Of a stretch of DNA of 64,000 nt, positions 1 to 64,000 are shown piece by piece. The stretch's first letter is position 1; each line of letters begins with the position of its first letter. Source of the DNA: Candidatus Bathyarchaeia archaeon (lineage in GTDB: Archaea > Thermoproteota > Bathyarchaeia > Bathyarchaeales > Bathycorpusculaceae); the NCBI GenBank assembly GCA_038882975.1, contig JAVZNE010000001.1, forward strand, positions 224,001-288,000. The letters are read 5' to 3'. The notes beneath the pieces are model-generated. The model worked only from the letters and a program-made list of their open reading frames with translations, was not told the origin of the DNA and made no database searches. The position numbers and the translations under genes were made by a program.

Positions 1-624
1 GTTGCAAAAGAGCTTAGCATAGACAGCTATTTCGCGCGGGTTCTCCCGGATAAAAAGGCTGAGAAAATTAGGCGTCTAAAAGAGGAAGGCTACCGAGTAG
101 CCATGGTCGGCGACGGCGTGAATGACGCACCAGCACTTGTTACGGCGGATGTTGGAATAGCCATAGGCGCTGGAACAGATGTAGCCATAGAAAGCGCAGA
201 CATAATCCTAGTTAAAAACGACCCACGAGACGTGGTGAAAGTCATAGATATCTCGCGCAAAACATATTCAAAGATGGTTCAAAACCTATGGTGGGCTGCA
301 GGCTACAACATAATAACAATTCCAGTAGCAGCTGGAATCCTATCAGGTTTTGGAGTGACGCTTCCAGCGGCGGTTGGCGCAATAATAATGTCCTTCAGCA
401 CAGTTATAGTGGCATTAAACAGTCAAACTTTGAGGAAGTATGAACCAGAGGAGGTGAAAGCTATTATGGCAAAGAAAACCCTTGTAAAAGACCCAGTTTG
501 TGGAATGAAGATAGACCCAGAAACGGCGTTTAGCAAAGTTGAGCATGAAGGCCGCATAATCTACTTCTGCTCCAAAATGTGCGAGGAAGAGTTTAAGAAA
601 AACCCAAAGAAGTACATAAAATAA
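1..624 (+). CDS. Heavy-metal (Cu) P1B-type ATPase, C-terminal part, with a C-terminal YHS/TRASH metal-binding domain; 5' end lies outside the window
   Basis: Frame is open from base 1. [10 protein letters not shown] hinge, NLWWAAGYN and MSFST transmembrane motifs, C-terminal DPVCGM...YFCS..C. Confidence 0.9.
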
Positions 625-692
625 GCGGCAAAGGGGATAAAGCTTTAACCAGAGATGCCCCTTACGTTTTTGACTGATATAATGCTGGTGGG

Positions 693-1730
693 TTGTTGGG
701 CAGGCTAGCCGAACTAAAACTTGCAATGGGCACATCCATATTTCTAGTGGCTTTCATATTTGCGCTCTTTTTGGCGGCGATAATGATAATCTTTCAATTC
801 AGCCTCATCTACGCCATAATAGGCACAGCACTATTCATACTCATCCAATATTTGATTGGACCAGCAGTGGTGGCAAGTTCAACAAGGCTCCGCTATTTGG
901 AAAAGGGAGAAAACCCTTGGCTTGAAGAAACAGTGAAAGAGTTAGCCGATAAATCCGGACTGCCAATGCCAAAACTGGCTATTGTGCCAGACGAAACGCC
1001 AAACGCTTTTGTCTTTGGAAGAACAGCCAAAGATGCCACCCTAGCAGTGCATGAAGGACTCCTCAAAAGGCTTAACAAGGACGAAATCAGGGGCGTAATA
1101 GGCCACGAGCTTGGCCACATAAAACACAAAGACTTCATCGTCATGACAGTACTTTCGGCACTACCGCTCCTAGCCTATTTGATTGCGAGGGCAACATGGG
1201 AAGCTGGAAGGTGGGCCCCAGCATCAAAAAAGAAGGAGGAAGGTAGCATAAAGGCAGCGCTTTTCGCAGTGGCAATAATCTCCTACATCGTTTACATCAT
1301 TTCGCTCTTATGTGTCATGGGTTTAAGCAGGCTACGGGAGCACTACGCTGACGCCTATTCCGCCTACTTGACTGGGTCGCCTAGAAGCCTCCAAAGCGCC
1401 CTAGCAAAAATCACTTACGGTTTGTCGCTTTCGCCAAAACCGCCATCCGGTGCTAGAACCTTCTACATTGGTGACCCGTCGATGGCTAAGCTGGAAATAT
1501 CCTCCATAATGGAGAAGAAGGCGGAATACGACTTGGATAGGGACGGCGTCTTAGACGAGCGGGAACTGGAACTGGCCATGGAGAAGGAGGCAAAATCCAC
1601 ATGGGCGAAAATCAACACTTGGTTCTCAACGCACCCGCCTACGTTCAAGCGAATTCTGCTTTTGCACGAAATTGAAATGGAGATGGAAAGTGGAAGATTC
1701 ACCGGCGACCGCATATACGCAAAAATCTAG
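693..1730 (+). CDS. htpX: HtpX-like M48 membrane zinc metalloprotease
   Basis: PNAF, HELGH zinc motif, SRLREHYAD, STHPP; N-terminal TM helices. Confidence 0.9.
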   Translation: MLGRLAELKLAMGTSIFLVAFIFALFLAAIMIIFQFSLIYAIIGTALFILIQYLIGPAVVASSTRLRYLEKGENPWLEETVKELADKSGLPMPKLAIVPDETPNAFVFGRTAKDATLAVHEGLLKRLNKDEIRGVIGHELGHIKHKDFIVMTVLSALPLLAYLIARATWEAGRWAPASKKKEEGSIKAALFAVAIISYIVYIISLLCVMGLSRLREHYADAYSAYLTGSPRSLQSALAKITYGLSLSPKPPSGARTFYIGDPSMAKLEISSIMEKKAEYDLDRDGVLDERELELAMEKEAKSTWAKINTWFSTHPPTFKRILLLHEIEMEMESGRFTGDRIYAKI

Positions 1731-1737
1731 ACCCTTT

Positions 1738-2388
1738 CTAGCCTAGACATCCTGAAACATAGCTTAAAAAAGCCTCAGTTTCATCATTTTCCCAGCTGAA
1801 CTGAAAAAGCCTATCAACCCAGTCTCTAGCCAATTCTAAAAGACAATCATCCAACTCTCTCGTTATATAGACGAGCACGCAGCGGGTTTCTGGTTTCCAA
1901 CGTTTTAGAATGGCGAAAGAGGCAACAGCCGTTTTAAGTCTAGCTGAATCAAGCTCAACCTTCGCGTCAAAAACAACCAGCGGATCAATAAACCCGTCCG
2001 CTCTCCGCCCAATGGAAATATCAAATTCCATGGCATAACTTTTCTCGCCGTCTTGCCAAACAAGGCATTTCTCACCCCAAAACACTTCAAAAGGCTTCTT
2101 GACGGCGACCCTCTCTTTTAGGAGGCGGCAAACGTATTCTTCAAAGGCGTAGGCGCGGAACTTTCCGAAAAACTGTGCAACGCCAATTTTAGACTTGTTT
2201 ACCCTTATGGTTTCATTAAATTTGAGGAAGTCTTTTAGGGCTATGGTTTTCGTCCACTTCTCATATTGGGTTTGTAAGGCTTTTCCAAGCCTACGCTGTT
2301 TTGCTTTTCTGCTGGAACATAGCTCGTTTATATAGTCTATGGGCTTTTTGGCTCTTGCCAATAAGGGTCTCCAAAAGCGTTTTATCAC
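1738..2388 (-). CDS. Hypothetical protein with a PD-(D/E)XK nuclease-like motif pattern (start may be TTG at 2361)
   Basis: AFEE helix, EFDI, then VFDAK, arranged as in restriction-endonuclease-fold proteins. Confidence 0.55.
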   Translation of the reverse strand: MIKRFWRPLLARAKKPIDYINELCSSRKAKQRRLGKALQTQYEKWTKTIALKDFLKFNETIRVNKSKIGVAQFFGKFRAYAFEEYVCRLLKERVAVKKPFEVFWGEKCLVWQDGEKSYAMEFDISIGRRADGFIDPLVVFDAKVELDSARLKTAVASFAILKRWKPETRCVLVYITRELDDCLLELARDWVDRLFQFSWENDETEAFLSYVSGCLG

Positions 2389-2436
2389 GAACCGGATTTA
2401 TTACCTTCGTGGTCTAAGCGTGAAAGGTGTACTAAA

Positions 2437-3135
2437 ATGAGGGTTAGGCTTCTCCGTTATACGGCGGACCCCGAACTTCTTTGTGGGGCTGCAGCCCTAA
2501 CATCGTCAAGAAGCGGAAATCCATCTGAAATTTTTGATAGCATAGATTTGGATAGGGCTAGGCAGACAATTAGGCGTGTGACTGGTTATGGGCATATGTC
2601 GGTGATTGAGCATGCATCCTTTACTTTCAGCATAGAAGAGGTTTCAAGGGCTTTGACCCACCAGCTTGTCAGGCATCGCATCGCATCCTACACGCAGCAG
2701 AGCCAACGTTACGTGATATATGACACATTGAAAAAGTATGTGACGCCACCCACTATAGCCCAAAATTCAGAGGCAAAGAAAATCTTCGATGAAACATTAG
2801 AAAGTATATCGGCCACCTACAAGAAACTCTTGGAATTGGGCATTCCGAAAGAAGATGCGCGGTATATTCTTCCAAACGCTGCAAAAACAAACATTGTTGT
2901 CACCATGAACGCCCGTGAGCTCCGCCACTTCTTCAACTTGCGGTGCTGCGCCCGCTCTCAATGGGAACTTCGCGAAGTTGCAACAGAAATGCTTCGACAA
3001 GTGAAGAAGGTGGCGCCGTCGCTTTTCGAGAATGCCGGACCAACATGCGTTGAGCTTGGCTATTGCCCAGAGGGAAAAATGAAACCGCTAGAATGCAACA
3101 TTGAAGAAATTAAAAAGCGGTTCAAAAACCTCTAA
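2437..3135 (+). CDS. thyX: FAD-dependent thymidylate synthase
   Basis: GHxSVIEH and the ThyX motif RHRIASYTQQSQRY. Confidence 0.97.
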   Translation: MRVRLLRYTADPELLCGAAALTSSRSGNPSEIFDSIDLDRARQTIRRVTGYGHMSVIEHASFTFSIEEVSRALTHQLVRHRIASYTQQSQRYVIYDTLKKYVTPPTIAQNSEAKKIFDETLESISATYKKLLELGIPKEDARYILPNAAKTNIVVTMNARELRHFFNLRCCARSQWELREVATEMLRQVKKVAPSLFENAGPTCVELGYCPEGKMKPLECNIEEIKKRFKNL

Positions 3136-3154
3136 AACCCTTTAAGCGGTTCAA

Positions 3155-4033
3155 ATGCCAAGGTATAAGGCATATGCCATAACAACAAAGTACTGGCGAC
3201 CCGGGGAAGACTATGTAGGGCAGATAATTAAAAGCATTGAGGGGAAAGTTTCAAACGGAGACTTTATTATTATATCGGAAAAAGCCATTGCAACAGCCAC
3301 CGGCAATATTATAGATGAAAGCAAGGTAAAGCCAAGCCTAAATGCAAAAATCATCGCCAGACTTTGGATGCCACTTGTTTGGGGCTATTTTCTCGGTCCA
3401 ATATGTCACCTGCGAAGAAAGCTCATAGAAAGGCTTAGAAGCTATCCACGGGATGCTGGGAGTCGCCACAAGCAAGTCGCCCTTCAACATGCGGGTTTGC
3501 TGCAAGCCTTAATGTTCGGTTCTGAAGGAGGCATAGATGGAACAAACCTTCCATACGCTTATGTTTGCTTACCCCTAAAAAACGCCCAAGCCATAGCCGA
3601 AAAAATACAAAGAAAAATTTTAGAAGCACTTGGGCGGAAAGTTTGCGTTATAATTGCCGACACGGATAAGACATACTCTTTCAGAAATTTTCATTTCACG
3701 CCCAGACCTAAACCAATAAAGGGAATCCATAACCTTGGAAGCTTCATCGCCTATGTTGCTGGGCGGATGCTGAAGCTGAAGAGAAGGGCAACCCCAATAG
3801 CAGTGGCTGGACACCCCATCCCAACAGAAGAGGCATTAACGATTGCGGAGATTGCAAACCGCGCTAGGGGTTATGGAGCTGGCAGAACCGTCTGGGACAT
3901 GGCTGAAAAATTCAGTGTTAACTTGACCGAGGTTAGCTGGGAAATGCTAGAAAAAATAAAACATAAACCCATAGTAATAGTGCGCGGGATTTCTCGGCAA
4001 AAACCCGTGAATTTAACGAAAATTGAGACTTGA
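3155..4033 (+). CDS. Coenzyme F420-0:L-glutamate ligase (CofE/DUF129)-like protein
   Basis: IISEKAIA, GGIDGTN, VIIADTD and C-terminal PIVIVR motifs. Confidence 0.7.
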   Translation: MPRYKAYAITTKYWRPGEDYVGQIIKSIEGKVSNGDFIIISEKAIATATGNIIDESKVKPSLNAKIIARLWMPLVWGYFLGPICHLRRKLIERLRSYPRDAGSRHKQVALQHAGLLQALMFGSEGGIDGTNLPYAYVCLPLKNAQAIAEKIQRKILEALGRKVCVIIADTDKTYSFRNFHFTPRPKPIKGIHNLGSFIAYVAGRMLKLKRRATPIAVAGHPIPTEEALTIAEIANRARGYGAGRTVWDMAEKFSVNLTEVSWEMLEKIKHKPIVIVRGISRQKPVNLTKIET

Positions 4034-4112
4034 TAAAACGTCTTTCTATAGGCTTGAAAATTTATAAGGCGCTATATTACAAACATTACTTTATGGTTAA
4101 AAAATTTCATTT

Positions 4113-5453
4113 TTGTGTTTGTGCGTTGACACTTTTTGCATAGTGCTTTGGATTACGACCGTCATTAAGCCTTCATTTGAAGACATACCTACCACTGATA
4201 TCCCACTGTTTAAGATTTTGAATAAGGAGATTACAAGTTTTGTTGGAGGGGCGAACATTACATTGACTTTTCGTAATTATGGTTATAGTGCTACAAGCGG
4301 AACTGTTTGGATTCCTTGGGAGAAAGTTTGGTATGGAATAAAGTTGAGTGGTCATCCTCCACGTGGAAACATCAGCGAAGCAGTTTTGCCTTTTGATGTT
4401 AACGGAGACGGCGATATAGCAGATGTTTTTACTGTTGGATATATAGATAATAAAACTGTTCTAATCGAGGGGACGCCCGTTTATGCCATGCGTTTCCCGG
4501 AACAGATGGCACCATACGATTTTGGCATGTATATGATTTGGGAAAGGAGAGATTTCACTTTAGGTTCGAAGACTCACGCATTATATCGCGTTACTTACTA
4601 TCCAGCGCAGAACTATGGTTACGCTGCTTTTGGTTTAGAGTCATTTTTCCGTGATCACCCAAGCCCCAACATTGAATTTGTCATTGAGCGCGCAGCGGAT
4701 TCCATAAATAGCCCCGCAACAGCCGAGATAACCTATATGGAAATTAACGGAGTTTCGATTCCATACGAGTTTAACAGAGTCTTTGCAGCACTCGATGATC
4801 AGCAATGGTTTGTTGAAAATGTATATGTTTATCCTCTTGGTTCTGTAGCAAATGGCACCACGTTCACTGTTAAACTGACTATAACGGGCGACCCTGCCGC
4901 ATACTTATTCCATGCAATAATTAACTGGTCTCCTGACGCTTCTCATCTTTATCGATTCTATGTATGGGAAGCCGAGGATATTCCTATCGGTATAAGTGGA
5001 ACTGTTCACAGACAAGTTGATTACGGAGGCGAAACATTCAATATCGACATCAACACTAATTCAACAATTTCACCAATAATAGCCTTCAATTCCACAAAGA
5101 AGGAGATCAGTTTTAAAGCCGCCATTTATCCAGACTACAGAAAACCAGCCATGTATTTTTGGAACATAAGTATCCCTCAAAATCTTTTAACAGACAATCC
5201 TTGGACGGTCTCTTTAGACGGTGAAACGATACCATTTATATCAACCACCAACGGAACTCACACCTTTCTCTACTTCAATTATTCATTCCAGTACTGGTTC
5301 ATAATTCATACAATTTCCATAAAAGGAACATGGGCTATTCCAGAGGCAACACCAAATACTCTCCTGCCATTTTTCATCATAATAATATTCCTTGTATCCA
5401 CATTATACAAAAGAAGCGACGTGACCTCAACGAGAGCAACAAAAGATAGCTGA
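4113..5453 (+). CDS. Hypothetical secreted surface glycoprotein with a PEF-CTERM-like C-terminal anchor; 5' end probably frameshifted from ATG 4093
   Basis: Many NxS/T sequons, DVNGDG motif, C-terminal IPE + hydrophobic helix + basic tail. Confidence 0.65.
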   Translation: MCLCVDTFCIVLWITTVIKPSFEDIPTTDIPLFKILNKEITSFVGGANITLTFRNYGYSATSGTVWIPWEKVWYGIKLSGHPPRGNISEAVLPFDVNGDGDIADVFTVGYIDNKTVLIEGTPVYAMRFPEQMAPYDFGMYMIWERRDFTLGSKTHALYRVTYYPAQNYGYAAFGLESFFRDHPSPNIEFVIERAADSINSPATAEITYMEINGVSIPYEFNRVFAALDDQQWFVENVYVYPLGSVANGTTFTVKLTITGDPAAYLFHAIINWSPDASHLYRFYVWEAEDIPIGISGTVHRQVDYGGETFNIDINTNSTISPIIAFNSTKKEISFKAAIYPDYRKPAMYFWNISIPQNLLTDNPWTVSLDGETIPFISTTNGTHTFLYFNYSFQYWFIIHTISIKGTWAIPEATPNTLLPFFIIIIFLVSTLYKRSDVTSTRATKDS

Positions 5454-5487
5454 GGTATCAATTTAATTGACTTTTTGTTGGTGTGGG

Positions 5488-5545
5488 ATTCTAGAGGGGG
5501 AGGGGGCTATTGGTTGTTTTAAGCCAAAAACTATAGAGGGTAGTG
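5488..5545 (-). repeat. Dispersed intergenic repeat, copy 1 (two core units, reverse orientation)
   Basis: Reverse complement reads CTACCCTCTATAGTTTTTGGCTT..CCAATAG..CTCCCCCTCTAGA, matching 62961-63020. Confidence 0.7.
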
Positions 5546-5687
5546 TTTTTGTGGCTGTTTTCCAAGCACAAATATGTGGTTAGAAAGCTTCTATGCTTAG
5601 TGCTTTTGGTGGGGAAAAGGAAATAAAGAGCAAAGGATAAAACCAGCAAAAGAGTAGCCGCTTAACCATCAATTAAAAGGGTGAGAG

Positions 5688-7184
5688 GTGTTGGAGGCTT
5701 CTGTGGAAAAGCTTGACGCCTTTTTTAATCCAAAGTCTGTGGCTGTTGTTGGCGCCACTAAAAAGATAAGCAAGGCTGGACACGTCATATTCAAAAATTT
5801 TGTGGAAAACAAGAGAAGAGGAGTTTTTAAGGGGGAGCTTTACCCCGTAAACCCCCACGAAGACTACATTTTGGGCTTTCAATGCTACCCAAAATTGACA
5901 AAAATCCCAGGAAAACTTGAACTCGCCGTCATAGTTGTTCCAGCTGAGATTGTCCCAGAAATAATGGAAGACGCCGCAGCCAAAAAAGTTGAAGCCGTCG
6001 TTATAATCAGCTCCGGCTTTGGAGAGATCGGAAACCACGAACTGGAAAAGAAAGTTATCGAAATAGCGAAAAGGGCGGGAATAAGGGTTCTAGGCCCCAA
6101 CTGTCTAGGAGTCTACGACTCAAAAACAGGCGTTGACATGCTCTTCCTACCAGAGACAAAGATTTTGACCACCGGTGAAGAAGTTATTGCAACACCTAGA
6201 CCAATGAGGGGAAAAATAGCCATAGTAACCCAAAGCGGAGCCTTCGGAGTGGCAACCCTCGACTATCTGGCTGGCAAACAAATAGGCGTCAGCAAATTTG
6301 TAAGCTTCGGGAACAAGTGCGATGTGGATGAAGCAGAAATGCTCCACTACCTATACTATGACGACGAAACCAAGGTGATATTACTATACGTTGAAGACAT
6401 AAAGAACGGGAAAGCCTTCATCGAAGCTGCCTCAAAACTCACAAGAAAAAAGCCCATAATAGCCCTCAAAGCCGGCAAAACAGAAGCAGGAGCAAGAGCC
6501 GCCGCATCCCACACAGGCGCCATGGCAGGCTCAGACCAAATCTACAATGCCGCCTTCGCACAAACCGGAATTTTGAGAGTCAGAGATATGGAAGAATTTT
6601 TCGATGCGGCAAAAGCCTTCATCATGCAGCCACCAGCCGCTGGGAAAAACGTGGCAATAATAACAGATGCTGGCGGACCTGGAATATTGGCTGCTGACGA
6701 ATGCGAAGTCCAAGGGTTAGTCGTCAAACGATTTTCTGAAAAAACTATCCAAAAATTTGAAAAACTCAAAAAGGAGGGAAAACTCCCGAAATTTGCAACG
6801 AACCTAAATCCTGTTGACGTGACTGGTTCTGCTACCTCTGAAATGTTCGAGTTGGCAGCTGACATAGTCTTCCAAGATCCAGAAATTCACGGAGTACTAC
6901 TTCTCGGGCTGCATCACACACCCGGACTGCAAGAAGATTATATAGATAGGGTGACGAAGGTTGCCAGCAAATACGAGAAGCCCATTGTTGCATGCGACAT
7001 AGGCGAAACTGAAATGGCGTTACACATCCGCTCAAGATTCGAAAAGCTTGGAATCCCGGCGTACTCTTCACCAGAGGATGCGGCAAGAGCCATGAGCGCC
7101 CTCGCAAGATACGGATTATACTTGAAAAAGAAAGGATACTTTCAGGAGTATCTGCACAATTTCTTCAGAGAAAAGCGTAGATGA
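5688..7184 (+). CDS. acdA: Acyl-CoA synthetase (ADP-forming) alpha subunit
   Basis: PKSVAVVGA CoA-binding start, GPNCLG, SHTG phospho-His motif, NPVDVTG. Confidence 0.9.
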   Translation: MLEASVEKLDAFFNPKSVAVVGATKKISKAGHVIFKNFVENKRRGVFKGELYPVNPHEDYILGFQCYPKLTKIPGKLELAVIVVPAEIVPEIMEDAAAKKVEAVVIISSGFGEIGNHELEKKVIEIAKRAGIRVLGPNCLGVYDSKTGVDMLFLPETKILTTGEEVIATPRPMRGKIAIVTQSGAFGVATLDYLAGKQIGVSKFVSFGNKCDVDEAEMLHYLYYDDETKVILLYVEDIKNGKAFIEAASKLTRKKPIIALKAGKTEAGARAAASHTGAMAGSDQIYNAAFAQTGILRVRDMEEFFDAAKAFIMQPPAAGKNVAIITDAGGPGILAADECEVQGLVVKRFSEKTIQKFEKLKKEGKLPKFATNLNPVDVTGSATSEMFELAADIVFQDPEIHGVLLLGLHHTPGLQEDYIDRVTKVASKYEKPIVACDIGETEMALHIRSRFEKLGIPAYSSPEDAARAMSALARYGLYLKKKGYFQEYLHNFFREKRR

Positions 7185-7186
7185 AC

Positions 7187-7603
7187 CTATTCGAGGGCTA
7201 TCCAAACTTCCAATTCATCGCCATCTTTAAGCTTTAATTTTTCCCTCAAATTTGAAGGAGCAACAATTTCTAAAACATCTTTGGGATAGTTTTCTACGCA
7301 TGGCAGTGCAACGGCACATGCCACATCACGCCCGATGTACGCCCTAAAACATTTTCCTCTGCAGTATCCTAGTTCCGGTAAAATCTCGATGGCTTTAACA
7401 TTTTCCAGCAGTTTCCTACCTTCCACATACTCGCCAGCCAGTTTCAAGTTTAGCGTCCCAGGATAAGGAACAAAACCAAGCTTTTCCTTTATCTGCCGTT
7501 TGACCCATGGAAGTGCGGTGAAGAATGAGCCTTCACCGGAGCCGGAGACAATTTTCCCTTTCACATGAACTCCTTTCGTTGACAATTTGTTTTCTTCCGT
7601 CAT
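7187..7603 (-). CDS. ribK: CTP-dependent riboflavin kinase
   Basis: SGSGEG, PYPGTLN, LEIVAP.NLREKL motifs. Confidence 0.9.
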   Translation of the reverse strand: MTEENKLSTKGVHVKGKIVSGSGEGSFFTALPWVKRQIKEKLGFVPYPGTLNLKLAGEYVEGRKLLENVKAIEILPELGYCRGKCFRAYIGRDVACAVALPCVENYPKDVLEIVAPSNLREKLKLKDGDELEVWIALE

Positions 7604-7622
7604 GAACGTTTTCCAGTTTAGC

Positions 7623-7997
7623 TTATGTTTTACTTTGTTCTTTCAGCCAGTTTGCAACTTTACGAAACATAGGATTTGACGACATATCTATAACTGGTAC
7701 TATTATTTTTTCCCTAGTCTCAATTAGTGGCTGGTATTTTGGCATAAGAGAGTACCCGACAAAAGTCCAGTAAACCCTCTTATTTTCAACAAGCGCCTTT
7801 GCAGCGGTTTCCGTCGTTGCTGGAAGCGGGAAATAAAGGAATAAGACGCCTTCAGCCCAGTATAAGCCTGCTGTCTTTCCGCCTGCTATAATTGAGGCGA
7901 ATCTTGCAATGTCTTCCGGCGATGTAAAAAAGTTGCGTTCCATAATGACGATCTCCTTAAAAGGTTCGAATTTTACGTCTACTTCGCCCTCAGCCAT
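7623..7997 (-). CDS. Hypothetical protein
   Basis: Clean 124-aa ORF co-oriented with ribK, with SD-like GAGGT/AAGGT upstream; no function recognised. Confidence 0.7.
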   Translation of the reverse strand: MAEGEVDVKFEPFKEIVIMERNFFTSPEDIARFASIIAGGKTAGLYWAEGVLFLYFPLPATTETAAKALVENKRVYWTFVGYSLMPKYQPLIETREKIIVPVIDMSSNPMFRKVANWLKEQSKT

Positions 7998-8122
7998 AAA
8001 CCTTCGCCTTTCTGATAGTTTTGTTAAAGGTTCCCTTTTAATCTTGCCATAAACCAGAAAAGGTTATAGAGCACAAAAGCTAAACCCATCCAATCACAAG
8101 CCATCAAAAGAGGGAGCTAAGC

Positions 8123-9202
8123 TTGACTGAAATTCGCGTAGCAATAGTTGGCGTTGGCAATTCAGCATCAGCCCTAATCCAAGGAGTGGAATACTACAAA
8201 AACGTAAAAGAAGGCGAAACAGTCCCGGGGTTAATGCACGTGAACTTTGGCGGATACCACGTCAGAGACATAAAGTTCGTTGCAGCTTTCGACGTAGACA
8301 AAAACAAAATTGGAAAGGACTTGGCTGAAGCCATATTCACCAAACCTAACTGCTGCGCCAAATTTGCGGACGTGCCACCACTAGGCGTGGAAGTCTCGCC
8401 GGGACCAGTTCTAGATGGAGTGGCAAAACACATGAGGAAGCCTTTCAATGTTTACAGCGAAAACGAAGTTAAACCAGCGGACGTTGCAGGCGTCCTAAAA
8501 GAGGCTGATGCGGAAATCCTTATCAACTATCTGCCTGTTGGAAGCCACAATGCCACATGCTTTTACGCCCAAGCTGCTTTGGATGCTGGATGCGCCTTCA
8601 TAAACTGCATACCAGAGTTTATTGCCTCAGACCCCTTATGGAGCCGCAAATTTGAGGAGCAGGGTCTTCCGGTGGCAGGTGACGACATTAAAAGCCAGCT
8701 TGGCGCAACAATACTCCACAGAAATCTTGTGCGGTTATGCGTCGACAGAGGCGTAATCGTCGACGAAACATACCAGCTGAACTTAGGCGGAGACACAGAC
8801 TTCCTAAACATGACAGTAGAAGAACGCCTAAAAACAAAACGTATAAGCAAGACAGAAGCCGTTAAAAGCTTAGTGCCATACGATCTGCCAACCCGCATAG
8901 GACCATCAGACTATGTGCCTTTTCTGGGGAACAAAAAGATATGTTATATATGGCTTAAGGGGAGGAAGTTTGGCGATAGACCCTTAACAATAACCGTTAA
9001 GCTGGAGGTGGAAGATTCGCCCAACAGTGCCGGAGTGGTCATAGACGTGATAAGAGCTGTGAAATTGGCATTAGACAGAAAAATAGCCGGACCATTAATA
9101 AGCATATCATCATATGCCTTCAAACACCCACCAGTGCAAGTTCCAGACCCAGTCGCAAAAGAATGGGTGGAAGAATATATTAAGGGCAAGCGAGAACGCT
9201 AA
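8123..9202 (+). CDS. ino1: Myo-inositol-1-phosphate synthase
   Basis: [31 protein letters not shown]. Confidence 0.96.
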
Positions 9203-9208
9203 AAGAAT

Positions 9209-9463
9209 TTAGTCTAGCTTCTCCAAAACAGAAAGAACACCACAAACGGCTGAAATCCACCTTAAATAGGCGTTTAAGGCCGCCCGCAAAGCCACAGTAT
9301 CCCTCGCCTCAACGGCCAAAACCAGAAAAGCATTTTCAATTTTCAAGTTTGCTTTGGAGCGTGTTGTGGCTGGCTTAGCAGTTTCAGGCATGAGCGCCCT
9401 ATAAACAATTTTCAAATCCCTTTTTGAAGGAAGTTTTAGGCGAATAACAGCTTTAGCCTTCAT
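9209..9463 (-). CDS. pcc1: KEOPS complex subunit Pcc1
   Basis: A.D..ALRAALNAYLRW motif; position at the end of the exosome superoperon. Confidence 0.9.
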   Translation of the reverse strand: MKAKAVIRLKLPSKRDLKIVYRALMPETAKPATTRSKANLKIENAFLVLAVEARDTVALRAALNAYLRWISAVCGVLSVLEKLD

Positions 9464-10016
9464 GACCCGTCAAGTCCCAGATAAGATGAGATATTCTCAT
9501 CCTTGGACCTATTTCCACATTTTCTGGAAGAAGCCTAAAAGTCGCCACTATTTCCCCTGCCGGATTAATGGTTGTTTGCATTATGGCACTATAGCCCCTA
9601 TACTCATCCTCGCTAGAGACTACGGGAACACCGAAGAACTCTGATAATGCCTTTTCCAGCCTACCAACTTCTTGAGATTGTTTTGGCGATGATACTATAG
9701 CAACGGATTTTATTCTCCTCCCTCTTGGCATGGTTTGAAATTCTCTGCGAAGCTTTACACCCCTTAAATATACCAGTGGAGGTATTGGTTGCAGCTTGCC
9801 GTTCACACGATAAAGTTCTATTTTTCCAGGACCGCCCTTCCAACGGTCAACAATAACCGCTTTTTCTGCGCCGAACTCTAAGGCTTTTGCCGCCACACTT
9901 TCAAGGCTCAATTTTCCACGGTTTATCCTCAAAATGTTTGGAAAGGTATGCGAAAGGTCTTTGCAAAAGGTTCTTATGCCCTTTGTTGGTCTCCGCGAGG
10001 TAGTTAGAAGTATCAA
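9453..10016 (-). CDS. Brix-domain (Imp4-like) ribosome biogenesis protein
   Basis: LLTTSRRP, NRGKLSL, EIGPRM motifs; synteny. Confidence 0.9.
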   Translation of the reverse strand: MILLTTSRRPTKGIRTFCKDLSHTFPNILRINRGKLSLESVAAKALEFGAEKAVIVDRWKGGPGKIELYRVNGKLQPIPPLVYLRGVKLRREFQTMPRGRRIKSVAIVSSPKQSQEVGRLEKALSEFFGVPVVSSEDEYRGYSAIMQTTINPAGEIVATFRLLPENVEIGPRMRISHLIWDLTGHEG

Positions 10017-10025
10017 GATTTCAGC

Positions 10026-10334
10026 CTATTCTTCTCCCGTTTCCGCTGCTGTTGAAGCCTCAACCTCTTCTACAGGAGCCCCTTTAGCAACACGCTTAGC
10101 CACTACGCCAAGCTTTGTTGTTGGAGTGTAGGCGCCGCCGGTGAAGGTAAAGCCGCATTTTCTGCACTTCCAAACACCCACGCTCACCCGTTTAACTCTT
10201 GGAAGCCCGCATTGAGGACACTTGTGGCTCTTCTTCATTTCAGCAACTATTTTTATGTAGCGTTTTCTCACAGTAGCTCCATAACGGGGTCCTAAACCCC
10301 TTGTCGGACCAACCTTCTTTGTTCTTTTCCCCAT
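10026..10334 (-). CDS. rpl37ae: 50S ribosomal protein L37Ae (eL43)
   Basis: RYGATVRK and CPQC...WKCRKC..TGGAY zinc ribbon. Confidence 0.96.
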   Translation of the reverse strand: MGKRTKKVGPTRGLGPRYGATVRKRYIKIVAEMKKSHKCPQCGLPRVKRVSVGVWKCRKCGFTFTGGAYTPTTKLGVVAKRVAKGAPVEEVEASTAAETGEE

Positions 10335-10336
10335 CT

Positions 10337-11128
10337 TCACCACCCTAGCTTCTTCCTAATTTCTACGGCTTTCTCTCTGGCAACTTGAACGGCCTCAAAC
10401 ACTTGCTTTGGCGTGAAGTATCCGCTCCCACCCTTCTGAACAGCACATACGTTGCCGTCATCATCGATTGTTATGGTTAGCCGCGCATCCATAATCTGCT
10501 CCTCTTCAAGCCAAGGATCCACAACAAGTCTATCATTTATCTTCGCAAAGGTGACGGACACAGGATGTCTTCTCACCGGAAGCGCTGTATATCCGGGCTT
10601 AATTTTTATTTCGCCATCCTCAATTTCGTAATTAAACATTTTTGTATTGAGAAGCGCAGCCATGGCGGCTAACGATGATGCATCAATTAAGTTTCCATCG
10701 TGGTTAAGCACGTAAATGTCAACAAATATTACAAAGACCTTTTTGCCAGGTGTTATGCATAGCTTATCAAGTTCAACAGCTTTTGATTCTCTAATCCCTC
10801 GGTCTACAACTCTTGCTAACTCTATCGAGTTTTCATCTGGAGGCCCAGGCTCAAATGTCGGCGAAGCCAAAGGCACGAGTTCAGCATTTACAGTTAAGAC
10901 CCCCTCGTTTGGCGTGTCTGGAAACGGCTCCCCAGTTTCAATTTTAACTCCAACCATAACCTCCGTCTTTCCAAGGAGAGCCCTTGCGGAGCCCTCAGCC
11001 CTTTCAATTATACCCTGCTCCACCCTTATCTCTCTATAGTCATTTAGGCCCCTACCGTCAAGTCTTTTCCCTTTGGCGATTAATTGTGCAATCTGCTTCT
11101 GCTTTACACGGACAACAATTGTTGACAT
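10337..11128 (-). CDS. rrp42: Exosome complex subunit Rrp42
   Basis: RLDGR, AEGSA, FEPGPPDE, DGNLIDA. Confidence 0.96.
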   Translation of the reverse strand: MSTIVVRVKQKQIAQLIAKGKRLDGRGLNDYREIRVEQGIIERAEGSARALLGKTEVMVGVKIETGEPFPDTPNEGVLTVNAELVPLASPTFEPGPPDENSIELARVVDRGIRESKAVELDKLCITPGKKVFVIFVDIYVLNHDGNLIDASSLAAMAALLNTKMFNYEIEDGEIKIKPGYTALPVRRHPVSVTFAKINDRLVVDPWLEEEQIMDARLTITIDDDGNVCAVQKGGSGYFTPKQVFEAVQVAREKAVEIRKKLGW

Positions 11129-11862
11129 TACTCTTCAACCTCCTTAACGCTGACGTATTTCGCTTTTAAGGCTTCCTTCTGCATCGCATAGATTTTCTTA
11201 CAACCTTCAATGGCGAGATTAACAGCCTTCTCAAACTCCTCTGGCGTTAGAATCCCATCCATTTGTAGAAGTGTTATAACGCCCAAGTTCGGCATATAGG
11301 CCACTGGAACATCCGCCGAGCCAGCCTTATCCTCCACATCCATTAAGTCTAACACGATCGCGTCATCCACTTTTCCGGCTGAACAGGCAACAACTAAGTC
11401 GCGCATGGGTATGCCAGCATCAGCCAAAGCTAATGACGCCGCTGTTATGCTCGTGCATCTTGTGCTTCCATCAGCTTGCAATACTTCAACAAAAACGTCG
11501 GTGGCCGTGCGCGGATAATACTCAACGAAGATGGCTGGCTCAATGGCTTCCCTAATAACTTTTGACAATTCTATTTCCCTTCTGGACGGGGCTGGCGATT
11601 TGCGTTCCTGAACTGAGAAGGGTGCCATGTGATAGCGGCATCTCAAAACCATACGGTCCGGCAAAGCCATGTGCTTTGGATGCAGTTCTTTCGGACCGTA
11701 AACAGCGGCCAAAATTTTATTTTTCCCCTGTTCAATGTAGGCTGAACCGTCAGCGTTTGATAAGACGCCAACCTCAATTTTTATTGGTCTAAGCTCGTCC
11801 GGTTTTCTTCCATCAAGCCTTAAACCCTTCTTATCAATTAATTTTTCAGTTTTCTGACTCAT
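11128..11862 (-). CDS. rrp41: Exosome complex exonuclease Rrp41
   Basis: RNase PH motifs [21 protein letters not shown]. Confidence 0.96.
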
Positions 11863-11863
11863 T

Positions 11864-12565
11864 TTAACTACCTCCTCTTTTCTCTTTTTCTTTCCTAATC
11901 ATCTGTAAAATGCGGTCTGTCAATCCAGTTGTGTGGGACTCTTCCTCAATTTTGTGAATCGCCATCATAGCTAACTCCTCGTCTTCCAAACTTTTACCAG
12001 TGATAAGTATGATTCCATTATGTCCCAATATTATGTGGCAGCCAGTTTCTTGCTTTATCATGGATATCATTGAGCCCTTTTTACCTATAACGCGAGGAAT
12101 CTTCGTAGGCGTTATTTTCACTATTTGCCCACGAGTGATTTTTCCAAGTCCAGGCTCATCAACGCTTAATTGTGGGTTGTGAGTTCTATCATAGGAGACT
12201 ATTTTCGCCACAACGAGGTCTCCAACGTCTAACACTTCGGTCAAATCGTTTTTCTGAGGCTTAAATGGTCTATTAAGAACATCTGAAGCCCTTAATATTG
12301 CTAGGTACGGCGCATTAATATCAACGGTCCATCCGCTAAATCCAACTTCAACCACTGTTCCTATAACTGTGTCACCCATCCTTGGGATATAGAAGGCCCT
12401 TAGGGCAACAACGCTTACCTTTTTATCCTCGTACTCCACAAGCCCTATTCTCGCGGCATAAATTCTGTTGTCCTCCTTATACGTGTTTTCGCCAGCTATG
12501 TAGTCGCCTTCAGCAAGCAGGTCTCCGGGAGTCACAATCTGTCTTCTTTCAAAAAATGTCGGCAT
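11864..12565 (-). CDS. rrp4: Exosome RNA-binding subunit Rrp4 (S1/KH)
   Basis: VTPGD, YIP..GD.VIG, KH motif [10 protein letters not shown]. Confidence 0.95.
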
Positions 12566-12595
12566 AAAACACACACTCAAAATTTAAACCATAGA

Positions 12596-13285
12596 TTAGG
12601 ATATTACTTTCGCCTCAGCGTTTCCCTTCGTTACCTCTCCAATTTTCTCGAGGAATGGCCCATAAAGGCCAGCGGGCATTTCAAGAACCCCATGCCATGA
12701 GCCGTCTGCCCGCCATTCCTCACGTTTTATCGTCCCAAAGGCTTTTAGAGTCCCATAAGCCCTTGCCGCATATTCGGCTGGTATTTGCACACTGACGGAA
12801 ACCTGCTCCATTTTTAGTGGCAGAATCTGCCTTAGCAACTTTATTACCTCTCTTGCCTGCTCCTCCGTAGGCTTAAAGGGGTCTATTGAATAATGGATTT
12901 GCTCCATGGCTTGCTCAATGCGCATTGGTGGATGGGGAAGATTTGTCCTCGGGTCTACACACTGCTTTGATATGAAGGCTATTATTTGCCTCCGCTTTTC
13001 TTCAATCATTTTTCTGCGCTGCTCCGTTGTGAGTTGTAATGTGCCCCTTTTTATGATTATGTCCGCCACTTTAAGCGGGTCTGTTGTTCCAAATGCTTTG
13101 CGTATAGCTTCTTCGGAAACTTTTGTGCCCTTGCTCGCATCTGAAAAAATCGTCTCTGCCACTAAAACTTCTGTTATTGAGGATATTTTGCCCAACCGAT
13201 AATCAAGCGCCTTATCTGGCTTAACAAGAACCTCGAAATGCTCATTATCCTTTGTAATACGTGCAACAGTATATTTTTCACTCAT
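12596..13285 (-). CDS. Ribosome maturation factor SBDS/Sdo1
   Basis: FEVLV, QLTTEQRR, DPRT.LPHPP.RIE. Confidence 0.95.
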   Translation of the reverse strand: MSEKYTVARITKDNEHFEVLVKPDKALDYRLGKISSITEVLVAETIFSDASKGTKVSEEAIRKAFGTTDPLKVADIIIKRGTLQLTTEQRRKMIEEKRRQIIAFISKQCVDPRTNLPHPPMRIEQAMEQIHYSIDPFKPTEEQAREVIKLLRQILPLKMEQVSVSVQIPAEYAARAYGTLKAFGTIKREEWRADGSWHGVLEMPAGLYGPFLEKIGEVTKGNAEAKVIS

Positions 13286-13292
13286 TCCCTCT

Positions 13293-14021
13293 TCACTTGC
13301 CTGAAACAAGCTTCTTCACATAACCCTCAATTTTCTCGTCGCTGAGCATCTCCATCTTCTTTGTCGCCGATGGAATAACGGCAATCTTTATCCTTGGCGG
13401 AAGCTGCCTAGCCTCAAGAGCCTTAACCAAACATTTAACTGCAAGCTTTATGGCGTCTTCGATGCCCATGTCCTCCCGGTACTCTTCCTTCAAAATATTC
13501 ATCACCGTCTCTCTTCCCGCGCCAACAGCCGTGGCTTTATGTCCCTTATATGTTCCGCTGGGATGTGTTATGAAAAGGCGGTTTCCAGTCTTATCAACCC
13601 CTCCGAATATTAATGAGACACCAAAGGGTCTTACACCAGCATGCTGCGTGTAAAGCTGTTGTATGTCGCATATACGTTTAGTCACAACCTCAACGTCTAT
13701 TGGCTCATCATAGGTTAACCTATTACTCTGTGCATAAATCCGCGCTTGGTCTATCAAAACTCTTGCATCAGAGCTTAAACCGACTATCGCCGCACCAATA
13801 TGCTCGTCAATTTTGAAAATCTTCCACGAAGAACCTGTTTCCTCAAGGGGCTCAACAGTTTCCTCAGCCCCCAAAACAACCCCTTCAGAACACTTTATCC
13901 CCAAAATCGTTGCTCCACGATTAACAAGTTCCATGGCATACTCAACTTGAAAAAGCCTCCCATCTGGTGAAAAGACGGTTATAGCACGGTCATATGCTCC
14001 CGGAGCTGCAAACACTGACAT
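13293..14021 (-). CDS. psmA: Proteasome alpha subunit
   Basis: YDRAITVFSPDGRLFQVEYA; RPFGVS. Confidence 0.97.
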   Translation of the reverse strand: MSVFAAPGAYDRAITVFSPDGRLFQVEYAMELVNRGATILGIKCSEGVVLGAEETVEPLEETGSSWKIFKIDEHIGAAIVGLSSDARVLIDQARIYAQSNRLTYDEPIDVEVVTKRICDIQQLYTQHAGVRPFGVSLIFGGVDKTGNRLFITHPSGTYKGHKATAVGAGRETVMNILKEEYREDMGIEDAIKLAVKCLVKALEARQLPPRIKIAVIPSATKKMEMLSDEKIEGYVKKLVSGK

Positions 14022-14169
14022 CAACATCAACCTCACGTTTTACACTAACTAAACACTTGCAGAACACTCATATAACAACTTAACTAAAAACCTTTTCCTA
14101 AAACCTTTTAGTTGAGCAAAATGTTACCTTTATAAACTCTCCATAGAATAAGGTTAAGATTGAATTAAT

Positions 14170-15270
14170 ATGGGAATCTTCACTGAAAGAATAGAAAAGT
14201 TAAAGGAGCTTGGCAGAAAAGCCGGGATAAACGCCTTTATGATAACCACTAAGGAAAACATGAGGTATTTTACCGGCTTATCCGTTTTGTCGATAGAGAG
14301 GTTTGCAGCCATAATTGTTCCCGTTGAAAAAGGCAATCCTATAATTATAGTTCCTAAACTTGAGGTGGAGAAAGCAAAAACGCAAACAACCCTAAACGAC
14401 ATAAGGAGTTATAGTGATTCAGAAAATCCCGCAGTCTTGCTTAAGAAGGTCGTAAGGGAGCTTAGCCTAGAAAAAGCTGTTTTCGGGGTTGAGGCAACTT
14501 TACCCTTTAAGTTTTACAAGATGCTTATGGACATCTCGCCAAAAATACAAGCTAAAGATGTATCGGCATTCTTCAACCAGCTCAGAAGCATAAAATCCGA
14601 TAAAGAATTACAACTAATAAAGAGGGCTGCTAAAATTGTGGCAGCTGGGATAATGGCTGGAATTGAATCCATCAAATCCGGCGTTAGTGAGCTGACCGTT
14701 TCATCTAAAATAGAGCAAACTATAAAGGAGCACGGCGGTGAAAGTGTTCCTTTTTGCATAGTTTTATCAGGAGAAAACACGGCTCTTCCTCACGGAGAAA
14801 CTTCGCTTAGAAAAATTTCGGCAAGGGATGTTGTTTTAATGGATGTAGGAGCAGTTTACAATGGCTATTATGCAGATCTTACCCGCACTATTTTTGTTGG
14901 AAGGGCAACGATGAGACAGCGGGAGATCTACGAAATAGTAGCTGAAGCTCAAAAAGAAGCTATTCAAACTGTAAAACCAAACGTGAAAGCCGAGGAAATA
15001 GATTATGCGGCGAGAAAAATTATAGAGGAAGCGGGCTACGGAGAATACTTTACCCATCGAGCTGGTCACGGATTGGGGTTAGAGGTACACGAAGAGCCAT
15101 ATATAGTGCAGGGAAATAAAACCAAATTAAAACCTGGGATGACATTTACAATTGAGCCAGGCATATATCTTCCCAGAAAATTTGGGGTTAGAATAGAAGA
15201 TGATGTTGCGGTGACGGAAAAATCTGGAAAACTCTTAAGCACCCTCGGGAAAGAGATGATGATTGTTTAA
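14170..15270 (+). CDS. Xaa-Pro peptidase (M24B family)
   Basis: DxG...Y.ADLTRT, HRAGHGLGLEVHE, TIEPG, GVRIEDD. Confidence 0.93.
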   Translation: MGIFTERIEKLKELGRKAGINAFMITTKENMRYFTGLSVLSIERFAAIIVPVEKGNPIIIVPKLEVEKAKTQTTLNDIRSYSDSENPAVLLKKVVRELSLEKAVFGVEATLPFKFYKMLMDISPKIQAKDVSAFFNQLRSIKSDKELQLIKRAAKIVAAGIMAGIESIKSGVSELTVSSKIEQTIKEHGGESVPFCIVLSGENTALPHGETSLRKISARDVVLMDVGAVYNGYYADLTRTIFVGRATMRQREIYEIVAEAQKEAIQTVKPNVKAEEIDYAARKIIEEAGYGEYFTHRAGHGLGLEVHEEPYIVQGNKTKLKPGMTFTIEPGIYLPRKFGVRIEDDVAVTEKSGKLLSTLGKEMMIV

Positions 15271-15419
15271 GGCCAACTCCTCTGTATTTGCCATTCATAT
15301 TTGCTATAATTCATCTTGAGCGAAGAGAACATTAGGTAATCGCCAAGTTTATATTACCCACTAATATTCTATTCAACGGCACTATATTGGTTTGCACTCT
15401 TAATGGGGCGTCCGGATAA

Positions 15420-16235
15420 GTGGAGATTGAGGTACTTGAAAGAGACGATAAGAACTTGCGCTTGCTAATAAGGGGAGTTGACACTCCGTTTGTTAACGCT
15501 TTAAGAAGGAATGTTATCGCCGAAGTTCCATGCATGGCAATAGATGATGTTGTGATTATTGAGAATTCCTCTGTTTTTCACGATGAAATCATAGCCCATA
15601 GACTTGGGTTAATCCCATTAAAAACCGACCTTGACAGCTACAACCTTCCAGATGAGTGCCCATGTAAAAGCGAATTTGGATGCAACCTATGCAGAGTTAC
15701 GCTTACATTGGATAGGGAGGCAAAGGAAGGAACAATAACGGTTTACTCTGGAGAGCTTGTTTCTGAAAACCCAAACATTGTTCCCGTCAGCGACAAAATC
15801 CCAATAGTTAAGCTTGCAAAGGGACAAAAGTTGAGGCTTGAAGCCTACGCAAGGCTTGGGAAGGGGAAGAGCCACGCCAAGTGGCAGCCGGTTTCCCTTT
15901 GCTCATACAAGTATCTGCCACAAATAGGAATAAACGGCGAAAGCTGTGATGCTTGCGGGAAATGTGTGGAAGTATGCCCGAGAAAGGTTCTGGCAAAGCA
16001 TGAAGGAAAAATAGAAGTTCGCAACTTGTTCGCCTGCACTCTATGCCGAGATTGTATGGACGTTTGTCCAAAACAACCATCAGCCATAAAGGTTGATTGG
16101 GAAAAGAACGCTTTTATATTTAGCATCGAATCAACGGGCGTACTACCACCAGAGAGAATCATTATGGAAGCTGTAAAAATTTTGGATAAAGACCTTAATG
16201 AGTTGGCAAAACAGATTGAGGTGCAAAAGGCTTGA
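15420..16235 (+). CDS. rpoD: RNA polymerase subunit D (Rpo3) with a ferredoxin-like Fe-S insert
   Basis: NALRR, AHRLGLIP, HAKWQP, two CxxCxxCxxxCP motifs. Confidence 0.96.
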   Translation: MEIEVLERDDKNLRLLIRGVDTPFVNALRRNVIAEVPCMAIDDVVIIENSSVFHDEIIAHRLGLIPLKTDLDSYNLPDECPCKSEFGCNLCRVTLTLDREAKEGTITVYSGELVSENPNIVPVSDKIPIVKLAKGQKLRLEAYARLGKGKSHAKWQPVSLCSYKYLPQIGINGESCDACGKCVEVCPRKVLAKHEGKIEVRNLFACTLCRDCMDVCPKQPSAIKVDWEKNAFIFSIESTGVLPPERIIMEAVKILDKDLNELAKQIEVQKA

Positions 16236-16594
16236 GGAAAGTTAAGGCGACAAACCCGGAACTTGTCGAAACTATACGTTTCTTGAAAAAGCAGAGCAAG
16301 GAAAGCAAGGCAAAAATTTGGAGAAGCATTGCTGAGCTATTGGCTAAGTCTAGAAGAAAGCGCATAGCTGTAAACATCAGCCGACTGAATAGATACACGG
16401 CGAAAAATGAAACGGTAGTTGTTCCAGGTAAGGTGCTTGGCGCTGGCGAACTAAACCATCCAGTAACTGTTGCAGCTTTCGCCTTTTCGCAGAAAGCACA
16501 AGAAAAAATAAAGAATGCACGAGGAAAATGCCTATCCATAATCGAGCTTGTTAAGAAAAATCCTAAAGGTTCAAAAGTTAAGATTATAGGGTGA
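16232..16594 (+). CDS. rpl18e: 50S ribosomal protein L18e
   Basis: VNISRLNR, VVPGKVLG; synteny. Confidence 0.96.
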   Translation: MRKVKATNPELVETIRFLKKQSKESKAKIWRSIAELLAKSRRKRIAVNISRLNRYTAKNETVVVPGKVLGAGELNHPVTVAAFAFSQKAQEKIKNARGKCLSIIELVKKNPKGSKVKIIG

Positions 16595-16598
16595 AAAA

Positions 16599-17036
16599 AT
16601 GCAGCTAGAAAGCGACTATAAAGTCATTAATGCTGACGGGCTTATTTTGGGGAGAATGGCAAGTATAATTGCCAAACGCTTACTAAAAGGCGAAAAAATA
16701 GCTGTTGTAAATGCTGAAAAAGCCATAATATCTGGCAAAAAGAAAAGCAGGGTCAAAGAAGCAAAAGATTTTCTCGAAGTTGGACATCCGGGAAAAGGTC
16801 CCATGCATCCTAGGAGACCGGATAGAATTCTTAGAAGAACTATTAGAGGAATGCTCCCGTATAAACAGCCGAAGGGTAAGCAAGCCTACAAAAGACTTAG
16901 GGTTTTCATAGGTATTCCGGACGAACTTAAAAATTGGGAGATGGAAACCATAGAAGAGGCACAAGCCAAAAAGCTAACTTGTCCTTACTTCACGCTTGGA
17001 GAGCTTGCAAAGGAAATAGGTTGGAGTGGCGAGTAA
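16599..17036 (+). CDS. rpl13: 50S ribosomal protein L13
   Basis: ILGRMAS, NAEK, RGMLP. Confidence 0.96.
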
Positions 17037-17037
17037 A

Positions 17038-17448
17038 ATGCCGGCGAAAAAAGTTCTCGTAGTCAGCGGGAAAAGGAAAACAGCCGTGGCACGCGCCGTG
17101 GTTAAACCCGGCATGGGAAGAATAAGAATCAACATGACCCCTCTGGAGATTTACCAGCCGGAAGTTGCCCGCCAAAAAATAATGGAGCCGCTTATACAAG
17201 CCGGCGACGAGATTTGGAAACAATTGGATATAGACATTAAAGTTTCAGGCGGAGGCTACATGGGACAAGCTGAGGCAGCCAGAATGGCCATTGCAAACGC
17301 CTTATTAAAATGGACTAAGAGCACACAACTGCGCACAGCATTCATTGAATATGATAGAACAATGGTTGTGGGCGATCCTAGAAGGAAAGAGCCTAAAAAG
17401 TTTGGTGGTCCCGGTGCAAGGGCGAGGGATCAGAAGAGCTATAGGTAA
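17038..17448 (+). CDS. rps9: 30S ribosomal protein S9
   Basis: [16 protein letters not shown]-terminal QKSYR. Confidence 0.97.
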
Positions 17449-17465
17449 TGGAGGTTAAGGCGAAA

Positions 17466-17705
17466 GTGATTATACCTATAAGATGTTTTACGTGCGGCAA
17501 GTTGATTGGCGACAAGTGGGAGGAGTTCGCACGGAGAGTTAAGATGGGGGAAGACGCTGGCGACGTTTTAGACAGTTTGGGGATAAGAAGGTACTGTTGC
17601 AGGCGTATGCTCCTCTCCCATGTTGAGATTATTGATGAAGTTTTACGCTTCTATGAGGAAGCAGAAAAAAGAAGAGAAGCTAGAATGCAGTACTATCAAC
17701 ATTGA
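17466..17705 (+). CDS. rpoN: RNA polymerase subunit N (Rpo10)
   Basis: [11 protein letters not shown] and RYCCRRM. Confidence 0.97.
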
Positions 17706-17719
17706 GGAGTTTATAAAGC

Positions 17720-18973
17720 ATGTCTACAGTTATTGAAGACGTAATTGCAAGAAAGGTTTTCAATAGCCGCGGAGAAGAAACAATAGAGGTTGATGTTATC
17801 ACCACTTCTGGTTTTGGGAGAGCCTCAGCACCAGCCGGAGAAAGCCGAGGGAAAGCTGAGGTTGTTTATTACCCACAAGGCGTAGTGGACGAAGCCATCA
17901 AGAAGGTTGAAGAACTCATATCCCCAGAACTCATCGGGTTAAATGCTGACTTCCAAGATGATATAGATAAAACCCTTCATGAAATAGACAACACAAAAGA
18001 CTTCAGAATTATTGGCGGAAACACAGCCTTCGCAGTTTCTCTAGCAAATGCTGAGGCTGCCGCAAACTCTTACGGTTTACCTCTCTTCCAATATTTGGGC
18101 GGGTATGCAGCGCATGAACTTCCTTATCCGCTTGGAAACATCATTAGTGGTGGGAAACACACGAGTGGGAAATCCCCGAATATACAAGAGTTCCTAGTTC
18201 TTCCACACGGCGCCGGGTCTTTTCTGGAAGCTGCGACAGCTAATATAAAAATCCACAGGAGAGTTAAGGAAGCTTTAAAGAAGAAGGATAAGCTTTTCAG
18301 TGGCGGCAGAAGCGATGAGGGAGCATGGATTGCAAACATTACAGACTTGGAAGCCTTTGAAATTATGGCTTCGGCATGCGAACAAGTAAGCAACGAACTT
18401 GGCTTTAAGTGTGGTTTCGGCGTTGATGTTGCAGCTTCATCCCTTTGGAACGCTAAGAAGAAGAAATATGTGTATGAGAGAGACGGAAAAGAGTTAGACT
18501 CCGGAGAACAGTTGGAGTTTATTCGACAGCTTATTGAAAAGTATCATCTGGTTTATGTGGAAGACCCCTTCCACGAAGAATGTTATGAAGGCTTTGCAGA
18601 ACTTACAAAAAGGGTTAGTAACTGCCTCATCTGCGGCGACGATTTGTTCGTTACAAATAATGAAAGGTTAACCCATGGGATTAAAAAGCGGGCAGCCAAT
18701 GCCATAATAATTAAAGTGAACCAGGTAGGCACACTTACAGATGCCTTGGACACAATTGACACTGCAAAAAGGGCTGGATATGTGCCAGTCGTGTCTCATC
18801 GTTCAGGCGATACTTGTGATTGGCATATCGCTCACTTAGCTGTGGCGTTTAAATGTCCCATCATTAAGGCAGGTGTGGTGGAGGGCGCAAGAATAGCAAA
18901 AATAAACGAGTTGTTGAGAATTGAGGAGTTTCTCGGAGAGAGGGCTAAAATGGCTGAACTCCACATTTTATAA
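17720..18973 (+). CDS. eno: Enolase
   Basis: NSRG..T.EV, EDPF, GDDL, KVNQVGT, SHRSGDT. Confidence 0.95.
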
Positions 18974-18990
18974 CGGAGAGTGAAGCAAAC

Positions 18991-19674
18991 TTGGCTGAAA
19001 AAGATAAGGAAGAAGCAAAAAAGGAGAAGTTTGAAGAGGAAACAAGTGTAAGTGCAGAAGAAGAGCTCTTATTGCCGCGGGACACACTTCTCTCGGCTGG
19101 AATCCACATTGGAACCAGAATGAAGACTAAAGACATGGAACAGTTTATATACCGTGTTAGACCAGACGGACTATTTGTTTTGGACGTGAAAAAGACTGAT
19201 GAACGTATAAGAGTGGCAGCCAAGTTCTTGGCAAGATTTGAATCTTCAAGGATCGCCGCTGCCGCTGCGAGGCTATATGCACAAGAGCCTGTGAAAAAGT
19301 TTTGCGAGGCTATTGGCGCAACACCAATTGTTGGGCGCTTCATCCCTGGGTTGCTTTCAAACCCGCTCTATCCAAATCGTATTGAACCAAATGTGCTAAT
19401 AGTTTCAGACCCTAGGGCGGATTCTCAAGCCGTGAGGGAGGCAGCCTCTGTTGGTGTTCCGGTGGTAGCCTTGTGCAGCACTGACAACGACTTTTCCGGA
19501 GTTGACCTAGTGATACCCACAAACAATAAAGGCAGAAGAGCCTTAGCAGTCATTTACTGGCTTCTTGCGAGGCAAGTTTTGCGCGAAAGAGGTGAACTCC
19601 CACCAGATAAGGACATGCCACTAACCATCGAGGATTTTGAGGCTAAAATATCAAAAGAGGAAGAGGAGAGCTAA
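18991..19674 (+). CDS. rps2: 30S ribosomal protein S2
   Basis: AGIHIG, GRFIPG, IPTNNKG. Confidence 0.97.
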
Positions 19675-19680
19675 CCTGAA

Positions 19681-20529
19681 ATGGCGAAGATTCGGCTTCC
19701 GAGCCAGGCTGGAGCCTTCTACGCTGGAAAAGCCGAATCGTTGAAGAGGCAGATTGAAGAGTGCTTTCTACACGAGTTAGGACCGGGTAAAATCCCAACA
19801 GTTGTTGAAGGATCGAGGCGCATAGTTGGTCTTGTTTGCCCCCATGCTGGATACATGTATTCTGGACCTGTGGCGGCCCACGCCTATTACAATTTGGCTT
19901 CTGATGGTAAGCCAGACACTGTTGTGCTTTTTGGCCCAAACCATACTGGTTATGGTAGTGCCTTGGCCGTTATGAACGAGGGCTTTTGGCGCACTCCGCT
20001 TGGCGATGTTGAGGTGGACGGGGAAACAGCCAACAAGATTGTTAAGGAAGCTCGCATTGTTGATGTTGATGACTCGGCTCATCGATATGAGCATTCGATT
20101 GAGGTGCAGCTTCCATTTCTACAGTATCTTTTCGGCTCAGCGTTCAAAATTGTGCCCATATGCTTTTTGATGCAGGATTTGCACTCCTCAAGAGAAGTTG
20201 GGCGCGCTGTTGCAAGGGTTTTGGCTGGGAAAAACGCCTTAATTATAGCTTCTTCAGACATGACTCATTACGAGCCGCAGAAAGTGGCTGAAAAGAGGGA
20301 TATGTTGGCGATTAAGGCTGTAGAAGCAATGAACGAGGAGCGTTTCTACTCGATAGTTGAAGAGCATAGGATTACCGCTTGTGGCTATGGTCCTATAGTG
20401 GCCCTTATAACGGCTGCAAAAGCTTTAGGGGCGAGAGAGGCAAAATTATTATGTTATAAGACTAGTGGAGATGTTACTGGCGACTACTCGGCTGTTGTTG
20501 GGTATGCCGCCGTCCAATTCACAAAATAG
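19681..20529 (+). CDS. MEMO1 family protein (AmmeMemoRadiSam protein B-like)
   Basis: AG.FY, PHAGY.YSG, GPNHTG, EHSIEVQLPFLQ, SSDMTHY, CGYGP. Confidence 0.93.
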   Translation: MAKIRLPSQAGAFYAGKAESLKRQIEECFLHELGPGKIPTVVEGSRRIVGLVCPHAGYMYSGPVAAHAYYNLASDGKPDTVVLFGPNHTGYGSALAVMNEGFWRTPLGDVEVDGETANKIVKEARIVDVDDSAHRYEHSIEVQLPFLQYLFGSAFKIVPICFLMQDLHSSREVGRAVARVLAGKNALIIASSDMTHYEPQKVAEKRDMLAIKAVEAMNEERFYSIVEEHRITACGYGPIVALITAAKALGAREAKLLCYKTSGDVTGDYSAVVGYAAVQFTK

Positions 20530-20538
20530 TGGTTTAGG

Positions 20539-21522
20539 ATGGGAGTTATCGCTTCAGCTCCCGCGAAAATAATACTTTTCGGAGAACACTTCGTCGTTTA
20601 CGGCGAACCCGCCATAGTCCTGGCTATAGACAAAAGAGCCTACGCAAGAGCGGAACTACGAAAGGACAAGAGGCTTTTTCTACGCTCTTTAAACTTAAAT
20701 GTCGCTGGATTTTTCGAAAATGGGAACTTTAAAATTGAAGAAGGAAACCCAAAAGAGGCAAGAATGAAGCTTGAACCGCTCAAATGTGCTGTGGAAAAAG
20801 TTCTGGAGATTTCAGGAGAGAGGGTGGGCTTAAACATAGAGGTTAACTCAACCGTTCCAGTCGCAGCTGGTTTAGGGTCCTCGGCGGCTGTGGCTGCTGC
20901 CGTGACAGCAGCTGTCGGCGCCCTACTAAATGTGAAAATGTCAAGGGAGGATATTTTCCGCATAGCCTACAAAGCCGAAAAAATAATGCATGGCACGCCT
21001 TCGGGCGTTGACCCAGCAATATCAACCTTTGGAGGCACTCTGCTTTTCCAAATAGACACGGGATTTAAGCCTCTAGACGTCAGGGCGGACATCCCGCTTG
21101 TTATCGGCAACACAGGCGTTGAAAGGTCAACGCGGAGCCAAGTGACGAAAGTTCGAAGCTTAAAGGATCGTTACCCACAGATTGTTGAGCCTATGATGAG
21201 GTCTGCCCGTGAAATAGTCTTAAGAGCCATCGAAGCCTTAAAAGAAGGCGATTTGGAAACCCTTGGGGAACTAATGAACATAAACCATGCACTGCTTTAT
21301 GGATTGGGGGTTTCGGACGAGTCTTTAGAGTGGCTTATTAACGCCGCCCGCAAGGCTGGAGCATTAGGCGCAAAACTGACGGGGGCTGGTGGCGGCGGGT
21401 GCATGATAGCCCTTGCAAGCAAGGATAGAGTCGAAAATGTTTTGGAGGCTGTTCAGAGGGCTGGGGGAAGCGCTTTCATAGCGAGAAAAACGGATGAGGG
21501 GGTTAGAATTGAGCCAACCTAG
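20539..21522 (+). CDS. mvk: Mevalonate kinase
   Basis: PAKIILFGEH.VVYG, GLGSSAA, GAKLTGAGGGG. Confidence 0.95.
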   Translation: MGVIASAPAKIILFGEHFVVYGEPAIVLAIDKRAYARAELRKDKRLFLRSLNLNVAGFFENGNFKIEEGNPKEARMKLEPLKCAVEKVLEISGERVGLNIEVNSTVPVAAGLGSSAAVAAAVTAAVGALLNVKMSREDIFRIAYKAEKIMHGTPSGVDPAISTFGGTLLFQIDTGFKPLDVRADIPLVIGNTGVERSTRSQVTKVRSLKDRYPQIVEPMMRSAREIVLRAIEALKEGDLETLGELMNINHALLYGLGVSDESLEWLINAARKAGALGAKLTGAGGGGCMIALASKDRVENVLEAVQRAGGSAFIARKTDEGVRIEPT

Positions 21523-22309
21523 ACCAACTGTTCTGAAGATTGGCGGCTCTGTCATAACCGATAAAAGCAAAGAGCTTGGTGTTCAAATGGAAGCCATAAG
21601 CCGAATAGCAGACGAAATACTGGAGGCAAATACTAAAAACCTAATAATTGTTCATGGAGGCGGAAGTTTTGGTCACCCGGTAGCGCAAAAACATGCCATA
21701 AAAGAGGGTTTTAAGGAAGAATCCCAAATAATAGGGTTTGCAGAAACTCACCATGTCATGACCGTGCTTAACGGGCTTTTTATGGACGCCTTAATATGGC
21801 GGGGCGTTCCAGCGGTGAGCATTACGCCTTCTTCATGCATTATGACGCAGAATGGCAGAATAATTTGTTTTGAAGATTCTCCTCTAAAACAGCTTATGAA
21901 AATGGGCTTTATTCCAGTTCTTTACGGAGACGCTGTTTTTGACACAAAGTTGGGCTTTACAATCTTATCTGGGGACCAGCTTGTCGCGTTCTTAGCCATG
22001 CAGTTCAACGCAAAAAACATCGTGATAGGCGTTGATGTGGATGGATTATACAACGCTGACCCAAAGACAAATGAGAAAGCCAAAATGTTCGACCGTTTAA
22101 CTTTGGCGGAGCTTAGGAATGTTCAGAAACTTTTAGGCGGGTCCAACGCATGCGACGTGACTGGCGGAATGGCAAATAAAATTGCTGAGCTTATACCCGC
22201 AATAGAACATGGTATTCCCGTTTTAATGGTCAATGCTACAAAGCCCAAATATATCTATAAAGCCCTTAAGGGAGAAAGGGTTAAGGGCACAATTATAGAG
22301 AAGGAATAA
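21509..22309 (+). CDS. ipk: Isopentenyl phosphate kinase
   Basis: KIGGSVIT, HGGGSFGH, SGD, DVTGGM; located between mvk and fni. Confidence 0.92.
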   Translation: MSQPRPTVLKIGGSVITDKSKELGVQMEAISRIADEILEANTKNLIIVHGGGSFGHPVAQKHAIKEGFKEESQIIGFAETHHVMTVLNGLFMDALIWRGVPAVSITPSSCIMTQNGRIICFEDSPLKQLMKMGFIPVLYGDAVFDTKLGFTILSGDQLVAFLAMQFNAKNIVIGVDVDGLYNADPKTNEKAKMFDRLTLAELRNVQKLLGGSNACDVTGGMANKIAELIPAIEHGIPVLMVNATKPKYIYKALKGERVKGTIIEKE

Positions 22310-22312
22310 GGT

Positions 22313-23416
22313 TTGGCTGAAAAAACCAGAAAGCGTAAGGCAGACCACATCCGCATAGCCACAACCTACAATGTCCAAGCAAAGAACATCACAACAGGAT
22401 TTGAAGACGTGCACCTCGTTCACAGAGCCCTACCGGAAATCGATAAGGACAAAATAAATCTTTCAACAACGGTTTTCAACCACAAGTTTTCCGCGCCAAT
22501 AATTGTAAGCGCCATAACTGGCGGAACAAGTGAAGCTAGGAAAATTAACGCGACAATAGCCACGGTTGTTGAGGAATTTGGGCTTGGAATGGGTGTTGGA
22601 AGCCAAAGGGCAGCACTAGAAGATCGAAGGCTTGAGAAAACCTTCGCCATAGTCAGAAAAAAGGCGCCCACAGCCTTTTTAATGGCGAATATCGGTGGAA
22701 TTCAGCTTGCCAAGGGATACAACATTAAAGAGGCAAAGAAAGCCGTAGAAATGATTGACGCTGACGCCTTAGCTATACATTTAAATCCTCTCCAAGAGGC
22801 AGTGCAACCAGAAGGTGAAACAAACTTTAGGGGAGTCCTTGAAAAAATAGGCGAGATTGTTAAGGAACTAGACAAGCCCGTCATTGTGAAAGAAACAGGG
22901 GCTGGTATAGCCGCTGAAGAAGCGAAAAAGCTTGAAGCTGCTGGAGTGATGGGCATTGATGTGAGTGGTGCCGGTGGCACAAGCTTTGCTGCAGTGGAAT
23001 ATTTTCGTGCGAAGGGTAGGAGAAGCATTTACAACAGAAGGCTAGGCGAAGTTTTCTGGGATTGGGGAATACCCACAGCAATAAGCATAGTTGAAGTTGC
23101 ACAAACAGTCAACATACCGGTCATAGCCTCCGGTGGAATAAGAAGCGGACTGGACGCGGCTAAAGCCCTAGCTTTGGGGGCAAGCCTCGCGGCTCTTGCA
23201 CAACCAGTTTTGCAGGCGGCTGTTGAAGGCTTAAGACAAACAAGAAAGACATTACGCACGTTGATAGAAGAGCTTAGGAACACCATGTTCCTTGTTGGAG
23301 CGGAAAACATTCAGCAATTGCATAAAGTGCCATTGGTAATCACTGGGAAAACAGCTGAATGGCTGAAGTTGAGAGGCTTTGACACAGAGGTTTATGCAAG
23401 AAGGGGTGAGGGCTAG
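22313..23416 (+). CDS. fni: Type 2 isopentenyl-diphosphate isomerase
   Basis: RKADHI, GVGSQR, HLNPLQE, KETG.G, GAGGT. Confidence 0.96.
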
Positions 23417-23417
23417 C

Positions 23418-24494
23418 TTGGTTTTCGACATCGAGAAGCTTCTCGAGGAAAAAGCATCCATTATAAACAAAGCCATTGAGAAATATATCCCAAGAATTTT
23501 CTCGAAAAAAGCCATAATCTTTAAGGTTAGCCCGCCGAGATACGCATATAACATTGAAGCCATAAACAAAGCTGTTGCTGAACCCATTTGGGAGTTTTTA
23601 GACAGAGGTGGGAAACGGTGGCGTCCAGCCCTATTCCTGCTTATATGTGAGGCTTTAGGCAAAAATCCTGAAGATTATGTGGATTACGCCATAATTCCCG
23701 AAGTTGTGCACAACGGAACCCTGATAATAGACGACATAGAGGATGCCTCTGAATTCCGCAGAGGCAAGCCATGCACCCACAGGATTTATGGTTTGGACAT
23801 AGCCGTAAACGCTGGCAACACCATGTATTATCTCCCGCTATTGCCGTTGATGGAGAACCGTGAAAAGCTGGGTTCCGAGAAGCTGGCGAGGATTTATGAG
23901 ATTTATGTGCAAGAGATGATAAACCTAAGCCTTGGACAAGCCATGGACATAGCCTGGCACAAGGGCTTAGCAGACGCAGACAAACTGGATGAGGAAAATT
24001 ATTTGCAAATGTGCGCCTACAAAACTGGGACTTTGGCGAGGATGGCTGCCAAAATTGCCGCCGTGGTAGCCGACGCCCCAGACGAGCTTATTGAAAAACT
24101 TGGGCACTTTGCGGAAAGCATAGGCATAGCCTTCCAAATACAGGATGACGTGCTGGATTTGACTGGCAAGGAGTTTGCCGAGAAAAAGGGTGGACGTGGG
24201 CAAGACATAACGGAGGGAAAACGAACTCTTATAGTAATTCACACTTTAAAGGTTGCAAATGCTAAGGACAGGAAAAGGCTTATTGAGATTTTAAAAATGC
24301 ACACTTCAGACCAGAAGCTAAGGGAAGAAGCAATAGCAATAATGCAAAAGTATGGCTCAATTGAGTACGCCAAAAACTTCGCCAGAAAAATTGTTGAGGA
24401 AAGCTGGAAAGAGGTGGAAGGGCTTCTTCCAGAATCGGAGGCAAAGGAAAAGTTAAACGCCTTTGCAAGATTCCTTATTGAGAGAAAAATTTGA
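23418..24494 (+). CDS. Polyprenyl (geranylgeranyl) diphosphate synthase
   Basis: GGKR.RP, DDIED..RRG, KT, FQIQDD. Confidence 0.93.
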   Translation: MVFDIEKLLEEKASIINKAIEKYIPRIFSKKAIIFKVSPPRYAYNIEAINKAVAEPIWEFLDRGGKRWRPALFLLICEALGKNPEDYVDYAIIPEVVHNGTLIIDDIEDASEFRRGKPCTHRIYGLDIAVNAGNTMYYLPLLPLMENREKLGSEKLARIYEIYVQEMINLSLGQAMDIAWHKGLADADKLDEENYLQMCAYKTGTLARMAAKIAAVVADAPDELIEKLGHFAESIGIAFQIQDDVLDLTGKEFAEKKGGRGQDITEGKRTLIVIHTLKVANAKDRKRLIEILKMHTSDQKLREEAIAIMQKYGSIEYAKNFARKIVEESWKEVEGLLPESEAKEKLNAFARFLIERKI

Positions 24495-24510
24495 AGCGAG
24501 TGCCTAAACT

Positions 24511-26271
24511 TTGAACGAAATTAGAGAGGACGCGGAATTAAGGGAGACCATTCGAAAGTTTGCATTACTAAACGCCATAAAACATGACGGAAAAGCCCAG
24601 ACAGGCCCAGTTGTTGGGAAGGTTTTGGCTGAAAGACCAGAACTGCGAGCCAAAGCAAAGGAGCTAACAGCCCTAGTGAGAGAGATGGTTGATGAGGTTA
24701 ACAGTCTTTCATTAAGCGATCAGATGCGAATTGTAGAAGAGAAGTGGCCGGAAACCCTTGCAAAAGAAAAAGTTGGAGAAGAAGAGAAGAGGCTTCCTCC
24801 ATTACTAAACGCTGACAAGTACCGGGAAATTGTCACACGCTTCTCGCCAAACCCAGATTGTGTTCTACATTTAGGCTCAGCCAGAGCCATAGTGCTATGC
24901 TATGAGTATGCTCGCATGTATAATGGCAAGTTCATTTTACGTTTCGAGGATACAGACCCCAAGCTGAAGAGGCCTGTTCTGGAATTTTACGATAGGATTA
25001 GGGAAGACTTGGAATGGCTTGGATGCAAACCGGATGAGGAGCATATCCAAAGCGACCGAGTCCACGTATACTATGAATATGCGGAAAAGTTGCTGAAGGA
25101 TGGAAACGCCTATGTTTGCACATGCCAACCACAAGCCTTCAGAGAAAAAGTGTTAGCCCAAAAGCCTTGCCCATGCCGCGGCTTATCACCAGAAGAACAT
25201 CTTGAAAGATGGGAATGCATGCTTAAAGGCGTATACAAAGAAGGTGAAGCCGTAGTGCGTGTTAAGACGGATTTGGAGCATCCAAACCCAGCTGTTAGAG
25301 ATTGGCCAGCCCTCCGTGTAATAGATATTGAGCAATATCCGCATCCAAGGGTTGGAACAAAGTATCGTGTCTGGCCCCTCTACAACTTTGCGTGCGGGTT
25401 AGACGACCACTTGATGGGTGTGACTCACATAATTCGGGGCAAAGAACACTTGACAAACATGGTTCGGCAAGAGTATATGTATAGGCATTTGGGTTGGCGT
25501 TATCCAGAGGCAATCCACTACGGCAGACTAAAGATTAAGGGTGCACACTTAAGCAAGTCGAAAATTGTTCAAGGGATAAAGGAAGGCCTATATAAGGGAT
25601 GGGACGACCCTAGGCTGGCAACATTTGCAGCCCTAAGGAGGCGTGGGATAACCCCGGAAGCCATAAAGAAACTTATAATTGATGTTGGTCCGAAAACTTC
25701 GGACGTCATTTTAAGCTGGGAGAACCTTTACGCTTATAACCGTAAAATCCTAGACCCAAAAGTAAACAGGTACTTCTTCGTGTCAAACCCTATACAGCTC
25801 TTGGTTAGGCATATTCCACGAACATTCACTGTTAGGCTTCGATTGCATCCGGAATACCCAGAAAGAGGTTTCAAAGAATATGCCATAAAACCCTCCGAGC
25901 CAAATGGCGAAGCCCTATTTTGGATTTCAAGGATGGATTTGAAGGTTTTGGCCGTTGGAAGGATGGTTAGGCTCATGGAATTATTTAACATAAAAATTGA
26001 GCGAGTAGAGGCCTACTCGGCTGAAGCCTCCTTTGAAAGCGAGTCTTATGAAGAAGCTAGGAAGGCTGGGGCCCCTCTAATTCATTGGGTACCGATGGGG
26101 ATGGACGTGCCTTGTCAAGTTGTGATGCCAGACGCCACCATAACTGACGGAGTAGCTGAGAAAGCATGCAAAGACTTAAAGCCAAACGATATGGTTCAGT
26201 TTGAAAGGTTCGGCTTCGTGAGAATAGACAAAGTTGACGCCAAAATCACAGCATATTATGCACATAAATAG
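24511..26271 (+). CDS. gltX: Glutamyl-tRNA synthetase
   Basis: RFSPNP..LHLG, RFEDTDP, LSKS, QFERFGF. Confidence 0.96.
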   Translation: MNEIREDAELRETIRKFALLNAIKHDGKAQTGPVVGKVLAERPELRAKAKELTALVREMVDEVNSLSLSDQMRIVEEKWPETLAKEKVGEEEKRLPPLLNADKYREIVTRFSPNPDCVLHLGSARAIVLCYEYARMYNGKFILRFEDTDPKLKRPVLEFYDRIREDLEWLGCKPDEEHIQSDRVHVYYEYAEKLLKDGNAYVCTCQPQAFREKVLAQKPCPCRGLSPEEHLERWECMLKGVYKEGEAVVRVKTDLEHPNPAVRDWPALRVIDIEQYPHPRVGTKYRVWPLYNFACGLDDHLMGVTHIIRGKEHLTNMVRQEYMYRHLGWRYPEAIHYGRLKIKGAHLSKSKIVQGIKEGLYKGWDDPRLATFAALRRRGITPEAIKKLIIDVGPKTSDVILSWENLYAYNRKILDPKVNRYFFVSNPIQLLVRHIPRTFTVRLRLHPEYPERGFKEYAIKPSEPNGEALFWISRMDLKVLAVGRMVRLMELFNIKIERVEAYSAEASFESESYEEARKAGAPLIHWVPMGMDVPCQVVMPDATITDGVAEKACKDLKPNDMVQFERFGFVRIDKVDAKITAYYAHK

Positions 26272-26282
26272 GGGGATGCTGG

Positions 26283-26591
26283 ATGCGTAGGCAGGATAAG
26301 GTTGTTTTGTGGCCAGCATACTTTGATTCGACAAAAACTAGGGGGGAGGGGAGAAGAATTCCGAAGATTTTGTCTGTGCCTTCTCCTAAAATCACGGAGC
26401 TTAAGGAAGCTGTAGAAAAGCTCGGGTTTGAATATGAACTTGTGGCGGATGCGGGTTATCCTAAGACGCCTTGGCTTAAGACTGGCATGCTCTTGGTAAC
26501 AAAAAAGGAGGCAAAAAACCGGCTGCTTAAAAAGGTTGCAAAACAGTTGCAGAAAATTCGCGGTGCAACTGTTGCGGCGAAATCTGTTTAG
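26283..26591 (+). CDS. srp19: Signal recognition particle 19 kDa protein
   Basis: WPAYFD...TR.EGRRIP and YP..PW. Confidence 0.94.
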   Translation: MRRQDKVVLWPAYFDSTKTRGEGRRIPKILSVPSPKITELKEAVEKLGFEYELVADAGYPKTPWLKTGMLLVTKKEAKNRLLKKVAKQLQKIRGATVAAKSV

Positions 26592-26595
26592 CTTG

Positions 26596-26994
26596 TTAGC
26601 TTGCTTCTTCTTCACCTATTAAAACAGCGTTTACGACGCCATTTTGACCTGGCCTGGATGTTACACGCGCCAAGCCTAATGATGTCTCTATTATGGCGCC
26701 CTTTGTTATCACGCCTCTTCTGTCGTAGTCAACGTTCGCTGGGTTTTTGACAACACGCAGGATTTCAGCTTTTTCAGTTTTCCCAGTTTTTAAGTCTGTT
26801 ACGCACGCGTATTTTTCGCTTAAAACCTTCACTTTTACGTTGCCGCCCCTTCCCCGCTCAATTTTCCTTTTAGGTTCTCCTAGAACCGTTTCCACTGGAA
26901 ATGAGCCCTGCTCGAATTTCCTTTTCCCACGGTATGGTCGCCTTTTTCCTCCCGTTGGTTTTCTCTTGTGCAAGTCGCCGTGCCAAACAGACAC
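26596..26994 (-). CDS. rps8e: 30S ribosomal protein S8e
   Basis: KRKPTGG, RGGN.K, VTSRPGQ.GVVNA. Confidence 0.96.
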   Translation of the reverse strand: MSVWHGDLHKRKPTGGKRRPYRGKRKFEQGSFPVETVLGEPKRKIERGRGGNVKVKVLSEKYACVTDLKTGKTEKAEILRVVKNPANVDYDRRGVITKGAIIETSLGLARVTSRPGQNGVVNAVLIGEEEAS

Positions 26995-27078
26995 TTTTAA
27001 CCCTCTTTTAGCGTTAACACCTTATAGGCTTGTTCACTATCACGCTAATTTGCATATAAACCTATCCATTTTAAAAGG

Positions 27079-27696
27079 CTAAACGTTTAAAGCTGAGCTT
27101 TGAGCAATATTTTCCGAAGCCTTTTCTCCTTCCAAAATCTTTTTCAGCTCCCTTTTCATGGTTGGGATGTCATGGCTTAGACCAAAATAGTCTGCAAAGT
27201 AGTCCGTCGTCTTCAAAATGGAGGCGCGTCCCTTTCGCTCTACGGTAACTAAGCCCATTTCTTTTAACAGTTTAATATGCCCGTAAGCGTGATGACCTCG
27301 AACTTCCACCACTCGTTTTTGAGAGACTGGTTGTCTTAGGGCTATGTAGGAAAGTGTCTTTAATGGACCGGTGGAGAGCAGCGGTCTTTTGACAAGCTTT
27401 CGGACATGCGGTGTAAATTCTGCTTTAAGTTGTAAAACAAACCTTTCATCCTTTAGTTCGAGAATTTCAAGGGCTGTGTCCCTTTTGGCATACTCCTGCG
27501 CTAAAATTTTTACAAGCCGCTTAGCCTTGTTTTTCGAACGCGTTTTTAGAACTGAGCATAACTCTGAGAGGTCTAGGGGGCGACCAGCAACATATAATGC
27601 AGCCTCCACCAGCGCAAGGTCGCTGATGAATTTGCCCTGTCTGATTTGTGAACTTTCTTCTGCGTTATTGGGTTGAGCCTTCATTTCTTGCAGCAT
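27079..27696 (-). CDS. scpB: SMC-associated kite protein ScpB
   Basis: VEAALY, TLSYIA.RQP, RG, TT..F..YFGL; synteny with smc and scpA. Confidence 0.9.
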   Translation of the reverse strand: MLQEMKAQPNNAEESSQIRQGKFISDLALVEAALYVAGRPLDLSELCSVLKTRSKNKAKRLVKILAQEYAKRDTALEILELKDERFVLQLKAEFTPHVRKLVKRPLLSTGPLKTLSYIALRQPVSQKRVVEVRGHHAYGHIKLLKEMGLVTVERKGRASILKTTDYFADYFGLSHDIPTMKRELKKILEGEKASENIAQSSALNV

Positions 27697-28363
27697 CTGT
27701 TCCTCCAATTGTGATGTATATTTCTTCCGTTTCCTCGTCTTGCCAAAGGCTTACTTTTCCATCTTGAGCCAAGAAAAGTAGAAGGATGAATGTGCGTATG
27801 GCTTCTAGGCGCGCCAACCCTTTAATTATGGTTGAGAACTGGATTATTCCGGCGCCCTTCACCATTTCTGAAAGGTATTTGTAAAGCTTTTCCATTTGAA
27901 GCTCTATTTCCATGAGATAGTAATCTATTTGTGGGAAAATTTCAGAAGGGGTCGGCAGAATAGGCTTGGCTGGAACTTTCTCCAGACGGAAAAACGTCTC
28001 CCCCTTTAAAACGTCGTCCAGCACTTCTAGTAGGTGGCGTATAGTTGTTGATGTTAGCTCGTGTCTAAGCGGCAGAAAAAGTGGTGGAGGAATAAAATCT
28101 AATGGTGGCTTTGGCGGTGGTGGCGGCTCCTCAAGTTTTAGGAGAAGCTTCGACTTCATTAGATATATGAGGGCAGAAGAGTCTAAGGCTACGCCTGAAG
28201 CCCTAAAATCAATTTGCCCAGTTTTTTCCATCTCTTCGAGGAAAGTTGTCAGTAAATATGCAATGTTTATGTTCCATGGTGTGAGTTTCTCAAGTTTGTG
28301 GAACTCGAAGAGAATGTTCCAAGGCGGGCGGAGGTAAAAGGGCTTTTTGATTGTTGTAGCCAT
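27665..28363 (-). CDS. scpA: Kleisin ScpA
   Basis: PW.INI..L, ALIY.MKS, C-terminal F..LLFL..DG...L.Q. Confidence 0.88.
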   Translation of the reverse strand: MATTIKKPFYLRPPWNILFEFHKLEKLTPWNINIAYLLTTFLEEMEKTGQIDFRASGVALDSSALIYLMKSKLLLKLEEPPPPPKPPLDFIPPPLFLPLRHELTSTTIRHLLEVLDDVLKGETFFRLEKVPAKPILPTPSEIFPQIDYYLMEIELQMEKLYKYLSEMVKGAGIIQFSTIIKGLARLEAIRTFILLLFLAQDGKVSLWQDEETEEIYITIGGTDAARNEGSTQ

Positions 28364-28365
28364 CT

Positions 28366-31300
28366 TCAGCCTGTCACCTCTAGGAACCTGGCTGAAACAA
28401 CATATGAGACGCCGTTGCGCCCGTAAACCCCATAGACTTTCTGGGCCTTGTTAACCATTTCAGGCTTTAACGTGATGACGATAAATTGGGCTTTTTCGGA
28501 TTCTTCTAATAAGACGTCGGCAAGTCTTGACACGTGGAAGGCGTCCAAATGCGCATCAATTTCGTCTAGTATGTAGAAGGAGGCTGGTGTGAAGTCTTTT
28601 ATGGCAAAGAGGAAGGCTACGGCTGCCACTGAACGTTCGCCACCGCTGGCGCCGCTAACCACAATTGATGGCTTGTTTGGGAGCTGGACAATCATGTCTA
28701 TGCCGCCAGAGAAGGGCTCTTCTGGATTCTCCAAAATTAGGTTAGCTGCCCCACCGCCAGTGAGTTTTGAAAAGTATTTTTGCAGGTTTTGGTTTATCTT
28801 TCCAAAGGCTTCCATGAACACCTTATGTTTTTTGCTTTCAATTTCCTCCATGAACTTTAGAATGGCTTGCTTTTCCCTTTCAAGCTCATTCATCCTTAGG
28901 GAAAGCTCTTTGTAGCGAGATATTTGCTCAGCGTAATGAGAAAGGGCAAGCTGGTTAACACCGCTTATCCTTTCAAGCTCGAATTGGAGCATCCTTAAAG
29001 AGGCTTCTGCCTCTTCAACCTCTTTGACTGTAACTTCTAAGGGCTTTTCGTAGCCAAACTGTTTAAGCTGGTTTTGCCACTGTTCCAGCTGTATCATGGA
29101 CGTCTGTATATTCAGCTGGTACTGGTTCAGGAGTCGGTCGGTTTCCTCATATTCGGCTTCGATTTTGCGGAGTTCCTTGTCTATCTCGTCTATTTGGTTT
29201 GAGAATTTTTGGGCTTCTTCTTTTGCTGATAAAACGGTTTTTGAGAGTTCGATGCGGCTCTTCTCCAGCTCTGCCAGCTCTTGCTTTAGTTTCTCCCTTT
29301 CTTGGAGCGCTTCCTCCACCTCGCTTTCAACTTTGCGCAGTTGCTGTTCAATCTTTGCCAGCTGGATTTTAGCGTTCTTGTAGCCCACCCTCAAAACATT
29401 GTCAAACTGCGATTGAAGTGTTGAAATCTCTGTTTGCACAGCCCCAAGCTTCTGCCTTAAAGTGTTTATCTCTTCTGCCAGCTTTTCACGTTTAACTTCC
29501 ATCTCTTGAATGTTTGCTGGGTCAACCTTCCGCCTTAAGCCGGCTAACTCGCTTTGAAGCTTGCGTATCTCCTTTTGCAGTGTGCTTCTTTCAGCCCTAT
29601 AAGTCCATATTTTCGCCTTCTCAGCCTCGATTTCGCCTTCAATACGTTTTATGTTAGACTCTATTCTTCTAACGTTCGATTTTGTTCTTTTTATGCTTCT
29701 TTTTACGCGGGCAATTTCCCTATCAAGTGTTGTTATGGCTTCTGATAAGCGTGCAATTTCAACGCGTGTTCTGTCTATTTCCTCTTCAAGGGTTGCTATG
29801 TCGCTTCCCCGTCTGGAAAGGTGCTGTTGCAAAGCTCTAACAGCTTCGTCTAGGCTTTTTATCGCCGCCTCGCTTGGTATTATGGCTGAAAAATCTATGG
29901 GTGCACGGTAATAGCCGCTTTCCAGGGCGCCGCCGGGCTCGTATAAGTCGCCGTTTACAGTGACTACGCGGTAGCCTCTGCTAGAAAGCTCGAAGGCTGT
30001 TTTGTCTTCTGGAACAACAAGGGTGTCGCCAAAAACAAAGTAAACAGCCGGCTCATACTGTTTGGCGCATTTTACAAAGGAGAAGGCTGCGCCATTAACG
30101 TTTATGTCCTCTGGAACTTTTATCGGCTTCGTGGCTGAAACTGCTTCCAGCGGGATTATCTTTATCCTTCCAAGCTTCATTCTGCGCAGAGTTTCCGTGC
30201 ATGTAAAAGCCGCGTCGAAGTTCTTCACAACTAGGGCGTCCAGCCATCCTCCAGCTGCAACTTCAATTGCTTGTTGATAGGCTTTGTCTATTTTGATTAG
30301 GTTGCGTAAACGCCCATAAACGCCTTGAATTACTCCTAACTCGCCGAGTTCTTCGATGCTTTTTAGGGCTTTTTCTTCTGCAGCAACCGTTTCTGCGAGT
30401 TCCCTCTGCGTTGCAAACTCCACAACAGCTTCGCGGGCTGATTCAGCTATTTTTCCAGCTTCTGCTATTTCCCTTTCTATGGCTTCTTTTTGGGCTATGC
30501 GGTGCTCGAGCATGCGCTCCAAATTTTTAAGCTGTGTTTTCTGCTCCTTCTGAACTTTTATAAGCTCTGCCATAGATTTCCCAAGTTCGCCAAGGGTGGA
30601 GGCGAACCTTTCTTTCCGCTCGTTTAAGTCCCTAAGTCTTCTTTCTCGGATTTTTATGGCTGTTTGGCTTTTTGCATGTTCAGACCTTAAAAACGCTAGT
30701 CGCTTATAGTCTCTGTCGAGTTGAAGTTCTATTTCGCGTATTCTCTTGCTGTTTTCGCCTATGCTCTCCCAGAGTTGGGCGGTTTCCTCCGCGAGTGCAT
30801 CATGTTCTGCTTGTTTGGAATTGATTTGGCTCATTATACGTTCGTATTCGCTTCTCAGCCGCCTAATTTTCAGTCTGTTCTCATGAATTTCGCTTCTTAT
30901 GGAGTGGTATTGTTGGAGGCTGTTCTCCCTAACTTTTTTCAGTCCTTCTAGACTTGTTTTTCCAGAGCTTATTTTTGTGGCTAGCTCTGTAAGTTTTGAT
31001 TTCAGCTCGCCTATCTTCATTTGAACCCTAAAAACCTGTGAACCTCCCTCCTCGACGATTTCTGAGCTTAGTTTTCGCCATTCGCCCTCGATTTCCCTTC
31101 GCCTTTGCCTATACTGGTCGCGAAGTGCCCTAATCTTTTCCAGTCTGCTTTTGATTTTCTCCGCTTGAATTGAGTCCCGCTTAATTTTTTCTTGTATTTG
31201 TGCAATGTCGTGAGAGAGCTTGACAGCCTCAAACTTTTTAATCTCATTTTTTAGAAAGTTATACCGCAATAGTTCGTTGCGTTCCCTCTCCAAGTCTTCA

Positions 31301-31914
31301 ACTCTTCTTTGCACCTCTTCTATTCTCCCCATAGCAGTGCGGATGGAAATGTCTGCTGCCCTAAGCTTCTCTTCAGCTTCGGCTTTTTCCGCGTCGTATT
31401 GGGCTATCCCAACAAGGTCTTCGATTATTTTCCGCCTTTCCATTGGGGAGATGTCCGTCAGTCGGGTTATGGTGCCCTGCAACACAATGTTTTGGCTGGT
31501 TGAGCTTATGCCAGCCATTGAGAGAATTTCCATTATGTGGACTCTTGAGATCCGCCTTCCATTAAGCCTATAAACAGACTGTCCGTTCCGGTAGACTTCA
31601 CGGGATATTGTGACCGTCGCCGTGTCAACGGGTATACGTCCATCAGAATTGTCAAATTGTATAACCACTTTAGCCATTCTAGCCCTTTCCAGCCCAGCTT
31701 TTTCCGAGCCGTGGAAAATTAGTTTGGCAGCACTTTCAGCCCGGAGTCGCTTAGTGCTTAATTCTCCCAGGGCGAACAAAACAGCATCAACAACATTTGT
31801 TTTCCCGCTTCCATTCGGGCCGGTTATGGCTGTAAAACCCTTATCTAGGACTATTTTTGCCGTCTCTCCGAAGGATTTGAAGCCTTTAATTTCTATTTTT
31901 TTGATATAGGGCAT
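28366..31914 (-). CDS. smc: Chromosome segregation protein SMC
   Basis: Walker A GPNGSGKT, long coiled coils, hinge, SGGE signature, LDEIDAHLD. Confidence 0.97.
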   Translation of the reverse strand: MPYIKKIEIKGFKSFGETAKIVLDKGFTAITGPNGSGKTNVVDAVLFALGELSTKRLRAESAAKLIFHGSEKAGLERARMAKVVIQFDNSDGRIPVDTATVTISREVYRNGQSVYRLNGRRISRVHIMEILSMAGISSTSQNIVLQGTITRLTDISPMERRKIIEDLVGIAQYDAEKAEAEEKLRAADISIRTAMGRIEEVQRRVEDLERERNELLRYNFLKNEIKKFEAVKLSHDIAQIQEKIKRDSIQAEKIKSRLEKIRALRDQYRQRRREIEGEWRKLSSEIVEEGGSQVFRVQMKIGELKSKLTELATKISSGKTSLEGLKKVRENSLQQYHSIRSEIHENRLKIRRLRSEYERIMSQINSKQAEHDALAEETAQLWESIGENSKRIREIELQLDRDYKRLAFLRSEHAKSQTAIKIRERRLRDLNERKERFASTLGELGKSMAELIKVQKEQKTQLKNLERMLEHRIAQKEAIEREIAEAGKIAESAREAVVEFATQRELAETVAAEEKALKSIEELGELGVIQGVYGRLRNLIKIDKAYQQAIEVAAGGWLDALVVKNFDAAFTCTETLRRMKLGRIKIIPLEAVSATKPIKVPEDINVNGAAFSFVKCAKQYEPAVYFVFGDTLVVPEDKTAFELSSRGYRVVTVNGDLYEPGGALESGYYRAPIDFSAIIPSEAAIKSLDEAVRALQQHLSRRGSDIATLEEEIDRTRVEIARLSEAITTLDREIARVKRSIKRTKSNVRRIESNIKRIEGEIEAEKAKIWTYRAERSTLQKEIRKLQSELAGLRRKVDPANIQEMEVKREKLAEEINTLRQKLGAVQTEISTLQSQFDNVLRVGYKNAKIQLAKIEQQLRKVESEVEEALQEREKLKQELAELEKSRIELSKTVLSAKEEAQKFSNQIDEIDKELRKIEAEYEETDRLLNQYQLNIQTSMIQLEQWQNQLKQFGYEKPLEVTVKEVEEAEASLRMLQFELERISGVNQLALSHYAEQISRYKELSLRMNELEREKQAILKFMEEIESKKHKVFMEAFGKINQNLQKYFSKLTGGGAANLILENPEEPFSGGIDMIVQLPNKPSIVVSGASGGERSVAAVAFLFAIKDFTPASFYILDEIDAHLDAFHVSRLADVLLEESEKAQFIVITLKPEMVNKAQKVYGVYGRNGVSYVVSARFLEVTG

Positions 31915-32033
31915 TAAGCTTGGCCCTCACCTCTAGATGAAACCGTGAGCATCCCGTTTTAGTGTGATTTTGTACCGTTTCGCTATAAAAGTGTTGCATT
32001 CTTCATGTTTTAACGGTTATGCACTTTTTAACG

Positions 32034-32549
32034 CTACTTTTCGGGCTTAAAACCATATTTTGTAGCCATTTTCTTGACAAAAGCTTTGAGGCGCTCATCT
32101 TCGCCATAAACAAGCAAACATCCGTCGCTTTGCACTTCAGATGAAAGGTTCAATTCGCTAGCTAAGGCTTTCAAAGCTTCAACGGTCATATTTTCGGAAG
32201 GCTTAACGCGGATCCATCGTTTTTCCCTTGGAAGCCCTGGAACAAAGCGGGTCTCGCCCTCTTCCTCCTCTAAAACCTTTCTGCTAGCCTCCTCAATCTT
32301 TTTGACCCATCCCTCAACATATTTGTCTCCGAACTTTTGTCCCTCTGAAATGAGGTAAGCCTCAACATTGTTTAGGTATTCCTCAATTTTTTGGCTTGTT
32401 TCAAGGCGGGTTGGGTCAGCCTTCAAAACATTGATTAAGGTTCTAGCATACCGTAAATCGTTAAGGATGTTTGCTGAAACTGCTATGCCCTTCTTCCTTA
32501 GGTCAGTAATCATTTCTTCTAAAACTTTCCAAACAGCTAAATAGCCCAA
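32034..32549 (-). CDS. DUF2096-like archaeal hypothetical protein
   Basis: W.VL..MITDL.KKG N-terminus; recognised from memory of the family. Confidence 0.65.
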   Translation of the reverse strand: MGYLAVWKVLEEMITDLRKKGIAVSANILNDLRYARTLINVLKADPTRLETSQKIEEYLNNVEAYLISEGQKFGDKYVEGWVKKIEEASRKVLEEEEGETRFVPGLPREKRWIRVKPSENMTVEALKALASELNLSSEVQSDGCLLVYGEDERLKAFVKKMATKYGFKPEK

Positions 32550-32625
32550 TGTTCCACCAGCCTTTTAATTCTGATTTTAAACTATAAAAAGCATTATCAA
32601 CCTAACAAAACATAAATTTTATCGG

Positions 32626-33318
32626 ATGGAAATGACTTTAAAGGAAAGACCAAGCAATGTGATGAAAAACGGTATTTTGTTGAAAAAGCTGTTGAAGCTC
32701 CACCATACTCCAATTGGGATCGCCTTAGCGGGAAAAATGCCTAAAAATTTGCCAAAGCTAGACGGAGAAATGGAGTTCTGCAGAATGTGGAAAATGGCAT
32801 TCGAAGGTAACGCTTTCTTTGCTACGGCAAAAAATCATAGCTGTGTTACTGGCCAATACTATTTGGGGTTTAAAAAATGGAGGGGGAGGGTTTGCCGCTT
32901 TTTGGTTGATGAAGTTCAAGCTTATTGCAATTATGATATCGTTGATAAGCACCTCAAAAGTATTCCAAAAATTTCGAAAGCCAAAACTGGAATAATCTGT
33001 GTTGCGCCCCTAGAAAAGGCCAATTTCTCTCCGGACTTAATTTTGGTTAGATGCCGTTCGGAAGAAGCTATGCTCCTCTTTTGGGCTCATTCTTATGCAA
33101 CTGGAGAAACTGTGAAGGGTGAAACTGGAACCGCCATGTGTGTTTCACTTGTTATAAGGCCGTATTTAGAGGGTAAACCAGCATTCAGTTTGGGCGACCC
33201 TGGAGGCAGATATATCATAGGTTTGGATGAAAATGAGCTTGTGTGCTCAGTGCCTACGCAAATTTTTAGTATAATAACTGAAACGTTGCGACTTCGCTTA
33301 AAAGATTGGAAGGAATAA
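32626..33318 (+). CDS. DUF169-like protein
   Basis: PIGI, FC, H.C..G, APLE....PD and SLG..G.R motif spacing. Confidence 0.7.
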   Translation: MEMTLKERPSNVMKNGILLKKLLKLHHTPIGIALAGKMPKNLPKLDGEMEFCRMWKMAFEGNAFFATAKNHSCVTGQYYLGFKKWRGRVCRFLVDEVQAYCNYDIVDKHLKSIPKISKAKTGIICVAPLEKANFSPDLILVRCRSEEAMLLFWAHSYATGETVKGETGTAMCVSLVIRPYLEGKPAFSLGDPGGRYIIGLDENELVCSVPTQIFSIITETLRLRLKDWKE

Positions 33319-33343
33319 TTAAAAAGGCAACAGCTGTGTTCGG

Positions 33344-33787
33344 CTAGACTCTTCTTCCTCTTCTTCCGCCTGGTCTCCTTGTGCCATCATGCGGTATGGG
33401 TGTAACTTCTTCTATTCTGCCTATGCGGAATCCAGCTCTGGCTAGGGCTCTTATGGCTGCTTGTGCGCCTGGTCCAGGTGTTCTTGGTCCTGGTCCGCCT
33501 GGCGCCCGCACTTTTATGTGGATGGCTGTTATTCCCTTGTCTTTGGCGATTTCCGCTGCTGCGGCGGCTGCCCTCATGGCGGCGTACGGTGACGATTCTA
33601 GTCTGTCGGCTTTCACGAACATTCCGCCGGAGGTTCGGGCTATGGTTTCTGCTCCTGAAAGGTCTGTTATGTGGACTATTGTGTTGTTGTAGGAGCTGTA
33701 TATGTGGACTACGCCCCACTTTTCAGTCTTTTTCGCTGTAGTTGCAGTTCCGCTTGTGCTTGTGCCTCCGCTACTGCCACCGCTCAT
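33344..33787 (-). CDS. rps11: 30S ribosomal protein S11
   Basis: [33 protein letters not shown]. Confidence 0.97.
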
Positions 33788-33788
33788 T

Positions 33789-34361
33789 TTATTCTTCACC
33801 CCTCTCCATTTCAGTTCTTTTTCCGGTTTGCGCCGTGGCAGCGAGGGCCATCATTTGGCGTATTGGGTGGCTTGGGTTTGCTAGGGGGCTGTCCGGTGCG
33901 TAGGCGATTTTCTCTTCTTCTTCTCTTGTTACCAGGTAGCTTGGCACTGTTACGCGTTGGTCGCCTATCACTATGTGTCCGTGGGTTATCAGCTGTCTAG
34001 CCTGATAGATAGATTTGGCTAGTCCTTTTCTGAAGACTATTGTTTGGAGGCGCCTCTCAAGTATATCCTCAACCGTTAAGTCTAAAACATCGTCTAAGAC
34101 TGCTGTCTCATGGATTATTCCAAGCTTTTTAAGGCGTGATAGAAGTTCTTCCTCCATTTTTCTCCTTTCTTCTGGCGCCTTGCCTATTAGGGAGCGGGCT
34201 ATGCCCCTAAATTTTGAAAGCATGGTTTTGTGGCGCCACAACTCGCGTTTATTTCGTAAGCCATACTGCCCCAAAAGTTTAAGCTCTTCTTGGAGAACGT
34301 CTGTCCGCCATGGGAATCGTGGTGTCTCATACTTCTTTTTCTGTTTTTTAGGGTCTCCCAT
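33789..34361 (-). CDS. rps4: 30S ribosomal protein S4
   Basis: MGDPKK, YGL.NK.ELW, ERRLQT, ARQLI.HGH. Confidence 0.97.
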
Positions 34362-34363
34362 GG

Positions 34364-34849
34364 CTACTTGCCACCGCCTCCAGGCTTCGCTGCAGCCTTC
34401 TTTTTGACCCCAACAGCTTTGCCCGTTCTCCCAGTTGTTCTTGTTCTTTGTCCTCTAACTTTTAACCCGTAAGCGTGTCTGTATCCTCGCCAAGACTTCA
34501 GCTCCTTCATTTTTTCTATATCCATTTTTGTTCTTAGGATTAGGTCTGCGCTTATTAGGTGCATGTCCTTTCCGGTTTCCAAATCTTTCCGTCTGTTCAA
34601 GAGCCAGTCTGGCAGCCCATATTTTGTCGGTTCTTTGATTATTTCCTCTATTTTTTCAACTTCTGCCTCTGTTAGAAAGCCGGCCCTCATGTTTGGGTCT
34701 ATTCCAGCCTTTTTGAGGATGGCGTTGGCTAGGTTTAGGCTTATGCCCTTAATTTTTCTTATGGCGTAGGGTGCCTTCAGAGTGCCATCTATGTCGGTGT
34801 CTGTTATTCTTAGTATGTGGCGGAATTCTCTGGCTGTTTGGCTTGACAT
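34364..34849 (-). CDS. rps13: 30S ribosomal protein S13
   Basis: IKGI, NRRKD, RG.RH..GL.VRGQRT. Confidence 0.97.
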   Translation of the reverse strand: MSSQTAREFRHILRITDTDIDGTLKAPYAIRKIKGISLNLANAILKKAGIDPNMRAGFLTEAEVEKIEEIIKEPTKYGLPDWLLNRRKDLETGKDMHLISADLILRTKMDIEKMKELKSWRGYRHAYGLKVRGQRTRTTGRTGKAVGVKKKAAAKPGGGGK

Positions 34850-34973
34850 CTAACGCATCCATTCCTGTTTGCAAACTAGAAGTTAATCATATTTTATTTA
34901 AACTTTCCTAGTCTGGCAGAGCAGAAAAACACTTAACAATGCGTTTAAACAGCATTTTAAAAGTGGGCTGAAA

Positions 34974-35315
34974 ATGAGCGGCACGGTGCTTGAGGACAGT
35001 GTTTCTGAAGCCTTCCGTAAGAGGGGCTTCATAGTTTTTACAAGGCAGAACCACTGTGATGTTTTAGCTGTCAAGCCAGACATGAGTTTGGCTTACCTTG
35101 TGGAATGTAAGGATTACGCTTTATCTAGAAAACAACAGGTTTTGGCTGTTAGGGAGCTTAACCGCAACTATACCCATGCGCTGGAACTCTTGATAAAGCA
35201 GCGCTTATGCCCGCAAAAAATATTAAAGGTTCTTGTGGCACGAGGCTTCACTTACCAGGCAAGGGGCATACTGCAATACACTCCGGAAACTTTTATTGAA
35301 CATGTTTCCTCATAA
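34974..35315 (+). CDS. Small PD-(D/E)XK nuclease-fold protein
   Basis: G..LE..V...F..RGF, CDVLAV, LVECK. Confidence 0.65.
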   Translation: MSGTVLEDSVSEAFRKRGFIVFTRQNHCDVLAVKPDMSLAYLVECKDYALSRKQQVLAVRELNRNYTHALELLIKQRLCPQKILKVLVARGFTYQARGILQYTPETFIEHVSS

Positions 35316-35397
35316 AAGTGAGAGAAATCAGCTGTTGCTTGCAATAATTTCACAGTACCAAAATATGTTGCTTCGTTAGAAAAATATGGTGTTGCTC

Positions 35398-37572
35398 TTA
35401 TGACGGGCCCCACTGTGGGCTTGTTTTTCCGAAGTATTTGCAGACGAAGCCTAGGTCTTTGGCGTCTACTTTGCGGTCGTTGTTGACGTCTGCTCTGTAG
35501 CACCATCTTGGGTGGACTGGTGGGCCTGGGTCTGAGCCGAAGGCTTTTGAGGCTACTGCTATGTCTTTGCCGTCGACTGTGCCGTCATAGTTGACGTCGT
35601 AGGGTAGGTGGTTGTTTATTGGGTGTTCTGGTGTTGTGTCTTGTAGGGCGTGGGGTATGTAGTACCATTTCCAGAGGTTGTAGGCGTAAACGCCTGGATA
35701 GATTGGGTTGTAGTACCAGCCTACAACCCATGAACGCTCGAAGTGGCGGCTTATTGGCTGGATTATTGGCACGCTTGGGCAGTCTTCGATGGCTAACACT
35801 TGTATGTCATGATATATTTTGGCTCTATTCGGGCCATCAGGTGTGGCGGTGCCTTCTTCTATTAGTTCATCCATAATGAGGTTGGCATATAGTTGCCATT
35901 TAGTGAAAACTCCTTTACTATGGTAGAAGTTATAGGCGAAGTTGTGTGGGTCTGGATAATCGGCGAGCCACCCCATTGCGAATACTGGTATATAATGCCA
36001 TTGAATAGCTTCGATATAGGATATCCAACTTACATAGTAAATCTGCACGTGGAATTTGCTGTTTAGAGATTCAATACTTTGCTTAAGAGTCAGCGCAAAA
36101 TAATCCGGTGTGCTCCTCGGGACGGAAAGTATGGCTATCGTGAAGCCTGTTTCCCATAAGCCCGGAACCGCTTGGAATTCCTGCACTGCCCTTTCGGGGT
36201 TGCAGGCGTAGCCCTCCACGGTGGGGTCATAATATGGTAGGCCCGGTATTACAGTTGTCGCTGGGACTATTGCCTCGCCTGAGTAAGCATCTTGTACATA
36301 TCTTGTGTAGTTGAAGGCGTAGGCAAAAGCTCTCCTAACGTGTATGCCCCATGTTGTGTTACCAAAGAAATCCCTTGGTATGCCGTCCTCATGGAACTCT
36401 CCAGAAGGATACACCTTACCATATGGTGTGGTTGGATCCACATCAAATGTGAAGAATAAGCAATCCACTGCAAGAATTGGCAAAGGATATATGCATCTTA
36501 CACCAGGCTTATTTAAAACTTCGTTTATGTATTGCCTAGGGACAGCACAAAAGTCAAATTCTCCTGCCAAGAATGCGTCACGTCTCTTTGTCCACGTATA
36601 TGCCCAAGTTACGTTTATACGTTCAACCCATCCGGCAGGCTTTGACATTCCAAATGCTGGAAAATCTGCAGGCCAACCCCTCCAATAATCAACATTTCTC
36701 ACAGCAAACCAGTACATGGCTGAATAATCCAGCGTTTCAAGCTTGTATGGGCCTGTTCCACATGTTATTGGTGTTGGGTCATCTAAGGGCGATATTGCTG
36801 GGTTGTGGTAGTTTATCCAGTTTGTGTAGTCTCCCCATTCTCCATTCCACTCTGGACGACCCAATGTACCTATTACGTAGTTGTTTATCCAAGCTTTACT
36901 TATTATGCTTGACCAAGATTGGCAGAGAATCTGCATAAAAGGCGAATAAACGCTTGGGAAAGCAAGGTTAAACCATACATGGGTAGCGTTTGATTCAACA
37001 GCGTGGTCTATGGCTTTCCCAACGTTGATGACACCCTCTGTTGTGCTTAAGTTAAACTTTGGATCCAGTTCCACAAGCCCATAAGCACCCCAAGTGTTTA
37101 GCAACGGTTCATAAAACATCCATGTTGGGCCTGCCTCTCTGTCTTGGACCATGGCGCGTTCAAAGCTGTATTCAACATCTTCAGGCGTTAATGGGCTTCC
37201 ATCATGGAAGTAAACACCTGTCCTTATTTCAAAAATGTACCTACTATACCAGTGCAAGCCCTCCGGGCTTGTCTCATTAATTTCATGCCATGTCCAGCTC
37301 ACTGAAAGGCTTGGAAGAAAATTATCAACGCTTTCTCCGGTATAAGCTATTAACCTATCATAAACATTGTAAATCAGCTCGGCGCTAGCCGTGTCATAAC
37401 ACCATGCAGGGTCAACAGTTTCTGGCCAAGCACCTTCAATATTTGCAACCCTAAGTTCATAGGGCATATTTATTGGAGGTTGAGCCGAAGCGGGCAAAAG
37501 TCCCCATCCAAATAACAAACAAACTAACAAAGTTGTCGTTCTCAAAATGTTTCTCATTAACTTTCTCCTCAA
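35398..37572 (-). CDS. ABC transporter substrate-binding protein (peptide/nickel family 5) with a C-terminal dockerin-like domain
   Basis: Signal peptide, DPA.CYD, FHDG.PLT.EDV.YSFER, GTGPYKL, GWLADYPDP; tail DVNYDGTVDGKD and DVNNDRKVDAKD. Confidence 0.9.
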   Translation of the reverse strand: MRRKLMRNILRTTTLLVCLLFGWGLLPASAQPPINMPYELRVANIEGAWPETVDPAWCYDTASAELIYNVYDRLIAYTGESVDNFLPSLSVSWTWHEINETSPEGLHWYSRYIFEIRTGVYFHDGSPLTPEDVEYSFERAMVQDREAGPTWMFYEPLLNTWGAYGLVELDPKFNLSTTEGVINVGKAIDHAVESNATHVWFNLAFPSVYSPFMQILCQSWSSIISKAWINNYVIGTLGRPEWNGEWGDYTNWINYHNPAISPLDDPTPITCGTGPYKLETLDYSAMYWFAVRNVDYWRGWPADFPAFGMSKPAGWVERINVTWAYTWTKRRDAFLAGEFDFCAVPRQYINEVLNKPGVRCIYPLPILAVDCLFFTFDVDPTTPYGKVYPSGEFHEDGIPRDFFGNTTWGIHVRRAFAYAFNYTRYVQDAYSGEAIVPATTVIPGLPYYDPTVEGYACNPERAVQEFQAVPGLWETGFTIAILSVPRSTPDYFALTLKQSIESLNSKFHVQIYYVSWISYIEAIQWHYIPVFAMGWLADYPDPHNFAYNFYHSKGVFTKWQLYANLIMDELIEEGTATPDGPNRAKIYHDIQVLAIEDCPSVPIIQPISRHFERSWVVGWYYNPIYPGVYAYNLWKWYYIPHALQDTTPEHPINNHLPYDVNYDGTVDGKDIAVASKAFGSDPGPPVHPRWCYRADVNNDRKVDAKDLGFVCKYFGKTSPQWGPS

Positions 37573-37824
37573 AGAGTTATATGAAAATGGTCAAATAAAT
37601 TTTACGCTAAAATTAATGAAAGGATATACCTGCTGGTTATAAAGCAAAAGTCAACACTCTTTCACAACTTTTAATGCCGTTTGATAATTAGGTTAAGTCT
37701 CTCTGTCCCGTGCCAGGTGCCTTTTTAAAAGGAAAAGCGCATCGAAAATCTTAGGATGTGGATGAAATTGATGATGTACAGCCTTTTATAGGAGCGAAGT
37801 AGTGTCGCGGTTTAATTCAAACAA

Positions 37825-37848
37825 TGGTGCTCGGCCGGGATTTGAACC
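37825..37848 (-). mobile_element. Isolated tRNA 3'-end fragment (T-loop to CCA), putative att-site remnant
   Basis: Reverse complement is GGTTCAAATCCCGGCCGAGCACCA; no 5' half of a tRNA is present. Confidence 0.7.
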
Positions 37849-37880
37849 GAAACAACAATGCTTGGAGATATCCCCATTAA

Positions 37881-38282
37881 ATTGAAAGGTTCGATGGCTG
37901 CTTCACAAAGGTGGTTCGCAATTACCGGTTTTATGATTATTAGTTTCACTTCATAAGTTTTGAAGCGGGGTTACGCGATATTAATGAAATTTCATGGACT
38001 CTGATATCCCTATTTACAATTCAAATAATTACTTTAATAGCAGCAATAGCTTTTATTTTCCTCGTAAACAAGAGATTTTTATGCATCATTCCAGCGGTCT
38101 TATGCCCCATAACCACGCTATTAATGATAAGTATAACTATGTGCCTGAACCAAACAACATTGGGCAGTTCCGACTATCAATTAGGCTATTGGCCAACATA
38201 TCCCTCAGAAGTGCTGTTCATAGCCAACATACTGGTAAAAAGCAAGAAGTTTACGAAAATCTCAAATAAAATCCGAGCGTAA
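37881..38282 (+). pseudogene. Degraded hypothetical membrane-protein gene
   Basis: Hydrophobic frame (WTLISLFTIQIITLIAAIAFIF...YQLGYWPTYPS) interrupted by TAG at 37941; no clear start. Confidence 0.4.
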
Positions 38283-38421
38283 GATTCTTTTAAACGATGA
38301 CTAGAGAAATAGATGAGGGATTTATGATGCTTTTCTTTTGCCTAGCCAAAGGATGATGCCAGCGATTATCCAGCAGATTATTGTGCTTACTGGTGTGAAG
38401 CTGCAGTGGGCGTAGTAGAAA

Positions 38422-38737
38422 AGAAAAAGGATTGCAAGAAAGCTAAAACAATCCAAGAATGCTAAAAATAAGTCTGCACACTTTCCGCCATTGAAAAGGC
38501 ACAATAGAATATCATAAAACCAAAGACCTCTTATACGTCAAAAATGTTCTTGGACATAAAGATATAAAGTCGACTATGACCTACATAAACATTGAAAACG
38601 CTTTATCCCAGAACAGCAACGATGAATTTCATGTAAAAACAGCAAAAACCGTTGAAGAAGCAACAAAACTCATTGAAGTAGGCTTCGAATTCGTCCACGA
38701 ATTTGATGGCATCATGATATTTCGGAAAAGGAAATAG
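38422..38737 (+). pseudogene. Tyrosine recombinase/integrase C-terminal remnant
   Basis: Translates as ISLHTFRH*KGT...VLGHKDIKSTMTY...IFRKRK, with HxxRH, LGH and the catalytic Y. TGA at 38492, frameshift near 38450, N-terminal part missing. Confidence 0.85.
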
Positions 38738-38748
38738 TGTATTGCCAT

Positions 38749-38788
38749 TATGTCATAAATCCGAATAATAAGTCATAAATCGTAATAT
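38749..38788. promoter_or_regulatory. Tandem direct repeat GTCATAAATC (20 bp period) upstream of a wHTH gene
   Basis: Copies at 38752-38761 and 38772-38781. Confidence 0.45.
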
Positions 38789-38848
38789 AGGTTAAATCTT
38801 TTAAGCAGAATAGCCTATAACAGAAAGCGTGTTGGAGTGCTGATTTGG

Positions 38849-39184
38849 ATGGTTGGGAGTGGGGAAGAGGAGAAGATTAGGCGTATATTGACGGATGCTA
38901 GGCTTTCGGCGATTAAGGCTATGTTGGAGAAGGACCACGCCATTGACTGTATTTTCCTATTGTATATGGGGCGGGGGAAGTGGAAGGAAGCGAAGGAGTT
39001 TATGAGGGCTAATGGGTTGACGCTTAGTGATGGCACTTTTAGGGCTAGGATGATGGAGATTGAGGAGCTTGGCTTAGCGAAAAGTGAGCGGTTAGACCCT
39101 TTGAAGAAGAAGTATGAGAAGACGGAGTTTGGCGACAAAGTTGCTAAACTTCTCATAGAGTTCTTTGACAAGCTTGGCGTTTAG
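38849..39184 (+). CDS. Winged-helix-like DNA-binding protein
   Basis: LSDGTFRARMMEIEELGLA recognition helix followed by a wing ending YEKTEFG. Confidence 0.7.
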   Translation: MVGSGEEEKIRRILTDARLSAIKAMLEKDHAIDCIFLLYMGRGKWKEAKEFMRANGLTLSDGTFRARMMEIEELGLAKSERLDPLKKKYEKTEFGDKVAKLLIEFFDKLGV

Positions 39185-39296
39185 GCTTTAGGCTTCTCCT
39201 CTTGGTTGTGTTGAAAGGGGCGAGAAAGGTTTCTGGTAATTTTCGATTTGTAGTTAGTTATATAAATGTCAATTTTGTTGCTGGTGTTGAACTGCA

Positions 39297-39555
39297 AAAT
39301 TGGTAGCCCCTCTCTAGAATTTTAGCGCTTAGGTTATATTTGTTGTTGGTTTGGCTTAGCAGATATGCTACCCCTCTATGGAATTTGGGCAGTTTTCTGG
39401 CACCATTTTCTCTACCCTCTCCCTCTAGGTTTTGTTACCTTGCAGGTCAATTTAGGAGCGCAGATGTTGTTAAGTTGGATACCTCTCTAGGATTTTTATT
39501 GTTGTTTTGGTTTGTGGGTGTGCCAATAGTGTCTAGCCTCTCTATGGTTTTGTGT
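39297..39555 (+). repeat. Array of five degenerate YCTCTA-(G/T)-T-run units (dispersed repeat family, copy 2)
   Basis: CTCTA cores at 39312, 39374, 39423, 39485 and 39540, each preceded by a C-rich run and followed by a T-run. Confidence 0.75.
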
Positions 39556-39662
39556 GTTGTTTTGTTTTACAAATGGATAATATGGTGTATTAAGTCGTAA
39601 GATTTAAATTCTAAGCTTCCCCTAACATACACGATAACAAAAAGGGAGGGATATAAAAGAAA

Positions 39663-40106
39663 ATGAAAATGCTGAAGAGTAGGAAAGCCCTAAGCCCCGT
39701 AGTAGCATCCATCATCCTCATAGCCGTAACAGTCGCCGTCAGCCTAGCCGTGGCTGTATGGATGGGTGGACTAGCCTTCACATTCACAAAAACAGAAGAA
39801 CTAAAGATAACGGGTGCTGACTGGGTGGCTCCGTCTGGCGGAAGCAAATATGTGAACATCTCAGTGTCAAATACCGGCGCATCTGCGGTCTCTGTCTCTA
39901 AAGTATATATAGATAACGTACAATACTCGGTAGCTGGCTATAGTGGGTTTACATATGATTCTTCAACTGGTAGTTATACTTTGGCCAAAGGAGCGTCTGG
40001 TGTGCTCAAAGTAACCTTCCCCTGGTCTTCAAATCAAAAGTATACTATAGCGTTGCAAACAACCACTGGAAATAAGTACGAATATACAACAACAGCTGTT
40101 CCATAA
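39663..40106 (+). CDS. Archaeal type IV pilin (class III signal peptide)
   Basis: RKA/LSPVVASIILIAVTVAVS prepilin motif; Ser/Thr-rich beta domain. Confidence 0.92.
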   Translation: MKMLKSRKALSPVVASIILIAVTVAVSLAVAVWMGGLAFTFTKTEELKITGADWVAPSGGSKYVNISVSNTGASAVSVSKVYIDNVQYSVAGYSGFTYDSSTGSYTLAKGASGVLKVTFPWSSNQKYTIALQTTTGNKYEYTTTAVP

Positions 40107-40201
40107 CAAACTGCAGACAACGTTGAGATTGGGGGTAGGGTGTTAGCTGTTTCCAAAATTTTCCCCTATTCTATTGTTCCATGTTGGAGGTGTAAAATCG
40201 T

Positions 40202-40627
40202 ATGGTAGTGGAATTGAAGGAGTATGCTTCGGCTGAGGACATAGCCGAAACCCTGGAGAAGCAGATAGCCGAAACTAAGAGCACTTTGGGCGAGTACCTG
40301 CGCCGCCTAGACGAGATTAGGGCACTAGCCGAAAAGTCTAAGAAAATCCGAGAAGTGGTTATGAAGTTGGCTGGGAAGAAGGCGGCTGCCGAAAGCCTTG
40401 GCGAAATAACAGTTGGCAGTTTAAGTATTGTTTTGGATGCCAACCCATTCCACGAGCTGACAGCCATAGAGCAGGTAGTCCGAAGCTATCAGGAGAGGCT
40501 TCTGGTCTTGCAGAAAGCACGAGAAGCCCTAAAATGGCTTGACCAGCTAGGAGACACTGAAGGCTTAAAATACATTGTTGTTGAAAACGACGGCGTTCCA
40601 GAGCGCATCCTATTCAAAATAACATAG
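40202..40627 (+). CDS. Hypothetical coiled-coil protein
   Basis: SD GGAGGTG; helix, short beta segment, helix pattern. Confidence 0.75.
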   Translation: MVVELKEYASAEDIAETLEKQIAETKSTLGEYLRRLDEIRALAEKSKKIREVVMKLAGKKAAAESLGEITVGSLSIVLDANPFHELTAIEQVVRSYQERLLVLQKAREALKWLDQLGDTEGLKYIVVENDGVPERILFKIT

Positions 40628-40657
40628 CCAAGCGCCCTCCTTTAAAGTGGTGAAAGC

Positions 40658-41491
40658 ATGATGGAAAATGATGTCTATGCTGTTGCGCTACAAAATGCCT
40701 TAAACGAGATGCGAAACGCTTGTCCAGAAATACATCACGCCTTCATCCTCAAAGAAACAGGCGAAGTAATCGCCGGAGACGCGGAAACCCCTCAAAAGGT
40801 CGTTGTTCGAGTTTTAGACGCCTTCAACGGCATATTCAACAGGGCTGAAGCCATAGGAGGCGTTGAAGCTATAACCCTAAAATGTGGCGGCGGCACGGTA
40901 ACCCTCCACAGTTTTGGCGAAAATCACCTCGTCATGGTCACGTCTGCAAAGGCAGACCTAAACTACATAAACACTTTAACCCGCGTCCTAATCCCAACAG
41001 TTCTTAAACTGCTAGAGAAAATCAGCCCTACCCCCCTCAAAAACATACCCCCACAGAAGACGGCAAGGCCAACACCACCAGCCATAAGCGAACTAGAAAC
41101 CCCAAAAATCGGCGAACCCCCAGAGGAGGAGGTTGCCGAAGAACCAATTATGGAAAAGCCAAAACAAGAGGAAGTTAAAACAGAAGTGCCGTCCTTCGAG
41201 GTGCCAGCCACCCAGCTAATAGTGGAAAACATTGGAGGCTTGCTAGTGCCATCAGATACTGTGCGCATAGACAATGAAACCCTAACTCAATGGGAAAACA
41301 TGTTTGAAGGCAAAAAAGTTGAATACGTCGAAATAGAAACTTTCGATGGAAAAACAACAAAGTGCAAGGTTAAACCCATAAAGGACTCAAAATATTTTGG
41401 CAAGGGGATAGTGCAAGTTCCAGAGAAAATGCAGCTAACCCTGGAAATCAAGAAGGGCGAACTCGTCAGGGTTAAGCCTATAATAGAATAA
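40658..41491 (+). CDS. Roadblock/LC7-like N-domain + Pro/Glu linker + CDC48-N-like double-psi beta-barrel C-domain
   Basis: N-terminal helix then AFILKETGEVIA. C-terminal DTVRID...GKGIVQVP...IKKGELVRVKP resembles the CDC48 N-domain. Confidence 0.6.
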   Translation: MMENDVYAVALQNALNEMRNACPEIHHAFILKETGEVIAGDAETPQKVVVRVLDAFNGIFNRAEAIGGVEAITLKCGGGTVTLHSFGENHLVMVTSAKADLNYINTLTRVLIPTVLKLLEKISPTPLKNIPPQKTARPTPPAISELETPKIGEPPEEEVAEEPIMEKPKQEEVKTEVPSFEVPATQLIVENIGGLLVPSDTVRIDNETLTQWENMFEGKKVEYVEIETFDGKTTKCKVKPIKDSKYFGKGIVQVPEKMQLTLEIKKGELVRVKPIIE

Positions 41492-41507
41492 AAACGGAGG
41501 CGCGTTC

Positions 41508-41906
41508 ATGACAAAGAAAAAGAAAAGCCTAGAAGAAACCGCAACCGCAGAAACACTAGTCCAACCAATAGCCATAGAAACAGCTACGATAGAAGACCTA
41601 AAAACCCGCCTAGAAGAGATTAAGGGCTACGAAGGCGTAATAGGCTATATACTGCGAAACGCCACATCAGCAACCATAGACCTAAAAGACCCAACAAAAC
41701 TCATAGAATACGCCATCCTCTCCTCATCGGCTCTCGACGCTGCAGAAGAACTATCAGAACTGTTTAGTCTAGGAGACTTCCGCGACATCCTCGTGGAGGG
41801 AAGAGACACAAAAATCCTCTCCTTAACAATAGGCGAAAACAGAATAAGCATATTCCTCGAGAAAAACGCCGACATAGAAAAACCCCTCAAAAAACTCCAA
41901 TTTTAA
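41508..41906 (+). CDS. Roadblock/LC7-like protein
   Basis: LEEIK..EGVIGYIL, long helix, ILVEG..TKIL..., ISIFLEK.A.I; SD GGAGG. Confidence 0.7.
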   Translation: MTKKKKSLEETATAETLVQPIAIETATIEDLKTRLEEIKGYEGVIGYILRNATSATIDLKDPTKLIEYAILSSSALDAAEELSELFSLGDFRDILVEGRDTKILSLTIGENRISIFLEKNADIEKPLKKLQF

Positions 41907-42036
41907 AGGGGCTTAAAAGGGCACAATCCCTCATTTTCCAATCTTGCTTCTCTCTTCAGAACACTTAAATCTCCCTCTGCAAATTTATTCAAGTGGAGAA
42001 GGGAACCTTTTAAGCCTCCCTAAAGGAGGCAACATA

Positions 42037-42324
42037 TTGAACTTGCAGGCAAATAACAGGAAGCATAGCAATAAACATCGAGGAAGCCTAGACATAATCG
42101 CAGACATTCTAAGAGCCTCAAAAGGGAAAACAAGGAAAACATACCTCATGTACCGATGCAATTTAAGCTTTAGACAGCTAGAAAACTATTTGAACCTCCT
42201 CTTGGAAAGGGGACTCCTAAAAGCCATAAAAGACAACGGCAACGACACAAGCTTGTTTAGGATTACGGAAAAGGGTGAACGCTTTTTAGAAACCTACAAG
42301 GGCTTATTGGGGCTTATGGAGTAA
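42037..42324 (+). CDS. Winged-helix transcription regulator (R..LDII.DIL type)
   Basis: KT.LMYRCNLS...L..YL..L...GLL...F.ITEKG.RFL; SD GGAGG before TTG 42037. Confidence 0.85.
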   Translation: MNLQANNRKHSNKHRGSLDIIADILRASKGKTRKTYLMYRCNLSFRQLENYLNLLLERGLLKAIKDNGNDTSLFRITEKGERFLETYKGLLGLME

Positions 42325-42534
42325 AGTTTTGAGGAAAACATCGCTAAGCCTCACCCTTTCACCACACTCTTCCACAACCACAAAGTTATACTTGACTAGA
42401 AACTCTACCGCCCTTTTTAGGTCTTGACGGCCAAGCCTTGTTTTCCGCCGTAACTCTTCTAAAGAGTGCCATTCGCCATCCTCGAGGAGTTCAAGGATTT
42501 TTGAAATAGTCTTTTCCGTTGATGTGTCCTCCAG
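42304..42534 (-). CDS. Small winged-helix-like protein with a probable CTG start (absent from the ORF track)
   Basis: 76-codon frame: ILELLEDGEWHSLEELRRKTRL..DLKRAVEFLVKYNFV...VRLS. Confidence 0.6.
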   Translation of the reverse strand: MEDTSTEKTISKILELLEDGEWHSLEELRRKTRLGRQDLKRAVEFLVKYNFVVVEECGERVRLSDVFLKTLLHKPQ

Positions 42535-42618
42535 CGTACTTACTAGTTTTGCCAGAATTGTTTAAATGCCTTCTGAAGTTTTCTTTTAGAGGCTTCCTCT
42601 AGAACAAAAAACGAGAGA

Positions 42619-45414
42619 TTATGCCCCAACCTGCTTTCTCAAAACTTCCTCAACCTTTTCTAGGGCTTCTTTCAGCTTTTCCGGTTTTGTACCTCCGCCC
42701 TGTGCGAAGTTTGTTCTTCCACCGCCTCCGCCGCCAATTATTTCTGAGGCTTCTCGGACAATTTCAGCCGCGTTTACGCCTTTTTCAACAGCCTTTTTCC
42801 CAGCCATAACCATTATCCGAGCTGTTTTTCCATCGGAACCATAAAATACGGCAACAGCCGAGTCGTCCTTCTTTATTATTTCGTTTGCCGTTTGAACCAT
42901 AACATCAACGTTTATCTCCTCTTTAAAATCGCGGGTCACAAGTCTAACTTCGCCTATTTGGCGGACGACCTCTAAGCTTGGTTCTACTCCAACGCCTACA
43001 ACAGCCTGTTTAGCCAGCTTCTCCACAAGCTTCCTTCTTTCCGCCTTCACCTCCTTCAATTCCCTGACGATTTTTTCAGCTGTTTTGTCAAGCTTCTCCA
43101 GTGGAGCGCCGAGGGTTTCTGAAACCCGCCAGAGAAGCTCCTCATTCCTCTGCATAGCCTTCAAGGCTTGGATTCCAACAGCATAAACAAGCCTTTCAAC
43201 GCCGTCTTGTATTCTCTCTGAATGGATGATTTTTATGAAGCCTATCTCGCCGGTGTTCCTAACATGGGTTCCGGCGCAAGCCTCAACCTCCCAGTCTCCA
43301 ACCTTCACAACGCGGATTTCTTTGCCGGGAACAGCTCCGCCTTGATAAAGCCTAAAACCGTATTGGCTTTCAGCCTCCGACCTTGGAAGCCACATGGTTT
43401 CGACGGGTATGTTTCTGAAAACAGCCTCATTGGCTAAAGCCTCTATTTTCTGCACCTCTTCCCGTGTTAATCTGCGGTAGTGGGATATGTCAAGTCTTGA
43501 ACTTTCAACGCTCTTTTGCGTGCCAAACTGCCAAACATGCTGCCCCAAAACGCGTCTTGCCGCGCCATTAACAATGTGGGTGGCTGTGTGCGCCTTCATT
43601 AGGGCGTAGCGCTTATCCCAATCAATGACCCCTCTAATAGTGGCGCCTTCCCTTGGGGCCTTTTTGCCACCAATTTTGTGGACAATAACCTTGCCAACCT
43701 TCTTAACGTCTAAAACTTCGGCTTTCCCGTCTTCGAAAAATAGCCAACCAGTGTCTGATGGTTGCCCACCGCCCTCTGGATAGAAACACGTTTTATCAAG
43801 AATGACGTATTCGCCACCGCCAATAACCTTCAAGACTTTAGCCTTAAACTCGTGCATATATTGGTCCTTATAGTAAAGCGTCTCTGTTTCTGGAAGACCA
43901 GCCACCTCATCCTCAAGCCACTTTTCAGTTTTAGCCTCCTCCTCGGTTGGTTTCTGGGTTTGCATGTGCCTTTCGGCAATCAATGCATAGAAGTTTTCGG
44001 GAACAGCAGCCTCTAAACCTTCGCTTTCGGCTATTTCCTTAACAATTTCTGGCGGAACACCATGCGAGTCGTAAAGCTCCGTCATGGTTTCAACTGGAAC
44101 ACGCCCCACGCCTTTAGCCCTAAGCTCTCCGGCAAGCCTTCTTACTAGGCGTTCACCCCTCGTGATGGTCTCCTTATATTTCTCCTCTTCAACGGCGAGA
44201 ATCTCCATTATTTCGTTGCGCATCTCCCTAAGATGCGGATAATCCAAAGACCAATAATCAATCTGCAAGTCAAAAATGTCATATAGCTTGTCTGCGATGC
44301 CAAGCATCCTTAGCAGACGGTATATTCTGCGGAAAAGAAGCCTAGCCAAGTAGCCCTCCTGAATGTTGGATGGAACAACTCCCTCAGAAAGGATGAAGGT
44401 TAGGCATTTCGTGTGGTCCGTGATTGCAAAGGCATTCTCAACCGGAAGCAAAACATCATCCAATGTTTTCGCGTCAATGCCAATGGCTTCGGCTATCTTC
44501 CTTCTAGCCTCAAATCTGCCAACAGTTTTGTCTAAGCTTATCATAGCTGAATACTTGGCAACCTTCGCCAACAAATCGTAATCAAAGCTTACTCCAGCCA
44601 TCTTGAAGACTTTGCCAAGCAATTCGCCGTAAATGGCGTGAAAAGCGCTGACAGAGCCTTGAGAAAGCCATGCATATCGGTCTATTCCATAGCCAACATC
44701 AACGGTCCGTATTGGCAATTTAATAAACTGGTCGCCGACAACCTTGTACTGCATAAAGACAAGCGTGGCAACTTCTAATCCGCGAACGATACACTCTAAA
44801 CATGGACCAGCATTTCCGCCCCCAGACCAAATCTCTTCCTTATAGGTTACCTCTTCTGGTTTTATACTCAACTCTCTGGCAAATTCATCGTGATAGCGAA
44901 CCGTCTCATCCTTCCAGTAAACCTCCTTGTCAGGGTAGTTGAAGGCGTGCTCCCCACCCATCTCAAAAATTGTAACGTACTTGCCAAAGGTTGGACCAGT
45001 ATTGGTTATGTCCACAAGGCGGATACATGGCTGAGCAATAACGAGAGGATTTGCCGGGGGCGGAGCAATCCCCTCAGTAACATAGGGCTGAAAGTCAATT
45101 ATGCTTGCATGCGTCAAGTATATGTCGTCCCGCCACCTAGCCACAACCGGGTAGGGCTTTATCCGCGTGTGTCCCCGCCTCTCAAAGAAGGAGAGGAAGA
45201 ACTCCCGCATCTCCCGCAAATTGTAGCTCCGCCTTGTGGGCGGGTTCCCAATAAAAGTGTAGTGGGCACAACCTTCCGGTCTGGCTTCCCCACAAGTTTC
45301 TTGTTCAGGGTTTAAGGTCCAATAGTATGTGCCGCACTTTGGACAAAGTTTCCTAACATAACCCTTCTCCTTAAAGAAGGGAAGGGCATACTCCTCTGCT
45401 GGAAATCTCTCCAA
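42619..45414 (-). CDS. alaS: Alanyl-tRNA synthetase
   Basis: ASI.DFQP, QPCIR, FEM, editing HTATH..CAGTH, DHHA1 GGGGG tail. Confidence 0.97.
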   Translation of the reverse strand: MERFPAEEYALPFFKEKGYVRKLCPKCGTYYWTLNPEQETCGEARPEGCAHYTFIGNPPTRRSYNLREMREFFLSFFERRGHTRIKPYPVVARWRDDIYLTHASIIDFQPYVTEGIAPPPANPLVIAQPCIRLVDITNTGPTFGKYVTIFEMGGEHAFNYPDKEVYWKDETVRYHDEFARELSIKPEEVTYKEEIWSGGGNAGPCLECIVRGLEVATLVFMQYKVVGDQFIKLPIRTVDVGYGIDRYAWLSQGSVSAFHAIYGELLGKVFKMAGVSFDYDLLAKVAKYSAMISLDKTVGRFEARRKIAEAIGIDAKTLDDVLLPVENAFAITDHTKCLTFILSEGVVPSNIQEGYLARLLFRRIYRLLRMLGIADKLYDIFDLQIDYWSLDYPHLREMRNEIMEILAVEEEKYKETITRGERLVRRLAGELRAKGVGRVPVETMTELYDSHGVPPEIVKEIAESEGLEAAVPENFYALIAERHMQTQKPTEEEAKTEKWLEDEVAGLPETETLYYKDQYMHEFKAKVLKVIGGGEYVILDKTCFYPEGGGQPSDTGWLFFEDGKAEVLDVKKVGKVIVHKIGGKKAPREGATIRGVIDWDKRYALMKAHTATHIVNGAARRVLGQHVWQFGTQKSVESSRLDISHYRRLTREEVQKIEALANEAVFRNIPVETMWLPRSEAESQYGFRLYQGGAVPGKEIRVVKVGDWEVEACAGTHVRNTGEIGFIKIIHSERIQDGVERLVYAVGIQALKAMQRNEELLWRVSETLGAPLEKLDKTAEKIVRELKEVKAERRKLVEKLAKQAVVGVGVEPSLEVVRQIGEVRLVTRDFKEEINVDVMVQTANEIIKKDDSAVAVFYGSDGKTARIMVMAGKKAVEKGVNAAEIVREASEIIGGGGGGRTNFAQGGGTKPEKLKEALEKVEEVLRKQVGA

Positions 45415-45496
45415 CTCTGAACGCCTCTGTAAACTCTCTTATTCCCAATAGTGTTTTAATGGATTAACAAGGTGGTCTTCCATTTAAACTATTTTG

Positions 45497-45811
45497 CTAT
45501 CCAAGTTTTAAGCCTAAAATGAAGCCTGCAACAAAGCTTCCAAAAAAGGGCAACAAAGCCACTACGCTGACTAGCCATGAGATTGCTGACCCGGCCCAAT
45601 GGAAAAAGTTGCTTACAGCCTCGAACAATGCTTCATAGTTTATGCTCACGTGTATTATCCCCTTCATGCCGAGATAAAGGAGAACAACAATGAATAATCC
45701 TATCAGAAGCAGTATGAGCTTACTTAACTTTTTGAGGGTGAATCCCAAGATGAAGCCGCCTATCCCGCCGACGCCCAACTGGAAAATTATCGATGGGAAA
45801 ACTTCGCTCAT
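45497..45811 (-). CDS. FUN14-like membrane protein
   Basis: GG..GF..GF.LKK and C-terminal F.AGF.LG. Confidence 0.8.
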   Translation of the reverse strand: MSEVFPSIIFQLGVGGIGGFILGFTLKKLSKLILLLIGLFIVVLLYLGMKGIIHVSINYEALFEAVSNFFHWAGSAISWLVSVVALLPFFGSFVAGFILGLKLG

Positions 45812-45892
45812 CTACGGTTTCTCCAAACGTTCTGCTACTGTTAAAATTTATCAGCTTAATAACCTTTTAGCACCATCTAATATTAGGCGGGG

Positions 45893-46147
45893 GTGAATAG
45901 ACTGGAATTGCTTGAAATATACTTGTTAAACTTGGCTTTAACTTTAGGCATGTTTGTTGTTTTGATTTTTAGGGCTTGGATTGAGCTTAAAAACTATAGG
46001 TTGATGTGGAAGGAGCTGGAGTGGAGGCAAACCTATCAGGCTGTGGGGCGCATACTAAAGGCTGAAAGGGAAATGTTCTCGAAGGTTGAGGGCGGAGACG
46101 AGCTTTATAGGCTGCTGTGCGAAATTTTCAAGGTTAAAGAGGGCTAG
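45893..46147 (+). CDS. Hypothetical small membrane protein
   Basis: Single N-terminal TM helix and a charged C-terminus; fills the intergenic gap. Confidence 0.6.
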   Translation: MNRLELLEIYLLNLALTLGMFVVLIFRAWIELKNYRLMWKELEWRQTYQAVGRILKAEREMFSKVEGGDELYRLLCEIFKVKEG

Positions 46148-46158
46148 GAGCCTCTTAT

Positions 46159-47499
46159 CTACGGGTAGTGCCAGCCCTCAATTAATCCATTCACAGAAAC
46201 GTGGCGCTTTTCCATTCCGTAGCGGATGAAGGGCTTTGTTAAATGCCTTTGAGAACGTGGAGAGGTTATATAAAGTCCCTTCCGCACTTCACGCTTAACC
46301 TTGACAGCGACCTTCTCCAGCTCTGCATAGCGCGTGCCGCATTTTTCACATCTGAAGCCTTTGCCTTTCCCCATGGATTTTAGCCGTTTACCACACTGCG
46401 GGCAAGCTGGGTTTTGGTAAACAATTTTTGGTGCAAGCTTCAATAAGCGCAGTTTTTCAAGATTTATTGTTAATGGGCGCTTTTCGGATGGTGGGCGAAC
46501 GCCGCCATAAACTTCCACAAAATCGCCAATAATGAGTTTGCTTGCCACTTTCCTCAGTGTGCCAGTAGGTTCATATGCGGCACAGTCGACAGAAGCGCTG
46601 TTGTCCTTAATCTGGAAGATAATATGTCTTCTCGGAATTATCTTCGGATTTGACGCTACCGTTCCCTTGGCTATGACTGGGTGGTAAGGTTTTACCTCGC
46701 TTAAACTTTTAACCCGTTTTAGGTGGGCGTCCGTGCCGTGGTTTGTGCGGAAAATTACCCAACGTTCCACAGGCTCTAGGGGCTTAACCATCTCGAATGC
46801 CTTCTTAACAATTTCTGGGGTTTCACCCCTTATCCCAAAGAGGATGGGGTCTGGTCCCCGAGGCGTTATCAAAATTCTGCCAGTTTCCGGGTCAACATTG
46901 TTAAAGGTGTAAGGGGCTGTCGCCTTATCCATCTCGAAAACAGAAGCCACATCTATCCTTCTCTTCAAGCCATAGTTTCCCGGAACACGGTAGGCTATAA
47001 CTTCGAAGGTGTGGTCTCCATGGAGGTTTTCACCCACAGCAGCCAAACCGCCGATTATCCCGCGTCCATTTTTGAAGCCTATGGCTTCGGCTCTGAAACG
47101 CTTTAGGATTTTTAGGGCTGTTTTCATGTCCGCAATGCCGGTTATGGCGTTTTTTGCAAAAGCTTTAACCTCTCCCGGAATTTTCGCTCTTTGGAAGAAG
47201 ACTATTCCGGGTTCTGTTCCTTTGTAGGCTAGGTCGGAGTTTTCTTCGACGGTTTCTATTACTGTTTCCTTAATAACGTCAACAAGGCTTTCTTCACATT
47301 TTATTCTTAGACATAAAGCCCCGTTCCCCCTCGTTTTCCAAGGAACGTTTGGGTTCAACCTAACAAGGTTTGGATAGTCTGTGAACACTGCGCCTAACTT
47401 ATGCAGTTTCTCAACTAATAGTGCCGCAATGTAGGTTGTGCATCCTTTTCTCGGAGAGTCTGTATCGTCAAAGCCTATATGTAATTGTTGTAAAGTCAT
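46159..47499 (-). CDS. tiaS: tRNA(Ile2) 2-agmatinylcytidine synthetase
   Basis: GFDDTDS..GCTT, RLNPNVPWKTRGNG, OB fold, zinc ribbon, RHLTKP. Confidence 0.95.
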   Translation of the reverse strand: MTLQQLHIGFDDTDSPRKGCTTYIAALLVEKLHKLGAVFTDYPNLVRLNPNVPWKTRGNGALCLRIKCEESLVDVIKETVIETVEENSDLAYKGTEPGIVFFQRAKIPGEVKAFAKNAITGIADMKTALKILKRFRAEAIGFKNGRGIIGGLAAVGENLHGDHTFEVIAYRVPGNYGLKRRIDVASVFEMDKATAPYTFNNVDPETGRILITPRGPDPILFGIRGETPEIVKKAFEMVKPLEPVERWVIFRTNHGTDAHLKRVKSLSEVKPYHPVIAKGTVASNPKIIPRRHIIFQIKDNSASVDCAAYEPTGTLRKVASKLIIGDFVEVYGGVRPPSEKRPLTINLEKLRLLKLAPKIVYQNPACPQCGKRLKSMGKGKGFRCEKCGTRYAELEKVAVKVKREVRKGLYITSPRSQRHLTKPFIRYGMEKRHVSVNGLIEGWHYP

Positions 47500-47607
47500 T
47501 CACATGCCTAACAGCATTAGCACCATGAAGGCTTAAAAATTGTGCTTTGACATTTTGACGTTAGCAAATACTTCACACGTCTGGAAATAAAAGAGAGTGG
47601 GGTTAGG

Positions 47608-47850
47608 CTACTTTGTTGCTTCCTCAACTATGATCATTGTTAATGTTGACCTAACTTTGTCGAGTCTTCGAATGCGCCAAGTTACAATCTCCTTAAGCTT
47701 GTCCATTGATTCAGCGCCTACCCTCGCGATTATGTCATATACACCGTAAACAGCGAAGGCTTCTTCAACACCCTCAATCTTCTTTAAATCCTTTAGAACA
47801 TCTGACTCTGAGCCTATCTCCGTGTTGATTAATACAAAGGCTTTCGGCAT
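47608..47850 (-). CDS. Stand-alone Lrp/AsnC ligand-binding (RAM) domain protein
   Basis: AFVLI, VYG.YDII, V.STLT; no HTH. Confidence 0.88.
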   Translation of the reverse strand: MPKAFVLINTEIGSESDVLKDLKKIEGVEEAFAVYGVYDIIARVGAESMDKLKEIVTWRIRRLDKVRSTLTMIIVEEATK

Positions 47851-47932
47851 TTAAACCTCCTCATGATATTGTCTTATCCTCTGCATTAAAATATTTTGTG
47901 TTACGAAAAAGGGAAACTACGAATATTTTAAA

Positions 47933-49111
47933 ATGGACCAGAATGCATTTTATATCATGCGTTTGGAAGTCGTTGTTGTTTACTACATGGTTTCGGCTTT
48001 AGGCGAATTCTCCCTTGAAATTCCCTATTTGGCTTATTATCTCTTCCAAAGCCTTGGGTTGGGTTACAGTTTCTTATACATTGCAGTCTTCGCACTTGTT
48101 TTCGGCTTACTTGACTACCCAACTGGCGGTCTTGCAGACCGTTTTGGAAGAAAACGCACATACGCCCTGGGTTTGGCTTTCATTGCCCTCAACTATTTAA
48201 TAGTGGCATTCTATCCTTTTCCTATAATTGTAATTTTAGCCGCCTTTTCGGCTGGTTTTGGGGCTGCCCTTCAAAGCGGCTCCCTTGAAGCTTGGATAAC
48301 CGACGAGTTAGAGAAAGACGGGAAGATTAAAGATTTAGACAAGGTTTTTGGACGGGGAACATCCTTCAGCCTCATAGCGGATGTGATCGCTGGAATTGCT
48401 GGAAGCATCATCACATTTATTGTTGGATATTGGTGGACCATCCCCACGGCTGGAATTATCGCCTTAGCAGCCTTCGTATTTGCGATGATTTTCATGCCAG
48501 AAAATTGGGGCGCAGGTGAAAGGAAACCTTATACCAAACTGCTGAAGAGTGGGGCTAGATGGATTTTTGGAAGGAAATCGCTGTTATTTTTGGGGTTAGC
48601 CCAAACCCTCTTCATAGCTGGCGCCTACTCATATTGGGAGACGCTAACACCAGTCTACGGCGAGAGGGGAATGCCAGAAGCCCTCTTTGGCTTGATAGGC
48701 TCAGCCATGCACTTGCCAGCAGTAGCCACCACCGCCTATGCACACCGCTTAACAAGAAAAGTTGGCTGTATGAAAGCCACAGTCATTTTATCTTGGGCTT
48801 GGACTGGCTCATGTCTCCTAATCACATTTTTAACTCATCCAGCCGCCACCATAATTTTGGTTATTTTATTGGAAAGCCTTATTGCCACACGCCACCCCAT
48901 AATTGAATTTTGGCAGAATACACTTATCCCCAGCGGTATACGAGCAACGGTTCTAAGCGGTTTAAGCACTTTAATGCATGTTGGGCAAAGCTTCACCTTA
49001 TTCATATTATCTCCCCTCGTGCAGGTGTACGGAACAACCTGGGGGCTACTCTCGGCAGTCGCCCTAACAACCATCTCAAACATTACCCTATTTTTCACAG
49101 AGGAAGGCTAA
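47933..49111 (+). CDS. MFS transporter
   Basis: About 12 TM helices; PTGGLADRFGRK motif A. Confidence 0.9.
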   Translation: MDQNAFYIMRLEVVVVYYMVSALGEFSLEIPYLAYYLFQSLGLGYSFLYIAVFALVFGLLDYPTGGLADRFGRKRTYALGLAFIALNYLIVAFYPFPIIVILAAFSAGFGAALQSGSLEAWITDELEKDGKIKDLDKVFGRGTSFSLIADVIAGIAGSIITFIVGYWWTIPTAGIIALAAFVFAMIFMPENWGAGERKPYTKLLKSGARWIFGRKSLLFLGLAQTLFIAGAYSYWETLTPVYGERGMPEALFGLIGSAMHLPAVATTAYAHRLTRKVGCMKATVILSWAWTGSCLLITFLTHPAATIILVILLESLIATRHPIIEFWQNTLIPSGIRATVLSGLSTLMHVGQSFTLFILSPLVQVYGTTWGLLSAVALTTISNITLFFTEEG

Positions 49112-49186
49112 TTTTAGTTAGGAGAATGTTTGAGATTGAAAATATTCTTATCCTTAATGTGCGATATTAGCTGTTAGGTTCGGGAT

Positions 49187-50743
49187 ATGACTGCTGAAAG
49201 CGTTGTAGGCGAATACATTACAAGTCGTGAAATGCGGGCTTTAGAGTTGAACGCCGAATATTTTGGGGTTTCATTGCTTCAGCTTATGGAAAACGCTGGG
49301 CGAAACGTAGCCCAAGAAATAGCCAAAAGGTTCACACCGGACAAAAGAGTGGCGGTTTTCTGCGGTTTAGGAGGCAACGGAGGAGATGGTTTTGTTGCGG
49401 CAAGACACTTGTCTGCCATGGGTTTTAAGGTAACCGTTATCTTGGCTGGAAAGGCGAAAGAAATTTCTCATAAAGCGGCTTTAGAGAACTGGAAGGCTCT
49501 CCAATTCCTAAAGGAAAGCGTCACCATCCACGAGGTTTCTGATAGTGCACTAACGCCCAACGTGGAAGCGGATATCGTTGTGGACGCGCTGCTTGGAACT
49601 GGCACAAAGGGTAGGCTTAAGCCGCCAATACAGCAACTCGTTGAAAAAATTAACATGTTAAACGCCTTCAAGGTGGCTGTTGACGTGCCAACGGGCATAG
49701 ATTCCGATACTGGAGAAGTTTTAGGAACAGCTGTAAAGGCTAATTTGACAATAACCTTTTACAAGGCTAAGGCTGGCTTGGAGAAAGCCAAAGACTATGT
49801 TGGTGAACTACTCGTCAAGGATATAGGCTTGCCAAAAGAGCTTGAAAACTATGCTGGACCTGGAGATGTCAGCCTTGTTTTAAAACCGCGCCCTCCAGAA
49901 TCCCACAAAGGCGATTTTGGCAGACTGCTCGTGGTTGGTGGAAGCGAAACCTTTTCCGGAGCCCCAGCCTTGGTGGCACTCGCCGCCCTAAGAACTGGTG
50001 TCGACTTGGCTTATGTCGCCGCGCCCCACAAAACAGCCCATGACATCGCCGCCCTCGCACCAGACCTAATAACATTAAAACTTGACGGAGACCACCTGAA
50101 CATGGGCAACATTCCAGCCCTAAAAGCATATGTGGAAAAGGCTGATGCTGTTGCCATCGGCCCTGGATTGGGGCTTCACGCGGAAACAAAGGACGCTGTT
50201 AAAGCCCTAGTGGAGGTTGTTGAAGGCGCTGGCAAGCCCCTTTTGTTGGATGCTGACGGCTTAAAGGCTTTTTCAGAATTCAAGAGAAGGCTTAAAGTGC
50301 CAGCAGTGCTCACGCCTCATGCTGGAGAATACGCCATACTAACTGGGAAAGGGTTGCCGGAAAACTTGAAGGAGAAAGCCTTAGAAGCGCAGAAAACAGC
50401 CGCTGAGCTTGGCGTTGTGCTGCTCCTTAAAGGCGCAGTGGACATTATCGCAGATGAAAAACGCTTCAAACTCAATTTCACGGGTAATCCCGGCATGACA
50501 GTTGGCGGAACTGGAGACGTGCTTTCAGGCATTGTAGGCGCTTTCTTGGCTCAAGGCGCAGACCCTTTTGAGGCGGCGGTTGCCGGAGCCTTTGTGAACG
50601 GGGCTGCTGGAGACTTTGTTTTTGAGGAGAAGGGCTACCACATGGTGGCATCAGACCTTCTAGAATGGATTCCAAAAGTTTTGGACAACCCAATGAGCCA
50701 CTTAAAGGTGCAGAAGTTTAGTGCAACAGCAAAAACCAGTTAG
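49187..50743 (+). CDS. nnr: Bifunctional NAD(P)HX epimerase/dehydratase
   Basis: LMENAG, G.GGNGGDG, HKGDFG, DADGL, TPHAGE, GGTGDVL. Confidence 0.95.
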   Translation: MTAESVVGEYITSREMRALELNAEYFGVSLLQLMENAGRNVAQEIAKRFTPDKRVAVFCGLGGNGGDGFVAARHLSAMGFKVTVILAGKAKEISHKAALENWKALQFLKESVTIHEVSDSALTPNVEADIVVDALLGTGTKGRLKPPIQQLVEKINMLNAFKVAVDVPTGIDSDTGEVLGTAVKANLTITFYKAKAGLEKAKDYVGELLVKDIGLPKELENYAGPGDVSLVLKPRPPESHKGDFGRLLVVGGSETFSGAPALVALAALRTGVDLAYVAAPHKTAHDIAALAPDLITLKLDGDHLNMGNIPALKAYVEKADAVAIGPGLGLHAETKDAVKALVEVVEGAGKPLLLDADGLKAFSEFKRRLKVPAVLTPHAGEYAILTGKGLPENLKEKALEAQKTAAELGVVLLLKGAVDIIADEKRFKLNFTGNPGMTVGGTGDVLSGIVGAFLAQGADPFEAAVAGAFVNGAAGDFVFEEKGYHMVASDLLEWIPKVLDNPMSHLKVQKFSATAKTS

Positions 50744-51248
50744 AATAGTCGTTTACCATGCTGGGCAATGCGACCCCAAAAAGTGCACAGCCCTAAAACT
50801 TAAACGCCACGGACTAATCCAGCTGGTCCATCAAATCAAACACCTGCCGAGAAGAGCCGTTGTCCTAAACCCCTACTCGAAAAGGGCTTTCTCGCCAGCG
50901 GACAAGGAACGCATAGCAAACTTTGGTTTGGCAGCCCTAGACTTCAGCTGGGAACATGCAGAAAAACCCCTACTAAAAAGCGTTCGGGGTACATCGCGCT
51001 GCCTACCATACCTAATAGCCGGCAATCCAGTCAATTTTGGCTGCCCAACAAAGCTCAGCACTGCTGAAGCCCTAGCCGCAGCCCTCTACATAGCCGGATA
51101 CCGCCAACAAGCCTTTAGGCTTTTGTCCATATTCAAGTGGGGACACACCTTCATAGAACTAAACAAGACAATGCTTGAAAGCTACGCAAAAGCAAAAAAT
51201 AGCGGCGAAATAGTGGAAATGCAGAAGCAGTGGATAAAAACCGTTTAG
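50721..51248 (+). CDS. tsr3: 16S rRNA aminocarboxypropyltransferase Tsr3 (DUF367)
   Basis: CDPKKCT, LPYL.A.NPVNFG, LSTAEA, FKWG..F..LN. Confidence 0.92.
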   Translation: MQQQKPVRIVVYHAGQCDPKKCTALKLKRHGLIQLVHQIKHLPRRAVVLNPYSKRAFSPADKERIANFGLAALDFSWEHAEKPLLKSVRGTSRCLPYLIAGNPVNFGCPTKLSTAEALAAALYIAGYRQQAFRLLSIFKWGHTFIELNKTMLESYAKAKNSGEIVEMQKQWIKTV

Positions 51249-52366
51249 GATTGGCTTGTCTCCATGGTTTCGGGATTTTCCAAAAACTCTCTTATTGCGG
51301 CTAGGAACTTTGCCGCTGGTGCACCGTCAACAACCCTATGGTCAAAGACTAGGGTTAGGTAGCCAACCTTTCTCGGCTCTATACGTCCATCCTCCGTGAT
51401 GTAAGGTTCAGTTTCTATGCTTCCAAAAGCCAGTATCGCCGGATCCGGCGGATTAATTATCGGCGTAAAATATTGTATTCCTAGTGCTCCGAGGTTTGTG
51501 ACTGTGAAGTTGTGGTTTGACTGCTCCTCAAGGGTTATTTCGCCCCGGAAGCCCTTTTCTTGAAAATCGTTGATCCGCCGTGTTAGTTCTTGGATAGAAA
51601 GCCTATCCGCGCCCCTTATGACCGGCGCCATCAAGCCTTTTGGCGTGTCCACAGCCACAGCAATATTGATTTCCTCATGGTAAACGAGCTCTCCGCCCTC
51701 CAGTGTCACATTTAGGTTCTTGTGCTCTTGGAGGGCTAAGGCGACAGCTTTAACAGCATAAGCCGTGAAAGAGCCGCCCGTCTCCATCCTATGCTTGACA
51801 AGCTTGTCTGCGGCAAACTTTGTTGTTAGGGCTACGGGCAAAGCCTCATGGAAACCGGCACTAAGCCTCTGGGCAATGGCTTTTCTAATTCCGGCAAATG
51901 GAACTTTGCGCTCAACTGGTTTGGCTTCAGCCTCTGCCTCTGGAATGGCTATGCCTCTTTCCCGTGCCGCAAGCAAAACATCCTCCTTAGTTATTCTCCC
52001 TTCAGGACCAGTGCCCCTAATCTCTTCTAGGGATATGCCAAGCTGGGCTGCCAGCTTCTTTGCTAGTGGAGAAGCCTTAATCTCGACTGGTGCCGGTTTC
52101 TCAGCCCTTTCAATGGCTGGGGCTTTCTCCTCCACGCCTTCAATTTGGCATATGGGCTGACCAACCTTTACAACTTCGCCTGCCTTGCACAAGATTTTTG
52201 TTATTCTTCCAGTGTAAGGGGAGCGCACCTCAAAGGTGGTTTTTTCGCCTTCAGCTATGGCTATAACTTCGTCTACTTGAACAGTGTCGCCTTCCCGTTT
52301 CAGCCACTCGGCAATTATGCCCTCAGTCATTACCGGGTCTACTCTTGGAAAGACAATGACGGGCAT
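51245..52366 (-). CDS. 2-oxoacid dehydrogenase E2 (dihydrolipoamide acyltransferase)
   Basis: Lipoyl domain (EGEKT), E3-binding ASPLAKKLA...GTGPEGRI, catalytic DHRVVDG. Confidence 0.94.
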   Translation of the reverse strand: MPVIVFPRVDPVMTEGIIAEWLKREGDTVQVDEVIAIAEGEKTTFEVRSPYTGRITKILCKAGEVVKVGQPICQIEGVEEKAPAIERAEKPAPVEIKASPLAKKLAAQLGISLEEIRGTGPEGRITKEDVLLAARERGIAIPEAEAEAKPVERKVPFAGIRKAIAQRLSAGFHEALPVALTTKFAADKLVKHRMETGGSFTAYAVKAVALALQEHKNLNVTLEGGELVYHEEINIAVAVDTPKGLMAPVIRGADRLSIQELTRRINDFQEKGFRGEITLEEQSNHNFTVTNLGALGIQYFTPIINPPDPAILAFGSIETEPYITEDGRIEPRKVGYLTLVFDHRVVDGAPAAKFLAAIREFLENPETMETSQS

Positions 52367-53343
52367 TAGTGCACCATCCTCCTTGCCGCCTCACATATCT
52401 TGTCGGCATTAACCAAATACTGGTTTTCCAGAGGCTGGGCAAAGGGTACTGGTAGGTCTGGCGAATTAACCCGTACTGGTGGAGCATCCAAATAGTCGAA
52501 GGCTTCCTCTACAATGCGGCTTATTATTTCGGCTGAAATCCCCCCAGTTTTTGTGCTGTCATCCGCCACCAGAAGCCTATTCGTTTTTTTAACAGAGCCC
52601 ACCAAGGTTTTCACGTCCAATGGGTTTAGTGTCATTAAATCCACAACTTCAGCGTTTATGCCTTCAGCTGAAAGCCTATCCGCCGCCGCAAGCGCCTCCC
52701 TAACGGTTCTGGAAAAAGCCACAATCGTTAAGTCTGAACCCTTCCGCTTTATGTCGGCTTGACCAATAGTGATTAGGTATTCGTCTTCTGGCACTGGACC
52801 CTTCCAGCTGTAGAGCACGCCGGACTCCACAAACAATACGGGGTCATTGCCTCTTATTGCAGACTTTAACAAGCCCTTGGCGTCTTTAGGAGTGCCGGGA
52901 AGCACCACCTTCAAACCCGGAACATTTAGAAACCAAGAAGCCAAAAACTGGCTGTGCTGGCAGCCATGAACCCTACCAAGGCTGTACTGCGTCCGAATAA
53001 CCATTGGGAGGCTTACTTGCCCACCGCTCATAAACCTTATTTTTGCTGCATGGGTTACCAGCTGGTCCATAGCTATGGTGATAAAATCCATATACATTAT
53101 CTCTGCAACAGGCTTTAATCCGGCGAGGGCGGCGCCTATGGCTGCGCCAACTATGGCGGCTTCTGATATGGGTGTGTCCCTAACCCTTTCTGGTCCGAAT
53201 TTTTCCAGCAGCCCCTTTGTGACTTTGTATACGCCTCCGAACACGCCTACGTCTTCGCCGAAGACTATTACGCGGTCGTCTCGTTCCATTTCCTCCCGCA
53301 ATGCCTCGTTTAGGGCTTCAGCGTAGCTTATCTCCCTAACCAT
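52366..53343 (-). CDS. 2-oxoacid/acetoin dehydrogenase E1 beta
   Basis: GEDVG..GG, DTPISE, QHSQ, DAKGLL. Confidence 0.94.
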   Translation of the reverse strand: MVREISYAEALNEALREEMERDDRVIVFGEDVGVFGGVYKVTKGLLEKFGPERVRDTPISEAAIVGAAIGAALAGLKPVAEIMYMDFITIAMDQLVTHAAKIRFMSGGQVSLPMVIRTQYSLGRVHGCQHSQFLASWFLNVPGLKVVLPGTPKDAKGLLKSAIRGNDPVLFVESGVLYSWKGPVPEDEYLITIGQADIKRKGSDLTIVAFSRTVREALAAADRLSAEGINAEVVDLMTLNPLDVKTLVGSVKKTNRLLVADDSTKTGGISAEIISRIVEEAFDYLDAPPVRVNSPDLPVPFAQPLENQYLVNADKICEAARRMVH

Positions 53344-54367
53344 GATGAGCCTCCTCTTCTGCATAGACTAGCTTCCAAAGCTCACTGAAATCAAGACATG
53401 ATGCTGCCTTCGCCTTCTCCACACAAACATCCAATACCTTTTCTATTTCCATGTTTAATGCTTCAAACTCCTCCTTTGTTATGATTCCAAGCTGCATGAG
53501 GTTGTTGGCAAATCTTTCTATAGGGTCTTTTCTCATCCATTCTTGAACCTCGTTTTGGGGACGGTATTCAGCCTTATCATACACACCGTGTCCCTTTTTA
53601 CGGTATGTTCTGCACTCAATAAAGGCTGGACCACAACCACTACGGATATGGGCTACTGCATCTTTTCCGCTTGTGTAAACGGCTATCACATCGTTTCCAT
53701 CCACCAAATAGGCTTTTATTCCATAACCTGAGGCGCGGGCGGCTATGCTTTCCCCGGCAAAAGACTTCTTGTGGGGAACCGAAAAGGCGTAAAAGTTGTT
53801 TTCGCAGACAAACAAGACTGGAAGCTTCCAAACAGCCGCCAAGTTTAATGCTTCATGGAAGGCGCCGGTGTTCACAGCACCATCGCCGAAGAAAACAGCC
53901 ACAATCCGGCTGCTCTTTCGATATTGCAGTGCCAATCCTACGCCCACGGCTATTGGTATGCCTCCGCCAACAATCGCCGAAGCAAGCAATATGTTATGCT
54001 CTAGGCTCATGGCAGAGTGCATAGAACCGCCCAAACCCTTGCAAGTGCCAGTTTTTCTACCAAAAAGTTCAGCCATTAAGGCTTCAAATGGAACGCCGCG
54101 AGCTATGGCATGCCCATGCCCCCGATAAGTGGAAATTATAAAGTCTTCATCGTCCAAAGCTTTGATGACGCCAGCGGCAACCGCTTCTTGCCCAAGATAT
54201 AGGTGGCATGGACCAATAAGCTGCCCTTCGAAAAACAGCCTCTCAACTCGCTCCTCAAATTTTCGCATTTCACACATTTTCCTTAAAAACCACAGAAAGT
54301 CATCGCGTGACAAGCCTGAGGTTGAATATTTTTCGGCTGGAACCTCGCCTATAAATTCTACGCTCAT
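53336..54367 (-). CDS. 2-oxoacid/acetoin dehydrogenase E1 alpha
   Basis: GQEA, YRGHGH, GGSMH, TPP motif GDGA...ENN, TYR..GH. Confidence 0.94.
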   Translation of the reverse strand: MSVEFIGEVPAEKYSTSGLSRDDFLWFLRKMCEMRKFEERVERLFFEGQLIGPCHLYLGQEAVAAGVIKALDDEDFIISTYRGHGHAIARGVPFEALMAELFGRKTGTCKGLGGSMHSAMSLEHNILLASAIVGGGIPIAVGVGLALQYRKSSRIVAVFFGDGAVNTGAFHEALNLAAVWKLPVLFVCENNFYAFSVPHKKSFAGESIAARASGYGIKAYLVDGNDVIAVYTSGKDAVAHIRSGCGPAFIECRTYRKKGHGVYDKAEYRPQNEVQEWMRKDPIERFANNLMQLGIITKEEFEALNMEIEKVLDVCVEKAKAASCLDFSELWKLVYAEEEAHHG

Positions 54368-54465
54368 GATGGTGTGCCACCTTTCCAGAGTTTAGAGACT
54401 TTAGCATTTATAAAGGTTGGAGCACCTAAAATTTCACATTCAACGGCTAATAGGGGAAGAAGCAA

Positions 54466-55617
54466 ATGTTCGAAAGGGAGCTTCTCATGATTCCAGGTCC
54501 AACAAATGTTGTCCCTTCGGTTTTGCGTGCCATGTGCAAGCCTCCTTTGTCGCATACAAGTCAAGAATTCGCATCCATATTTAAGGAAGCCCTAAACGGT
54601 TTGAAGAGGGTTTTCATGACTGAAAGTGACGTTTTTGTTGTGGCTGGCTCTGGAACTCTAGCTCTAGAGATGGCGGTAGCCAACATTTTGGAGCCCGGCG
54701 ACAAGGTGCTTAACGCTGTTTCGGGGTTTTTTGGGCAGTATTTCGTTGAAATGTGCAAGGTTTATGGCGCGGTTCCCCGTGTTTTAGAAGTGCCATATGG
54801 CATGGCTGTAAAGCCGGAGCAAGTTAGGGAAGCCCTAAAAGAGGGTGGTTTTAAGGCTGTCACTGTTACTCATGTGGAAACTTCAACAGGTGTGGCAAAT
54901 CCAATAAAAGAGATAGGTGAAGTTGTGCGGAAGTACAGCGACGCCTTCTACATCGTTGACACCGTCTGCTCGCTTGGCGGGATGGAAGTCCGCGTAGATG
55001 ACTGGGGCATAGACGTTTGTGTTTCGGGTTCACAGAAATGTGTAGGCGTTCCACCCGGATTGGCTTTTGTGGCTGTTAGCCAAAAAGCCTTAGAGTACTT
55101 GGAGAGACGCAAAACGCCTGTTGGCTCGTGGTACGGCAGCTTTAAGAATTGGCTTCCAGTTATGCGGGACCCGACGAGGTATTTTGCAACTCCGCCCGTG
55201 AACATGATTTACGCTTTGCATGAAGCTTTAAGGCTTGTACTTGATGAGGGATTGGAAAACCGTTTTAGAAGGCATTATATTTTGGCTGAAGCTTTTAGAG
55301 CCGCCATGAACGCTTTAAACCTTAAAATTGTGGCGGAAAGGGGATACGAGGCGGATACTGTTACAGCCGTTTATTATCCAGAGGGCATAGATGACAACCT
55401 ATTCAGAGGCGAAATGAAGAAGTGTGGAATTGTTGTGGCTTCAACCCTTGGACCGTTGAAGGGGAAGGGCTTCCGGGTTGGGCACATGGGAAATGTGAAC
55501 CAAAATGACATAGCCGCCACAATATCCGCAATAGAAGCAACGCTGAAACGCTTCGGATACAATGTCAGTCTTGGGAGTGGAGTGAAAGCTGCTGAAGATA
55601 AAATCCTCTCAGCCTAA
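54466..55617 (+). CDS. Class V aminotransferase (alanine-glyoxylate/serine-pyruvate type)
   Basis: IPGPT, HVETSTG, SQK PLP lysine, RVGHMG. Confidence 0.93.
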   Translation: MFERELLMIPGPTNVVPSVLRAMCKPPLSHTSQEFASIFKEALNGLKRVFMTESDVFVVAGSGTLALEMAVANILEPGDKVLNAVSGFFGQYFVEMCKVYGAVPRVLEVPYGMAVKPEQVREALKEGGFKAVTVTHVETSTGVANPIKEIGEVVRKYSDAFYIVDTVCSLGGMEVRVDDWGIDVCVSGSQKCVGVPPGLAFVAVSQKALEYLERRKTPVGSWYGSFKNWLPVMRDPTRYFATPPVNMIYALHEALRLVLDEGLENRFRRHYILAEAFRAAMNALNLKIVAERGYEADTVTAVYYPEGIDDNLFRGEMKKCGIVVASTLGPLKGKGFRVGHMGNVNQNDIAATISAIEATLKRFGYNVSLGSGVKAAEDKILSA

Positions 55618-55628
55618 GGGCTGTAACC

Positions 55629-56252
55629 ATGGAGTCTATAACAGACTTTTACCTCTTCTTGGCTTCTGTGGTTTTCATATCCCTTTCAGGAGTTATGATG
55701 CCGGGACCAGTGTTCGCCGTGACAATAGCGAAGGGTTATAGGAGCAAAACCGCTGGCGTCTTAATAGCCCTCGGACACGGGGCTGTGGAGTTCCCGCTAA
55801 TCCTTCTCCTATATTTTGGGCTTTCATGGTTTTTCGCCTCTGCTCTCGTGCAAAAGATTATAGGCTTTGTCGGCGGAGCTGTGATGATTTACATGGGTTT
55901 TCAGACCTTTAAAACGAGAAGAGAAGCCGTTGCAGAGACAAGCCATTCTGGGCATGCCTCCTTCATTGCGGGTTTAATTGCAACCAGCGCAAACCCATAC
56001 TTCTTCTTTTGGTGGGCAACGGTTGGCGCAGCCCTCATTTTAACGGCCTCCACATTCGGCACTGTGGGATTGTTGGCTTTCGCCATTGTTCATTGGCTAT
56101 GCGACCTAGCATGGGACACCTTCGTTTCTGTAACGGTTTTCAAGTCAAGGCGCTTCTGGAATGAAAGAGTTTTCACAATAGTCTTTCTTTTCTGCTTTGC
56201 CGTCCTCGTGGTTTTCGGCTTATGGTTTATTATTTCGGCTTTATTGCGGTAG
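55629..56252 (+). CDS. LysE family translocator
   Basis: PGP, GH, NPY...WW; hydrophobic. Confidence 0.88.
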   Translation: MESITDFYLFLASVVFISLSGVMMPGPVFAVTIAKGYRSKTAGVLIALGHGAVEFPLILLLYFGLSWFFASALVQKIIGFVGGAVMIYMGFQTFKTRREAVAETSHSGHASFIAGLIATSANPYFFFWWATVGAALILTASTFGTVGLLAFAIVHWLCDLAWDTFVSVTVFKSRRFWNERVFTIVFLFCFAVLVVFGLWFIISALLR

Positions 56253-57614
56253 GTTGCCTACCTTTTTGAGCCTGTAACGCTCATAAATCAATTCGACGCG
56301 TTCGCCGTCAACAATGAATTCTACTGGAAGTTTGCCGCCAACCTGTATGGCGTAAAATCTTTTCACATTGCCTTCGATGTTTTCTGGGATTAATGGTATT
56401 ATCATGTCAGTGTATTTGTCGCAGATTTCTATTTGGAGAAGCCCGCCTTTAGGCACGACTTTGGCGTCCATGGTTCCCTTATAAGTCTGGTATAACCCGC
56501 CTAACAACTCGTAGGTTTTCTCGTATTTGATGAAGGGAAGCTCGTCGGGGTCTTTGTCCAGCAATAGAGCAAGCGCATACAATCCCATCTGCGATAGCGG
56601 ATAACCACTCCCATTAGCCAAAAGCGCCACACCAACCCGTTTTTCGGGTATATAGCCCATATAAGCTGTGTAAACAAGCACAGAGCCGCCGTGTCCAACA
56701 AGCTTGTAGCCGAAGAAGTTGGGGATTATGCTTAGTCCATAGCCGTAGGATTCTCCGCCGAAAACTTGAAGCGGCAACTTAACCCGTGGCTCCTCCATCT
56801 CTTTGATGGATTTTGAAGAAGCCAAAATGTTTCCATTATATTTCCCTCTGTTAAGGTACATGATAATGTAGCGTGCCAAATCGATAACGTTGCTTATCAG
56901 TCCTCCATCCGCATAAATCCCATAAGGAAAAACGGACTTTTTGGGCTCGCCATCTCTGGTGATAATGTATGGCGTTGCAACGTTAGCATCTGCCTCAACG
57001 TCTTCCCTACGGAAGAAGCTTCTATCCATCCCTAAGGGTTTAAGGATGTTCTCCCTAACGTAATTGTCATAGCTCACACCAGAAACTTTCTCGATGATGT
57101 GGCCCAAAATCACATATCCCTCATTCAGATAGAACCACCTTTCACCAGGCTTTGCCAAAGCCCACTGGCTCGCGTCCCGCATGAATGTGAAAAGGTCTTC
57201 TGCACTGGCGATGAGCACCCACTTGCCACCAGCCCCAGTCACATAGCGGATTAAGCCCTCAGCATAAGCCAGCGCTGGTATGCCGGAGGCGTGACAAAGC
57301 AGATGCCAAATTTTAACTGGTTTTTCGCCTTTAGGTTCCAAATTTAGTGGGATATACTTCCTAACAGGGTCGTCGAGGCTCAGCTTCCCCTTTTCCGCAA
57401 GCTGCATTATGGACAAGGCAGTAAAAGACTTCGTGACCGAACCAACGCCGTACAAGGTTTCTGACGTAGCCCTCAAGCCATAATCCAAGTCGCGGAAGCC
57501 AAAACCTCTTGTATAAGCTAATTCGCCCTTTTGAATTATTGCCAAGCTCAGTCCGGGAAGATGGGTTTTTGAAAGCCTTTCGAAAATGAATTCTTCCAGT
57601 CTGCCATAATTCAT
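56241..57614 (-). CDS. Beta-lactamase-fold serine hydrolase/peptidase (Pab87-like)
   Basis: SVTK (SxxK), YLN, HGG motifs plus a C-terminal extension. Confidence 0.88.
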   Translation of the reverse strand: MNYGRLEEFIFERLSKTHLPGLSLAIIQKGELAYTRGFGFRDLDYGLRATSETLYGVGSVTKSFTALSIMQLAEKGKLSLDDPVRKYIPLNLEPKGEKPVKIWHLLCHASGIPALAYAEGLIRYVTGAGGKWVLIASAEDLFTFMRDASQWALAKPGERWFYLNEGYVILGHIIEKVSGVSYDNYVRENILKPLGMDRSFFRREDVEADANVATPYIITRDGEPKKSVFPYGIYADGGLISNVIDLARYIIMYLNRGKYNGNILASSKSIKEMEEPRVKLPLQVFGGESYGYGLSIIPNFFGYKLVGHGGSVLVYTAYMGYIPEKRVGVALLANGSGYPLSQMGLYALALLLDKDPDELPFIKYEKTYELLGGLYQTYKGTMDAKVVPKGGLLQIEICDKYTDMIIPLIPENIEGNVKRFYAIQVGGKLPVEFIVDGERVELIYERYRLKKVGNLPQ

Positions 57615-57715
57615 TTTGTTAACGCCTCCTCTCGCCATTTTGATAAGCCAATGCCTGTTGATAAGCTTAAACCTTTAAAAGTCTAAGCAAACCATGACAA
57701 TAAACGGGGTTAGTG

Positions 57716-58279
57716 ATGGCGGAGAAAATCGAATACCAGATTGGAAAGGCGAAATTGTGCCTAGTTCAAGGAGACATAACAGAAATGGAAACAGACGCCA
57801 TAGTCAACGCTGCAAACCCATCCCTAATGGGAGGCGGTGGAGTAGACGGAGCCATCCACAGAAAGGGCGGACCAAAAATCCTAGAAGAGTGCAAACGTAT
57901 AAGGGCGACTGAATGGCCCGACGGGCTCCCAACAGGAAAAGCCGTAATCACCACCGGCGGAAACCTAAAAGCCAAATATGTCATCCACACGGTTGGGCCG
58001 ATTTGGAAGGGAGGAAAAAGCGGGGAGCCAGAACTTTTGGCAGAAGCCTACCGCAACTCATTGGCACTCGCCGTCTCAAGGGGTTTAAAAACAATAGCCT
58101 TCCCATCAATAAGCACAGGCGCCTACGGATACCCCATCCAGGAGGCTTGCAAAGTAGCCCTAAAAACAGTTAAGGAGTTCTTGGAGAAGGAGGACAAACT
58201 GGAGAAAGTTGTTCTCGTCTTATACAGCAGGCACGACTTTGAAGTTTACAAGGAAGCGGCAAAAGAAATTCTGCAATAG
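57716..58279 (+). CDS. Macrodomain O-acetyl-ADP-ribose deacetylase
   Basis: GDIT, VNAAN..L.GGGGVDGAIH, HTVGP, ISTGAYG. Confidence 0.95.
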   Translation: MAEKIEYQIGKAKLCLVQGDITEMETDAIVNAANPSLMGGGGVDGAIHRKGGPKILEECKRIRATEWPDGLPTGKAVITTGGNLKAKYVIHTVGPIWKGGKSGEPELLAEAYRNSLALAVSRGLKTIAFPSISTGAYGYPIQEACKVALKTVKEFLEKEDKLEKVVLVLYSRHDFEVYKEAAKEILQ

Positions 58280-58284
58280 CAGCA

Positions 58285-58452
58285 TTAATATCTGATGTAG
58301 ACTTTGCCGCCAAGCTCCTCAACACTAGCCTTAAGCCTTTCCAAAACCTGCCTCATCTTGCCATTAACAGTTTCCTGCCACCCTTTAGGTCCGCCTGGAA
58401 CCCTAACCTCTATTATGCAGTAGTATTGTTCTCCCAAGCTCTTCCGGCTCAT
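58285..58452 (-). CDS. Small hypothetical protein (55 aa, below the ORF-track cutoff)
   Basis: ATG-initiated MSRKSLGEQYYCIIEVRVPGG...ELGGKVYIRY fills the gap. Confidence 0.5.
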   Translation of the reverse strand: MSRKSLGEQYYCIIEVRVPGGPKGWQETVNGKMRQVLERLKASVEELGGKVYIRY

Positions 58453-58565
58453 TTCTCTTTCTAAAAGAACATTTTGTGTTGGGAGACTTAAGTTGTGTGA
58501 ATTATCAGTATGAATTATTCATATTTTAAAGTCGGATTCCGAATAAACATAGCCTATTTAGCCTT

Positions 58566-59159
58566 TTAGCCTAAGTCAAGAACCAAGCCCGGCACCAAGC
58601 TCATGTACACTGGTTTTTGCAAGTTGCCTTCAATCAGAAGCGGGTCAATGTAGACGACCAAGGTTTTTCCACCAGCGTCTTCCGGAATTCTCCAAAACCT
58701 CTTCAGGTCTTTTTCAGCAAGCTTTTTCCTTCCTGCCAAATCTGATTGGAGGGCAAGCTCTATGGATTTCGTGTAAAAATCTGTTATGGCATAGTTCACA
58801 AGTCTCAGGTTAAATTTTAAGTCCTTGTCTCCAAGCTTCTCCTTTGTTTTAAGAGTTGCAACTATGGCTTTTTCAAAGTCTTTAAGGCTTTCCTCCTTCA
58901 AAATTATTAGGGGACAAACGAAGCTGGAAGCTTGGAGAAGCGAATCCAGAACCGGGTTTTCCACAATTTTTGGCAGCGTTAATAGCTTCTTCCATTTCAA
59001 ATCGATTTTTAGGGCTTCAGAAACACCAAGCTCTCTATACCTGAACTTTCTTTTAAGCCATTCAACCTCTTTTTCTGGAGAAACCCCTTTTGAAAGGTGG
59101 ATTATTCCCCTAAGGTTTTTTACAAGATACAGGTGTTGATGCTCTGGAATTGCGTCCAC
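58566..59159 (-). CDS. Hypothetical protein
   Basis: 197-aa ORF directly downstream of the TtuA-like gene; no motif recognised. Confidence 0.65.
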   Translation of the reverse strand: MDAIPEHQHLYLVKNLRGIIHLSKGVSPEKEVEWLKRKFRYRELGVSEALKIDLKWKKLLTLPKIVENPVLDSLLQASSFVCPLIILKEESLKDFEKAIVATLKTKEKLGDKDLKFNLRLVNYAITDFYTKSIELALQSDLAGRKKLAEKDLKRFWRIPEDAGGKTLVVYIDPLLIEGNLQKPVYMSLVPGLVLDLG

Positions 59160-59184
59160 AACATTTCTTTCAGCATTTAAAGGC

Positions 59185-60114
59185 TTAAACTTTGCCCACA
59201 GCTTCTTTAACCATGGCTAAGCGCCTGCAAAAGGCGCAGACTTCGCTGGATGATGGAAAACCGCAAACCTTGCACCTGCCAAGCGTGGGCTTTTCGGCAA
59301 CACTTTCAATTAGTGGCATGATCTCCAAGAATCGGTTTAGGAGTTGATGCCTAAAGTATGGGTTGTCTCTTGACAGAAGCTCTAGAATTTTTGCTCTTTT
59401 CCGCACACCAGTTCCAGTTGCGTAGGGGCAGTCGATTTGGCGGAAGAGAACATCACAATAAAGGCAGTAGAGCAGGTTCTCGTTTTCAAGACATTTTATT
59501 AAAGGCTTAACCTTTGAGGCCATGCCCTCTGCTAATGGCGGCAGAACTGGTTTAAGCCTAACAAACTGTTCCCATCGCCCATAAAGAAAGTTGTTAAACA
59601 ATACGCCGGCAACATCCTCCAAGTTATGGCCTGTTGCCAAAACCCGAACTTGGGCTTTGATGGCTAGCTCTTCGAAGATGTGGCGCTTAATTGTCCCACA
59701 AGCAGAACATACTTTTCCCTTGAAGGGCGTTTTCTTAAAGTCTCCTATGCTTATGCCAAGCTCCTCTGATAAATTGTAAACGTGCAACTCAACATCCAAC
59801 ATGCTGGCAAGCTTTTCCACCTTTTCTTGGCAGTGAGTCGAATATTCTGGTATGCCCAAGTTTACGTGTAGGGCTTTAAGCCTAAGCCTTGGGTAAGCTT
59901 GCCGCAGAACGTGCAAAAGTGCGGCGCTGTCCTTCCCGCCTGAAACTGCAACCCCGACAGCGTCATCCTCCCGGAACATTTTAAATTCTTCAACAGTTTT
60001 CCGCACTCTGGCTTTATAGAAATCCGTGAAGCAGTTTGGGCAGAGGTTTAGCTTGGCGTAGGGAATTTGCACTTCAGCGTTTGCTGAACGGCACTTGCTG
60101 CAAATCAAAGGCAT
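59185..60114 (-). CDS. TtuA/Ncs6-type tRNA 2-thiolation PP-loop ATPase
   Basis: N- and C-terminal zinc fingers, SGGKDS, CSAC, TGHN..D, CPY. Confidence 0.88.
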   Translation of the reverse strand: MPLICSKCRSANAEVQIPYAKLNLCPNCFTDFYKARVRKTVEEFKMFREDDAVGVAVSGGKDSAALLHVLRQAYPRLRLKALHVNLGIPEYSTHCQEKVEKLASMLDVELHVYNLSEELGISIGDFKKTPFKGKVCSACGTIKRHIFEELAIKAQVRVLATGHNLEDVAGVLFNNFLYGRWEQFVRLKPVLPPLAEGMASKVKPLIKCLENENLLYCLYCDVLFRQIDCPYATGTGVRKRAKILELLSRDNPYFRHQLLNRFLEIMPLIESVAEKPTLGRCKVCGFPSSSEVCAFCRRLAMVKEAVGKV

Positions 60115-60194
60115 GGCAACCACTAACCCAATAAACAGCGCGAAAACAATAGTCAAACGGTTTTATGGTTTAGAAAAAGGTTTGGGTGGTTTTG

Positions 60195-61847
60195 TTAGAA
60201 TTCTTCGCTTTCGGTTTCGCTTGGAGGCTTTTCTTTCTCCTTTTCTTCTTTCGGTTTTGATGCAGCTATGACGTCGTCTATGCGGAGTATCATTGAGGCT
60301 GATTCTGTGGCTGATTTTACCGCTTGCTCCTTTACTATTGCTGGTTCCACTACGCCGTTGTTGTACATGTCTTCGACTTTTCCTGTGAATACGTTTACGC
60401 CCATTGGGTGGCCGTCGGTTTTTTCGTGGGCAGCCCTAAGCTCAACTATTATGTCTATTGGTTCTAGCCCAGCGTTTTCAGCCAGCGTCCGCGGTATCAC
60501 TTCTATGGCGTCTGCGAAGGCTTCTATGGCTAGTTGTTCTCTTCCGCCAACTTTAGCCGCATAATCCCTAAGCTCTTTGGCTATTTCAACTTCTACTGAG
60601 CCGCCTCCAGCCACGATTTTGTTGTGTTCTACTACGTCTGAAACCACTGAAAGGGCGTCTGTCATGGCTCGTTCCGCCTCATCCACCATTCTTTCAAGTC
60701 CAGCCCTGATGAGAATGCCAACGGAGCGGGGGTTCTTGCAGTCTTCAACGAATATCATTTTGTCTTCGCCGATTTTTCGCTCTTCCACAACGCCAGCGGC
60801 GCCCAAATCTTGGGATGTCAAGTCGTCCAAGTCGGTGACTATCCTTCCGCCAGTGGCTCTTGCCAGCTTTTCCATGTCAGACTGTTTAACTCGCCTGGCG
60901 GCTAGTATGCCCTCTTTGGCTAGGAAGTGCTGTGCCATGTCGTCGATGCCTTTTTGACAGAAGACAACATTGGCGCCTACAGCCTTAATCTTTTCAACCA
61001 TCTCCTTGAGCATTTGGGTTTCCTGGTCTAGGAAGGCTTTCATCTGGGACGGGTCTTTTATGCGTATTTCAGCGCTGAACTCTGTCTTCTCAATTTCTAG
61101 TGGGCAGTCCAATAGCGCGATTTTGGCGTTTTCAATTTTTTTCGGCATTCCTGGGTGGACAACTTCCTTGTCTATTATTACGCCCCTCACCAGCTGGGAT
61201 TCAAAAAGCCCCTTGCCAGTCTTCTTAATTATCTGGATGTTGTCTATGTCTGCAACAAGCCTATCGCCCCTCTTCTCAACAATCTGTTTTACGGCGTCTA
61301 TGGCTATTTCAGCCAAGTGTTCCTTGGCTGGACCCACGGCTTTGCTCGCCATGGACGTCAGAGCCACTTTGCGGAGCGTTGCACGGTCTTCTATGTCCAC
61401 TGGCTTGGCAATGCGGTTTATCACTTCAACAGCTTTCTGGGCGGCTTTCCGATAGCCACTGACAATTATTGTTGGGTGGATGTTCTGGTCTAAGAGCTCC
61501 TCAGCCTTTTTCAATAGTTCTCCAGCCAAAACAACGGCTGTTGTTGTTCCGTCGCCCACCATGTCGTCCTGGGTTTTGGCAACTTCAACCATCATTTTTG
61601 CAGCCGGATGCTCCACTTCAATTTCGTCCAAGATTGCGGCGCCATCATTCGTTATTGTTATGTCGCCAAGACTGTCAATAAGCATCTTATCCATTCCGCG
61701 GGGTCCAAGCGTTGTTTTAAGGACTTCGCCTATGATGCGGGCTGCCATAATATTGTTTCTTTGAGCCTCCCTTCCTCGGCTCCGGGCTGTACCCTCTTTT
61801 AGGATTAGTACGGGCTGACCTGAAGCTGTTGTTGTTAAGTAAGCCAT
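60195..61847 (-). CDS. ths: Thermosome (group II chaperonin) subunit
   Basis: [24 protein letters not shown]. Confidence 0.97.
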
Positions 61848-61958
61848 ATTCATCTTTCCTCCAATCAATGTTAAAATGGTTTCGTGGTTAAGCAAAAATG
61901 CGGTAAAATATAAACTTTTCCAAACAAAGGCTGGAGTTTAACCTAACACTTGTGCGGC

Positions 61959-62513
61959 TTAAGCCATGTGCTCAAGGAGGATTTTTAGGCCTATGGCTAT
62001 TAGGATTAGTCCGCCTAAAACTTCAATTTTGTCTGGTAAGGTTTTTCCAAGTTTGTCTCCTATGGTTGCGCCCATAAAGGATAATGTGAAGGTTATTGTG
62101 CCTATGATTGCTATTGGCATAGTTATGGAGATTTTTAGGAAGGCGAAGCTTAAGCCCACTGCCATGGCGTCTATGCTTGTGGCAACAGACAACAACAAAA
62201 GTGTTGGAAAGTTGAGTTTTCTACTTCTCGGCTGGTGGTTAGCGATTACTGCTTCATAAATCATTTTGCATCCAATTAAGGCTAAAAGCCCAAACGCAAG
62301 CCAGTGGTCAAAACCGGCTATAAGCCCTAGGATTTCAACGCCCATCAGCCATCCTATTACTGGCATAAAGGCTTGGAAAGCCCCAAAAGATGAAGCCATT
62401 TTTAAGGCGTTGGCTTTTCCGTTGCCTTTGGCTGTTATGCCGTAGGCTATGGAGACGCTGAAGGCGTCCATTGCAAGTCCAACGGCTATGACAAGTATTG
62501 TGGCAATGTCCAA
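61959..62513 (-). CDS. mntP: Manganese efflux pump MntP family
   Basis: LAMDAF, FQA.MP..G, DHW, ATSIDA.AVG. Confidence 0.92.
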   Translation of the reverse strand: MDIATILVIAVGLAMDAFSVSIAYGITAKGNGKANALKMASSFGAFQAFMPVIGWLMGVEILGLIAGFDHWLAFGLLALIGCKMIYEAVIANHQPRSRKLNFPTLLLLSVATSIDAMAVGLSFAFLKISITMPIAIIGTITFTLSFMGATIGDKLGKTLPDKIEVLGGLILIAIGLKILLEHMA

Positions 62514-62615
62514 TGGTGTGCACTTTAATGGGTGTTTTGCCTATAAAAGGGGTTTCTGCCTTGGGAAAAGCTTTTCCATATGTCTTGTATTCCATTTTTG
62601 ATGGTGAAAACTCTC

Positions 62616-62909
62616 TTGAAGGTTTCGGTGCGCTTCTTCACGGTGCTTCGGGAAATCACAGGAAAACGCGAGGAAACGCTGGAGTTTCCAGATGGCGAGA
62701 ACATTACAGTAGAGAAGGTGCTCGGAAAATTGGCAGAGCGCTATGGGAAAGATTTTGTTGAATATGTTTATGACAGTAAGACTGGCGATGTGAAGGGTTT
62801 TCTCCAATTCCTAATAAATGGGAGAAGCGCCTCAACCCTTAAAGGGCTGAAGACGGAACTGGCTGACGGCGACGTTTTAGCGATAATACCACCAGTGGGC
62901 GGCGGCTAA
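62616..62909 (+). CDS. MoaD/ThiS/SAMP ubiquitin-like protein
   Basis: V.FF..LRE..G, L.DGD.L.IIPPVGGG C-terminus; SD GGTGA. Confidence 0.92.
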   Translation: MKVSVRFFTVLREITGKREETLEFPDGENITVEKVLGKLAERYGKDFVEYVYDSKTGDVKGFLQFLINGRSASTLKGLKTELADGDVLAIIPPVGGG

Positions 62910-62923
62910 AAGGAAGGCTGTTC

Positions 62924-63022
62924 GGTCAATTTTAGGCTGTGGGGTTTTGCTAAATTGGATACCCCTCTCTAGGTTTTTGGCTTTCCCACAAGCCAATAGT
63001 GGACTCTCCCCTCTAGATTTTT
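62924..63022 (+). repeat. Dispersed intergenic repeat, copy 3 (two core units)
   Basis: GGTCAATTTTAGG...TAAATTGGATACCCCTCTCTAGGTTTTT...GCCAATAGTG aligns with 39445-39550. Confidence 0.75.
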
Positions 63023-63056
63023 AGGTCTGATAAGCAATAGTTTTCTTGAGCCAGCA

Positions 63057-64000
63057 ATGGGTAAATGCCGAGTCTGCGGTGAAAATTCGCCTTTAATATC
63101 TGGGAATTTGGGCGTCTGCCTAAAATGTATTAGGAAAAAACCGGAAAAAGCCCTAGAAGTCGCAAGGGAAGCCCATGCAAATAGCCGTACCGTTTATGGT
63201 TTGCCCCCAGAACCACCAAGAGATGAGGGTGGACTGCCATGCGGTGTTTGCGCCAACAACTGCATTATAGGTGGGGGTAATAGTGGCTTTTGTGGGCTTG
63301 TTTGGAATGTTGGAGGTCGCCTCATCCGTTTCGGCGGAACAGCCGAGCAAGGTGTCTTGGAATGGTATTATGATGGGTTGCCCACCAACTGTGTGAGCTG
63401 GTGGTTTTGTCCCGGCTGCACTGGCAATGGTTATCCAAAATACGCTTACAAGCCGGAACCAGAATATGGCTATTACAATTTGGCTGTTTTTTACGGCGCA
63501 TGCAGTTATGACTGCCTCTTCTGCCAGAACTGGCATTATCGCAATCTCTCAGCCAAACACAAGCCAGTTATGAGCGCCGAAGCCCTAGCCCAAAAAGCCT
63601 TCGACAAAAGGGTTTCATGCATATGCTATTTTGGCGGAGACCCTTCGCCCCAGATGCCGCACTCGTTAGAGGCAAGCCGCATAGCCCTAGAAAAAGCCGA
63701 AGAGGAAAAGCGAATAATGCGAGTTTGCTGGGAAACCAACGGCTACATGAACCCAAAACTGGCGGAGAAAGCCGCAGAACTAGCCCTAAAAAGCGGGGGC
63801 AACATAAAATTCGACTTAAAAGTGTGGAGTGAGCCACTAGCCATAGCCCTATGTGGAGTATCCAACAAACCATCCCTAGAAAACTTCAAAATGATAGGCG
63901 AAAAATACTATGCGAAACGCCCAGAACTGCCAGTCCTAACAGCAAGCACACTGCTTGCGCCGGGATACGTGGACGCAGAAGAAGTCGAAAAAATAGCCCA
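63057..64000 (+). CDS. Radical SAM protein (PFL-activase/AmmeMemoRadiSam-A-like) with a Cys-rich N-terminus; runs off the window
   Basis: ATG 63057 MGKCRVCG; CSYDCLFCQN (CxxxCxxC), FGGDP, WETNG, FDLK. Confidence 0.88.
   Translation, partial: MGKCRVCGENSPLISGNLGVCLKCIRKKPEKALEVAREAHANSRTVYGLPPEPPRDEGGLPCGVCANNCIIGGGNSGFCGLVWNVGGRLIRFGGTAEQGVLEWYYDGLPTNCVSWWFCPGCTGNGYPKYAYKPEPEYGYYNLAVFYGACSYDCLFCQNWHYRNLSAKHKPVMSAEALAQKAFDKRVSCICYFGGDPSPQMPHSLEASRIALEKAEEEKRIMRVCWETNGYMNPKLAEKAAELALKSGGNIKFDLKVWSEPLAIALCGVSNKPSLENFKMIGEKYYAKRPELPVLTASTLLAPGYVDAEEVEKIA

Follow-up and report, generated by a model that had tools for sequence, protein, structure and literature searches.

A pilin-linked operon with two Roadblock-fold proteins conserved in one order of Bathyarchaeia

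The window, a stretch of 64,000 nucleotides from an assembly of a Candidatus Bathyarchaeia archaeon (GCA_038882975.1, contig JAVZNE010000001.1, positions 224,001 to 288,000), harbors a module of a type IV pilin, a 141-aa helical-hairpin protein (cc141), a fusion of a Roadblock domain with a double-psi beta-barrel (DPBB; rbl277) and a Roadblock paralogue (rbl132). The first-pass annotation had recognized here a pilin-linked double-roadblock module accompanied by winged-helix regulators, and its six reading frames were all found at their positions in the window. The genes and elements are:

38849..39184, plus strand: 111-aa protein upstream of the pilin, putative winged-helix regulator of no named family
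39591..39609, plus strand: 19-nt element TAAGTCGTAAGATTTAAAT with a TATA-like box, about 55 nt 5' of the pilin start codon
39663..40106, plus strand: UpsA-like archaeal type IV pilin, 147 aa, with a class III signal peptide
40127..40140, plus strand: 14-nt conserved element GATTGGGGGTAGGG, shortly downstream of the pilin stop codon
40202..40627, plus strand: cc141, 141 aa, a helical hairpin that also contains small beta elements
40658..41491, plus strand: rbl277, 277 aa; Roadblock domain at the N-terminus, disordered linker, double-psi beta-barrel (Cdc48-N-like) at the C-terminus
41508..41906, plus strand: rbl132, 132 aa, Roadblock-domain paralogue with a basic N-terminal tail
42037..42324, plus strand: winged-helix gene of the HTH_45 / Sso10a family, 95 aa, in a frame open from 41944
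42304..~42540, minus strand: small convergent frame, putative winged helix, overlapping the 3' end of the HTH_45 gene

The structural conservation of the module was assessed in 18 loci, taken from relatives with an rbl277 match and chosen by that match. The order pilin-cc141-rbl277-rbl132 is syntenic in 17 of them, a recurrence far beyond chance. The proposed linkage to pilins is borne out by the gene neighborhoods, with a pilin in 16/18 loci; rbl132 is equally frequent (16/18). In a sample of 251 genomes of the phylum, strong rbl277 matches are restricted to a single order of Bathyarchaeia (17/251), and the strong cc141 matches of the same order come from the identical 17 genomes, in each of which cc141 lies immediately upstream of rbl277. 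The gaps are short (30 nt between cc141 and rbl277, 16 nt between rbl277 and rbl132) and contain GGTGA/GGAGG motifs. The cluster is a conserved operon of one uncultured, hot-spring order of Bathyarchaeia. Its most conserved protein is cc141, with a mean identity of 82% versus 43% for the pilin. One of the 17 loci inside the order (L021) directly abuts an ATPase-TadC gene pair. Scans of the window for tRNAs and Rfam families found none, and a reading as a defence system was discarded, given PADLOC matches at chance level only (best E 7.6e-5, a generic HTH).

The operon appears to be transcribed in relatives. Metatranscriptome contigs of two studies span the junction of cc141 and rbl277 (X11 record 9, X14 record 19, X16 record 28) and that of rbl277 and rbl132 (X11 record 9, X14 records 21 and 22); they derive from relatives (at least 85% identity) and from RNA libraries, which can contain DNA, and a single transcript is not provable thereby. 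No contig from the RNA libraries fell on 41964-42600, which reflects coverage alone and should not be read as a result.

The first gene of the module encodes a protein with a class III signal peptide and a hydrophobic N-terminal pilin domain. TIGR02537 (archaellin/type IV pilin N-terminal domain) matches its N-terminus with 30.9 bits, above the cut-off of 20; the Pfam model Pilin_N returned an E-value of only 0.09. The UpsA model aligned over the full length of the pilin (E 3.3e-12) and below the cut-off of this equivalog (NF046073; 46.7 bits vs 130), so that the protein is UpsA-like and not UpsA proper. The upstream element TAAGTCGTAAGATTTAAAT is present as an exact copy in 13 of the 15 related loci that hold upstream DNA, with two mismatches in L020 and no copy in L026, and it occurs only once in the genome, allowing up to three mismatches; it may represent a TATA/BRE promoter. 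The block GATTGGGGGTAGGG, likewise a single copy in the genome, is conserved in the alignment of 15 pilin-cc141 spacers. Hairpins containing it show no folding advantage over shuffled sequences (z -0.36 to -2.84), and a search of the spacer for a consensus RNA structure predicted none. The genome also encodes a prepilin peptidase (Peptidase_A24 with Arc_PepC_II, C1:103598-104416) as well as assembly ATPases and TadC proteins, the latter in three ATPase-TadC-pilin loci (T2SSE+T2SSF) that all lie outside the window. Each is at least about 145 kb away from the module, and none of the three contains a roadblock gene.

The presence of two roadblock-fold proteins is supported. Residues 1-122 of rbl277 show a Roadblock fold: the secondary structure of the AF2 model follows the alpha-beta-beta-alpha-beta-beta-beta(-alpha) order of Roadblock/LC7 (PF03259), and Foldseek retrieves 9jue_C (E 6.9e-7, TMt 0.83) with further Roadblock matches to MglB (6hjm, 6izw, 3t12), LAMTOR2 and MP1; this domain has no Pfam match at E<=1. 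A disordered linker rich in Pro and Glu (residues ~124-179) leads to the C-terminal domain (residues 185-275), a six-strand double-psi barrel with two short helices of the Cdc48-N type (Foldseek 7dg9, E 8.8e-7, TMt 0.83) and a PDB profile match to designed DPBB proteins (E 1.5e-4). Among 2112 candidates, 1230 homologues of rbl277 were obtained at E<=1e-3; for the 120 homologues listed, all NCBI source names that give a taxon are bathyarchaeal. The second protein, rbl132, reaches 20.5 bits on Pfam Robl_LC7 (PF03259; E 4.1e-4), under the gathering cut-off of 23, and likewise 20.7 bits in a genome-wide Roadblock/LC7 search. It matches the Roadblock protein 7yh1_D in a PDB profile search (E 6.7e-4), and an HMM of the rbl277 N-domain detects it with an E-value of 1.2e-7, thus indicating that rbl277 and rbl132 are paralogues. 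By this profile match and the paralogy, rbl132 can be tied to the Roadblock family. A complex prediction with the two rbl277 domains, the rbl132 domain and cc141 gave 0.01 against a mark of 0.32, without controls; it scored only cc141 versus the other chains, neither supports nor opposes binding and is silent on the roadblock pair.

The first-pass annotation had given the 141-aa protein a marginal place in the module. Yet no other protein of the module is as well conserved, and it is this one that connects to pilus-assembly genes in other lineages (see below). The AF2 model of cc141 (pLDDT 90.7) shows a strand and then two helices of 47 and 35 residues, each followed by a beta-hairpin. Among 1.84 billion representatives, 137 clusters of homologues were found at E<=1e-3; these hits differ by disordered N-terminal extensions or a C-terminal tail only, and none of them is fused to another domain. 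Full-length matches occur in ~75 of the 251 phylum genomes; the alignment offers no conserved stretch usable as a search seed, and a genome profile search was used. This Thermoproteota-wide family is probably arCOG04264 ("uncharacterized protein, predicted prefoldin"), because the profile match in G091 (655868-656260, minus strand) shares coordinates, length and neighbors with the arCOG04264 gene that the supplement of PMC4858521 gives for Fervidicoccus fontis (655859..656260), next to FlaI and TadC. The equation rests on this coincidence and on one further locus listed there.

Prefoldin labels are also attached to the cc141 family in some database names. The profile comparisons argue for a mislabel: cc141 has no Pfam match to Prefoldin (PF02996 / PF01920) at E<=1, and hhalign against the canonical prefoldin beta and alpha, which are encoded elsewhere in the same genome, returned probabilities of 0.7% and 4.5%. 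Foldseek comparisons with prefoldin chains gave probabilities of 0.20-0.75 at E>0.1. In VIA, the prefoldin-type hit 1fxk_A (Z 9.5, rmsd 5.5 over 97 residues) stands amid many unrelated helical hairpins of equal Z, and VIA-wide only such generic hairpins appear (Z 9-10.5). A PDB profile search with cc141 gave nothing significant and Foldseek nothing at E<=1e-3, its best weak rows being V1-ATPase subunit chains and prefoldin; a YlqD lead from the ESM Atlas (0.81) is below the useful level.

Outside the order, FlaI/TadC-type pilus genes lie within 7 kb of cc141 homologues in 8 of 35 loci, covering 5/21 genera and 4/11 families, versus a rough expectation of 2-5% per locus. In several of these lineages, genes for TadC, an ATPase of the FlaI type and a large surface protein anchored in the membrane lie next to the cc141 homologue. 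Two genera, both of one family, have the genes for pilin, TadC, ATPase, large protein and cc141 following one another in this order on a single strand. The same gene order, with arCOG04264 in the position of cc141, is listed for two named species in the supplement of Makarova et al. 2016 (PMC4858521), in whose tabulated loci arCOG04264 stands beside FlaI/TadC uncommented. No roadblock gene adjoining cc141 was found in the loci outside the order.

The location of cc141 beside pilus-assembly genes in other archaea suggests that the bathyarchaeal module is probably an unstudied pilus accessory. Our main reading, to which we assign a probability of roughly 0.55, is that the module acts in the cytoplasm, independently of a GTPase, as an accessory or regulator of a type IV pilus-like system. 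According to this model, for which we infer all physical contacts and the functional outcome, cc141 would be the old core, drawn from a Thermoproteota-wide family, to which rbl277 and rbl132 were presumably added within the order. Their roadblock domains would heterodimerize, in keeping with the general pairing of roadblock proteins, and the dimer would bear, on a flexible linker of ~55 residues, a single double-psi beta-barrel that may act as an adaptor for peptides or partners. With cc141, the dimer could serve one of the genome's three type IV pilus machines as an adaptor or regulator on the cytoplasmic side, where it would control how filaments of the module pilin are assembled or placed, with no Ras-like GTPase involved. 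A bolder version, which we put forward tentatively and with clearly less than even confidence, holds that cc141/arCOG04264 is an ancient, so far overlooked cytoplasmic part of a FlaI/TadC-type pilus or surface-protein machine throughout Thermoproteota, to which Bathyarchaeia added a GTPase-free roadblock heterodimer. As such, cc141 might be an adaptor that keeps pilin precursors, or the short acidic tails by which surface proteins reach into the cytoplasm, at the ATPase.

The varied neighborhoods of cc141 also invite a reading that is not pilus-specific. In the other 27 of the 35 loci outside the order the neighbors are unrelated, namely succinyl-CoA ligase with pyrophosphatase, CCA-adding enzyme or undecaprenyl-diphosphate synthase, so that the role of the cc141 family may be broader. 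In four families, the neighbor that stays constant is a large type I membrane protein whose cytoplasmic tail is short and acidic; one of these families has no ATPase genes nearby. The 989-aa surface protein of the matching pilus locus in the present genome gave no BLASTP match to these large proteins. The helix, hairpin, helix topology of cc141 may resemble prefoldin beta, and some of its database names read prefoldin. All this would suit a general chaperone-like factor or an envelope/secretion adaptor with the pilin as one client or neighbor. We judge this unlikely, if the strongest of the alternatives, since the profile probabilities separate cc141 from the canonical prefoldins and the pilin is its fixed upstream neighbor in the order, where the promoter and spacer elements are conserved as well.

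Genes for three putative DNA-binding proteins lie around the operon. The 111-aa protein, found 5' of the pilin in 14/18 related loci, is highly conserved (49 invariant alignment columns over 14 sequences; mean pairwise identity 79%) and has no match in Pfam, NCBIfam or the PDB. Its ESM-Atlas features lie near HxlR-type (0.93) and ArnR1-type (0.91) winged helices, which is a lead only; it is a probable winged-helix regulator. In our preferred scenario of a pilus accessory module it would probably regulate the equally conserved pilin promoter. Of the regulators claimed at first pass, the one downstream of rbl132 is well founded: the 41944-42324 frame matches HTH_45 (E 1.5e-19) and belongs to the Sso10a family (NF053610, 75.9 bits vs cut-off 60). 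The gene probably starts at TTG 42037, which has a GGAGG motif 7 nt 5' of it, and most relatives have HTH_45 ORFs of 93-100 aa. It is present in 11/18 related loci and has 7-8 paralogues elsewhere in the genome. The claim fares less well for the convergent frame, which is open over 82 codons and lacks an ATG/GTG/TTG start here and in three genomes of the same genus. Its homologues in relatives have canonical starts, the pairing with an HTH_45 gene recurs at two further places in the genome, and from weak matches it is possibly a winged helix.

These flanking genes and the strictly conserved promoter element would fit a transcription-control unit, in which the roadblocks sense a ligand or partner and the barrel acts on DNA together with the winged-helix proteins, thus setting pilin expression. 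The profile of the rbl277 C-domain weakly matches AbrB-family regulators (E 0.026-0.034), the barrel is related to AbrB-type DNA binders, and the domain has conserved lysines. However, the C-domain forms a complete Cdc48-N-type double-psi barrel within one chain rather than half of a swapped-hairpin dimer, the proteins are acidic (pI 5.15 for rbl277 and 4.82 for rbl132; 6.56 for the C-domain), and the link of cc141 to pilus-assembly genes is left unexplained, all of which makes this scenario quite improbable.

Roadblock proteins are commonly interpreted as small-GTPase partners, as in MglB, Ragulator and the actinobacterial conservon. As the first-pass annotation had noted, no GTPase gene lies within the cluster. 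Its proposal that the roadblock pair acts on a small GTPase encoded elsewhere finds no backing in the genome (94.68% complete), where profile searches for Ras, Arf and SR-beta (SRPRB) found no small GTPase over the cut-off and hence no cognate Ras-superfamily partner for a switch of the MglA/MglB type. The matches that appear are proteins of 416, 397 and 653 aa (HflX-, DRG- and FeoB-like) or translation factors. Two of 41 relatives (G033, G038) have a Ras-family match over the cut-off, both without rbl277 and the module, and there is none in the 28 relatives having rbl277; a GTPase encoded elsewhere is therefore unsupported. A roadblock pair that works like MglB or Ragulator on such a GTPase and sets pilus polarity is accordingly very improbable, even though the rbl277 fold matches MglB and LAMTOR2 and the Methanobacterium pilus loci shown in PMC4858521 pair a roadblock gene with Srp102-like GTPase and KaiC-like genes.

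Since the roadblock pair is conserved in genomes that yielded no small GTPase in the searches, the locus tests a GTPase-independent role of this scaffold, and the bolder version above, if true, would mean such a use in the control of prokaryotic surface filaments. To our knowledge, the accessory proteins of crenarchaeal-type pilus machines are largely unknown, and cc141 (probably arCOG04264) is a candidate for a missing cytoplasmic part. Bathyarchaeia are abundant and uncultured, so clues to their surface filaments bear on attachment to particles or partners. The claim is testable, because the supplementary loci of PMC4858521 include relatives of cc141 adjoining FlaI/TadC in cultivated hyperthermophiles.

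Among known systems, Ragulator likewise consists of paired roadblock paralogues, of which LAMTOR2 and MP1 are structural matches of rbl277, and its helical wrapper LAMTOR1 invites comparison with the mostly helical cc141 encoded alongside; here, however, there is no Rag GTPase, and cc141 shows no relation to LAMTOR1. The MglA/MglB system of Myxococcus and Thermus, which is linked to type IV pili, has the Roadblock fold in common with the module. It differs by its GTPase MglA, of which no equivalent was found in the genome or the module-bearing relatives, and by MglB acting as a homodimer, whereas the module encodes a paralogue pair with an added barrel domain. This barrel superposes on the N-terminal domains of the archaeal VCP-like ATPases 7dg9, 7dbo and 7dg7 (TMt 0.79-0.83) but lacks the AAA ATPase of Cdc48/VAT, and its Pfam CDC48_N scores (16.6-20.2 bits) are under the cut-off of 35.1. 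The closest precedent is found in archaeal pilus loci, in which roadblock genes of arCOG02603 are often present, with no function given in the survey's account of these loci (Makarova, Koonin and Albers 2016, PMC4858521); as here, a roadblock-fold gene lies beside a pilin gene with a class III signal peptide. The suggestion of an undescribed system thus has to be narrowed by the two associations already in that survey, arCOG02603 in pilus loci and arCOG04264 beside FlaI/TadC. The Methanobacterium examples in its supplement have one roadblock gene together with an Srp102-like GTPase and/or KaiC-like ATPases. The present module has instead two roadblock paralogues, one of them DPBB-fused, together with cc141 and without a GTPase. 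For arCOG04264, Bathyarchaeia provide a new setting, an operon in which the cc141 gene is joined with roadblock genes.

The locus comprises the following features (window coordinates):

39663-40106, + strand: pilin-like frame, 147 aa
40202-40627, + strand: cc141, a helical-hairpin protein, 141 aa
40658-41491, + strand: rbl277, a fusion of a Roadblock domain and a double-psi beta-barrel, 277 aa
41508-41906, + strand: rbl132, a Roadblock paralogue, 132 aa
41944-42324, + strand: open frame of the HTH_45/Sso10a family, probable start TTG 42037
~42540 to 42304, - strand: small convergent frame, 82 codons open
42619-45414, - strand: alanyl-tRNA synthetase, beyond the convergent frame

The module is real and conserved. 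The order of the upstream 111-aa gene, pilin, cc141, rbl277 and rbl132 is kept in 17 of the 18 loci fetched from relatives with rbl277; the sole exception (L023) has a barrel-domain homologue only, and the end genes absent from L019, L025 and L027 fall at contig ends. Of 41 relatives, 28 have rbl277 (19 of the 27 good-quality genomes), and every taxon-bearing NCBI source name among 120 listed homologues is bathyarchaeal, on which ground the source genome is taken as a Bathyarchaeia MAG. Across an even sampling of 251 Thermoproteota genomes its profile matched 18, with 17 strong matches and a marginal one (E 6.3e-4). The strong matches are confined to four families of the Bathyarchaeales, they correspond exactly to the genomes of this order with a strong cc141 match, and according to the coordinates rbl277 lies directly downstream of cc141 in all 17 of them. 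The mean pairwise identity among the fetched related loci is 82% for cc141, 79% for the upstream 111-aa protein, 55% for the rbl277 barrel domain, 51% for rbl132, 45% for the rbl277 roadblock domain and 43% for the pilin. The module is apparently also expressed in relatives. Three RNA libraries from two studies yielded contigs, all at least 85% identical and hence derived from relatives, that cover the 5' part of the pilin gene, cc141, rbl277 and rbl132. Single contigs bridge the cc141/rbl277 and rbl277/rbl132 junctions; such contigs are no proof of a single transcript, and the libraries may contain DNA.

The structure of rbl277, predicted from a 34-sequence alignment, shows a roadblock fold at residues 1-122 (Foldseek 9jue_C, E 6.9e-7, TMt 0.83; further matches MglB, LAMTOR2 and MP1), a disordered Pro/Glu-rich linker at residues ~124-179 and a complete double-psi beta-barrel at residues 185-275 (Foldseek 7dg9, E 8.8e-7, TMt 0.83). 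The score of rbl132 against Pfam Robl_LC7 (20.5 bits) is slightly under the 23-bit cut-off, and among solved structures a profile of 16 homologues matches the roadblock protein 7yh1_D at E 6.7e-4. When the rbl277 N-domain was used as an HMM, rbl132 was the only match in the source genome (E 1.2e-7); rbl277 and rbl132 are therefore paralogues and the sole roadblock-like genes found. The roadblock folds and the link to a pilin that the first-pass annotation had proposed are borne out by these structural and profile matches and by the synteny of 17 of 18 loci.

The centre of gravity of the finding shifts to cc141. Its structure, predicted with high confidence (pLDDT 90.7), has two long helices of 47 and 35 residues; a short strand precedes the first, a beta-hairpin separates the two and a second beta-hairpin ends the chain. 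No solved structure shows a specific likeness to it. A complete HMMER search of 1.84 billion representatives retrieved 137 clusters at E<=1e-3, whose members are mostly 135-145 aa long with identities down to about 23% and carry source names such as Marsarchaeota, Thermoprotei, Desulfurococcales and Pyrofollis. The family profile matches 96 of the 251 phylum genomes, and full-length matches at E<=2e-18 occur in about 75, 58 of them outside the order (table count). Some members carry the automatic name 'prefoldin'. An identity of cc141 as canonical prefoldin was rejected: the genome has separate genes for both prefoldin subunits, alpha and beta, at other places, and the profile-comparison probabilities of the family with them are 4.5% and 0.7%, respectively. 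Two distant homologues (P0177, P0199) have C-terminal extensions of ~85-95 residues that end in a similar short hydrophobic-basic motif, and others have N-terminal extensions rich in lysine, glutamate and proline. In addition to cc141, several genomes of the order, the source genome not among them, encode a further, divergent relative of it in open frames of 181-190 aa, matched at E 1e-12 to 1e-14:

G178:C9:28216-28668, divergent cc141-like gene
G025:C68:11303-11761, divergent cc141-like gene
G247:C24:4636-5100, divergent cc141-like gene
G039:C43:670-1125, divergent cc141-like gene

The supplement table of Makarova, Koonin and Albers (2016; PMC4858521) lists arCOG04264 as 'uncharacterized protein, predicted prefoldin', does not flag it there as a pilus component, and shows it as a neighbour of FlaI and TadC in two species, Fervidicoccus fontis and Hyperthermus butylicus. 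In F. fontis the listed gene (655859..656260, minus strand) is accompanied by FlaI, TadC, a PadR gene and a signal-bearing protein encoded by 2937 nt. One of our cc141 matches (genome G091, locus L092) agrees with this entry in both coordinates and neighbours, so the cc141 family is probably arCOG04264. In the literature searched, the identifier arCOG04264 is absent from the main text of papers, the roadblock identifier arCOG02603 is mentioned in PMC4858521 only, and nothing relevant was found on Bathyarchaeia, type IV pili and roadblock together.

Outside the order, the cc141 neighbourhood was compared in 35 loci from 21 genera and 11 families. No roadblock gene was detectable beside cc141 in any of them with HMMs built from the order, with Pfam searches that covered 130 of the 142 neighbouring ORFs (the other 12 belong to near-duplicate loci) or when 14 small neighbours without a name were searched at E<=1. 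In eight loci (5 genera, 4 families) cc141 has a FlaI-type ATPase, TadC or both within 7 kb, and each of these genes is closest to the ATPase/TadC locus of the source genome at C1:111-115 kb, where the ATPase gene occupies C1:113063-114688. By our own estimate, which does not come from controls and assumes about three to seven loci of this kind in a genome of 1.3-2.4 Mb, chance alone would place an ATPase that near to a gene in a few per cent of cases. Pilin, TadC, ATPase, a large protein and cc141 follow one another in this sequence on one strand in two genera of one family (L092, L122), and inside the order the module adjoins an ATPase and TadC pair in one of 17 loci (L021). The neighbours are unrelated in 27 of the 35 loci. 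Large proteins of 850-1240 aa are direct neighbours of cc141 in four families; they have a Sec signal and CarboxypepD_reg/PEGA domains, are anchored in the membrane at the C-terminus with a short acidic tail in the cytoplasm, and are homologous between families (E 1e-6 to 1e-17). The tail often ends EEE[LV]F (L082, L084, L085, L092, L121, L122), a motif at which a partner in the cytoplasm could dock. That cc141 has a wider role in the envelope or as a chaperone is less likely than a pilus-accessory function; the large proteins and the 27 unrelated neighbourhoods speak for it, the prefoldin profile comparison and the pilin gene as the fixed upstream neighbour in the order against it.

The N-terminus of the pilin scores 30.9 bits against the NCBIfam archaellin/type IV pilin N-terminal model (cut-off 20), and the protein as a whole matches the UpsA model (E 3.3e-12) with a score under the cut-off of that model. 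Upstream of the gene, an element of 19 nt that includes a TATA-like box is identical in 13 of the 15 loci holding that DNA, in contrast to pilins that are only about 43% identical, and directly 3' of the stop codon lies a conserved 14-nt element whose predicted hairpins are no better than those of shuffled sequences; both elements occur once in the genome. Five copies of a ~15-nt motif (CCYCTCTAKGRWTTT-like), 50-64 nt apart (39307-39550), are located in the 478-nt spacer that precedes the pilin promoter. Copies are also present in the same-genus loci L013 and L014, with one or two in L028 and L030, and none were found in nine loci checked outside the genus; a stricter 11-nt version occurs five times in the window, where 0.84 copies would be expected. 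The frame downstream of rbl132 is, judged by its sequence, an HTH_45/Sso10a-family winged helix that probably starts at TTG 42037, because of a GGAGG motif and ORFs of 93-100 aa in most relatives. With this frame and the conserved promoter element on its side, and the complete Cdc48-N-type barrel of rbl277 against it, the reading of the module as a transcription-control unit is improbable. The HTH_45/Sso10a gene and the small convergent gene overlap at their 3' ends, and such a pair is found at three genomic places:

window 42037-42540, HTH_45/convergent pair
G000 (source genome) C11:42367-43058, HTH_45/convergent pair
G000 C5:87292-87965, HTH_45/convergent pair

The window copy of the convergent gene has no ATG, GTG or TTG start; canonical starts are likewise absent in same-genus L013, L014 and L030, and L028 has TTG. 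About 8 kb upstream of the module lies an SMC-like 1182-aa gene (27079-31914, - strand) followed by two small genes, all called from ORF lengths and N-termini alone and without link to the module. A scan of the window for tRNA and Rfam families yielded none.

Profiles of Ras, Arf and SRPRB gave no match over cut-off in the source genome (1.42 Mb, 15 contigs, 94.68% complete), where sub-threshold GTPase-profile matches fell in translation factors and in HflX-, DRG- and FeoB-like proteins of 416, 397 and 653 aa, respectively, and a motif screen of small P-loop ORFs revealed no small-GTPase candidate. These searches strengthen the earlier description of the module as one without a GTPase. Its further suggestion of a GTPase encoded elsewhere is unsupported in the genomes searched, and a hidden GTPase partner is very improbable, given that the Ras-family matches over cut-off in two of 41 relatives (G033, G038) stem from genomes that both lack rbl277.

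In our reading, which we give a probability of roughly 0.55, the module serves a type IV pilus-like machine as an adaptor or regulator in the cytoplasm; we infer this from the folds, the paralogy, the strict co-occurrence and adjacency, the lack of a detected small GTPase and the pilus-locus context of cc141. The roadblock domains of rbl277 and rbl132 would pair, and the rbl277 barrel, on its long linker, would bind a partner. cc141 may be the connection between this assembly and either the ATPase/TadC platform or the cytoplasmic ends of the platform's substrates. The source genome has three full loci with ATPase, TadC and pilin as well as a prepilin peptidase, all located outside the window and none of the three with a roadblock gene, so the module would act in trans.

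The rbl277 barrel resembles the N-domain of archaeal VCP/Cdc48 ATPases, and Cdc48 N-domains bind partners. Roadblock genes (arCOG02603) in archaeal pilus loci are already known, and the module is accordingly not a wholly new system: the supplement of Makarova, Koonin and Albers (PMC4858521) records Methanobacterium loci that combine pilin, roadblock, Srp102-like GTPase and KaiC-like genes.
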